Below are positions 1-64,000 of a stretch of 64,000 nt of DNA, one piece after another. Each line of letters opens with the position of its first letter. The first letter of the stretch is position 1. Both the position numbers and the translations under genes were made by a program. Under the pieces are notes generated by a model. That model worked only from the letters and a program-made list of their open reading frames with translations, was not told the DNA's origin and ran no database searches. Source of the DNA: Podarcis erhardii (lineage: Eukaryota); the NCBI GenBank assembly GCA_964252035.1, contig OZ176211.1; one strand, 5' to 3'.

Positions 1-874
1 TGGACATGTCCGAAAGTGAAGGCCTTTTGGGAAATGATCTATAATGAGTTAAAAAAGGTATTTAGATATACCTTGCCTAAGAAACCGGAGGCCTTCCTTC
101 TGGGCATTGTAGACCAGAATGTGGTAAAGAAGGATAGAATTTTCTTTATGTATGCTACAACAGCAGCAAGAATTCTCATCGCAAAGTGTTGGAAGACACA
201 AGATTTACCCACACTGGAGGAATGGCAGACGCAGTTGATGGACTATATGGAACTGGCGGAAATGACTGGCAGAATCCGAGACTTGGGAGAAGAAAAAACG
301 GAAGAGGACTGGAAAAAATTTAAGGATTATTTGCAAAAATACTATAAGCTTTATGAATGTTAAGATAATGCACTTTTTAGGAAACACTAGCCCCAGCAAT
401 GGTAATTAGGTGAAATGAAAACCAAGGTACAAGAAAAGAGAGGTGAAATTAAGGAAAACTTTTATTGTATGATGTTTTAACCACAACATATAAGATTATG
501 GTTACAATAACTTTGACTTTGGCAACATGAAATTGAAAGATACAATAAGTAATGAATTGAAAGATACAATAATGAATTGAAAGATACAATAAGTAATGAA
601 ATAAGATAACAAATAGTTGAGGATTTCATATTATGAATATTGGGTTACAAATATATTGAAATGGGTAATATGACAAAATGACAGATATAATAAGTGATGA
701 AATAAGATAACAAAATGCTGAAGTTGGTATTATAAATAATGCAGATTCGGGAAGATGTGGGGAAGTCCAAAAGATTCTGTAAAAGAAATATGTCTTATGA
801 AATTTTTGTATTTTATTTTTTTTTCTGTTCTTTTTTATTCTGTGAAATTAATAAAAATATTAAAAAAAAAAAAA
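1..874 (+). mobile_element. 3' end of an L1/Tx1-clade non-LTR retrotransposon (ORF2 C-terminus, 3'UTR, poly-A)
   Basis: Frame +1 is open from base 1 to the stop at 361-363 (WTCPKVKAFW...TTAARILIAKCWKTQDLPTLEEWQ...), typical of the reptile/fish L1-like ORF2 tail after the zinc knuckle. AT-rich UTR follows, with AATAAA at 850-855 and an A-run at 862-874. Confidence 0.8.
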
Positions 875-892
875 TATTTTATGTCCTGTTCC

Positions 893-930
893 AAATAATA
901 TATATTCAAAAATAATATATATTCAAAAAT
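893..930. repeat. 17-bp tandem duplication (AAATAATATATATTCAA x2.2)
   Basis: Identical units at 893-909 and 910-926, plus partial AAAT. Confidence 0.9.
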
Positions 931-1699
931 GTTACTGGAATTTATGTCCAAAAGAACCATAGCTTCTTATTTTGAACTTTTGTTTTAGCTTCATAATAGC
1001 ATTACAGAAGACACTTGAAAGCATGGCAGCAGAATAGGTATTAACTGGCACCTAAGGGGAAATGGGGAAGCAGTTTGATTTTCACAATTTTCTTGCCCCC
1101 TTTGAAAAGCCTTTCTTTCCAGTGGCCATTCAAATAACATTCATATTTGTTTGTATTGTCTTTAAACATTCATCAGTTTTCACCTGATGCAGAAAATGAA
1201 GGAATCTGTGGCAAGAGACAAGCAGGAGGTATTTTGATTGCTTGTCTAAAAGCCTTGCAACTTCATTGCAGGAACAATATGTGTCACACTAACGATTTGA
1301 ACCAAATACAATAAAGTGGCTGTATATTCTGTAACTTCTGAAAGCACTTTTACCGACATTGAATCATAATAGTGTAGCTTAAATACTTTATTTAGTAATC
1401 TAGTAACAATGCTACCATTGCTAACATTAATACTTTTGAATCTTGAGTTTAGAAATCCTTCTGTAGTATATTTGACATTTAAAAAATACTTATGAAGGGT
1501 TATCATGCTCTTTCATTTTGGAAAAAAATATCATTGAAATCACCCTATTGATTCCTGTCCACCTTGGTTCATAAAAGCTAGTAGAGGAGATATGAGTGGT
1601 TGGGTGCAGTTTATTTGCCTGGCTGAAAGTGTCCTCTTCTAAAGAAACCCATGCTGGACCCCTGTTGGACCCATTGGCTTTTAATGATTATCATGTAGT

Positions 1700-3092
1700 C
1701 ACAAATACCCTCTCTAGGGCAAAGGAGTTGAGAGAGAAGGTGTTGGCACAAGTGTAGGTACTCTTGGAGGAGACTGATTATCTAGGCCCAGTTTTGGAAC
1801 AGAATTGAGTTTGACCTTGGATTCCCTAGTGGATTCCCTTTCTTGGGACAGAGGAGTGCAACCCTGTTCCTACTTCTTGATCTCTCAGCAGCTTCTGATG
1901 GTATCAACTAGGTGTCCTGGACGGCCTCCAAGGAAAGGATATTGGGGCCCATTGTTTTACAGTGGTTCCAATCTTACCTACGAGGTTGGTTACGAAGGAT
2001 AGCATTAGGGGAGTGCCTTTCGGCTCTCTGGCACTTGTTTTATAGGGTGCCACAGGGCGTTATATTATGCCTGATGCTATTAAACATACGAAACTGTTGG
2101 GAGTAGCTGTTAAGAGGTTGGGAGCAGGGTGTCCCCTATATGCCAATAACAACCATCTTGTGTTTCTCTATAACATCTGAGTCAGGTGAGATTGTGCAAA
2201 ACATGGACTGGTACCTGAATGCTGTGGTGGGCTAGATGAGGGCCAGTAAATTGAGTTGAAATCCTGGCCAGGTGGAAACATGGCTGATGAGTGGTTTCTG
2301 TGTCTGAGATATAGACCATTTGCCTGTTCTTGCACTCCCTCTGAGCAGGCGTGCAGTCTGGAGGTACTCCTGGACTCAGCTTTGTCCCTTGAGACTCAGG
2401 TTGCCTCAGTAACTAGGAATGCCTTTCACCAGCTTCAGCATGTGCATTAGCTGTGACTTTTCCTGACTCAGGATAGCTTGGTTATGGTGGTTCAAGCATT
2501 GATAACTGAGGACAGACTACTATAATACACTCTATGTGGGGCTGCCCTTGGAGTAGGTTTGGAAGCAGTAGCTGACACAGAATTCTGCAGCCGGGTTTTT
2601 ACTGGGCATGCTACCTTGCACCTATGTGGGAGCTGTACGGGCAGTCACTATGCTACCAAGTTATTTTTAGTATCCCATTATTATATACAGCTCTAAGCAA
2701 TCTTGGGCATTGTGTTTAAAATATGGCCTTATTCCTTACTCCCCTGCCTGATCTTTGTAATTTGCCACAGAGGCATGTCTGATGGTGCCTGGCAGTGCTA
2801 GACTGTCCTCGGCAAGAAATTGTGAATTATGTGTGAGTTAAGGAATTCTGTACCTAATGAAATCAAGTTGGCGTCTGTAATGAGCTCCAAGTGCCAACTT
2901 AAAGACTTTGATATTTTAGCAAGTGTTAGGGAAATAATTTATTATTTTCGTTATCATTAGAACATCTATTTTTGTATTTCAGATTCTTTTATATATGTTG
3001 ATTTTTATTGATGTTTTGCTTTTAATTGAGATTCTGTATACCACGTGGGTATCTTTTTATGAATTTGCAGTATAGAAATGAATTATTAATAA
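1700..3092 (+). mobile_element. Decayed L2-clade LINE fragment (RT region to 3' tail)
   Basis: Frameshifted RT motifs QWFQSYL (~1961), VPQG (~2047), YANN for YADD (~2139), LLDSALSLETQVASVTRNAFHQL, then an L2-type tail. Boundaries approximate. Confidence 0.75.
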
Positions 3093-3897
3093 CACCTTTG
3101 GAGGTAGAAGGTTGCAGGTTCTCCAAATGATCTAGCTTCCCTTCCCTTCCTGCTATTTGATAGTACGTAGTTCAGGACATGGAGATCGGACTTCATGGGA
3201 TACATTGTCCCCATAATCGGATGTTATATTCAAGTCATTATTGTCACATGAGGCTCAGAATCTGTTAAGAAAATGCAAGGTAAAACAATGAGAAGTGATC
3301 TAACTGGAATAGAGTAGCTTTCACAGCTCTAACATTAGTTGTATATTCTTAATATAGTAACTCTTTGTCTAGCACTCTGTGTCTGCACATACAATGAAAT
3401 AAACTCTTAAAGTGCAGCCCTAACCATGTCTGCTCAGAAGTCCTATTCAGCTTAACTTCTAAGAAGGTGAAATTAGGTTTTCAGCCTTACCTATTATAAA
3501 TGTATCATAAAAAATATTAGTCTTAAAGATAGCGTGTGGCCTTCCGGTGTATCCCCCCCCGCCCCCTGGAAACTGTATCTTGCCATTAGTTTTCAAAATG
3601 CAGAATATCAAGCCTTGGATTTATATATGGTGGGATTGAAAGATGGAAGAGTAAGTGAGAGAAAATCTTACAAATACTCTTTCCTGAGTTTACCTTCAGT
3701 GTAGTCTGGTTGTAACAGTTGTGCATATTCCCTCTAGTTACAGAATACTTGGCATTGATCACATTTACCTCAACTGTTGAGAGGGTTTTTTTATACTTAA
3801 GGCAAATATTTTCAGTTTTAAAAGGCCTTTTGTGCAAGTTGCCACACTAAAAACAGATGTGAATAGCTAAAAACACCATATTAACCGTCGCATATAA

Positions 3898-4098
<201 letters not shown>

Positions 4099-5328
4099 TA
4101 ACTGTTGTGTGTCATTCATTCCAAATAATATGTGCAATACATAGCAGTTCTGGTACCTAAAAACACTGTGGATGAGTTGGTTGGGGATAGGTAAGAGAAG
4201 AAGCAAAATAGAAGCTGAGGGAACATACTCTCCTTCATATTGTAATATTCCCTAATAGAAACATCTCTCTAGTTCACCCTTGCCTACACTTCACGCACCC
4301 CTGTCATGTTCAACTTCTCTTTTCCTTATTACCCAACAGTCCAGGCTTAGGTTGGGAGTTCCTCAAGGCAGGGATCTGTCTTTTATTTTAGGGTCCATTT
4401 GGAAAGGTCATAAGGTTCTGAGCAGCCATGTGCAAGATGGTATTTTCCCTCTACTGCAGCAAAGCTAGGGCATTTGGCCTATTTCACTTATAAATCACTG
4501 GTGAGCTCTGATATACAGAATACCATCTGCATGTTATTTGCGAGGGGTTGTGGCTTCTGAAATAATTTCAGGTTTGCCTCATGGCCATGGGGTCTTCTTG
4601 CTTGGAGCAGGACAGCTTTATTAATGAAGCTTTTTAAATTTGAGACATGAGTAGGTTAGGTATACAGGAGGGATTCAGAACCTTATATTTAGTCTTCTTT
4701 TCAAATACTATGGAAATGTGAAAGTCCAAAAAGCAGCTGTCACTAATGTGCATCCATTCTAGAGGCCCACCTGGACATTTTCTGTCTGTCTCCTGTTCCA
4801 GTTTGATTTTTCTTTTCTTTTTTGTTCTTATGCTGCTTTTATGGGCTTGCAGTACCTCTAGAAATTGGCACTGGGACAAGATAGGTGCTTCAGCCTGTTC
4901 TTTTAGGAAATGAGCTTTGTTCCCTAGCATTGACTCTTCCTTGCTTCAGATGTTGAGTCTAATATCTGGACAGGCTGGCTCTTTTAGTGTGGCTTTGAAT
5001 TGGAGTGTTTAATTGAAGACAAACCCCAGGACCAAGTAAGTCCCAGGGAAAAGAACAGTTGCTGGTTATCAATTTGACAAGATGGGAGGCACCATAGGTG
5101 AGAAGTTCCTATGTTCAGGTTAGTTTCCTGATCTAGATAGAGTTGCACGCATTTAGAAGGAGAGGAGCTCTGTAATCTGAGAGTACTCCTGGATCCATCC
5201 TTGTCACTAGAGGCCCAGATGTTATCAGTAGCCAAGAGTTCCTTTTTCCAGCTAGGGCCACAGTTGTTCATGAATCGTTAACCTTTAGGCTTGATTACTG
5301 TATTATTATTATTATTATTATTTATTAA

Positions 5329-5794
5329 TGTAGTGCATCTACACTACTAAAAGTTGAGATTCCTGCTCCGTGATTACTGTCATGGGATTGTTGTCTTTCA
5401 CATGACGGTGTATGTTTTGACTCCACAGAGTGGGAAGTGACGGAGACAGGATGTTTGTGTTACTGTGTTCCGTGAAGTGGGACTATTGTCCTTTGTTCTT
5501 TTTCTCTTTGCTGTCTGATGCTAGAGAGAGAGGAAGCCATGTTGCAGTGCTCCATGTGTGTTTATATGTAAATAATGTAGATTAGCCAAAATGCTGAGTT
5601 GCCGAGGTCTGTCACACAAGGTGCGAAGACTCTGTGGATCCCTAAGTGTGCCGATGTCTGTTGGCATCGGTTGCTGTGATGTTCGGGCAGAAGAAAGCTT
5701 TTGAAGTTCCTGAATGATCAGGAAGGAGGGAACATGCCAGTCGGGCATGTGTCTCTGCCAGGGTCCTACTCGAGTGTAGGACGAGCTCCTGACA
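5329..5794. mobile_element. Solo-LTR-like insertion
   Basis: CpG-containing block unrelated to the flanking L2. Starts TG (5329, or TGTCA at 5378) and ends TGACA (5790-5794). No clean 4-6 bp TSD seen. Confidence 0.5.
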
Positions 5795-6040
5795 CTATCA
5801 GCAGCATGTAACACCTACTCTGCACAGGGATCTGCACTGACTGCCAACATGCTACTGGGTCAGATTTAAGGTTTTCATATTAGTCTTTAAAAGAATTTGG
5901 GATCAGAGTACCTGAGAGAGTTTTTTAGCTTCTTACATACTGGTACAGCCATGGGGTATGCACTTCTTGCAGTGCCTCATGCCCCTGAGGTCTGCCACAT
6001 GGTGACAAACAACTGGGGGAAACCCAGCCAGAAGGGTAGG

Positions 6041-6042
<2 letters not shown>

Positions 6043-6075
<33 letters not shown>
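6043..6075. repeat. (TAA)11 microsatellite (LINE tail)
   Basis: Direct reading. Confidence 0.95.
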
Positions 6076-6076
<1 letters not shown>

Positions 6077-9000
6077 GCCGTCCCGCTGTTGTAGGAATTC
6101 TCTTCCAGTGGATATCAGACAGGCATTGGCTATCTTGGCATTTCAGTGCCTTTTAATGGCATTTTTATTCCAACATGCCTTCCCAGAAGGATTTTCTTGG
6201 CCTGGTCCCTGTTGATTTTTGACAGTATAATTATATTTTATTCTGTCTTGTACTTTGCTTTAAGGTTCTTTTGAATATAAAGCAATTAAGATAATGCCTT
6301 TTTCTCTTCCCTTAGATCTGTAGTCAGCTTTCCATACCCTGTAGCAGTGTATATGATTCTTATGTACTTTTCCTGTGTGTTATGAATGGGAAAAACAGAG
6401 TACAGGGTTATGATAACTTAGCTAAGATGGGAAGTAGCTAAGCCCTTTTTATCACCCTGCTTAATGCCTTGCTGGAAAGCTGGAATTTCCCCTTAAATAC
6501 AGGAAAGTTAAAGGCAGCCTGATCTTCTAAGCTGGTGTTGAGTTGTTATTGAATCCCCATATTAAACACATATATTTGGCAGCACCTGGTGGTTAAATAA
6601 CTGCAGCTTTAGCGTGCTAACTAGGATAATGAGACACCCAAGTTTGAAACTCCCTTCTAGGGGGTGTTCAGTCTGCCATTAGAGTAGAAATTGTCACTGA
6701 ATATATTTTTATTTGTCCAGTCATTCAGATAATTAGGTGTGGTCCCCTTGCTGCAGATTTTACTGTTTTTTATTGAGATTTTATGGTTTTGATTATTTTA
6801 TCACTGTATGGTTTAATTTTTAGTGTTAGCTGCTCTGTGCTCCTGATTGGAGGAAAGGTGAAATATAAAAATAGTGAGTGGTATTCAACTCAATTGCTCC
6901 ATCAGTGCAAGGACATTTAGCTGTGCAATGGAACTTCCTCTCCCACTCTCAGGTGCCCCGCCCCCTAAATCAGTTTTGGGAGTTGCCTCAACTCTTCAAA
7001 GCTGACTTGGGAAGGGTGCACATGGGGTGGGGAACTTGAACTGTGTATATCTTGGGCTTACAGAAAGAGTGCATTGGGTACCACACAATGAATGAATGAT
7101 AATAATAAAAATACCTTGCTGAGTGTGATACTCCAGGTGAACAGTACTGTTAATTTGTAGAAGGTGAATAATTTTTTTATCTCTATGATTATTCCAAATT
7201 AATCAGTGGAACAGATGCCCTCCTTTGGTTTGCATAGAACAGATTTGAAGAAAGGTGTGAAAGGATTTTTGGAGTTGAGATTTAAATTTTCAACTTCAGT
7301 TCTGTCACTGGTGAATTGTCATAGTAATTCTAATATTGTAATTGCATAGTATCTGTTTTGCAAACTGGAGGTACTGTCGTTCTTTGTCTGTTAAATGGCC
7401 TAGCAAGACCTCAACATGTACAGTTGATTACCTCAAATTCTATTGATTTAACTTGGAGCTTTAGGGAACATGGTCACTTTGACCCATTTTTCATTTTGTT
7501 GGAGTGTTTCATGCTGTCCTTATTAATGCATTGGTCTGACTCTACATCAAGATCTGGCTATTGATTGACATAATAGTAGCTGGGAGTATTGGAAATACTG
7601 AGAGCCATTCTGCAGTAATGGAATGGTTAGACTTGCTGGATGTATGGTTTTAGGCACTATTATGTAAGAGGAATACAATCAATTATTACTTACTTGGGGT
7701 GAAATCATGTTTTACTTTAACTACTGGTTAGCTTAGTTTAAAAGTATATCTGGGTTATAATTACTGCATTACTACTGAAAAACATGGTGAGCTGGTTCAG
7801 TTCTGAGTGTCAGTTCAGAGTATGGAGGAAGGCCATAACCCAAGCACATGCTCTGAATGCAAAAAGTTCTAGGTTTAGTCTATTGACGTCTCTAGTTAAA
7901 AGGATTGAGTAGAAAGGGATAGAAAAACCTTTGTCAGAGTCCCTAGGGCAGGAATGATAAATGTGGCGCCTTCCAGATGATGTTGGACTGTAGCTCTCAT
8001 CATTGAACATTGGCTGTGTTGGCTGAGGCTAATGGGAGTTGGTCCATATCATGAGACCACTACATTGGCTACCTGTATCCTAGAGCTAGAGCATGGTGCC
8101 CTCCAGACATTGTTGGACTCACAATGCAATCACCCCCAGCAAGCATGTCCAGTGGTTGGGGATGATGGGAATTGTAGTCCAGCAACATCTGGTAAGTGTC
8201 ACATTAGCTGCATACATCTGTTCCAGAGGGCTGCTGTGAATCAGAGTATACAATTCTGGGATAGATGGGCAAACGGTCTGACCTGGTTTTTATTAATTTT
8301 TATTCTTAAAAAGTTTGCAAATTGCTTGAAAGGTAAAAACAAAATAAAATCCTCTTAAGGTGGCTTTTAAAACAAAACCAGTAGTCACAGATCTCAAACC
8401 ATTAATAAAAGGCAGCATCAGGAACAGCACCCATCCATGGGCAACTTCCTATGTAGCTGAATAATTTTCATTTTTTAAAAATACTGGGCATGGTACCCTT
8501 AAGGTCTTAGTCTCAGCACTTTCTTTTTAAATTACACTCAATTTTGGATTCTCAACCAGGAACTATCCTAGCAGTAAGCAAAAGAGTATTGGCTGCCGCC
8601 TCAGGAGCCACATGCTAGTCCGTGTGGGGCACAGAGTGGCAGCCCCCCAGGTATATTCCTCTGTTGGAAAACAACTGTGTGTAACACAGTTTACTAGCCT
8701 GCTGCCCTTAAGGGCAGTTGAGGACACTGTCCTCTCATCAGGGTTTAAGTGAGATTAAATGGCTAGTTCAGTTGATTTCTGTATATTCTTCCCCTGCCTG
8801 TCTTGTCCTTCATTTCTGGTGGTAAAATGTATTGGGCCCAGCCGCTTCTCAACACTTTTGTTAGGGATGGATAAACTATATTAGACCAAAATCAGTTTAT
8901 CTCAAGATCATAATTCTGTATGTAAGAAACCCATCCACTTCAAAATAATCATGATTGTTCTTGTGCCTTCCAACCACCTAATTAATGGCCAGTCCCAGCT

Positions 9001-9844
9001 AATCCTGTGTTAAAAATAAGACAGAATATCATATATTTGGCCTGAATTGAGTGAACTATGCAAGTTACTGTTTGATAAACCTTTGAACAAGGACATAAAA
9101 CTACTAATCTGATGTTTTACCCCGATTATGGACATCACTTTAGTACTACAACACTAAAATAACATGACGGAGACCAAATTAAAACTAACTGCTGTGGTAT
9201 TTAATCTGTTTTAATGGACAAAATAGGCTCACAAGACTTAGAAAAATTAAACTGCAGTTCAAAATTGTCTGTTTTCAAAGCAGTTAAATCATTTTGTTCT
9301 CAAATGACCAAATCGAAAGTGTAGAATTAGGCACCTCTTGGCGATTTCTTATTTTGAAAGCAAATAAAGTGCTTTTCATTCTTCAGACTTTATATCCAGA
9401 TGGTAACCTGCAACCCAGATATGACTTGCAGCGTGATCTTATCTAGTGCCTGAAGGTTGTCACAAATTTTAATTAAGGTGTACTAAAAATATTGCCTACA
9501 GAGTCACTTTCAGGGGAAAGAACATTTGTTTCCAAAAGTTGTATGCAAGTGAGATTTCATGCTTCATGTTGAGTTTTGGATGTAATTATATCTTACCACT
9601 AACTGCTTGGAGGAGCATTGGGAAAATATAATACTTAAACTTTTTATTGCTGTCATAATAAAATATATGCCAAAATAAATAAGATGGTATTTTAGATGCA
9701 TTTTAGGTGTTTTTGTTTTGTTTTGTTTTTTTGTTTTTTGAGTGTTTTACTACTTTAAAAAGTGCTTTTTAGGTACATTTTCATTGATCAGTGACTGCAT
9801 ATTGCCCAAGTATATTAGAAGTCTATACTGCTAAGTGACATCAA

Positions 9845-10560
9845 TTTCTTAATGAGACTGTTTATTTATTATACTTAATATCCTTTTGTTACATACCGTA
9901 AATGTACAGTGCATAACAACAATAAAATCACAATAGATAATTAATCCCTATAATAATCACCTCCTGCCAACCTAGCAGTTCGAAAGCACACCAAAGTGCA
10001 AGTAGATAAATAGGTACTGCTCCGGCGTGAAGGTAAACGGCGTTTCCATGCGCTGCTCTGGTTCGCCAGAAGCGGCTTAGTCATGCTGGCCACATGACCC
10101 GGAAGCTATACGCCGGCTCCCTCGGCCAATAAAGCGAGATGAGCGCCGCAACCCCAGAGTCTGTCACGACTGGACCTAATGGTCAGGGGTCCCTTTACCT
10201 TTATAATAATCATAAGCAATAAAACAATATAAAATCAAATAAGAGTTCATAAAGTAAAAAAAAAGTCAGCCAATTAAATTAAAAACATTAGAAAAGAGCA
10301 AATCCACAAATGCTTATTGAGTACAGATTTTGGCTGTACTGCTGATCAGGTTGTACGGCGTGACAACATGCATGTATCACCTTTGGAAGTCCGACTGGCA
10401 AATAGTCTTGCAAGAGATAATTAGCCCTCAAAAAAATATTGTTCCATCTGATGTCCTATCTGTGTTCTAATACTTTATGACACAGATAGCATTATGAATG
10501 TGTTGGAAAAGCCATCTCCCTTTTGAGTGGCCAAAACTTTTCAAGCTTCATTATTCACCT
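9845..10560 (-). mobile_element. Old L2-like 3' fragment hosting a Sauria SINE
   Basis: Reverse-oriented tail (tttatttatt...) and the A-rich spacer typical of squamate L2 3'UTRs, on both sides of the SINE. Boundaries approximate. Confidence 0.45.
9960..10201 (+). mobile_element. Sauria SINE, 5'-truncated
   Basis: ctcctgccaacctagcagttcgaaagcac...aagtagataaatagg...ggacctaatggtcaggggtccctttacct. 11-bp TSD TATAATAATCA at 9949-9959 and 10202-10212. Confidence 0.92.
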
Positions 10561-10627
10561 AGAGGCAACATTTAGTACTCCACAGGTGAGTGACTGAAGT
10601 AGCTTCTAAGAAAATGGAATGTAGACA

Positions 10628-10775
10628 TTTATTCAGTACTGTTTATATTGTCCGTTTCCTCTATCATGGAACTCGGGGTGGTGCATCTGGGATTCCCAGG
10701 CAGCCTTCCATCCAGGCACTTTCCAGATCCGGGCCTGCTTAGCTTCAGCAGCGTGGTTTCATCATGCGTCTTCAT
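10628..10775 (-). mobile_element. 5S rRNA-derived SINE (SINE3-like), decayed
   Basis: The reverse complement of 10683-10746 aligns without gaps to the 3' half of vertebrate 5S rRNA (about 50/64 by hand against the recalled sequence; box A and box C recognisable). A LINE-like AATATAAA...AATAAA tail follows. Confidence 0.7.
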
Positions 10776-13633
10776 AACATGTCATTCAAACCTTCCATGT
10801 GTACAGTTTCTCTCCAAGTGGTGCAAGTAAAGACATGGGCTTTTTAAGTTTGTCCATATGTACAAGTTTCAGCGTTTTAAAGAATGTTACAATTCATCTA
10901 CAGTTGCAGATTTTTTACTACTTTGGAGATCGAAATCTTCAAAATTCTGTAGCCTTGACACGTGTATCAGGTAGCAGTCAATATGAATATATTGCAGAAC
11001 CAGCATCTTAAATTATAATAATTGTTATTTTGGTTCTTAACAAAAAAAAGTGGATTAAAAAAATAGTTTTCAGCCCACTTGCACCTTATTTTATAAGAGA
11101 GAATGTTTAAAAAGCTACATTTCATGACTAGCACTCAATTATCGTGCATAGTGGAGAACACGAGAAATTGTAGTAGAAGATAAAAGGACATCATGCATAA
11201 ATTAGCTATTAATATTTTGTAAAAAAATACTTGCTTTTCGCATGCAACAAAACCGTGCCTTAGTGCAGGGTAGACTTTCACATGGAGAAGGGCTGAAGTC
11301 CTAGTTTCTCCTAAGCATACAGTTGCAGGGTTATGTGCATGTACCTGCAATCTGCTGTGCACAAGTTGCTATCCATGAAACACTTGACAACTTTTTCATT
11401 TTCTCTTATGTGGGCTTATGCACAATCATCAGCTACATTCCACTGTTTTCTAGACTGTGTAAAAAGTACGGGGCTAGAAGGTTGGAGAGATGGAACAGAT
11501 CTGTGCCCATAGTACAGGTTGCGTCTTGAACAAAAGTCCACACTGATGAAAGGGATGGCATAGAAGGCCTTTCTGGCAGTTGTGCTGCCTTTTAAAGGTG
11601 CACAGTTAGTGCTTTGAAAACCAGAGAAGCCCAGTGAACAGTCATGAAATAGTGTGGGGGGGGGGAGGCTGTACACTGTACCAAAACAGCTGCTGGTCCT
11701 CATTTTAATAGTTGCATGTTTCTTTCATATGTAGCTTTAAAAATAAAGTATGTGGGTAGCATTTTTCCTCCTCATAATAGGTGTTGAGAAAATAGAATTT
11801 GAAGTTATTTATATGGCAAATGAGTAGAGGACTGAGGTAGTACTTGAGGTGGGGACGGAGATCTTCAAAGCTCTCAAATTTCAATTTTACAGTCATAATT
11901 TGCTAAAATCAAATGAGTTGATGCAATTTTTTTTTCTAGCTCATCGCTATGTTCGTTGAAAAGCCAGCCAGCAACTTGAGTTATAGCATTCCTAAATCTG
12001 AAAATTCAAATTTTCCACCTGCTTGTTAAAGCAATTTTGGGTTATGGTCCTTTTGACATGGTTGCTTTTAAAGGGCCTTATTGGCAATACTTTTCAGCCT
12101 CTGACACTTAAATGGGAAGACACTATAGCTCAGTGAAAAAGCACGTCCTTTGCATGTTCAGTCCCTATCATCACCAGCTACAAAGATCAGATAGTGCTGT
12201 GGAATGTGAGCTCCCTTTAACAGAAGAGTGAGTAAGCAAGCTCATGCAACATATTGCATGTTTTGCCAGCTGGGGCAATAGCATTGTTATGGCTGCCTCT
12301 GGGCTGAGTTGCCTTGGTCTTGGTGTTTCTTTCACTGTCTGAAGGAAGCCAGATACTGCAGTGGCCATGCTGCTGCTGTGTTTCCTTCTACTACTGCCAG
12401 TCTGGGTGGAGTCTCTCTCATATGCACCACAACCACAGCTGAGGTCTGTGAATGTGCATCTGTCAGAAGAAAAGAGGAAGCCCAGAGAAGGTGATGATAA
12501 GAACCTTGCCCGGAGGCAACTTTTATGCCCCATTTTCAATCAGGGCAAGTGTTTTATTACAAGCTTGCTCTGTGCATAGTCAAAAATTTCCAAGCACTTT
12601 CTAAATATTAAATACAAGTAAGGGTGAGAGAATCCACTCTGCTGCGAAAGGAATTATTGTGCCTGCAGATGAACATGTTAGTCCATTGTTGGGTCTGTGA
12701 AACCACTGAAATGTTAGAATCTCTTATATGTGTCTTTAGAAATGTCTCCAATTCTTCTGCACGATTAACATTTTAAATATATTACCCATTTACCATTTAA
12801 CACAAATGACAAGTGGTGTAACCCATAGTATTACAGTATAGATAATCAGATGTTAGTTTGATATCAAAAAGCTCAATGTAATCTGATGAGTGGTACTGAG
12901 TGAAAAGGTTTTGCTTTAGGGATAGCTCTGAATAAGATATCTTACTTCCAGTTCTCCATTTTCTAAGTCAAAACTGCAAATCTGACTTCTCATTCCCACA
13001 GGCTGACGTTTTGGCAAATTTTACTACAATATCTACTCCTTGTCCTTTTCCTTGAGCTAAATATTTATTTTCTTTATTTGTCTGGGAATCTGTATTTTGC
13101 AGTTGCACTAAAGCACTTCACTTGTGCACTTCTAAACAAGTGCTTCCTTTGTTTTGAAGCTTTTCACATCTGCTTCTGTTCATGTGGTTCAACTTGCCTT
13201 TGCAAGCCACATTTTCAATATAGCAGATGCAGTGTAAAGAAAAGTGGGGGATGTGGCAGGAGCACAGCTTGCAAGTTGCCAATATTACATGGTCTGTGTT
13301 ATTGCTGTTTATAAGTTTTTAATTTAGTTCATGTTCTAAGCATGCATTTGTGACTTCAGTATGCAGTAATGAAATGTGCATTTATCTAAAACAGTGCTCC
13401 GTGGTGAAAATGTTATTAGCAACATATGAAGGAAATTCTCTTGCATGTTGTTTGTAGAGAGCTATTGTCGTGCCTAGAAATGACTAGTTGTCTGAGCTGT
13501 GAACCAGGAAGTCTTCTGGTTCAAATGTTACCTCTGCCACAAACTCACTTCGGCAGACTAAATTGCTTCTCACCCAGTAACATCATCCATCATTAATAAA
13601 GGATATTAATCCTATTTTAGGGCTGATCTAAGG

Positions 13634-14044
13634 CAGAGGTCCCCAATCCTTTACTCCTATGAACACATTTGGATTTTTGAGCAAGGATTGTGAGGCACCA
13701 CCCGCTCTGGTCACTTCTCACCCCCACCTCCAAGAGTGAGAAAAATATAAAGTGCATGTACACAGACTTCACTTTTTCAAGGGATCCGAGCAAAAACCGG
13801 ATCCAGTAGCATTAATCTGAGCCTTAAAAAGCACATAGACTTGAAAGAGGATGTGGGAAAGAGCATTACTCTTCCAGCTTCCTTCTTCAGTTCTGTCTAC
13901 TGTTCAGGGTAGAAAAAGCTAATCACCCTCACCACCTGATGTTGAAGGGGGCAGTGGGGGGGGCAGAGCTCAGAGGCTTTGGGTGTGCCAGGGGCAGACC
14001 TCAAGGGCACCATTGCGCTCATGGGTGCCACATTGGCGACCCTG
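13634..14044. mobile_element. Old hAT (Charlie-type) non-autonomous element
   Basis: Degenerate TIRs cagaggtccccaatc / attggcgaccctg. Flanks ATCTAAGG and CTCTAAGA share 6/8 and fit the NTCTAGAN target preference. Confidence 0.6.
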
Positions 14045-14174
14045 CTCTAAGAAGATACATATGTGAAATATACATATATGCAATATAACTGTTAAATGGT
14101 GTTCTAACATTATAAGATTAAAACAAGAGCAAGTAATGGTGCCATATCATACTTGTTGGTTTTCGTTCGTTTAG

Positions 14175-14270
<96 letters not shown>

Positions 14271-15759
14271 TAACAGTTTGACAAACAGGAGGCCCTCAAG
14301 TCCTCACAGGTTCACTGGGTGTAGTTTGTCCATGGGAGCACATTCATGTTCTTCTCCCTTTTACAAGCTCCCAATTTAAGGGTTTCTTTAATGTGAGTGA
14401 ATGGACAGAATGCATTGGGGAGTCAGTAGAGTTCTCTGTGATAATACTGACATAAAGCTGTACTGCACTGTTTTACGTTATTGTGTGCATTGTTCCAAAG
14501 GTAGATAGATGCGTGATAAGAATCAAATCTGTCCCAGATTCAAAAATGTCCCCGTAGTGATGTTTGAAATATAACTTAGTATCTGTGACTCACATATTCT
14601 TGTCATTATTTGGCCACAATTAACATGAAAGCCAATTAATACATTTGGGTATTATATGTTAAAATTGAAATAATCATATACTGTCTGTACCAGTAATTCT
14701 TATATGCTCAGCTGACACCATAGAAACGGCATACTGCATATTATTGTAGATATTGTTGCTTGTATCCAACGCAGCACTAAGTAAATGCCTCTTCAGTGCA
14801 AGTATTCCAGCTTGCTCAGTTGGACCCCCCTCCTCTGCAAGTCTCTGCTGAAATATGTTAAGAGGAGTAAAACGAACAAAATTAACACAGTGAAGAGCAA
14901 GAATAGGGTGGTGTTAAACACCTATTCACTGGGAACAATGCTAACATTCTTGATGGGTTTAAGGTTCAAACTGAAAATATATTCAAAAGGTGCTAAAAGT
15001 GTGATTGTTGCTTATAGGAGCAAGATCTTCTACATATAATGTCACACATTCTTTACATGGCGAAATAAAATGTGCAGTTTATTTATTTATTTTTATATGA
15101 TGCCTTTTTGTGGCATCAAAGCCTAGTTGATTTTTTTCTGCCACCTGGCTGTTTGTTTTAAGAGTAACTTCAGAAAGCTATTTCAATTTACATATGCAAA
15201 AGAGCAGCAACCAGCAGTTTTTTTCTGAGAAAGGTTGCATTCTAATCAATCCCATCATTATTAGGCTTTTGCATTGGAGGACAGCCCTCAGTTGTGTTTG
15301 GGAGTTCATCACAGACTCTATTAAAATCACTGTTGTAAGTACAGTACACCATTCTGTCTTAGAAGGCATGTTCAGAGCTCTGTAAACAGGTCAGAATTAG
15401 TGTATCTCTTTCCAAGGCAGATGTGTGAATTACAACATTATGTTTTTATGAACATTTAGATATGGTTGTGATTCTCAAATATACCTCTTTACCTTCTCAG
15501 AACAATCATAGAAAGCAACTCTTCACGTTAAGCTAATAGTTAGTATTTGGAAGAGAGCATTCATATCAGGACAACTAGATTCTATGCAAGAAGCAGTAAT
15601 CGTAACCCATGTTTATCTCTGAAGTGTGATATTGTAGTTTTGTAGTTAGTCTTATTTGTATGGCAGGTGCCTTTCCTCCCCCTTTCAGCTAGACTCAAGA
15701 TGTGCGCATTGTCAGTTACACGCCTTCTTTTATTTGATTTTGTCTCCTCTTCCTGCTAG

Positions 15760-15939
<180 letters not shown>

Positions 15940-16555
15940 TGAATTTCTGTCTACAGTTTAAAATGGATTCCATAGTTATGAATTATAAGGACGATTTTAT
16001 ACCAGTTTTAATTCATGCAGGAAAAATTAGTGACAGGTTGTTTAACAAGCCTGGAAAAGTTGGGGAGAAATCTCCTGTTTAAAAATAATAAATTTGCAGC
16101 ATTGAGTTGACCAGAAACAAGGGTTAGGTTTGAATCCTGACATCCAAATTACTCACTAAAAGCAGTCAAGGAGTGCCATTTTCTCAGCAGCAACAACCAT
16201 TTATATTATTTATAGTCACAGTTATTTGACCTTGCTGTCCTCCTGTGGACTTGTGATGTTTTAAAAATGCTAATATATCACCACCTGGTTATTCAGTCCT
16301 GCTGACCAAGGAGGTCCTGTTTATCTTTGCCATTTTACTCCCACTGAAGCAGGATACTTGAACCATCTTATTAGTCACAGCCACCTTACTAGAAACCCTC
16401 GTTTTAAGGATTTAAAAAGTGTTTGCGCACCAAATGACTATATACAGCATTAACAAAGATTCAGCAATATTTTTAACCAGTTGTACCCTTTTTCAGTACT
16501 CATTATTCACATTTATCTGCAATCATTTTTAGAACAGGATATAAAACCTCCTGTG

Positions 16556-16851
16556 CAGTGGTTCCCAAACATCCCCCTCCCCCATGGACCACTTGAAAAT
16601 TGCTGGGGGTGGGTCTCAGCAGTCCACTTCAGTATTTCTCTTCAGCACAGGCCCTAGGGCCTTGTTAACTAGTTCAGTAATCTGCTGCTGGTCAAAATGC
16701 CCTTATTTTCCATTGTCTGGGGGTGGGGGGAGGTAATTAACTGCAGGGTCAAGTACAGATAGTCTTGACTGGTGCACAACCATTCTGCAGACCACCTGAA
16801 TGGAGCTCACAGACCACCAGTAATCAGTGAACCACAGTTTGAGAACCTTTG
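16556..16851. mobile_element. Old hAT (Charlie-type) MITE
   Basis: TIR-like ends cagtggttcccaaac / gtttgagaacctttg. TSD eroded. Confidence 0.55.
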
Positions 16852-17203
16852 CTCTAACAAAGACTCCTGATAAGAGGTCTGTGTTTATTCAGCCCTTTCG
16901 GATGTGGGGTGAAAAATACCCATTACTACCATACACTCCCATACCTTTGGTGCGGTGGCTGCACATTTGACTGTTAGCACATACTGCTGGATATGTTTAA
17001 TGTGTTTGGTTTTCTGATGTCATGGATGTCACAGTGTTCCTTGCAAGTATTATGTCCTTTTTCTTGATCCAGTACACTGATCACTTTGATAAGCATAGTA
17101 CTGAGCAGGTAAAGCTCTATAAGAGTAGGGACGTAATCTTTTCTTCCTTTTCATCAGAAATCTAAGATGCATAGCTCTTTAATATTTCTCTACCTTCAGA
17201 TGA

Positions 17204-17443
<240 letters not shown>

Positions 17444-19090
17444 TGATGCTAAGCATGGTTACTTTTAAGCTGCATAATATAGAAACTGAATGTAGAAATG
17501 TGTGAATCTGTGCAAAATGACTGAACTAATCTCTGAGAGCATAAATACTCTGCATGTATTCATATAAGCAACTAATATAGTTAGTTTCAGTTTTACAAAG
17601 AACCTGGTAGTGTAAGGTGACAAAAAAACACTAAATATATACTACTGCATTTAACTACTACGATGATGGTGGTGGTAAAGTAATCCAGGCATCTTGTGTG
17701 ATTGGTATTTTTAGAGGTTAGTAATTCGAATAAAACAGTGCAAGAACTGATCTTAAAACACTCAGAATGGTTACAATTTTAACTAGGCTGAAATCTCCTA
17801 AATACTGCTTTTTACACCATTTCCCCACAATTTATATTACAGTGTCATTGTCACTGTGGCAATAATACCTCCCAAAATTAAAGTGAAAAATAAAATGGAC
17901 ATACTTGTCCTCTTAACAATTTATTGCTGGCTGTTCAAGGTTTAGGTCTCTGAGCTCCTGAGCCCTTATGCTCTGATCAAGCAGTACAATGAGGAGGAGC
18001 TATGTTGATTTCATTAGGACTCCTCAAAGTTTTAAGTGATTTGCTGGATTTTTGCCAGGGCTTCTGATGAGAGGCAATACTGAGCTGAAAAGAATCCCCT
18101 TTCCAAAGTTACAACTAGATCCAATATTTCTCTTCTTATCTCCAGAATTAAAACAGAGAAGTCACAACTGAAGAAACTATATTTTAGAAAAGTATACACA
18201 TTTAGAGGTGGGGGAGTGTAGGCGAGAGTTCATACGTCAATATATTCAGTACTCCATATATGCAAATAATTTCTGTGTTGGATGAAGGCTACTGCCAAGA
18301 CAGGGCTTACATGTACTATATTGCCTTATATTTCTTCATCAACTACTATATTGCATAATGTGCTTTTTAGACACTTGAAAATATGCCTGCTGAATAATTG
18401 GCACTTAGTATAATTTGATCTGCCCAATAACAGCAATTCATGCCTCATTTTAGGTCATAGGCTTTAATAAGCTCAAAGCTTCGTGTCCCATGCTCTCATG
18501 AGAGTTACTGAGAGATCATTAGCTATTGCTGACATCACAGTATGCTCTCTTCACAGGCATAATTGTTATTCCATTAGTAAGCATCCAGCAGAATGCAGAA
18601 AAGTCTTGCAGAAAATGCTGAACGGCACAGGTGCTTTTATATAACTTTCTGGGATTTTGTTACCCTAAATTGAAAGGAGGTTATGAAGTAACTTATATTT
18701 TAAGTAGGACAGCAAGCCACAGAATTGCAAAGTAGTTAGTTTCATAGGCTTACAGTTTTTTAAATTTTGGTTCTGTTGCTTTTGTTACGCATTATGATTG
18801 AGACAAAGATAGGCATATATGTACAAATATATAAATGTCTGTTGGAGACACAAACACAGCAAACCATGACATTAGTTAACTCAGACCTTTTCTTCTAGCA
18901 TGCCCTCATAGGTGGCTTGGCTTTGTGTCAGTTGGCCAGCTTGGCAGAAGACATCAACACTACCTCTGGGATGTATGAAACTTTCCCTGGTACAGCACAC
19001 TGGTGCCAGCTGGTGCTGATGGAGGAAATGAAAATGAGAGAGCTGCTGCAGCTCCTTTATGTTTGAGCTTTTAAATATTTTGTTTAAAAA

Positions 19091-19565
19091 ATAATTATTT
19101 ATTAAATTTGTACACCGCCCTTCATCAGTAGATCCCAGGGTGGTTCACAGCATAAAAATGTAAGATAAGATACAAAATACATAATAAAAACAACAACAAA
19201 CCAAACCATTGACCTCCCCCCTGCCCAAACACATTTAAAAGGACATAGACTGTTAATAAGCCAAAGGCCTCGTTGAAGAGGAGCTTTTTCGTCTGGCACC
19301 TACAGGTGTATAATGAAGGCGCCAGGCAAACCTCCCTGGGGAGAGCATTCCATAAGCAGGGAGCCACTGCAGAAAAGGCCTGTTCTTGTGTTGCTACACT
19401 CCAAATCTCTCATAGAGGAGGCACATGATTCTAAAAGCACCTTTTAGAACCATTAGATCGGAAAGCCCCCTGAAGCAAATGGTTTGGGGTGGCATGTTGC
19501 TACCACCCTTCTGGCATGTCTGCTCCTGCAGTTTGTGTGCGCTTAGAGGATCAGGCTTTAAGTGT
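19091..19565 (-). mobile_element. L2-clade LINE 3' fragment
   Basis: The minus strand reads APCLWNALPREVCLAPSLYTCRCQTKKLLFNEAF (L2 ORF2 C-terminus), then an L2 tail ending AATAAATAAT. Confidence 0.8.
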
Positions 19566-19580
19566 TACAAATGGAAAGCC

Positions 19581-19749
19581 CAGTGGCGTAGCGTGGGTTG
19601 TCAGCACCCGGGGCAAGGCAAGTAATTTGCGCCCCCTAACCCATGGATTTGCGCCCCCTAACCCGTGGATTTGCGCCGCCTAACCCTAACCCCCAGATGT
19701 TGCGCCCGGTGCGGCCGGCCCCCCCTGCACCCCCCACGCTACGCCACTG
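19581..19749. mobile_element. Young hAT MITE with internal 22-bp repeats containing TAACCC
   Basis: Perfect 17-bp TIRs CAGTGGCGTAGCGTGGG. Perfect 8-bp TSD GGAAAGCC (19573-19580, 19750-19757). 14 CpGs in 169 bp. Confidence 0.93.
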
Positions 19750-20780
19750 GGAAAGCCTTCCTGAAACATTGCTTATTTGACAGCAAGACAAAGCTATTTT
19801 TATACATTTGTTGATGCCATTTAAAAGCTTTTGAGGGAAAAGTACTTAATGGAAAAACTTCAGTCTTTGTTTCTAAATCAGCCAAAAATGAAATGCCTTG
19901 AAGAATTGGAAAGCCCAGATAAAAAAATGAAGTGAAAATAGTGTTCTGTAACGCTAGAGTAATTTCTCAAACACTTACAGGATGTTGAACAAGAAGGCAT
20001 TACCTAAGCTAAATCTTACTTTCTGGAACTTAAGCCTTTTGTGTTTCTCTCAAAGGGAGTGCACATCAGTGTATTAGAATTTTCTTCATTACAGCTTTCT
20101 AGGAAAGCAAAAATTGCTGTGATCTTAAGGCAGAGTCAGTATTTTTGCATCACTCTTCTCTTTTGTCAGTATTTTCTTTGAAGTGTGATGCCTCTAACTT
20201 TGCAAATCACAATTTAATCTGTGTACTTCTTTTTAATCAACTTATTTACTGTGTTTGAAAGAATTACTTGCTATGTTAATCAAGGCTGATGAGATGGTAG
20301 CTGAACAGTGGTATGAATAGGCTGTCAGTAATTCACTTCTAATGAATGACATGTCTATGGTGAGACCATCATACAGTTTGATATTTCTTTTTAGAAAGAT
20401 TCCCAGTGAAAATGTAAGTTGTAAGGGAAAAAAGACTGCATAACTGTTTTGTAGAAAGCATGGAAGAGCTTCACTGCTTTCTTTCAACACTTTCTACCCT
20501 GAAAGCAATAATAAACTCTCCTTAAGAAAAGAGAAACTAGTTCATGGAAAAAATAAAGTCTGAGTTGACCCCTTAAATTACTGTTGCCTGCCCTTTATGA
20601 CAAGATCCCAGGGGACTGTGCTTTAAAATTAGTGTTTGTGGGTTTTTTCCTCTCTTGATGTTGTTGGGGGGGGGAGAATTTTAATTGTCTTTAATTGTAA
20701 TAGGGATAGTCCTAAGCTGTGTGACATTTCCTGTCTCTTTTGAAATTGCAAAATGTCTTGTTCTTGTTTCCTTTAATATA

Positions 20781-20966
20781 AAAATGTAAAGGGACCCCTG
20801 GCCGTTAGGTCCAGTCACGTTCCTATTTATCTACTTGCACTTTGACGTGCTTTCGAACTGCTAGGTTGGCAGGAGCAGGGACTGAGCAACAGGGATTCAA
20901 ACCGCTGACCTTCTGATCGGCAAGCCCTAGGCTCTGTGGTTTAGACGACAGCGCCACCCACGTCCC
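20781..20966 (-). mobile_element. Sauria SINE with both ends but internal deletions
   Basis: 5' end GGGACG at 20966-20961 and 3' end ...ggggtccctttac. TSD TTTAATATA at 20772-20780 and 20967-20975. About 150 nt present in the 9960 copy are missing. Confidence 0.9.
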
Positions 20967-21174
20967 TTTAATATAGTTACTATTAAATAATGCCAAACCA
21001 TTTGTTTAGTAAGTATAAATATCAGCATGTGGCCTAATGGCTGAAGTGTATCTAGCCTTGATGTTTATTTAAGGATATAGCTGCACGTTCAAGTGACTAG
21101 AATTTTCATGCAGTCTCTTGCACTAAATGAGTTGATGAACAGCATGCCATTGTGTCACTTGCCTCCTTTTGTAA

Positions 21175-21543
<369 letters not shown>

Positions 21544-23200
21544 TAATTGGTTCATGGCTTGCTTTTGTTCTGCTGTACTGTCATTGTGCTTAAATCAGAT
21601 TTTTGATTTCATTTTATTTTGTCGTGTTGGTGTGAACTGAAGACTGCTCATAATTGTTTTTGCTTGTTTACATTTGTTTTCCCTTTTGTTTGTGCAGTTT
21701 CACAAACATCTTCCATAAATGTCAGAAGGACACAGCAAATGAGCTTAACTCTTTATGAAAGCTATAGTATGAAAAGTTAAGAAAAAGCATGAAGTGAATA
21801 TTTTATAAAATAGTGTGAGAATTATTGGTGAAATAAGTGAATCCAGAGTTTGTGGTTGCGGTATCACTTTTATTGGTCATTTAAAGGGTAAATTAGGAAG
21901 ACAATAATATATTTGAGTCTAGTGTACAAAATACTATGGCAACAGAATGCCTTGTGGGAATGAAATCAATGCTGGTCATGTTTCACTGTGTGTATTTAAC
22001 AGAGTAATCCTATGCATGTCTACTCAAAGTAAGCCCCACTGAGTCCAGTAGGAATTGATTCCTAGAAAAGTGAATATAGGATTTTGCAGCCTTAAAAGCC
22101 TGGCAACGTTCTCAGTTTTTGGCAAAGTCAATGGTTTTTTGAATTTTGCAATTCTACTCAAGCATAAGGGTTGGTGGTGAACCCAGAATTCAGCATGATT
22201 AGATTCTTGGTTTTCGGTCTCCTTTTTTTTAGATCTACAGTTTTAGCCCTTAGTGGCTGCAAACAGAAGCTTAGAAGTGTATGGCCAATGCTTGGTGACA
22301 GTGCAGAAATCACAAGGAGTGGGGAGTGGTTTCAGTTTTCTGCAAAACTGCTTGGTTCACTTTATAACTATCAGGAGTAGAACAGATTATGCACAATCTG
22401 CAAATACATGTGTCTGTTTATCTTATATACCCCTTTTCCTCCATGGAGCTGAAGGACACGTGGGACATTTCCAACTGGTTTTCCATCTGCACACTGACCA
22501 GGCTCCTGGCTGCTTAGTCTCAGCAAAGTTGATGTGCTTTCAGACCATGCCTTGGGATCATTATTTTGCTTGGTTTGTGGAATGAATGTAGGTTGTAGGA
22601 TTGAATACATGCATGTATTTTTAACACTAGGTGTAGGCCTCCTGGTCAACGTGAGCTGTTTTAAATTAAGAATAAAATAATGAAGTCTCTCGGTTTACAA
22701 ATTTTTAAAACAGCAGAAGGGGAGTTCTCCATTTAAGTATTGTACAAAAACAAAAAACGCCTTGTATCTTCCATCCTTTTCCCAATTATTTTTAGAGTGC
22801 TCCAGCTCTTTCTTCTTTTGTTTTCCATCTTTCATGCTAATTTCTGTTTCTGTTTTCTTATTGTTAGTGGCCACATCCTACCTTTATTTTTTCATATTTG
22901 TGCACATCATTTACAATTAAAGCATTTCCTCACATGCCTCATGTTTTTCTTTCTTTAACTTTCTTTCCCCTCTGTAGCCCTGCCTGATAATCTCCCCATC
23001 CATTTTCTCTCTTTCATGAGGATTACAATGCATGGACACTTCCTCAACCCCCACATGTGATTTTGCTGTCTTGGCTCTAGTTTCTTTACTCAGTTGGAGC
23101 CAGACACAATATTTTTCCATGAAGGGACAAGACATTCTTGAAATGGGAGAAAGAAAGAAAAAAAGAACAAAGCCTAGGGATTGTGACTTACACAAGGTGT

Positions 23201-23293
23201 CCTCCAGATGTTGGAACTACAATTCCCATTATCCATGGCCATTGACTGTTAGTTGGAGCTGATGGGAGTTGAAGTCCAAAAACATATGGAGGA
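23201..23293. repeat. Degenerate copy of a dispersed palindromic MITE-like family
   Basis: ccagatgttggaactacaattcccat...gatgggagttgaagtccaaaaacat. Related copies at ~8103-8211, ~23820-23890, ~58785-58870 and ~59614-59710. The core is shared with the intact element at 50228. Confidence 0.65.
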
Positions 23294-24534
23294 GAGATTT
23301 ATAGCCTGGCCTGCCTTTTGGATATATGCTTCATGGTAAACTAAGTAAAGATCATGATCTCACTTTGATTAAAAAAAAAAAAAATCTATCCCACCCTTCA
23401 TCATGAGCAATCAATGCTAGGTGCAATAAAATAATGTAAAACTACCAGACATTCACAAATACTCATACAATAAAACAAGGACAGATAAAAAACAAATCAA
23501 TAGATAAACCGTCTATAATATATAGCTATCTACATCTAAGCACCCAGTCTAGACACTAACAACCAGTAAATTTTTGGATCGTCAACCATCCTTTCAACTG
23601 GTATTCAAAGGAAACAAGCAAACAAACAAACCTTAGAAGGGAAAGCATTCTAATTATGATAATAAAATAAAAGGAATTATATGATTCTGCAGTTCACAAC
23701 ACATTATAATTAATGAAGAAGAAAGGCACAGCAGTCCTAATACTTAGCAGCAAAAAGTAAAGTCCATTAATGTCACTTTCACATACTAGAAATTGGGTTA
23801 GCCAACGAGGTATCCTCTCTACGTTTTGGACTACAGCTCCCATCAGCCTCAGCCAGCATGGCCAGTGATCAGGGATGATGGCAATTGTAATAAAAAGAAA
23901 TGTGGAGGGCACCATGCTGTCTACCACTATATTAGCTCTTTGCCACCACAGATCTTACATACCCCAGCCGATGTTGCCCTTTGTATAGCTAAAACTCAAG
24001 CATTCAGCCCACCAAACCCAGAGGTACTAGGCTAAATCACCTCTAGAAAATTCTGGTAGGTTTCCTTAGTTTCATGCTCACAGACCTCATTCAAATGCTT
24101 GTTGAATGATTAACATTTGTTAGTTGGGGAAAAAAAATAATATTCTGCAGAACTTTAAGTCCATGTCTGTGCATTTTGCCTGTAGCCATTAAGATATGTT
24201 TCAGCAATGTCAGCATTTGGTTTTACAGAGAGGGCTTCTCTTACTTAATGACGTCTGAAATGGTGAACACAGATAAGAGTTCTTTTGGAGTTGATGTGAT
24301 AAGTGCATTTGATTGAAGGTCACAGTTCTTCATGGTATCTACACCTGCACAGATCCAGCTTTGGGAATGCTCTAGAGCAGAATGCCTGAAAATTAGCATT
24401 CACATCTACTCTTCCTAAAAGAGAGAGAGAAAGAGAAGTCTTGAAGGATTCACAAAACTCTTTTCGGTAGGCAGAGCTGCCACAATTTTCATTATCTTGG
24501 GTTATCTGATAATGGCTGATTGCATCAACAGTTT

Positions 24535-25075
24535 TAAGAACATATGAAGAGCAGTGTTGGATCAGAACAGAAGCCTGTCTAGTCCAGTCTGCTATTTCCC
24601 ACAGCAGCCTACCAGATACCTATGGGTAGCCCATAAACACCACATTAACACAATAGCACACCCCTGTTTGTTCCATAGCAACTGGTATTCAGAGGCATGG
24701 TGTTTCTGTTCTTGGAGGTAGCATATAGTCATCATAACTAGTGGCCATCACCTTACCCTCCATGCATTTGTCTCATCCCCTTTTAAAGCTGCATGTCGGT
24801 GGCTATCTCCACAACTCGCAGTAGCAAATTCCATGGTTCAACTGTGTTAGGTGAAAAAATACTTCTCTTTGTCCTGATAACGGAAAAGCAGTAACATTTC
24901 CTCGTATAGAACTGACTCTTGACAATTTTTGTTACCCTTTCCCTCTCTCTCCAATGTCCTTTCTGAAGTGTGATGACCAGAATTGTGTAATAATAATAAA
25001 TAAAAATAAAAATACACCATGAACTCAAGATCCTTTTCCTGGCCAGTCACCACCAGCTCAAACTGCATCAGGATG
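24535..25075 (-). mobile_element. CR1-clade LINE 3' fragment
   Basis: The minus strand reads ...FSPNTVEPWNLL..VVEIATDMQL (ORF2 end), with the same long 3'UTR as the 39905 copy. Confidence 0.7.
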
Positions 25076-28000
25076 TATGTGAAATTAGGATGTTTTGCCC
25101 AGATGTGCTTCATTTTACACTAACATTCAACTCCATTCACCATTTTTATGCCCAATCAGTGAGTCTGGAGAGTTCATTTTTGAGCTTTGGTACCCCTCTT
25201 TTGTTCTCCCCACCTAGAATAATTGGTTATTGCCCACTAACTGAGCTACCTCCTTCCTCACCTCTCACTCCAGATGATTTGCACTGGTCCCAGTTTAGAT
25301 CATTGGAGATCTGTATTTTTGGGTTAGCCAGTCTCTGATGTGGTTACAACTTTAATTGCTGTGCATGCTACCTTAGGATGAATCTGATACTTATTTTCAC
25401 AGATGGTTTACCTGTTAGCAGGTACCTCTGGAACAAGGCACAGTTTGATAAAAGGCTGCACAGATTGCTCACTAGTTCAGTGGTCCCTTAAAAAGTACAT
25501 TTGCCCCATCAACTGTGTTGTGTGCTTAATTAAGTACAGAAAAATAATGGAGCATTGAATAAAATAATCATTTTGGTTTGTATTCTAGACCGTGTGTGAT
25601 TTTTTCCCAATGCATTGTGATATTGCTAAATGTAGACAAGGTACTGCAGAACACTACGTTTTCCAGTTAACTTAAACAGATAATCTATTTTTTCAGAAGA
25701 GAAAGTTTGTTGGTATCAACCCAGACAGTATTATGCGCTAGCTCCAGGAAGCTTTCTGGATGAAGTGTTCTTAAATCTCTGAACAATTGTTAAAGAAGTA
25801 TGGCCAACTGTACTTTCTGCTTTGTTTTAACTGTTGAAAATCACTGGCTCTGTTTTAATTAAGATGGTGGGAGGATGTCAATTGTTACACCTTTCCTACC
25901 TAACCTATTCTATCAGGCCACCAACACTGGCAATCTTTCAGTTGTGGAAAACAGTTGCCAAGTTTGTTTATTCAGTCATAGGTATTTGTACCACATATGC
26001 AGAATTCGCAACTTCATAGAAACATGGGGAAATTACTAGAGTAGATTGATCTAGGTTGGCATTGTACTGTCAGTTAGGAAGCTGCAGAAATGTGTATTGG
26101 AGTACACAATCACATTATAATATTGATTATCAGAAATGCATGTTTTAAAATACTTTTTTATTAGGAAGAAAGCCAGACTAATAATCATTGTTAGTGATTA
26201 TAATTTGATCCTGTCCTACTGTACCGGAAAAGCATCTTTGGTACCACATTTAGTGGTAGTTCACAACTTGTTTGCATAACAGAGCTGGCAATTCCTTTTA
26301 TTGTTGAATATTTTCCCCACTTCGCGTTCTAGAGTTGAAGTTCCCAAACTACTGATGTGAATCCCACCTTTGGCAGTTTAATCTCTGTTCAAGCCATCTG
26401 CCACCTCTTATTTTAGGGCTCTTCTGTGATGGTTCAACCGAAGCAGTTGATTAATGTACTGTATCAGTGTTTTGGAAGGAGACCATTTCAAGTTTGAATG
26501 TCTTATGCTAAAAAGGCATTTAAAATAATGTCCAAAGGTTCCGTGCTCTGTTGTTCCCTGTCGTAGGGCTTGTTTTCTTCTCCAGCTAAATTTCCATTAT
26601 ACTTTTCAGTCGTAAATCAGCTTTAAGCTGGACCTGACTGTGTTTCTGAATAAAAAATGGAAGTTAATAATTGATCAAGCATGGGGAGAGCTAACCTGCT
26701 GGCCAGACACAGACCTGCTTTACATTTCTAAAGCATCTTTTCTTTTCTGTCTAAGTCTGCGCTTTGACCACAGGCTCCACTGCCGCTCTTTGGATCAGAT
26801 CAGCTGTTTACTTTACATTTCTATAAAGAGCTGCTTAAATAGGTTGAAATTTTCAAAAGAAAATGAACATAAAGTCTGCAAAGGGAACCCATGGTCTGCT
26901 TTGGGATGGGAGAGTGATCTTGCACAGCAGGGGTTGGAGAAAATGTTAATGGCACCTGTTGTGTGTGTGGAGAAGGGGAGGTGAGGAAGGGCCCGGCCTG
27001 CAGTGTGATTAGAAGCAGTTTTATTGCATTAGAAGTGCCAGCTCCACAGGGTGCCAGTGATTAGAATTCAGTTTGGTGACCCCATGTGCTATTTACAGCT
27101 GGAGGGTTCAGTTTTGAGACCTTGCTCCACAAAGAAAGATACTGGTTTTCAGCCTTTACTTTCTGAATTTTTAAATTAAATTTCACTTCTGATAAGTAAA
27201 AATTAAAAAACAACCAGCCTTTGACACTGTTTGTTACCCATCTGTTGAGCACAGCACCTCTTAAGTTAGTGAAAACTTTGCTCACTACTCTGTGGTTCCT
27301 CCAGGGTTAGTTTTTTTAGGACTAGCTTTATGTGAAAAATTAAATTTTGAATACTTGAAGGGGGGGCTCAGGGAACATACAGGGTTGAATACACACAGGG
27401 AAGAAAGGAGGGAAGTTTGTGTGCTATATATGGTTAGAGAACTGAAGGTTATAGAAATGAGCCCGTAGACATTTCATAGTCTTTACCCAGTGTAATTGGT
27501 CACTGGATTATGTTAGAATGATTTAATTGAGCTGTATAGGTAAAAAGTTATTACCAGCAAATTCCAGTGAACCATCCAATTCTGATATTTTTGTGGGTCT
27601 ACTCAGAGCAAACTTTGATTTCGAAACCACAGAGGAAGACATTTAAGGGGGGAAAGGAAAACAGCAAGAGAAATGACACTCAACTTTTCAAAAAACAACA
27701 GCAGCATTTAGAACTTGTATTTATCCTTTTATGGCTTTTACTACTAGCTTTCAGGGAACTTTAGAAAGTTGTTGTTGGCAGTTCCTCACACTCCTACTTG
27801 TTTTGGAATACTTACTCATAGTTCCATAGAGGGAATGCAGTCCTGTATTCCCCTAGATAGTGTTGATGTTGTTTACGTGGCCATGTATCCTAGGATGAGA
27901 AAGAGATCAATCTCTACGGCCCTTTCTCACCTAACAGCCGCCATTCCATCAGGATACCTGGAAAGTCCCCATCCCAACTATTATTTCTTGAAGAAATTTT

Positions 28001-29231
28001 ATATACCGCTTATCTGTAGGAAAAAAGAAACTCTCAAAGTGGTTTACAACTAGTCATAAGAACTGTAACCCCTCTCCCTCTTGCCTTGTGTGTCTCTTTA
28101 GATTGTAAGCCTTAGGGCAGGGACTGTCTTAACTGTGGGTTGTTCCAAGCCTCTCTGAGAGCTTTGTTGACTTAAAGAGGGGATGACAATGTGTTTTAAA
28201 TATTAAATCATGAGTCCTCAGCTTTATAATAATTTTATATATATTCTAGCAGGCTAAGTGTTGCCTACTCCTTCGCAACTCTTTTTTTTAAATTAAAAAA
28301 GCCCTGTTCCATTACAGTGTATGAACAAATTTGAGCTTTTGGTGAGTTCAGGACTTTATAACCACAAGATACGGAAAAAAGTAAAAAGGCTCTGAGAGGT
28401 GCCTGTTTCAGCCTTTTGATCTTAAAAAGTGTAAATGTTTTAGGCCTTTGTCTGAAAAACATATGCAGGACAGTTAGGAATGTAGGGGTGCTGTCCAGCT
28501 TGTCTCATGTAAGTCCAGTTGTGAATTTTAGGAGGTAGAATGGCGCCCGAGCTCTTTGTAGGTTTCTGCTGTTGTGATAAATGGTATTCCAAGGTGAAAG
28601 AAGGGTTACCAGGAACAGCTGTACCAATGTGTCAGCCATGAAAAGCAGGGATGCAGAGAATGAATAGCCCTTTCCTGTGTTCCAAAGCTCACATACACAG
28701 CAGATTGAAGATCAGCATCTGCATTATATATGCCCTTGGTTTTGTTTCCTTTTTGGTCTTTTCTGTGGGTGACATTACTGTGGACAATATTTCTAATGGC
28801 TTCATATTTCAAAAGCTGCTTACGAGCACTTTCCAATTATTGTGTTTATGCTTTGACAAGACACAACGGAACTTTATGTTATCATTAACCACTTGCCCTT
28901 CTTTGCATATGCTGTACATGTTGCCCTGATCATTTACATTTTTGAAATGCATAATAAAGAACTTATTTGTTTCCAGGATTACAGCTCTGCTTTATTCAGT
29001 CTGTAACATTCTGGATAAAAAGATCCTCCCATTATGTGCTGCTGTATGGTAGATTACTGCTCCTCTAAAGCTTTTATTCAGGAGAAATGTGCTCTACCAG
29101 AGTGTTGGATATAGCCTGCAATAAAAGAAGCTTTGTGACTTGAAACAAACTGGCATTAGCAGTGAAGTTGTGCAAAAGCCATGGTGTTTGGAAATCAAAT
29201 TTAATTAAAAAGCACTCTCAATCCCTAGTAA

Positions 29232-29375
<144 letters not shown>

Positions 29376-30390
29376 TAAGTAATGCCTTTTATATCAGCTG
29401 GATCTGCAAATGCAGGAAACCTTTTTACTGGACCTTTTCAACTGCAGATGAATAAACTACTCCAGCTGATGAGGGTTTTTTCCCCTTCTTCTTCTTCTTT
29501 CAGGAGCAAACCACTCTTGCCAATTTTGCACAGGCAAGAAGTTGAAGTGTTGCTGTCAGCTTGCGGGGGGCGGGGGCGGGAATGCAACCTATTTGTTCTT
29601 GACCACATGACCCAGATGTATAAAAGCACAACCGAGGAGGAAATGCAAGCAGAGCTATGGTTTCTTCAGTGTTCTAAAAAGTATTTTCCAGCATGAGTAA
29701 AGCTGTCTTTATAATGATACCAGTTCAGCTTTATTTTTTTAGCCTTTGAAGCTGTGAATAACAGCCGTGACCAGTTATTTTGGTAGCATTTGAGTTTTGG
29801 TTTTTTTAATTGAGCTATGTATTTTGGGGAGTGGGGGAGAGAACACAGTATGTAAGTACATACATGCAGGAATATCTTAAAGTTTGGCCAGTTTTCTCTC
29901 CTGTTTTGCTCTACAAGGAAATAGCATGGGACTAATTTAGACTAGGACGGCATAGACATATTGCTTGGGAAAATAGCTGAAGCCAGATGCTGGTAAAAAA
30001 ATGCTTCCGGATCATTAATAGAGGATTCTAAAGTGAATGTAGATGCTTTGCTGGACAAAATAGAGATAAAGAAAAAAGGACATTGTGCTATCATTTCATG
30101 TGTGTTTGCTACAGTGAGTTTTCTATTGATAAACGGCACATTGATGGATTTCTGATATGGTTTGTGCATCTGAATCCTTTAGGGAAGGGAATTGTGGAAA
30201 AGTCTTACCTCTCTGGTGGCTTTTTGCATGTATATTGTTTATTGCTGTGGATCAGTCAGCTGACTACCAATATGGAAGATGTTTGCCCATTTGTCAAATA
30301 ATCCCATTTCTTGTCACTCACATTCTAGCAACATACAAAACTGCCAACCCATGCTAAGTTATCTGCAAATGTTCAAGTATGTAACTTTAA

Positions 30391-30768
<378 letters not shown>

Positions 30769-33410
30769 ATGATAATCTAGATGAGCAAAGGCAGAGGGAC
30801 GGTCTAAAACTCAACTGCATGAGTGGCACTTTTCTGGAACAAAACAAAGCTACTTATCAGCATCTTTCTGCATTTCAGCACTGTTCTTGGCAGGGACAAA
30901 AATGCATTCAGCATTTTTGTGTTTGTGTGTGAGTTTGCGGGGGGGGGGGGGCAGAATGCTTGCAGAATCTGTGTATCATTAAGCATTTTAAGTGGAGACT
31001 ATGCATTTCATAGAATGTTTGACCAGATTAGTACTTTGTCCTGTGTTCTGTTTCAAATTCTACAGTATAAATAAGCTCTATATCAAACAAAGGTTGCCTG
31101 TCTAAATAGAAAATGTCTTGCTTTGTTGTATTCTATGGAAAATACTGTACTTCAGGATTATGTTTACAATTTATCCAGGTATTTATGTTTTGAACTTCTG
31201 TAATACATACAATGCAAAAAAAAAAAAAAAAATGGCCACAACAGTTGCACAGTGTCCCCACCCTATATGGCCTAGCTTCAGGTACTTCTCTCGAAGTCTA
31301 AACTCAGGTAACTTGGAATGTATATCACATTGGGATATAAAATATTTTACAGCTAAAAAGCTAAAGAGGGATCATCACTCTTCTGCCTTTCCTTATTTTA
31401 TGCATTAATATTTCCTCATTACATTCCACTTTCTTGGAAAAAGTGCATTCAGATCTAGGGGGATACGAACCCTGGACATGGGTGAACATGAGGAGAACCA
31501 GCAAATCTGTGGTGTGCTGCATCACATTGTCATGTGGTTACAAGTAAAACAAAAAACTAAACTGTTGCATTTGCCATCGTTTCAGCGTGTAAATTGTGGC
31601 ATTTTAAAGTTTCAGGTGTTTGCACAGTTAATGACTGTTAAGCTGTTGTGAATAAAGTGTTCAGTTTTAGGCTGCACATAAGAAACATTCCATGACGTGT
31701 GTGAGAGAGAGGCTCTAAGGCAAGAATGTTTTCGTTTAATTTCAGCAAATTCATTCCCCCCCCTCCCCCCAGGTTTCAGAGGGGGTGGGTGGGAATTTCC
31801 TCACACGTTTGCATTGGCAAGTTATAAGGACGTGAAATGCTACTGTTACCATTTTAGGAGTCTTAATTAATGTTTAGTTTCTCTTTTGGAGGAAATGTTC
31901 CATTCACATGCTGGTTGCAAAAAAAAAAAAAATTATCTCGGGTTTTTGACAAGCAATGATAGGTGAACTTTGTTTTATTTGTACAGTGGGTATTTTGCAT
32001 CTGAACTTTAGAAAAAAATCTCTTAAAGCGGCTATGAGGTTTTGTAGAAAAAAACAAAAACAAAAAAAGAGAAAGAAAGAAAAAGAAAGAAAGAAGCAAT
32101 AGTTTTTAAGTCATATCTAATCGAAGCCTTTCTTAGTACCCTCTGGTTTAGGCCCATTGGCAGGTAAATTTATTGCAGTTTGAAGGTGGGCAGGCAGTGC
32201 ATTCGCTTGTCTTTCCAGATGCTGCATAGCTTAGAAGCCTCCAGTAGTGTTACATTACAGTAGCCCTGGAACTGTGCGAGTGCTGCTTTCAGAGAGAATG
32301 AACCTGCAATACAAAGAGGGACCCCAAAGGCAAGAGACCCACTCAATATTCTTAGCTCTGTGCTTTCAGTTCAGTGGAAGTACCTTTTTATGCAACCCTG
32401 TTCTAAGAAAGCTGACTTGCCCCTCTTCAGGAACTGAAAAGATTAAGACTGCAGCTGCTGCAGCAGCAATTTATACTCTCTCCGCTACTACTTTTGTGGA
32501 AGAAATTTGGGAAATAATAAAAAAAGGCCTCAGTGAAAAGTACCTAAGAAAAGCAATGAAATATACAGCACATGTATGTTGTTGCAAGATGAAGCCCAGT
32601 TTCCTTCCTCTCATCACCAAAGAGTTTGGTAATAACCTGTTAGGAAGTTAGACCGACAGCCTCTTTTTCAGTCGCTGTGTGACTGTAGGAGCAGGCGGAG
32701 AGTGGAAAGCTTAAAAGATCTGTTTTGTCTTTTGTTTTCACAGTATTTTTTTTTAATACAGCAACAGGCATCTTTAATCTTGCTAATCTCAGGCCTTGGT
32801 GGAAGCACTATATAGTTTGTATGTTAATAAAGGGTAAGGGAAAAAGCATCCAGTTTCTTGTGACCTAAATGTGTGTTCTTTGAAGTTTTACATTAAAGTT
32901 GAATATGACAGTACATCTACCTTCTCACCCTCTCTCTTTTTTCCAAATATAAATACATGGTCACGGTTCTTGATGTTATAGGGTTTTATGAGAAACTATC
33001 AGGTGACTTTTTAGATCAAGAGTGAACTCTGGTGAACAATATTTACAGTGATATTACTTGTTCTGTTTTCTCACGAGAAACTAAATATTAATTGTCACAC
33101 ACATTTGCCCTTGGCATATTGGAAGGCTCTGAATCAAATGTGTTTAAAACCTAATGCTTTGCTATGTAAATTTCCCAGCAGTTGTTGATCTCCAATATAT
33201 CCTACATTCAGCTGTAGAAATTTGTCAAATATTGTTTCAAGAGTTTTGTACATAGTTGTACTGTTATTTCTAGCCACTGTGCTGAACAGTATTTCAATTA
33301 CCCCACAATATTGCTTTACACAAGGAAATGTGTGGCTTTTGTTTTGTATTTTTTCAGTATAGACGTCCCTGTGTCTTATTTAAATAAAATTATTAGAAAA
33401 AAACACCCTA
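30769..33410 (+). other. GLCCI1: GLCCI1 3'UTR with candidate distal polyadenylation site
   Basis: Nearly repeat-free, U-rich sequence. AATAAA at 33383-33388 is followed by a GU-rich element (~33424-33444). Proximal AATAAA at 31651 and 32826. The end point is inferred. Confidence 0.55.
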
Positions 33411-34306
33411 CAACCTGTAAAATGTAGTGTGTTGTCTGTCTTTTGAAAGCTGTCTAGAAGCTGAACATTCAGAAAAAGCATCAGCTGTAGTCTTTGACTT
33501 TTCCAGAACCGAGGGATTGAGGGATCACAAAAAGTGCTGCCCTGTGTTAAAACTCCCCTTTCTACACGGAAACTGCAGCAGGAAGAAGAGAAACTAGTTG
33601 AGAGGTGGGATTCTCTGCTTGCATATATCTGCAGAAAAGGTGGTTGTAAAGTCCAATATTAATCATTGAATCGAAATGGTAGCTTTTTGTAGCTGAACTA
33701 TTACTATGCTGCACGCTTAATCATTTATTTCCACTGTAACATGGTACAAAAACTGCATTCCACTGTACATAGTGGAATAAGGTTAGTGCCAACCTGACTA
33801 AATAATTTAGAAAACATTCCCTTCTTCATAGGCCATTCATCTTGTTACGATGATGTAGATTTCATTTATCATGACTTTAACAAATAGCACGGAACTGGCT
33901 CACTTTTTTCGCAACTTGTTCTCTTCAGTCTCAGGAGTGGAGTAGCATATCAAAATGGACTATTCCAAATGTCTTCTAACATATTAAAGATTCCAAGAAC
34001 CTCTACTGTTTAGGAGAAGCTACAGAACATAACCTAGTTTGCTTATCATTTTTCAGCAAAGCACATTTTCCCCAGTGTAACAGCTTTTATATACGTGGGA
34101 AAGTGTCATCATGTGCTTCAGCACCCTTTAAAACTCTGCTTAACATTGTGACATGTTTTCCAGTAAGCTTTTAGTATTGGCTCATTTGAACACACTTCAC
34201 TTAGTGACTCAAACACCATAAATTTGAGAAAAATCAGTAACATTTTCTTGTACTTGTGTTCCTACTATGAGTGCATTTTAGTTTGCATTTGAAGTGGATA
34301 GTTCTT

Positions 34307-34605
34307 TTTTTTAAAATAAGATATTTATTGAAATTTTCCAGAATAATACATTATAAAACAACAAAAAAGAAACAACAAAAATACAAAAATACAAAAAAAA
34401 GAAAAATATAAAAACAACTAAAAAAACACATAAAATTTCCCTTTACCTATTTTCTTTTAACTTATTTTCCGGACCTCCTCATACCTCCCTTTCTTATATT
34501 CCAATTCAAATTATAAATTCAAATCCTCACCATTAGTTTTTACTTAATTCAAAACCTTATTTTCCATATCTCTTAAAACATTACAGCTGGAAACCACTTA
34601 ATTTC
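34307..34605 (-). mobile_element. 5'-truncated L1-like insertion (3'UTR only)
   Basis: 17-bp TSD TGAAGTGGATAGTTCTT at 34290-34306 and 34606-34622. T-run, minus-strand AATAAA (34324-34329) and U-rich UTR resembling the element at 1-874. Confidence 0.85.
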
Positions 34606-35594
34606 TGAAGTGGATAGTTCTTGCCTACTATATATATAAATATTCCAGTAACATGCTTCAATGGCAGTATAATCATTTTGATTAATCCATGGCTGTGTCT
34701 GCATTGTATTTTGCTCTTTGGTGCAATTCTGGGAGCAACTTGTATCTCATTATAGTTTGGTTGCTTTTCATTACCTGTTCCATCTCAACAGCTGTGGGGT
34801 TGAACTTGTGAATGCGACTGCAATAAATAAGAAGGGGTGGGGAAAGGCCTGCAACCTAGTTAACACAATGGTATGTGACCTCCCATCTTCCCTGCATGCA
34901 CCTGAGAGCAATGATGTCAGAGGAACAGTACCAAATAAGGCAGATGAAGTTTGCATTCTCTCAAGCTATAGATGTAGCCAATCTTCTCAGCTTTCAGGCT
35001 TGTTTTAATAGGAAAGGTCCTCTTCTGGTAGCAGAGTAGGACTTGCCTAGCCAGGCAGGTGCTTTGGTTTGACAGAAGGCTGGCCACAAACAATTTCCCC
35101 ACCCCAACTTCAGAATCCTAGAGAAGCTGAGAAAAAAATGAATTATTAGGGAAGGACCATCACCTTCACATCTGGAAAGGGAAGAGGGCGGAAACCTACT
35201 ATCCCTTCCCCAAAGGGGGCCTTAAGATAGGGTAGGACTGAACGTGGAGGAACAGAAGGCAGGAAAGGACAGTTGTGAGCTTTCAATGTGAGACCTCCCT
35301 TGCGGTAGGCAGCCCAAGAGCACTCGGGGCACCCATAGGAGAGAATTCCTTCCTAAGGAATCCAAATTACAGCAGCCAGGCTTGACTTGTGTGCTCTGAT
35401 CAGCATGTATCATCTGTCTTTCTCAACTTAGTTGGCTGCCCGTCTCTATATAGTTTAAGGTGCTGGTTTCGCCTTTTGAAACTAAATCGGGCATGGGGAA
35501 CTTTTTTCAGCCCATGAGTCACATGAGCCCATGGGGGCTGCATGCCAGTGGTGGGTGGAGCCAGTGGCAAAAGTGGGTGGAGCAACCCATGTTC

Positions 35595-35785
35595 CCTGAT
35601 GGTAAGAACTGTTTGCCAGTGGAACGGGCTCCCTGGGAAGGTGGTGGACTCCTTCATTGGAGGTTTCTAAGCAGATTGGGTGGCCATCTGTCATGTGTTG
35701 GTCTAGTTGAGATTCCTGCATTGCAGTGGGTTGGACTAGTTGACCCTCTGATCCCTTCCAACTATGGTTCTATGAAATTTTAACT
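35595..35785 (+). mobile_element. CR1 LINE 3' end
   Basis: WNGLPGKVVDS..LEVSKQ..GGHLS-like coding remnant, followed by cccttccaactatggTTCTATGA (CR1 tail). Confidence 0.8.
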
Positions 35786-35803
35786 CTGTGCATTAGGCTA
35801 CTC

Positions 35804-35810
<7 letters not shown>

Positions 35811-35852
<42 letters not shown>
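35811..35852. repeat. (GT)21 microsatellite
   Basis: Direct reading. Confidence 0.97.
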
Positions 35853-35854
<2 letters not shown>

Positions 35855-38800
35855 ACACGCCCTCCCTTCTCTGTGTTCCCCATCCAGACAAGCAAAAGGC
35901 ATTATCAGAGTTCATTCCATCCAGGAAGAAACGTTTCAGGTGTGGAGCAGGGCTACTGAGGGGTTTGGCTTGGGGAGAGTCTAGAGGGCCAGCTAAACGG
36001 GGCTGCTGGGGGCCCACATTTAACCCCAGGCCTGAGGTTCCCCCTTCCCTGCTTTAAATAGTCTAGGATGGTGTTTCCAAAGCTTTATTCAGGTGGCCTG
36101 TGCTGTGTGTGTTTGTAAAAATAAAATCATACAGCATCTAGCACAACCAACAGAAAAACCAATTTGGTGTTTTGGCAAGACTCTTGGCAATTTTCAAGTG
36201 GTCCATAGAGAAAAAGGGTTATGAAGCACTGGCATCTGACATCATTAAGAATTGTTCCATATTGGCCAGTCCAAGTTTTAAGATCAACTTTGGAGATGCT
36301 CTCTACCATCCTCTTCACCCGTTAAATAGTGATCGTAAGAGCATAAGGTTTCTTAGTGTTGGTCTTATGCCTTTGGAATACTGTACTGGAAGAAACACCC
36401 TGTCAGCCTTGCCGTTAGAACTCCTTTCACCATTTTTTTTAAAAAAAAAACACAAAACTCTCATTTTTAGTGTTGCCTTTCGTTGCCTTTTGGGTGACTG
36501 CTCTCATTTTTTAAATGGTTGTTTTAACCTGTGTGCTTTTTAAAAAATATACCCCTTTGTTTAGTGTGTGCCCATGTTGAGCCGCTCTGAACAGAGCATA
36601 AATAATAAATCGAGTGATTTGAAACTTCACCCTGAACTGGCTTTGGAAAGTGATAGAAGAGGGGAAATCGTTGCAGGGAGACAATGGTGAGAGGACAGAA
36701 TGAAAAGCTTGCAGCACACTAAGGCCACTTATCCCATCATCTGTCCCAGTGTCCCATCAAAATCCCCCCCCCCCCAAAAAAAATGGCCTGGAAACTGAGC
36801 AACGCAGTTAAGCAGTTAAGTTTGGCTCATCCAAGAGGGCAACCTCTTTATTTGAGAATTTAACACCTATGCATATCTCATGGCAGCTTACAGCAGTTAA
36901 AGTAACTCTCTAAGTAAAGAATGGACTTTGTCACAGTGTCAAAGAAATGAGCTGTGATAAAAGTTTTATCACAGAAAACATCTGCCTAGCAAGGCACCAG
37001 AAACAGTCTTCACCAAACCACAGAAGATGGCAAGCAAGCAAACCTCAGACTAGGTAAGCTACAATCTCTTTGTGTAAACCAGCTCCAGCCAATTGACACC
37101 CTTCAGTTCCCATTATTCTCTGGGAGGAAGTTATGACTGTTTAAAGTGGTATAATGGTGCTTTAAATGGTGTGGATGTGACCTAAGTCATACTCTGATCA
37201 GTCCCATTATCTTAAATGTATACATGGATTCCATGTATCTGATTTGGAGAATGTCTTAGTTGGGTATCACCCATCTTGTTCTCATGGTGCCAACCAGCCT
37301 GAGTGCAAGTGCCCTCTCCTCACCTGTAATTCCCAGAAATTGACTCACAGTGGAATTACAACTTAGCCTTAGCTGCCATGAATGAGTCTAATCCTTTTTT
37401 TTAAAAAAGCCATTCAATTTGGTGGTCATCACTACATTGTGTGGGAGCAAACCAGTTAACTAGGTCCTTTGTGAAGAAGTATATTCTCTTGTCTTTCCTG
37501 AATCTTCCAACATTCAGCTTCACTGAATGACTCTGAATTCTAGTATACAGGAGGAAACATGACTCCATACCTCTATAATAATGCTTTTGAACACATTTCC
37601 GGTGGCCAACATAATACTGGAATTCTAAATTTGATTATTTTTTTTTAAGCATCAACAATTCATGAAGGAAGAATATCAATAGAAAAAGTAATTCAGGAAA
37701 TATATTTTCATGCCAGAGGAAATTCTTTTGTTTGAAGAGAAAGGGGAGGAATACTCACCCCCACCTACATTAAACTCCAATTATGCTTCTGAGTTGCATT
37801 TTCCTTGGCTGTGTGTTTACACCTCCAGAAGAGACTGCAAACAGCAGAAAGCAACTGCCTAAGCTCTCCTCCAGAATTTTATTTTGCAGAGTAATTATAT
37901 ATAGCCTGTTATCCTTCAGAGGCCATTCTCAGTTCTTCACATTAACTCTCTGCAGGGTTTCCTGGCATCCAACTTTCTGTGCAGAAAGTATCTCCATGTG
38001 CCCAGTTGACTTGAGATGTGGGTACAGCTCTCGTAATCATTAGTACGGAATGTTCTTGATAGAACTTGCATCAGGACTAGGGTGTAAACTAAGGTTTAGT
38101 AACCATGGTGGTACTTGCGAGGTTGCAATGAATGTTTCTGTAGCATTACCTAGATGACGTCTTAACTCGCTAATGCACTGTGGAACAGGAAGTGCAGAAT
38201 ATTCAGACAGCACTGATTGGTCTCAAGACGTGGTTCCATAACAAATATGGCAAATTGCTCCCTATTTTCAGTTCAGTTCCTATGCTCAGAATTGAGCTAG
38301 ATGTTGCTTAGTTCAGGATATTCTTGTCTGCAAAAGGGAAGGGGATTATCCCCAAATAAGAGACTCTAAAAAACCTTGCAGTTCTTGATCTATTGTTAGA
38401 CATGCTTGTTTCATCTGGGAATAGTGAATTGGTCAAGGTTTCAGATAAGACTTTTTCAAAGGCTGATATACTCCCCTTCTAGATGGAGATTGGGAACCAG
38501 GAACGTTGGCTCTTTTGTGTCACCAGACAGCTCGGGCAGTAATGAACTGGTGCCTACCAAAATGGCGGTATTGGCTGGAGTGAGCTTCTCTGGTCCCAGT
38601 CTTCATCACAAGAAGGGATGGAGATGCAGGCACTGGCTAACATCATCCAAACCACCTACTTAACAATTGTAAGTGTACATGGGTATCAGTTGATTAGAGA
38701 ACAAAGCTGCCAGTTGGGCACCAAAACAGCTCCAATGTGCTTTATTTTGCTGGAGCAATGTATCTTTATAAGCATACATCAAGAAACAGGAGAAATCCTG

Positions 38801-39904
38801 AACTGTGAAGAACAGCTGTTGAGGCAGGGCACCTGACACTGGTGGAATACCAGATTTCTTTGTGGCACTGTAGAAGCTGAAACCACCTTAATCAATGCAC
38901 AGGCTCCCTGATCTCAGGTTGGCCAGGACTTAAAACACATTCTTGCCAACCTGATTCCACTGCGGATAATAAAATATCGTTTTGATAATGTTGCACTGTC
39001 CTCAAAACATCTTTGCTTCCATGATGTGTCATTAAGAGCCTACGGCAGGACTGCTAGTTCCAGTCCCACCTGCCTCATCAATTCCTGCATACTTAAGCAT
39101 AATATTTTTTTGCTCTCAAGTTGGCTTTCAGACTAGTCCCCTTTTAAAAGCAGGAACACACGAGCCCCCTTGCGTATAGAATTGCGTCTGTGTGAAATGG
39201 GTTACACGCTGCCTGCAGCCATTTCCAAAACAGTGGCAGCTGCAATAGAGCTTAGTGGTGAATAAAATAAACTGGGAGCCAGGGAGCCCTTGGTGAAAAA
39301 TTCACGTTGGCTGTGAGTTCACTGGATGGCAAGCACACAATTTCTGACAGAAGAGGATTTATGCCGGTGTAGACTTCCAGGATGTACGTATGTGTGCATG
39401 TACAAGCTATTGTGCTGTATGCAAACAAAAGACTGAACCTCTCTGAGGGTTGGATCATACATGTATTTCCCAAGATCAACTGAAAGTCTGTCATATTAAA
39501 ACCTGCAGCAACACACAAATCCCCAGCCATTTTTCTCCCTGCAGAGAGAGATACTTGCCGACACACACAAATGCTTGCCAGAATTTTAGTAAAACCCATT
39601 TGCTGCTATTGATGTTTGATTGCATTTTAAAAATCAGTTTGTTAGTTTATTATTTTACTGCTTTGTTGTAAGCTGCATTTGGAACTGAACAACATTTCTT
39701 CACTTCAGACACTTGGTCTTTTCTAGTCCAAGACTGATGGGCAAGCACTTTCTAGGGTCTCAGGAAGAGACATTCCCCCATACCTGTTACCTGAGTCATT
39801 TTAACTGGAGATGCTGAGTGGGGCTGAAACTGGCTCGAAGTTGAAAGGCAAGGTAGAATAAATCTTGTTAGGAGCTTACGTTGGGGCCTGCCCTTACGTT
39901 TTAA

Positions 39905-40300
39905 CATAAAAACATAAGAAGTCTCCTGCCCGTCTAATCCAGCCACCCAGATACTTGTGGGAAACTCACAAGCAGGACTTGGGCACAACAGCACTCTCCT
40001 CGTCTGGGGTTTCTAGCAACTGATTTTCAGAAGCATATTGCCTTGGACTGTGGAGACAGAGCATAACTATGATGGCTAGTAACCATTGACAGATAGCCTT
40101 ATCCTCCATGAATTTGTCCAATCCTCTTTTAAAGCCATCTAAATTGGTGGCCATCACTGCCTCCTTTGGGACTGAGTTCCATAGTTAAACTATGCACTGC
40201 AAGAAGCAGCACTTTCTTTTATCTGCCCTGAAACTTCCAACATAAACTTTTCCACTTCATGCAATGCATAATTTCTAAAAAAAATCTGTCATGTCACTTC
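39905..40300 (-). mobile_element. CR1-clade LINE 3' fragment
   Basis: The minus strand reads VMATNLDGFKRGLDKFMEDKAI, then a 3'UTR ending ...cttcttatgttttatgt. Confidence 0.8.
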
Positions 40301-42349
40301 TTACTTGCTTTACACACTCTTTGGAAAGCCACTGACTGGCCTATAATGTTTCTGCTCCTGTTATGCTTAAAGGATTATTTAGGCAGATTTAGATAAGAGT
40401 CCATAAAAATTACTCAATCTGTTCTCTCAACGACTCCATCCGAGGTCCCCAAAGGCAGCCTCTCTTAACTTAGCAGAAATTCATGCTAGCTGAAATCATT
40501 AGGGTTTTTTTAAAAAATAAACGTTCCGAGGACAGCAAATCCATCATCGCTGCTTCACCTCCCCACCCCTTCATAAACTTTCTGCAGCATTTAAAAATAT
40601 GCTACTTAAAATAACAAAATATGCAACTATGGGGCAGTATCTCAGTATCTGCAAATCAAAAGGAATCCTTAAGCTGGTCCGATAACGGACTTCTAATTGT
40701 TAACAGAATGATTAACAGCTTTGCTCTGTTATATAATGGAGACTGTGCATATGGCCAGCATAGCAAAATCTTATAAAAGTATTCTACATACCATGACTTT
40801 TTGTTCCATGTAATATATAGTTTTTTAATTACAAGATACTATGAATTATATGTGTCTGGGAACTCAAAGATAGGAGTCTGGTTGCCAAGTTCCATTTCTA
40901 GACTCTCATTACTATAACTTCCATTGTTTAAAGCAAAATACAAAACTATATACATTGCTCATTATGCAACACTAAAGGACAATGCACTCTTTGCGTTAAA
41001 CAACACAGGGGGCTTCAACAATATGAAATACAACACATATATCTGAAGGGAAGTTGAATTGCTGCAAATATAGTTCCGGCTTTTCTGTCTCAAATCATGT
41101 GTCAGTTCAGCTATTGTATCTGAAGTGTGATGTGAATTGGTGGCAATGCAGACCTTTGTTACACTTGTGCAGTACTCTCTGCACAATACCCTGATTGAGT
41201 GGGAGCCATTTGCAGCTCAGATGTCTATGATCTGTGACCTAAAAACAGCTCTAATTAAGTCTGACACAGTAGCGTATTAGCTTGCTTGAAAGCCACTGCA
41301 ATCTATTCACATTATTAGCACCTCCCCCCCCCCCCAAAAAAAACATTCTACCTCTATAAGATGGCAAAGTTACAGCTTCAGTTCGTTTGTTTGGCTGTAG
41401 ATCTAACATAGATTGGGACCAAAATAACAGCTCCAGAGATTTGTAGTGCACTGTAAACAGTACATGGAAATGCAGAAGAATCCTCAATATATTTTGGAAT
41501 GCACAATCCATTGTTGATAAGACCACCAGCTGCCTCCAGCAAAATTTAGCTTTGCCTTTAAACATATAATTATGAGAGACTCTGAGTCACCGTCTTATGG
41601 GGGTTCAACAATATGAAATATAAATTCAAGCAATGTGAGATGCTAGTGTGTACTGGGATTTTTCTTTCCCCCTCCTCCATCCCAATAAGGACAAACAACA
41701 TGAAGAGTATTAAGAGGTGATTGTCAGAAGCACTTTAGACATCAGATTTAGTTAAAGTGACGACGACAAAGGACCATTCCACAAATTACACTTTAAACAA
41801 GTACACCCAAAAGAATGTGTGTTCCTATGAGCCTCGAACATGTGATCTACTTCAGGAGGCCAAGGTTCAAAACTTCACAGGTATGTGCAGAACTTCTACC
41901 TTTGTTGCATTAGCTTAATCCAGGAAAGCCTATCATAAGCCAGGGGTGTGTGTGTGTGTTCTTCTCAGTAAGTCTTTTATGCTGTTTTAGGGCACTCTGA
42001 ATATCCAGGTACCTGAAGGAAGGTTTCCATCAGTTTCAAATTCAGAAATCCTGCATCATGAATTTAAGCTTGCATGAAAACAGTGTCAAAGTAAATGTCT
42101 GGCTGGCAAAATAAATGTGCTTTTCTTAAGTAGACTGGATATGCACATGAAGCAGAATGAGGTGGAAGGAGAGGTGGCAGAACGGACTGTAACATTTCAG
42201 CAAGTAATCATGTTTCTGAGGCTTCCATATATGAAAACTAACTGGACGGAAACTAAAATAGTTGATATAGAAAAGTTGGGAGAAGTCTAACAGGATTATT
42301 ATTATTTTTAAAAAGCAGGGGGAGCATTCAAAAAGATTATTCCCACCTG

Positions 42350-42745
42350 TGATCTGTTGGTCTGCTCTATTACCTCAGAATTCTCACCGGATTTTATTTT
42401 TTGAAGGCAGTGAATGATATCTTCTGATCAGCCCAGACACTGAGGTCCAGCTGCAAGGGCCTTCTGGCAGTTCCCTCACTGTAAGAAGTTACAGGGAACC
42501 AGGCAGAGGGCCTTTTCAGTAGTCAGACCTGCCCTGTGGAAGGCCCTCTCATCGGATTTCAAACAAGCAACTATATGACTTTTTAGAAGACATCTGAAGG
42601 CAGCCCTATACCGGTAAGTTTTTAACATCTGAGGTTTTATTGTGTTTTTATTATTTTGCGGGGAATCACCCAGAATGGCTGGGGCAACCCAGTCAGATGG
42701 GTAGAATATAAATTAAATAAATAACAATAACAACAATAATAATTT
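42350..42745 (+). mobile_element. L2-clade LINE 3' fragment
   Basis: RAFSVV.PALW.ALSS...FRRHLKAALY-like remnant, then an L2 tail and A/AAC-rich end. Confidence 0.75.
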
Positions 42746-43274
42746 ATTATTAAATCATGATTGCATCCATTGAATTGCTCCCATTTCCCAGGACAAAGGT
42801 TCAGCTACACTTTTTCTTTTTGTCAAAACCATCTTTATTAAAGGAGAGTGTCGCGACAGAACATGTGTGTATGAAACCAGCTTTGATGAAAAGTGCTTTG
42901 TATGGAAACCATGATTACTGTAAATACACATGTTGGCAAAGTCAATACCACCTGGTCTCCAATTGCCGAAACTGCTGGTACAACAGAACATGTCTGGAGG
43001 ATGTAGTTTGGGCAGTCGGCTTGGACTTATACAATGCCATTTGCCTAATAATTTAAAATTAGAGAATGAGCACAGTAGATTCATAGATACTCAAATACAA
43101 TTCTCTAATAATTAGCCCCAGAGTATAGATTTTTCACTATGGATACTAACAAAAGAAATTATAAATTAACATCACAGCAGTATGTTATATACTACTTTCT
43201 AAATGGTAGTATCGAATATACCACTGGGTCATGCAGTCTCCAGTTACATGATTTTGTTTTGATTTACACAAAGA

Positions 43275-43633
43275 AAAAGATATAAAAAATAGGTTTATTA
43301 TTTATATTTCACTCTTGAGTTAGCTATGGCAGTCTGCCTGCCAAGAGCCAAGTTACAGCAAGTACACTAATCTATTCAGTAGTCTTCTCTAAATCAAAAC
43401 TTCGTTTGGTACATTCACATACAAAAAAAGAAGTTGCAAACTCTTTGTACAAAACAAGAGCAAATAACTGTTACCTATAGAAAGGGATTAGGTCAATCCC
43501 TTGATTTTATTAGAATGGCACAGAAGTGAGAAGTAAGTCGTACAACAGTATACTGATCTGGTTTTAAACTCTTCTAAAGCCCCAATAAATGCATTTTTGA
43601 ATGGTGAAGTGAGAGTTACCACAGGCAGACAAC
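43275..43633 (-). other. ICA1: ICA1 3'UTR with candidate polyadenylation signal
   Basis: Minus-strand AATAAA at 43299-43294 followed by a U/GU-rich tract. Other AATAAA at 43511-43506 and ~42839. The true end cannot be determined from sequence. Confidence 0.45.
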
Positions 43634-43795
<162 letters not shown>

Positions 43796-44052
43796 TTAAG
43801 ATTTTTGCTTGACAGTTGTTTTTTTAAAAAATATACTAATGCTGACATAAGCAAACATGGTATGGACTTAGAATGCACTACTGATGAAAATATGTAATAT
43901 ATGCCTGATAGAATCAATATTCATCTATTGCTTTTGACAGAAAATTTAAATATTCTGCAGTTATTATTATTTCATTTCTATATTTTTCTTACATTTTTTA
44001 GAAAAATCTCAAAGCGGTTTACAGTTCTATATTATTTATTTATATAAGTTGC

Positions 44053-44053
<1 letters not shown>

Positions 44054-44091
<38 letters not shown>
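44054..44091. repeat. (AC)19 microsatellite
   Basis: Direct reading. Reads (UG)n on the ICA1 pre-mRNA. Confidence 0.97.
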
Positions 44092-44094
<3 letters not shown>

Positions 44095-44856
44095 CCTTAA
44101 AGTTGACTACAATAGGAAAAAACCCAATATATTGTAGTAAAATATAATGGAAACTAAAGCAGCATAACTGGCAGGTAAAAACGAAGATAGCACATAACAG
44201 CAGTAAAAAAGAAATTAAGAGGATCTTAACTGCCATTAAAACATCATTAAGAACACAAACAAGAGATTGGGATGGGTTTTTCTTGAAAGATAACAATGAT
44301 GTTGCTCAGAAAACACATTTGAAGACGAAGTTTGATAAGTTAGGTGCCATCATAGAGAAGGCCTTTTTAGCAATTAGCTACTTCCCTGGCTCCTAAGCAC
44401 AGGGACATCGGGAGAAGAGGAGGGTAGCCCACAAACTCCCTCAATTGGTAGATTGGCTCATGGTTTCTCCATTCCCAACCACTTCATAGTATTTTAATGA
44501 AATCATCTTCACTTGGATGAGCCTTTTGGAGGTTGTGCAAAAATGGAAAGGGAGATCACCAAAGACCCAACACTGGGAGGGCCCTAAGGGTCCATTCTGC
44601 CTGCAGCCAGGAGTACTTGAGTTCCTAGAGCGTCTCTAGAAAGAGATTTTGTCAACACAGAGTGTGACCAAGTGATGACCCAGTGGAGTTTTCAGTGCTG
44701 AAACAGGACATCTCCACTCAGGTCTTGGCAACATTTTAACGTCAACCAACAAGCAAGCATTGATAGTCAAGTGCCGATTACTTAAATAACTTGCCAATTA
44801 GAGCATAATTAGAAGACAATTCCTGAAAGGAAGCCATTTTATGTAGTTGCAAGACT

Positions 44857-44882
44857 ACACACACACACACACACACACACAC
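44857..44882. repeat. (AC)13 microsatellite
   Basis: Direct reading. Lies ~80 nt downstream of the 96-nt exon donor on the ICA1 strand. Confidence 0.97.
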
Positions 44883-44960
44883 AACCAAACACCTGGAAAA
44901 CTCTAAGCTTTGTATTGCTGTGTTGGTGCACACACAATCAAAGAGTAACGTGTTTGTCAC

Positions 44961-45056
44961 CTTTCATAGGTGTCTTGTTGACGGTCGTGTTCACGCTGTT
45001 GGATTTCTGGGCGGTCTGTGGGACAGGCGTAGGGTTAATGCTGCTGGCTGCCCAAC
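44961..45056 (-). CDS. ICA1: Candidate additional in-frame ICA1 exon (96 nt, phase 1-1)
   Basis: aattttag|GTTGGG...ATGAAAG|gtgaca. Stop-free in the ICA1 frame: GWAASSINPTPVPQTAQKSNSVNTTVNKTPMK. CpG-retaining and codon-like, unlike the flanking intron. Confidence 0.72.
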
Positions 45057-48000
45057 CTAAAATTCAATAACAGTTGCATTTCTGTCAATCAGCTATAATT
45101 ACTTAACGAGCTCACACTGCTCACGACAGTAATAATTGAAGCTTGAAACTCTTCTGTTAAAAACAGTTTCTAAAAATCCTGTCCTGATCTGTTGCTTTAC
45201 AGCTCTGGCTTCATTGCTTTATGTAGGTCTTTACATTTTGTACTTTGTATTATGTTACTTTAATCCTGTTGTAAATTCTTCTTGTGTACTTTGGGATAGA
45301 AATTAAACAACTCTCATTTCCTTACCGGTTACTGCAACAGGGCTGTATTTGAGTCTTGTCTTTTTTTTTTGCATTCACTTTAACTGTCTTGAGTGCTCCA
45401 TCAAATCCATTCATCTACTGAAACTAACAGTACAGCTTGTTTTGACAACTGATATTTTTGAAGTTGTTAGCAGAGCTCATGAGCAGATCTATCTGCTGAT
45501 TGGGAGTGGGGACCTTCAGACTGCCATTTCAAATAGTGAACAGGAGTCAATCCAGCCTACTGTCTGGAAAAGGCTCCCACAACAAACAGGCTCCAGCCCT
45601 TCTGTAATAGATCTGCTAGTATTACTACTAGCAGTTCAGGTGCCTGACACGTACCCTATGGGTCTGTAAGTTTGGTCCAAAAGGGTGGTTAGGAAAAACT
45701 TTTGAATAATGTTACAAAGTAGTGTTCTCCATTGCTAATACAAGCAAAGTTTACAGGGGAAATTGGCCTTTGGGAGAAAAATATTGGTGCTTACTAGCTG
45801 GCTGCTCAAAGAGCAGCTCATGATATGACTAGACGCAAGATTATCAGTGATACATTAAGGAAACCAAACCTCCTACTCTTCTGCCAGCAACCGTACAAAT
45901 GTGGAAAAGGTGAAGCAAGCAGTCATTCTCTTGGCCTCAATTAAATTTAAAAATGGAAGCAACAGCTAGATTGTTCAGCCACAGAAAAAAGCTCCTGTAC
46001 ACATAAATTAAAAATGATTCCTATAATTATTATTATCAAAATGAAATACAGGTAGGAGTGGAGAAAGGGACTGCCTTTTTGTTAAAGCAGTCTTTGCAGT
46101 TAGAAAAGTAGCCAGAGGAGGCAGTGACATAATCAGTGGACTGACTGAAACACACTCAGATCATTTGTTCTTTTTGCCTTCTTTCACCTGCAAAGGGAGC
46201 CCTTCAACAATAACAATTTCTTGCAGTACAATAGTGCCTGGAGGACCAAGTGAAGACTGGGAATAAATGGGTGCAGTAACAATACAGTTTTAAAGGCAGA
46301 CAAAACAGACTGAAAGACAAAGGCTGTGTATACTGGATAAAAGACTAAGGGGACAGGAAAATATAATTACGACAGTTTCCGGTGGATGTAAAGTGTTCCA
46401 TATATTCTTAACCCACGTCTGAAGTGAAGCATGCCTGTATGATGCCTGCCTCTTTGCTGGTCAATGGGGATTAACAGGCATGCTTAGTTGATAAATTGCA
46501 GAAATGTTGTGCACAGGCTGAATTCAGAGGCAACACAAAACCACAGAGTACTTGGGTAAACCATGGTTTGTTTCAATGTCTGAACTTGAGCTTCCCCACA
46601 AACTGATCTGGTTCAGATGTAACACTGAACACTGGGATCTTCAACTGAGGTGTTAGCGTAATCGTAGTTTTTTATTACACCTGAAACCAGCTTTAAGATG
46701 ATTTAATCCCACTAAAGTAAATGAGATGGAAGAAGTCTAACAGCTCTTAGGACACCTCCATTATTATTTTTTAAAAAACAGATACCGGTAATCAATTTAA
46801 TTGATCAGCAATAACTAACGACGTGAACACAGTTAGGAACCTGACTTAGCAGAAGGTTTTTTCAGTCTGCGAGGATGCTTTTGTATAGCATTGTTTGTTC
46901 CAAGGTATTTTATTATTTGTAAATGCTTGGGATTTTACCTGGAACCTTATACAAGCAAAAACATCTGCTCTATTAACATATGATGCCATCAAAGATAATT
47001 AATAGCTAGATGGGAAACTGAGACACAAAGCTAGCAACCTGTACATAACTGCTTTGATCACACAACAGTGTTCTCTAGTTTACTTAACAGGCATTGTGGA
47101 ATAAGGCAGTAATTTGCAGTTGAAGACGACTTGTTTTCTGCCAGTCATACGCTAAACAGATCTCTGAAAAATAATCCTAGCAAAGAGACATTTTCAATTA
47201 ACAAGCAAAGCCTGTGTACTTTGGAAGAAAACCACTTACATTACTAGGAATGGAAATTCTGAAAAATAGTTGCCACGGTTGGCTCCTCAGCCATGCAAAA
47301 TGAGAGGTTACTTGCATTTATAATACACCTTCAATTATTTAACAGGGCATAGCTTTTACTGGTTAACTTAGAAGGAAAACAACCTCTCTCCATATTGTGC
47401 TGGATGCCATAGATAACCAATAGCATTGCAAACAGTTGTGTTCTTTCTGAAGGGAAGTGTGTTGGCAGTAAACCAAGGAGACACGAACCCCAGCCCTTGC
47501 TCCACCCTGATCTCCCTCATTGGCCTTGGGGAAGTCATGCTCTTTCAGCCTGGGGTCCCAGCCTGCACTATGGGTTTCTTAGAAAAGGAATGACATAATT
47601 GCATTTGGCAAAAAAGAAAGCGTTCTGCAAATGTCGTAAATAATACATTTCCCCCCCAGCCGTTCCTTTAAGTGATCTGTGACTGTGTTGCAGCCTCAAC
47701 TGCGTAACAACAAATGTACAAGACTGCATGTTCGAAAGAGTTGAGAAGAGAACAGGCCTGTAGTCCAAACTGGGTGTGGTGGGGTGGGATACAGCAGCCT
47801 TCAATTCAGGGCAAAAGCAAGATTCAAACTAGAGACCTCCTGGCTCACTATTCAGTCTTTTAGCACCAAACCGTATGCAATGCGGAAGATTTGTGAACGA
47901 TAGTTTTCATTTAAAAGTAGCTGATCTACACTGGGGCCACAGTGCTGGGGGAGAAAGGTCTAACCATTCCCCATCTGTGCCATTTCCCGATTTAAAGCAC

Positions 48001-49465
48001 ACTCATCCAAAAGCAGCTATTTGCCACAACAATATGCAGGTATCCCACATCTCTCCCACTCACTGGCTGCTTTTAAATTTAATTGCCCTCCCTACCCTTG
48101 GTGATAGTTTGTAATTAAAAAAGCAGCTACCAACAATCATAGGAGATCCTGTTTGCAGATCTGCCCCACTGTGTCTGGTTTGCCTCTTAGTGACTTAGTG
48201 ACTTTCCTATGCCATATCACCTTAAAAATCTGAGTACTTCAATTCCATTAAGCATCTGCACTACGCTAGACAAAGAGCCCAGATATGCCCCTGTCCACAG
48301 GCCTATTAAGCCAAAGTGCTTGGATTGAAGCCACTGAAGCCTCACTGATGACACACTCCTATTTTAGACATGCCAGTCTTGACAAGGTCCCTTTAACAAC
48401 AGCTTTTTTTATTGCTACTCCAGGCTCTACTATTTTCTTCTACCTGAGGAATGTCAGAGGAATAATTTTCCCATCAATAAATGACAAGCAAACCAGCCCA
48501 CGTTAACACCCTGGAGGAGTTAAGAACCCTTCACACACGTCATCCCTTCACTCTAAAAATAATGAGACAATTTTTTCCTTTCACCCTCTACGCCTCCCTC
48601 CCACAACCACCATCTGCCCAAGAAACAGCGGAGAGATTAACATAGAATATTGGCAGCAAGGAGGCTGGTCTGCTGTGCACGGAGCACTGAAGCAACAAGA
48701 GCTGCAAACTAACAAAGCACTTTCATTCTGAGCCTGTTGGGCAGATGCATCTATTTTACAGCACCAGAGTAGCCAACTGATACTTAAGGCAGGGTAAAAA
48801 TAGGAAGAGGAAAATGCATAAATGAGCTTAGTGTGAGTAACCCAAGGGAAGGAGCTATTTCCTGGAAGGCACACCTACAAACCTCATGGGAGAGTGTCAG
48901 CCTGACTGAGAGAAGAGACCTGATTCAGATGTAATGCTGGCTAAGACCTAGTTCAGCTTTATGTGAACAAGCCTACTTCCCTCCTGTCTGCATGGAGATT
49001 GTAAACATTCATTTCCATTTTAAACTAACTGCAATTTGTTGTTTTGTCTGAACTGGGAACTACAGTTAAGTTTCCCTATGCTTATCCAAAGAAGCCAGGA
49101 TCAGAAGCCATGGCTTGATCCTGGCTTGTTCTGACAAACCACTGTTTATCCTAACCACAGTTTGTCCCAATTTGGACAAAACAACCAACTGGTTAGGTTA
49201 AAATTCCATGCTTTGCATGCAAATTGCCCCTGGTTCAATCTCTGGCATCTGTTGATAGGGCTGGGAGAAACCCGTCTGAAACTACTGTCAGTCAGTACTA
49301 GAGACAATACTGAGTTCGATGGACCAGTTATTTGATCAAGTATAAGGGAGTATACAAAATTAATAATAATAAATTAATTAATTATCTCCTCATGGTTGTA
49401 AAGGGAGAGGGAGAGAGCACTTAAGCCCAAGGTTCATGCACATAACACTATCCTACGGTTTAGTG

Positions 49466-49636
49466 AAGAGCTTTTCAAACTGTGTGTCGCGACATGTTAG
49501 TGTGTTGGCTGCAGTATGCAGGTGTGTCATGCAATCGCTCCCCACGCTCCTCCCGGGGCTGGGGGGAAAATTACTGCTTCGCAAAATGATGCATGTTTAA
49601 AAAGTGTGTCACCAACATAAAATTTGGAAAGCTCTA
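49466..49636. mobile_element. hAT (Charlie-type) MITE
   Basis: TIR-like agagcttttcaaact / aatttggaaagctct. Perfect 8-bp TSD GTTTAGTG (49458-49465, 49637-49644). A relative lies at 62730. Confidence 0.85.
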
Positions 49637-49771
49637 GTTTAGTGGTCATGGCTATATCCTCCCAAGTAAGTATGTGTCTTAGTTCACATGCATTCATGCA
49701 TGGCATAGCGCTCGGCATCAGGTTGGTGGACTGAGCCCATCTGTTTGCTAATCAGCCTAAAATAAACCTAC

Positions 49772-50044
49772 CTTGAAGGGAGGACTGCAAGTCATTCATG
49801 TTTTGGTCTAAAAGCTGAGAAGGAAGGAAGCCTGACGCTGATGACTTATTGTTCTCCATTTCTCCTGCGGAAGAGCTTGTGGGCATGTCAGCAAGTGGGT
49901 CCTCTCCAAATACAGCTGTCCACTCTCTGCTGAATTCGCCGTCGTCCAAAGAAGACGCATTGAGAATCTCATTCAGTAATACCATATCATCCTTATCAGT
50001 AGCCTCAGTCTCCAAAGAATTTGCAAGCGGGTCCATTGATGCTG
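49772..50044 (-). CDS. ICA1: ICA1 exon (273 nt, phase 1-1)
   Basis: ctcccag|CAGCATC...CTTCAAG|gtaggt. Encodes ASMDPLANSLETEATDKDDMVLLNEILNASSLDDGEFSREWTAVFG...SGFLPSQLLDQNMNDLQSSLQ. Confidence 0.96.
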
Positions 50045-50227
50045 CTGGGAGAAGCAGGAGTACCAAAGCAGAAAGAAATCAGAAAAAACACAAGTAAGGG
50101 TTGAGGAAGATACTTAAGGAATGCCCATTCAGATCTACCAGTAGTGAAGGAACTATAGCTCCACGGTGCATGCAGAAGGTTCCAGGTTCAATCTCTAGAA
50201 GTCCCAGTTAAAAGGAACAGGATAGAC

Positions 50228-50363
50228 CAGTGTTTCCCAACCTTTGGTCTCCAGCTGTTTTTGGACTACAATTCCCATCATCCCTGACCACTGGTCTTGC
50301 TAGCTAGGGATGATGGGAGTTGTAGTCCAAAAACAGCTGGAGACCAAAGGTTGGGAAACACTG
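50228..50363. mobile_element. Young, fully palindromic hAT MITE (136 bp)
   Basis: 58-bp arms with one mismatch, starting CAGTGTTTCCCAACC. Perfect 8-bp TSD GGATAGAC (50220-50227, 50364-50371). Appears inserted into an older tRNA-like SINE remnant (~50150-50450). Confidence 0.95.
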
Positions 50364-51194
50364 GGATAGACCTTTGCTTGAAATTCTTAGGCTTCAGAGT
50401 AGACAATAAGGGATTAGCTAAGAGACCTGGTATAGGCCCTAGAGACTGAGGCATAGATAAAATAATTTTATGGGGAGCACCTAAACTAGATGATCTTCCA
50501 ACTGCACCTCTCATTCCTCACGTTCTGGAATTCAGTCTGGACATTTATGATTTCTCACCTCTCAGTTTAACCTGTCTAGATGCCATAGTTCATGCAATAA
50601 CTCATGTTTTGACAGTTATTTAAAATGCAGACACCTCCAGTGGCGTACACCCCCACTTTTCCAGATAAAAACCAGATATTTCAACAAAAGAACTACTTTG
50701 ACTAATGATCCAAAATGATGAAAAACCCCTTTCCTGCAGAAGTCCTTATCATTGTTGTAACAGAAATGTGATTTAATATGGACAAGAAATAGAAGGTTCA
50801 TGATGGATTACCTAGAAAAGGAAGAGCTTACTTTACAGTTACACTATTCCTACTGAGCAAAGCATTCCAACCAGGAATTTTGCTGAATGGGGTTGACCTT
50901 ATGCTGGCTCAGATGTCTACAAGATGAAAAATGAAGGAAATACATAATGGAGAAGCATAGAATGCCCCCTCTTCCGGATGACAAGTAAACAGGAAGGGAA
51001 TATGACTTGGCTGCTTTACCAGTGTGGACGGCAAAGAGATACAGTGATTCATTGTACTGTACATTGATTATGTGCCCATGCACTGGAGGGGCAAGAATGG
51101 ATGCTCAGGGATAACAAACAGTGTCCAATCAACCACCGTTGGGCAAAAGGAGTTAAATTTTAGCATGTAGAAAATTCTAGGTAATAATAATACT

Positions 51195-51460
51195 TCTTCA
51201 GAAATGGCAAAGTCAGCTATGGAATTTGCTACCGCAATTTGTGGTGATGACCACCAGCTTGGACAGCATTAATAGGGAATTAGAGAAAATTATGAAGGAT
51301 AAAGCTATCAGGGGCTGCTTGTCATGACAGCTACAGGTAGTAGACCTCTGAATTTCAGTCACTGTTGAAGGGGAAGGGAGCTCTTGTGTTCATTTCCTGG
51401 TTATGGGATTCCATAGGCATCCCGTTGACCCGTAGGAGAAAGCATGCTAGACTAGCTTAA
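51195..51460 (+). mobile_element. Decayed CR1-clade LINE 3' fragment
   Basis: gtggtgatgaccaccagcttggacagcattaatagggaattagagaaaattatgaaggataaagctatc; same family as the 39905 copy. Confidence 0.7.
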
Positions 51461-51868
51461 GTTTTGGTTTTATCCCACAGGGCTCTTCTTATGGTCTTAG
51501 GAAAACTCAATGAACCAGCAAATGAGTCATTAAAGCCTACTGCTAGCCTATCGTTTTACTTTCCACCTCCCTCTCAAGGAGACAATGGAAAGAATGGTGG
51601 AAGCTTCAGAGCTTCCCCAAGCCTCTTTGAAATACGGACCAGCTTTCAAAAGCGAGCCTCACCATATGGGAAGTTTTAAAATAGCACCTCCATGGGAAAT
51701 GGACATGTGATTCTACCCTGAGAATCTGTCCAGCCCCAATGTTTCTTCCCCTTCTCTAGAGAGCATGTTTGTGGGAAGAACTGTGTGGCAGAAATAACCC
51801 TGACCACCTTTACCAAGACATCTACTCTGTTCTGGACTGATGGTTTAGTTTTAACTTGTTTGATTGTA

Positions 51869-52068
51869 CAGTGGTACCTCGGGTTAAGTACTTAATTCGT
51901 TCTGGAGGTCTGTTCTTAACCTGAAACTGTTCTTAACCTGAGGCACCACTTTAGCTAATGGGGCCTCCTGCTGCCACTGCACGATTTCTGTTCTCATCCT
52001 GAAGCAAAGTTCTTAACCCAAGGTAATATTTCTGGGTTAGCGGAGTCTGTAACCTGGAGGTACCATTG
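51869..52068. mobile_element. Tc1/mariner (pogo/Tigger-like) MITE
   Basis: TA|CAGTGGTACCTC ... GAGGTACCATTG|TA, with internal TTCTTAACC repeats. Confidence 0.88.
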
Positions 52069-53078
52069 TATTGTATCAGTTATATTCAGATGTTAATCCA
52101 CCCTGGGACATTATGATGAAGGGTGGGCAAGAAATATAGTAGACAATGAACAACAAGGTTACCCGTAAGACCTCCTGTCCCTGTAAAGACCTGCAAGATC
52201 TGTAGAACATCTGGGGAAAGTTTATTCAGAATATAACAGGGTGGTAACTCAGCAAAGGGCCCCTTTCTGCCATTGCCCCTGCATTCCAGAATGCATTTTC
52301 CTCTGTCATACGTGAAGCATTATCCATCCTTTGCTTCAGACATCTTGTAAAGATGTATTCTTTTTGCCCAAGCTTTCCCTGACCAAAAGAATACACCCTG
52401 TTATTACTGTATTCCTGCTTTTATCTGTTTTCATAATATATTTTTCCTAGTTATTACAATCCCTTTTTACTGTTTTTATTACATTTTAAATTTTTATATT
52501 TCTGTACAGTTTGTTTACATATTAAGCAGTTCAGAAATGCTTTTAAATCAATCAATATTTATTCACACATCCCAGGGGTGTTCCAAAACAATTTGCAATA
52601 ATAAAAATACACAATCCACAATAAATTTAATAAGTCAATACAAATATGATATGCTTAAAAAAAGGTCATCAAAAAAAAAGGGGGAGGGGAGAAAGGATAA
52701 TCAAAAACAACACAAATTATCCATTCACTCCGTACAAGGTGAGCATCAGTTGTTGCCAAAAGCCCAAGCTGTCTAAGTGCCTGGGAGAATAAAAATGTGT
52801 TTGATGCTAGAATTTGTCTGATGCCATCCTTGCCACAACTTCGGGTTCACAACAGTTGGCAATGCCAGTCTGGCCAACTTCATTTCAACCTACTCATAAG
52901 GAAGCATACTCCAGGGGGCTGTCACAGCTGAATTATTTCAGAGAATGAATTCCATCTACTATTGGAACATTTTTCTACAGTGAATTTGAAGACTGAACAT
53001 TGACCTCATTAGAAACTGAATTTAGTATAACCAGCAACATACTTCTCCATTTTTCCTCAAACATGATCTCTTTCAGAA

Positions 53079-53166
53079 GTGTGCATGCACACGAAAGCTC
53101 ATACCAAGAACTAACTTAGTTGGTCTTTAAGGTGCTACTGGAAGGAATTTTTTTATTTTGTTTTGA
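53079..53166 (+). mobile_element. Short Penelope-like element fragment
   Basis: gtgtgcatgcacacgaaagctcatacc...gtctttaaggtgctactgg. 11-bp TSD CTCTTTCAGAA (53068-53078, 53167-53177). Confidence 0.8.
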
Positions 53167-55931
53167 CTCTTTCAGAATGTGAGCTTTGGAACTCTACATG
53201 CTTTTCATTTCAGTGCAACTACCTGAGGCCCCAGTAGGTCCTTTATCTGGCATTGCTGCTTTTTGTCTTCTCCAGAAATTGACTTTTGAAAAGAAGAGTT
53301 TATTTGGGAGGTGTGATGGGACAGCAGATTATCAAAACGCCCAAAACATTGCTGTTGGAGGCAACCTGGTACCCATCAGATCTTTTGGACAGCAATTCCC
53401 ATCAACCCCACCCAGCTTAGTCAATGATGAAGCTGTAGTTGAAAACATCTGGAGGGAACCATGGTAGAAAAGGCTAGTGTCTCCAAATAGGCATGAAAGT
53501 GCTTGAAGCTTTGCTCCAAAACTGCAGCAATGTGTACGATGCTAGGTGTTTTTTGAAATCTTCCTGTCATTGCTTCATCACTGTGGAGCTTACCTAAAGT
53601 AAGTGGTAGCATGTACAATAGGCAGCTTTCTCTAATAAAAGCCTCAGCTGGCCAAGTAACCTTCTCTGCACTTAAATTATCCACACATAACACAGCAAAG
53701 ATAAATACTTTCTTGTAATGAGTTGGGCATATTAGAAATGTATAGATGAAAGAATATTTCATCTATACATTAAGTAGGTCTTACTCAAAAGTGACTGAGT
53801 CTTCTTTCAAACACATAGAGTGAAGTTATTGGAGGCGTGAAAAGAGGAGAAGTTAGGGGACAGAGTTGACTTTAAAAATGCCTATGAGTCAACACCACTT
53901 GGGAGAATAAAAAAACACCTACACACCATGAATAAAACCAACTTGGATGAAAGAAAACAGCAGCTTTAACCTGCCTGATGGCTGACAATTTTGAGGGCTG
54001 AATGTTCTGTTTACATCTTCAATCCTCTTTGCAGTTACACACTTACTTGTCAAGAAAGGCCAATATTATAAGTAGTCAATTACACTGATATAATCCAGTG
54101 TGAGTTTCCAGCTGCATCAAAGATGGCAGTCAAAAGTTGCATCCTAGCATACCAAATTTGGAATTAATTAGGTATTAAAAAAATTAGAACCACCCTCCTC
54201 TCTCTCAAAGAAAACAGGATTTTTGGTTAGCAGTTCACTACAGCCAGAAAGCCACAATACAGGAAATATAAGCAGTCTTCAGTCATGGTAAAGCTCATGT
54301 TACAAGTGGGTGACATCACTGATGTTTCACTTCACAAGCCACAGCTGACCCATGTGGCTCAAATGAAAAGCAACTGTGCCAAAAGACTCTCTTATTGGTC
54401 TAGATGTGGCAAAACATTCTTGATAAATATGACATAAAACACTGCAACTCTTGTCTCCTTGGTGTAAGGCACATCTTATGTTGTAAGACTCCTCTTTATT
54501 TTGACTTCTCTGCCCTGATATATTACATAGTGTTTTAATGTGTTTGAGAGAGCCTGTTTTGCTTCCTGGAATTTCCAGATCTAGCAGGGAATCATGAAGT
54601 TACAACATATATTGAAGACATGGTTTTAATAGTAACATTTCACCATTCCTCTGCTATGCTAGAAATTACATCTACCACAATAGCAAATAATAATGATGAT
54701 AGATTTTTTAGTAATAATAATAATTACTACCATTATTATCTAACAGAATTATAGCAAAGAACAAGGCTATTTGATGCAGTCATCATATACTGCTGGTATT
54801 TCACAAAGAAGTCATGTATAATAGACATAAACAATTTCTCTGTGTTCTAAAAACTGTAGCTATGTACTCACTAAGAACAGAAGGGCCAACATGACTTTTA
54901 TCAATAAACTATTTGCACTGCTGTTACTTCTCCCTTCTCTTCCCTTTTGTTCTTTGCCTTGTGTTCAGCATTTCCTTGCCGCTTCCTTTTTCCAACAGTA
55001 AATCTATCCCTTCTTTTTATAAATTGTCCTTTGCCATCACAGTATTGAAGAAAGAAAATTCTACAGAACACAGTCTGCTTTTTACCTTCCATTGATATAG
55101 ATTTACTCCTTCATGTGGCATACTATGAGATTGCTGTATGTTTAGCACTTTAGTGGTTAGCCAAGCCAAGCTTAATTCACAGTCACTTCTAATGTGGTTG
55201 CAAGTGTCAATACAAGATGGTTCTGCTTCATACATTACACACAGTGGGTTTTTTTAATGAATAAGTATCTGTGTAAAGGCAGCTACTGCTGGGAAAAACT
55301 TGTGAGCTAATAGGTTCCCTTACACAGTAAATACTAGCCACCCCCATGTGTGGGAGTTGTGCTGAAACAATCAGAAGTGATGTGATAACTTCAGCATGCC
55401 GCAACCAAATGTGGGAATCTAGCTTCAGAGGCAAAAAAAAGAAAGAAGGGGGGAGGGATAGGTACAAGAAGAGGTATGTTTTACTCAGAGCAAACCTGTT
55501 GAAATTAATGGATTTAGTCATGTTACTTTTTACTCTGAGTAAAACCTAGCTGAATACCACCCATAGAATTATTGCCAGGATGAATGTACTATGGCGCACA
55601 CACCTGTCCCCCCCAAAAACACAGTTGCTATGGACCACTGAAGCATAGCTGGCAAATTTTGCCTGGCTGAAAAATTCAGTGGAAGAATAATTGTTGCTTA
55701 CAACAGCATTTCAAGTCAAGGAAACTGACAGACACTATTACTATTACTATCACTATCAGTTCAGAAGGAGATACTTTTCTACATCAATATCATACTAAAA
55801 GGTTCACAAATTGAAGTGAATGTTCTTCTACAACCCTTAAGCGCCCAAAGTGGATGATCACATCGAGACATAGCTAGCTTTTATATTAGTAAAGATTAAC
55901 TAATGCAATTGTTTAAAAGATTAAATTATAC

Positions 55932-56408
55932 AATTGGAGACCAGCCTCTACCAAAGGTGTCATGGACTTTGAATTACAGATAGGTAGCCGTGTTGGTCTG
56001 CCATAGTCAAAACAAAACAAATTCCTTCCAGTAGCACCTTAAAGACCAACTAAGTCAGTTCTTGGTATGAGCTTTCGTGTGCATGCACGAAGAAATCTGA
56101 AGAAGTGTGCATGCACATGAAAGCTCATACCAAGAACTGACTTAGTTGGTCTTTAAGGTGCTACTGGAAGGAATGGACTTTGAAGACGCTTGAACTCAGG
56201 CCGAAAGGGAGAAATGTGCTAAAAGGAAGGCACGCTTGGCAAACCCGCACCGTAATGAACTCTCGTCCGGAAACTTATGTTCCCACTGTGGAAGGACGTG
56301 TGGATCCGGAATTGGCCTCCATAGTCACTTATGGACTCACTGTTAAGACCATGTTTATGGAAGACAATCTTACTCAGCTACGAGTGATCGCCAAAGAAAA
56401 AGAAGAAA
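55932..56408 (+). mobile_element. RTE-clade LINE 3' fragment, split by the Penelope insert
   Basis: Rejoined frame WRPASTKGVMDFE|DA*TQAEREKCAKRKARL...CSHCGRTCGSGIGLHSHLWTHC* (C2H2 finger), with a (GAA)-like tail. Confidence 0.82.
55974..56172. mobile_element. Inverted (fold-back) Penelope-like insert with minimal hammerhead core
   Basis: 12-bp TSD ATGGACTTTGAA (55962-55973, 56173-56184). Arms 56021-56088 and 56107-56174 are complementary at 67/68 plus one G-T. CTGAAGA-A-GTGTGC/AT/GCACAT-GAAA-GC-TC at 56097-56126. Confidence 0.85.
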
Positions 56409-56469
56409 ATACTATGTTTGGTGCCCCTTTGCAGAATTGATAAAACAGTCAGACAAAAAGATTACATAC

Positions 56470-56511
56470 CATTTTCTTCAGGTTTCAAGTCTAATAAGTC
56501 ATCTATGGCTC
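56470..56511 (-). CDS. ICA1: ICA1 exon (42 nt, phase 1-1)
   Basis: tttttag|GAGCCATAG...GAAAATG|gtatgt. Encodes (G)AIDDLLDLKPEEN, equivalent to recalled human GPIDELLDMKSEE. Confidence 0.93.
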
Positions 56512-56711
56512 CTAAAAATGGCAAAACATAAGGGAAAGTTATTGAGCTGTAGGCTCTTATATGTACATTTCATGCTTGCAGTTATACGCTTGCAGTTTTC
56601 TTTGGGCAGCAATCATATGCAACTTGTCTGTCAGTAAGTCCCACTGAACTCAATGCAACTTACTTCTGAGCAGGCATGTATAGGGCTGCACTGCATGTCT
56701 AGGAGACATAC

Positions 56712-56774
56712 CTGAATTCTCTCTGTGGTTGAAGCTCTCCCCAAAAGTACTCAGGATGTCCTTAGTTTCTTCTG
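56712..56774 (-). CDS. ICA1: ICA1 exon (63 nt, phase 1-1)
   Basis: gttacag|CAGAAG...AATTCAG|gtatgt. Encodes (A)EETKDILSTFGESFNHRENS. Size, phase and position match the expected low-conservation exon. Confidence 0.85.
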
Positions 56775-56931
56775 CTGTAACCAAAATATTTTCTAGGTCA
56801 GAATCTAAAGTGCTTTAAACATGGAATGTGCTTCAAAGGTTTTCTAGTATGACACTCTTTGCACTGTTAACTTGCAGTTAGGATTTCACATTTAACCTGA
56901 AACTATCCCAGATAAATTATTTACCGGTGGT

Positions 56932-57061
56932 NNNNNNNNNNNNNNNNNNNNNNNNNNNNNNNNNNNNNNNNNNNNNNNNNNNNNNNNNNNNNNNNNNNNN
57001 NNNNNNNNNNNNNNNNNNNNNNNNNNNNNNNNNNNNNNNNNNNNNNNNNNNNNNNNNNNNN
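56932..57061. other. Assembly gap (130 N)
   Basis: Run of N inside an ICA1 intron. Confidence 1.
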
Positions 57062-58309
57062 CTGGGCACTCACAAAAACTATTTGTGGTTCTTAAAGGGT
57101 CTCCTTTAATTCAGTAGGTTGTATTAAACAGTAGTTATGCTTAGAATGAACCCATTGAAATCAGTTGACTTAAGTAGCTTGAGTTCATTCATTTCAATGG
57201 GTCAACTCTGAGCATGACTACCACTGAATATTACACAATATCTTTCCAAAGCAAAACTCGTTTCACAAAAACACCATGATCTAGGTCTAGTGTACCTAAT
57301 GGGTGCCACTTTAGGAAAGGCCACTGAATCAGTTCCAAATATGGTCGACCATTTACCAAGTTTAATCATTTAAGGAAGTGATAAATATCAGCATTCTAAT
57401 CTTCCTTATTTGGCCATCCTCCCAGCTAAGCTAATCACCAGCACAAGACAGAATGTTGTGCAATTAAGAACATACTGCCAATAACAGAGAAAGGGTTGGG
57501 TTCCTACTTCTGTTACCTACAGATAAAATCCCATTTTGTTCTTCAAAGTATATTTGATGATGTCAAAGTCTCCCCTCAATTTGCAGCTGCAGTGTGATTT
57601 TGATAGTGAGGTGCATCTGTTCCAGGTTAGGTAATTGGTTTACAATGAAATTATTTCAAAAATGCAGACCCCCCCCCCCGCCAGGCTGCCTACAATTAGA
57701 AATAGATTATGTTTTTGCTCCAGTTAATTATCCATAAATCCAGCTGAATTAAAATACTTTTGACGATGTTTGGTAACCTTGCTCTTAGGCCCTCACCTGG
57801 AACAAGTTAAAACCTCAACCAAACCCAGCTCCACCACACAAAAAGCAGGGAAGGTAAAAAAGTCTGGTGTGTTTGGAGAAGCACAGCAGAGAAATGCAAC
57901 TAATTTAGCAGTGGCCCCAATCTATTTTTTTCTGGAAAGAGGTGAGGTGTGATGGTACCACAATACAGGCAATAGCTCTAGCACAGTGAGTGCTGTATTA
58001 TAGAGAACAGGCTGGAGGTCACTCAAAGTTATGGCAGCAAGTAGAAGGATATGGAGGCCTACACTCCATGATATTGATTTTCCAAGGTGCCTTTAGAGTT
58101 GTTAAATAAAATCTCTATTCTTAGATCTCTGCTCTTAATTGATTTCATGTGCTTTGGATTTTTAGAGCTAGGATAAGAAAACCCTGACGGAGACAATGCT
58201 ATATACACTAAAGTAGTTTGCAGGAACAAACTGGCACATAGCATCTATTAGGATGAATGAGAGACTTTTAAGCAGGCTCAACGTTTGAAAGGCATAATAA
58301 AAGAAATAC

Positions 58310-58359
58310 CTGAGCTGGTTGATTCCTTGGTGTGACTGTCCTCATCTAACGAAATCAAC
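58310..58359 (-). CDS. ICA1: ICA1 exon (50 nt, phase 2-1)
   Basis: atttaag|GTTGATT...AGCTCAG|gtattt. Encodes (Q)LISLDEDSHTKESTSS, similar to recalled human QLISLEEENQRKESSS. Confidence 0.92.
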
Positions 58360-60889
58360 CTTAAATTGGAAGGTAAAAAAACAAGAACTTAGTTTATGCT
58401 GTGGTGTAGCATGCTATTGGGGGAAATAATGGCAAAAAGTTACAACTGTCTCTGCCCCCTCTCAGTTTTTACGCACCATGTCACGATACACTTAAATTCC
58501 AAGGTGTTTTCAGAAAACAAAAATATGTTGGCATTTCAGGCAGTAAAGGTACAGTGACAGGAGGATAATCCTTCTAAATGTAATGGTCAGTGCAGTGACT
58601 CAATCAAAATGAGTTGGGGACCCTGTCTAAATTACAATCTCCCCAACTCCCCTAACTCTCTTTGTTGCCCTGGTGATTTCACTTACAGCCGTATTCACTT
58701 CTTCTTCATTTTCTAACTAATGCAAAACAGCATTTTAAAGCAGTCTCACTGGAGGCTCTCACAAGCAAGGGAAGTCAGTGTGGTACCTTCCAGATGTTGG
58801 GCTCCAGATCAGGCTCAGCAGGCACAGCCAATGGTTAGGAACAATGGGTGCTGCTAACAACATCCAGGGGGCGCCATGTTGGCTATCCTTGCTTTTGAGA
58901 TTTAGAACTTGGTTTATTTTGTTTTCTTCTAAAGATTTAAAGAGAGCAGAAGATACTCAATGTTCCGTCTGGAGGACAAGAGGAACTACTCTCCCCAATA
59001 CGGTGTGGAGGGGCCAGCAGAACCACTGAATAAGCAAGAGGACTGATTACATGGCAACTGACGTATACTGGCTTGGCAGGGATCATTGCTATTACTCTGC
59101 CTGCTGTCACTCTGTGATTTTATCTGAACCATGAGCCCAGAGCTGAGGACATATCAGTTGCGTCTTTAGATATGCAAGAACACCACAGGCCAAGTCGAGT
59201 AGCAGAAGCTTTTAGAAATAAAGCTCTGGTGCAAAGCAGGACAGAACAGGGAAGAAGAAAAAGGAAGAACACAACATGAATTTCTGAGCCACTTATGCAG
59301 TCAGGCTGAAAAGGAAGTTAACATCCGTCAACTTATTTATGTGTTCTTTTTGGTGTTCCTCATGCCTGTTAGAAGTGCTTTGCTGACATGAAGTCTCTAT
59401 ATCTAGGAAGAGGCTCCATGTGGGAATTTTCTTCACAGCGGCCTTTCAGAATTTCTCGTATACTGTTAAGTAAGACATTTACATGAACTGTGAAGAAGAG
59501 TCTTAACCTGCTTCCCTTGGAACACAATAGGTGGAGTGAAAATGGCTATCTAGAAAAGTGACTCAGCAGTGGGTGTTCTTAAGCTTCCAAACCAGTAATG
59601 TAGAATCTGATGCCCTCCAGATGTTGTCAGACTCCCAACTTCCATCAGCCCTGGTCGGTGTGACGAAAGGTCAGGAAGAGTGGAAGCTGTGGTCCAAAAA
59701 CATATGGAAGGTCACAGGTTCCCACCCCTCATTTAAATATCCAAAATTAGAAAGACACAAAGCAAAATTATCTAATCTATGTCACACTGCTACTTAAAAA
59801 CATTTCCCCCACAAACAAAAAACATTTTGGAGAAACTAAAAAGCCAACGAAATGAGGTCTAATGACAAACACTGAAAGCTGCTCTTCAATGAATCAACAA
59901 CTAGCCTTCCCTTAACCTTGAATATTCTAAACAGCTGGCCGTGTGATTACAGCAAGGCTCATACCCTCCTCGCTGATTCTGGATGTTTCCATAGAAGGAG
60001 GATCACATCTCTTTCTCCTTTTCACATGTCCCCATCAGCCAAACTACCAAAGATTAAGATACAGCCTATCTGTATAGTGCCTCTTGACACCAGTAACTAG
60101 AATCCCACCAGGCTTAGTTCTCAGGGTATACTCTTACAGCGTACTTGCCGCTGTACTGGATCACTTGCCAAACCCTGTATAGATTACAAAAGCTAATCAG
60201 TGCTCAAAGTGAGCAATGGATATGTTCCAATTCATGTGTGCAATAGGAGCAGTGATGAGGAGGCAAAGTATAGAGAGAAATGTGCTTATATCTTCTGTAT
60301 GATATACCTAAGATGCTTATTACTTTGCTGACCCACAGTATGTCAGTGAGGAAGAGCAAAAAAGGGAAAGGGGCAGCATTCGGGAGCAAAGCCCAGGCAC
60401 AGCAGATAGGTGGACTAATGTAATGTAATTAATATCTATGCAATGTAACACTTTCCCTATGCAAAAGGGCATCTGTAGGGAAACTCATGAAACATGTGCA
60501 TGGAAGGCAAAAGTCAATGTGTATTTTGCATGCCTGCAAAATATTTTTCAAATGTGTTGTCTGCAGGGAAAAATATTACAAGGGGAAAGAAGAAAATAAG
60601 AAAGAGATTCAGCTAGGGGAACAAAAAGATCATAAAAAGGAATGGGTGTAGAAAGGTTCTTCCATTCACTTCAACCAGTTTTTGTGTGTTTTAAAATGAG
60701 AAGGTGATTTCCAGGCAAACTCAGAGAAGCTTCCACCTCCTTCCCACTGTCTTCTTTTTGGGATACTCATACACTTTGGGATTGGGGGGAAATATGCATT
60801 TTCCTAACTGTAGAGCTAAAAATAATCTGAAAGCCCATTGTCATCCACAGTATTATTTTCTTCCAACAGATTCTTATCATATGGCTTAC

Positions 60890-60987
60890 TGATTCTGCTG
60901 ATCATCTTCTAATCTGGCGTTCTCTAGCCGCAATTCCTCCTCTTTTTCTTCACTCTCCGTTAGTTTATTTACAGGCTCTTGTAAGCT
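60890..60987 (-). CDS. ICA1: ICA1 exon (98 nt, phase 0-2), most upstream ICA1 exon found in the window
   Basis: gacccag|AGCTTAC...GAATCA|gtaagc. Encodes SLQEPVNKLTESEEKEEELRLENARLEDDQQN, similar to recalled human SLQDPMKKLVEKEEK. Upstream AH/BAR-domain exons were not found in the window. Confidence 0.9.
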
Positions 60988-61842
60988 CTGGGTCACCCAC
61001 CAATCAATGTATGAAAAAGAATATAGAAAGACAACAAGAAGGAATCCTGAAAACTTATCCAAAGTTGCATTAAAACAGTTTCATAGTGATGGAAATTACT
61101 TTTATCTAAACAGGAAAAATGAGAGCTCCTGAAACATTAAGAGGCCAGCAATTAAAATTCAATGAAAAATAACTTTAATGGAAACAGAATGGAAAACAGG
61201 TAGGTAGTTCGATATATTTGATTCAAATGTAATAGAGATGATTTTCAAAAGAAAAGCTAAATATACACTGTGGCAAATAGGCAGAGATGACCCATCCTGC
61301 CTCATATGCATTAAAAAAATACTGTTAATATTAGGCAACAGAGGCAAAGGGCAGCTTTGATATACAAGGTTCTTACGAATAATCGGTAAAATACCACAAC
61401 AAGCTTTTTCTTGTCTTGTTCCCATCTGTGATTCAACTATGCTACACATGAGAAGACTACTATGTAGGAACATCAATGGTTTTCACTTGGGTATCATGTA
61501 TTTTGGGGGATCTTTGGGAAAATTAATAAATAAAGGGGGGGGGGGTGAGAAAAGAAATGGGCTCGACAACCTGGACAAAATGCTCTATGGGAGCCCACCT
61601 CCCAGACTGTGCATGTTCTCTGCCTCTCACACACATCCCTCCTCCCCCAACCTCCTTCCTTTCTGCTGCCTGATAAGTGAGCGAAAGAAGGGGCTCAAGG
61701 AACAAGATCCCCTTTCTTTACTTTGTAAATAGAAAGAAAAAAGGACCCATTTATCCCCTTCCTGGAGAGAGTTTGTGGACAAACTGGCCAACTTTCCCTT
61801 CTTTAGTTAAGTACGAGATAAAGAGACCTGGCTTACCATGCA

Positions 61843-61880
61843 GAAGGAAGGAAGGAAGGAAGGAAGGAAGGAAAGAAAGA
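61843..61880. repeat. (GAAG)n/(GAAA)n purine microsatellite
   Basis: Direct reading. Confidence 0.95.
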
Positions 61881-62729
61881 GAGGGTTGCTGTTGCTTTCA
61901 TCAAAACATTTTATGGAGGTTGTTGAGTTCCAGCATACCCACCAACCTTTGTGAAATAAAGCTGAAGAAAGCAACAGTGCTTGTTCTTTTCCACCTGCTC
62001 ATGCAATCTTCCATTTGGTTTTCTCCTTTTCTCCTCCTTTCAGGTCATGTGACAGTGGCAATAGTGACTCCTATGTTTTTCCTTTTCCAAAGGCAGAACA
62101 AAGCTCCAGACAGTTATGCCCATCACCTTAAATTCTCACAGTCCCTCATGAGCCCAGAGGCTCAGCACTTTGAGAAACCAAGGTGGTTCAGAAGGGTTGT
62201 TCCACATCATGCCCACTATTTTAAAAAATGGTGTGTGGGTGTGGGTGTGAAGGAATGAAAGGAGGTGAAGAAAAGATGTTTTGGGCAACTGTTGCTGATG
62301 GGCTGCAGTCATCTCCCCACCCTGGGGACATCAGGGCCATGGAGCTATGATGCATCGTTCAGTTCTAGTACCACCACTGAGTGAATTTTATTAAAGTGCA
62401 TGCCACAATTAGTTTGTTAGGCAGGAAATTCCTTTGGTGGCCTTGTGCTCATAAGAAGCACTTTTGATCCAGCAGAGGTCTCCATTAATGGAAGAAGAGG
62501 GGAAGGTGGGGTGTTTTTTGTTTGCCAGTTCATCCTTCCTCCTGAAGCATCTAGATGTTCTGAAGGGTCCCTCACTATCTGGATTCATTTTTTGTGATAC
62601 TGGATTCTACAGGGGTAAATTGGCAAAAATCGCCTCCCCTTTTCATCCGTTAGTAGAGGCATTCACAGGATCAAAAGCTCTTCCATGAGTGCAATGGCTC
62701 TAGCAGGATTCCTCCCATAGTCTTTAAGG

Positions 62730-62898
62730 CAGAGCTTTCCAAACTGTGTGTTGCAATACGTTAGTATGTCAGCTGCAGTGTGTACATGTGTTGCGTGATA
62801 AGTGTCTGTATTTCTTATAAGGGGTTAGTTTAATCTCTGGTTTGCTAGTAAAACTGAAAAACTGTGTTGCAGAATGATGCATGTCTAAAAAGTGTGTG
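62730..62898. mobile_element. hAT MITE relative of the 49466 element, right end lost
   Basis: cagagctttccaaactgtgtgt...gaatgatgcatgtctaaaaagtgtgt shared with the 49466 copy. Confidence 0.7.
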
Positions 62899-64000
62899 AT
62901 TTGATGAGTCTGATAATAGTACTTTAAAGATGTTTGACTAACATGTTGTCACCCTACCATGCACGAAGAATGTTATTTTATGCAAATACAAGTTACAAAC
63001 AGCAAAAACAAGATTTTTAAAATTAAATTATCTATCCATCTTTTGAAATACTAGGGCACACAATAAACCAGGTGGGGCACAATCAGATTTTCTTCACACA
63101 TTCTCAGATGATCTACCACAAGGTTCTTAATTCCAAACAGGGTGCCAAGTGGAGAATATTCCGTCTTATCTCCATTAGCTCCTGTGTTGGTCCCAAAGCT
63201 AAACAAACTGATTCACTAGTGGAGGTGTTGCAAAGTCCTGCCAATGTAATGCTGATCCAAAAACAGCTGTTCGTACTTAAGTTACCTCTGGTATTTTTAA
63301 GTGTTTTTAGTTAACAAACAGGCAATTTCATTTCTTCCTCCCATCACAATAAGCTTTTCTATAAATATTTACATGAATTAGAAGCCCAGGAGATGCATAT
63401 ATTCCTCAAGCAGGTGAATTAACAGAAGAGGCAACAGCAAAACACTTATTAAGGAACATTATTGCCTAGTTGAACCTTGATTTAAGCTTGCAAAAAAAGC
63501 AATTTATATAAGATGAATATTTTTTACACAATAATTATTTATACATAGTCTAGGCCCGGTCACCTTTAGAGACTAAGAAATTGCCTCCAGATGATTTATG
63601 AGAGTTGGTATAGGTTTTTTTTATGTGACAATGAGTAACAATGAGTGTGTAAAAGCAGGGTAGGAAACATTTATGTGAGCTACTAATTTTGTATATTTGA
63701 CATTTGAAACAGTCACTTGATCAAGATCGCCGACTGATTTTGAAAGAATATATTTCATTAAGGAATTTCTATGCTTTTCTTATATCTGGGGGTAGTGGCG
63801 TCACTGTGGTCTCCATCCAAGGCACTGAGTGTAGCAGAATATCCAAATGAACACAACCATAGTGTGACCTTATAACCCTTGATAGCTTCACCCTTGTCTT
63901 TTTAATTATTCCAGTTACCTGAAATGTTTTATACTGTGATGCCAATAAACGTATTTGATTGATTGACCCAGATACCAGTTACACCACTTAGATCAGTAAC

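Follow-up and report, generated by a model that had tools for sequence, protein, structure and literature searches.

A 96-nt segment on the minus strand of the window, a stretch of 64,000 nucleotides from Podarcis erhardii, is, with a probability of about 0.93, a real and ordinary coding exon of ICA1 (islet cell autoantigen 1, ICA69). Its orthologue is annotated in wall and sand lizards and is used across the non-mammalian jawed vertebrates. The exon is already known: over a hundred vertebrates besides the sister species have it in their public gene models. A first-pass annotation, made from the sequence alone, had called the exon 'hidden', which is a misnomer for an exon already in public gene models. 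The same annotation allowed that non-mammalian gene models might already include it, and they do, those of five lacertid species among them. As annotation, the exon is of value only as a check, in that it was found from sequence alone and was already in the public models of sister species. Literature searches found no paper describing this 96-nt exon of ICA1/ICA69.

On its minus strand the window contains the 3' portion of the ICA1 (ICA69) gene (Table 1). The exons of the gene found there cover a 517-aa relative from about residue 265 onward, as placed by tblastn or peptide matching; a 14-codon exon, GAIDDLLDLKPEEN, is one of these, although tblastn overlooked it. The intron that hosts the 96-nt segment, between the exon ending in ...LQSSLQ and the last exon, is 6,016 nt long. 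The donor at its upstream end reads ...CTT CAA G/gtaggt, with the slash at the splice border, and the last exon opens with /AA GCT after a long pyrimidine tract. Between them lies ttttag/GTTGGG...ATGAAAG/gtgaca, with 96 nt in capitals that translate to 32 residues, GWAASS...NKTPMK. The length is a multiple of three, and omission of the exon also preserves the frame. The borders, junctions and translation of the AG/GT-bounded, phase 1-1, stop-free segment first described are exact to the base, and the weak pyrimidine tract ascribed to its acceptor was confirmed as a short one interrupted by purines. The ttgattgac upstream of the exon is the likely branch site. In the donor (AAG/GTGACA) the consensus G at +5 is absent.

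Table 1. Positions of ICA1 features in the 64,000-nt window.
Feature	Position	Strand	Description
Last ICA1 coding exon	43636..43755	-	ends ...LLNA, then stop
96-nt ICA1 coding exon	44961..45056	-	phase 1-1, stop-free, AG/GT borders
Acceptor flank of the 96-nt exon	45057..45096	-	ttgattgac, short purine-interrupted pyrimidine tract, tag
Penultimate (mammal numbering) ICA1 coding exon	49772..50044	-	273 nt, 90 codons, ends ...LQSSLQ + G
Further ICA1 coding exon	about 56471-56514	-	tblastn or peptide matching with lacertid proteins
Further ICA1 coding exon	about 56710-56778	-	tblastn or peptide matching with lacertid proteins
Further ICA1 coding exon	about 58308-58361	-	tblastn or peptide matching with lacertid proteins
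Further ICA1 coding exon	about 60889-61005	-	tblastn or peptide matching with lacertid proteins

The assignment to ICA1, also made at first reading, is upheld by the two flanking exons, both of which encode the ICA69 C-terminal domain (ICAC, Pfam PF04629). The 273-nt exon matches positions 81-167 of the Pfam model (E 4.9e-29) and the last exon positions 205-241 (E 2.6e-22). Positions 168-204, about 37 in all, are left free between the two matches. An exon-containing lacertid protein, the public P. lilfordi P0232 scanned at full length, covers positions 80-228 without a break; this orthologous protein also has an Arfaptin domain (Pfam PF06456, Arfaptin/AH-BAR) at residues 24-251 (E 5.9e-91). 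A 31-residue peptide of the exon by itself has no Pfam match at E up to 1.

The segment is found in ICA1 proteins of a wide range of vertebrates. The upstream exon of the window was searched against 1.84 billion representative proteins, which gave ICA1 fragments and full-length proteins, and word-index searches with region 235-332 of frog P0017 and region 355-504 of P. lilfordi P0232 gave several hundred ICA1 proteins. The exons of the window were searched one at a time, and the full-length comparisons are of public proteins. Among the family proteins retrieved, 267 contain both flanking motifs, and in 244 of these a long spacer occupies the junction. For example, ICA1 of birds (Hirundo, Sylvia), a frog (Pelobates) and sharks (Chiloscyllium and others) carries at the exact junction a related segment that starts G/D-W-A-A..., is rich in proline and serine and ends in N-K-x-P-x-K. 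Squamates with the segment include geckos, skinks, cordylids, anguids, Varanus, iguanians, a teiid, an amphisbaenian and snakes, and all squamate cluster representatives among those listed have it. It has also been detected in tuatara, turtles, gharial, dozens of birds, frogs, lungfish and coelacanth, and among other fishes in sturgeon, paddlefish, gar, bowfin, teleosts and sharks. The presence of the segment from sharks to birds agrees with the first proposal of an ancestral exon. In 122 distinct segments the tryptophan and the final lysine are at least 95% conserved, and conservation is at least 80% for the glycine, one alanine and the N..NK towards the end.

The closest relatives of the window sequence are the ICA1 models of five lacertids, Podarcis muralis (XP_028605473.2, isoform X1), P. 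raffonei (XP_053265442.1), P. lilfordi (CAI5788667.1), Lacerta agilis (XP_033022134.1) and Zootoca vivipara (XP_034984973.2), all of which contain the exon. In these species the segment is present in 28/28 NCBI ICA1 isoforms with both motifs among those listed, which cover 15 of the 33 members of the main lacertid cluster. In the lacertid NCBI models the exon lies at the junction where it is found in the window and is likewise 96 nt long. The peptide of the window is 78-94% identical to those of the five species (the tblastn matches are at 88-94%, E about 1e-13) and differs from the Podarcis versions at 2/32 residues. None of the five has exactly the peptide of the window; all five models have Ser where the window has Asn (...SSIN/SPTP...), together with one or more other changes. 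Residues 6-90 of the upstream exon in the window are exactly those of P. lilfordi P0229 over the extent of the printed P0229 tail, and the P. lilfordi locus shares 97% identity with the window over 6.4 kb around the 96-nt exon. Within the lacertids, the exon differences are all nonsynonymous (0 synonymous versus 2, 3 and 7 amino acid changes), and therefore the middle of the peptide is under weak constraint. The 40 nt downstream of the exon's donor are identical in all four lacertid sequences.

Conservation of the exon is also seen in genomic DNA. The ICA1 loci compared were those of P. lilfordi, Zootoca, L. agilis, Varanus komodoensis, Anolis sagrei, Hemicordylus capensis and the tortoise Gopherus flavomarginatus. 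In 7/7 of these sauropsid loci (3 from lacertids) there is an orthologous exon of exactly 96 nt with AG and GT flanks, identified by collinear alignments, its position between equivalent exons, and equal length and phase. Frame and splice sites are thus conserved in other squamates (96 nt and AG/GT in Varanus, Anolis and Hemicordylus), as an exon of the kind first proposed should have them. Farther from the lacertids, the intron aligns by blastn in isolated islands only, one of which is made up of the exon and its immediate surroundings. The upstream motif ...ttattgaatt(t/c)(t/c)ag can be traced in the lacertids, Varanus, Anolis, Hemicordylus and Gopherus. Across eight sequences the variable columns number 12, 15 and 19 of 32 at the three codon positions, and the most conserved parts of the exon are its two ends. 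Frame and length have been kept for more than 250 My. With the ends, frame, length and splice sites held and the middle free to change, the pattern is therefore that expected for a disordered linker.

An open frame between an AG and a GT says little by itself. A script that listed every AG...GT segment of at least 60 nt, stop-free in the required phase, found 55 comparable phase 1-1 segments in the 6,016-nt intron, 22 of which exceed 96 nt, and the open frame alone was therefore rejected as evidence. These numbers, and a second in-frame acceptor at 45047, are what a pseudo-exon would have in its favour, that is, a chance open frame with a fortuitous AG and GT. However, the peptide homology is position-specific from sharks to birds, the 96 nt and the splice sites are kept in 7 genomes, and the segment is found in spliced mRNA contigs. 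It is homology and synteny that raise the segment above chance. A pseudo-exon is hardly credible at all, and this reading is already refuted by the homology, the orthologous exons and the mRNA contigs. The acceptor at 45047, which would give an 87-nt version, was set aside, as no relative uses it and all keep G-W-A-A.

Nearly as improbable is an artefact of annotation, in which predictors have copied the exon from species to species through protein homology while the real mRNA is without it. Most of the supporting proteins are automatic (Gnomon-type or similar) predictions, able to propagate one another, and this favours such an artefact. Against it stand assemblies of sequencing runs that are independent of annotation. 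Four Logan contigs of 2.3-2.5 kb (L008-L011), from four runs, each have an uninterrupted 523-aa ICA1 ORF that carries the exon, and their protein joins the 90% cluster of Tiliqua scincoides ICA1. Because the gene spans 40-90 kb, these contigs represent spliced mRNA. On the skink-like contig L008 the three exons of the window lie back to back (1192-1479, 1473-1570 and 1569-1649), with no intron sequence between them, and the junctions are therefore as predicted. Logan-only proteins of other sauropsids (P0004, P0127, P0291, P0293 and P0341) also have the segment, and the unchanged frame and length over more than 250 My speak against copying as well. The exon was seen in spliced mRNA of another squamate only. 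The protein collection yielded no lacertid mRNA contig; the sole near-identical Logan match (P0292/L012) was rejected as lacertid mRNA, being genomic DNA collinear with the intron. Sixteen RNA-like runs contain a fraction of 0.15-0.20 of the words sampled, close to the exonic portion of the stretch, a measure that cannot separate included from skipped forms.

How regularly the real coding exon is used in lizards is a further matter. Annotation points to constitutive or predominant inclusion, and most or all of the ICA1 mRNA of this lizard would then include it. The exon is skipped in none of about 60 squamate entries, and both forms were not seen in any one lacertid species, all 28/28 isoforms listed in the annotation including the exon. 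The exon might instead be a regulated cassette in lizards too, with use that depends on the tissue (e.g., neurons or endocrine cells). Several features are of the kind found with cassettes. Skipping of a length that is a multiple of three keeps the frame, purines break up the short acceptor tract, and the donor falls short of the optimum, with G at +5 absent in most lineages (AAG/GTGACA, GTACTC, GTTACA, GTGATA). The intronic flanks are recognisable out to the tortoise, both forms occur in mammalian 90% clusters, and two partial bird models, Podargus P0296 and Phaethornis P0300, skip the exon. A length that preserves the frame, weak splice sites and conservation of the intronic flanks permit a cassette but are not diagnostic of one. 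The skipped bird models, moreover, are partial '-like' models and perhaps projections, and among the entries listed the exon is in 28/28 lacertid isoforms and in all squamate cluster representatives. A regulated cassette in lizards is therefore considered unlikely, though well within reason, and some skipping is plausible given the +5G-less donor and the short pyrimidine tract.

The mammals differ from the other vertebrates in this part of the protein. Canonical, experimentally studied mammalian ICA69 is without the segment, and in the short form LQASLQ is joined directly to EPAKAASDLTAWF. The first-pass annotation had given this direct join for human ICA1. The join stands for the short form, which was seen in non-human mammals, but the exon has not been lost, since predicted carnivore, rodent and hare isoforms carry it as an alternative exon. 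Long predicted ICA1 isoforms, with a homologous GWSESNVSPP...MK between LQASLQ and EPAKAASDLTAWF, have been detected in bears, giant panda, mustelids, sea lions, canids, Sigmodon, Cavia and Lepus. The mammalian segment has 29-30 residues compared with 32 in the window, and in Canis a Cys replaces the near-invariant Trp. It is optional, as 90% clusters contain both short and long forms.

Related proteins also have a spacer at this place. A segment with a tryptophan and a PVP had been ascribed to the paralogue ICA1L at first reading, and in coelacanth ICA1L (P0072) and an eel 'islet cell autoantigen 1-like' protein (P0088) a Trp is indeed followed by a proline-rich stretch at the equivalent position. 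The ICA69 homologues of amphioxus, molluscs and annelids have a spacer rich in P, Q and G ahead of the C-terminal motif. The sequences of ICA1L and the invertebrate homologues cannot be aligned with the segment past the Trp. The long vertebrate spacers, the spacers of ICA1L and the invertebrates, and the continuous Pfam match together show the long architecture to be ancestral, and the short mammalian form would be a derived, skipped form. The long form is thus the ancestral ICA69 protein and, outside the mammals, apparently the standard one. A stricter version, with the exon constitutive in sauropsids, amphibians and fishes but mostly skipped in mammals, and the mammalian ICA69 of 480-483 residues derived, is held tentatively, at somewhat less than an even chance.

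In the protein, splicing of the exon between the ...LQSSLQ exon and the last exon adds 32 residues to the ICAC domain of ICA69. P. lilfordi ICA1 was modelled with AlphaFold2 from an alignment of 32 sequences, over its final 165 residues less the 13 at the very C terminus; the mean pLDDT of the model is 58.5. A helix is predicted over model residues 90-111, which run from LPSQLL to the fifth residue of the exon (the exon begins at 107), in a block with pLDDT of 71-79. The pLDDT is below 50 over residues 114-143, and a short helix follows over the TAWFSLF part of the C-terminal motif. From this model and the conservation, the first residues of the exon, G-W-A-A-S, with the near-invariant tryptophan, would complete the predicted helix that starts at LPSQLLDQ. 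The remaining ~25 residues, rich in S, T, P, N and Q and ending in the conserved N-K-x-P-x-K, would form a disordered linker that separates the helix from the invariant C-terminal motif. The S/T/P-rich spacer that was first proposed, just ahead of the conserved DLTAWF... motif, is in keeping with the pLDDT below 50 for most of it (with N added to its composition). Such a flexible, S/T-P-rich spacer could possibly be phosphorylated.

Functional studies of ICA69, on PICK1 binding, insulin granules and AMPA-receptor trafficking, reportedly use the short mammalian form. If the mammalian ICA69 of 480-483 residues is indeed derived in the stricter sense, the form that has been studied would be without an ancestral helix-capping tryptophan and a linker of ~25 residues in ICAC 84-224. 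The segment may tune the part of ICAC that is reported to bind PICK1. The ICAC 84-224 fragment is sufficient for PICK1 binding and cytosolic retention (Wang et al. 2013, PMC3865253). The extra segment of the exon lies inside this fragment. Under the stricter version, the long form could differ from the short one in PICK1 retention or in dense-core-vesicle function.

Other features of the locus were observed. In an Rfam scan of 43700-50100 the sole match was to SCARNA7, at 26.4 bits compared with a gathering score of 65 (E 0.0025), and was taken as chance. This weak match, at 44839-44968 on the minus strand, overlaps an (AC)13 repeat (44857-44883) and the last bases of the 96-nt exon. An N run (56932-57061) sits in the intron adjoining one of the further ICA1 exons.

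The same intron that holds the 96-nt exon also contains a conserved block at 48217-48811 (minus strand), which is syntenic with Varanus, Anolis sagrei and Hemicordylus and 80-86% identical to them. A core of about 250 nt (about 48600-48370) is near-identical in all four, and thus better conserved than the neighbouring coding exons (79-84%). The block was not found by blastn in the tortoise locus and has no Rfam match. Within it is an exon-like unit of 109 nt, 48552-48444, that reads tttttag/AGTGAAGG...CCTCAG/gtagaag and has stops in all three frames; if it were spliced after 49772, the protein would end one residue later. A conserved non-coding element is one possible identity of the block, a 'poison' or truncating exon another.

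Both ends of the 273-nt exon show variation. Read-through past the donor at 49772 (window 49751-49772, minus strand) would give ...LQSSLQ-GRFILG-stop. The GRFILG tail also ends a 424-residue P. lilfordi ICA1 isoform, P0229 (CAI5788672.1), which is without the conserved C-terminal motif. Genuine retention of the intron, polyadenylation within it or an artefact of annotation may lie behind this truncated form. A tandem acceptor, ccag/cag, marks the 5' border of the exon at 50041-50047 (minus strand), and the lacertid models come in pairs that are one alanine apart at this point (ENAASMDP versus ENASMDP). The tandem acceptor therefore accounts for the isoform pairs of 516/517 and 541/542 residues.
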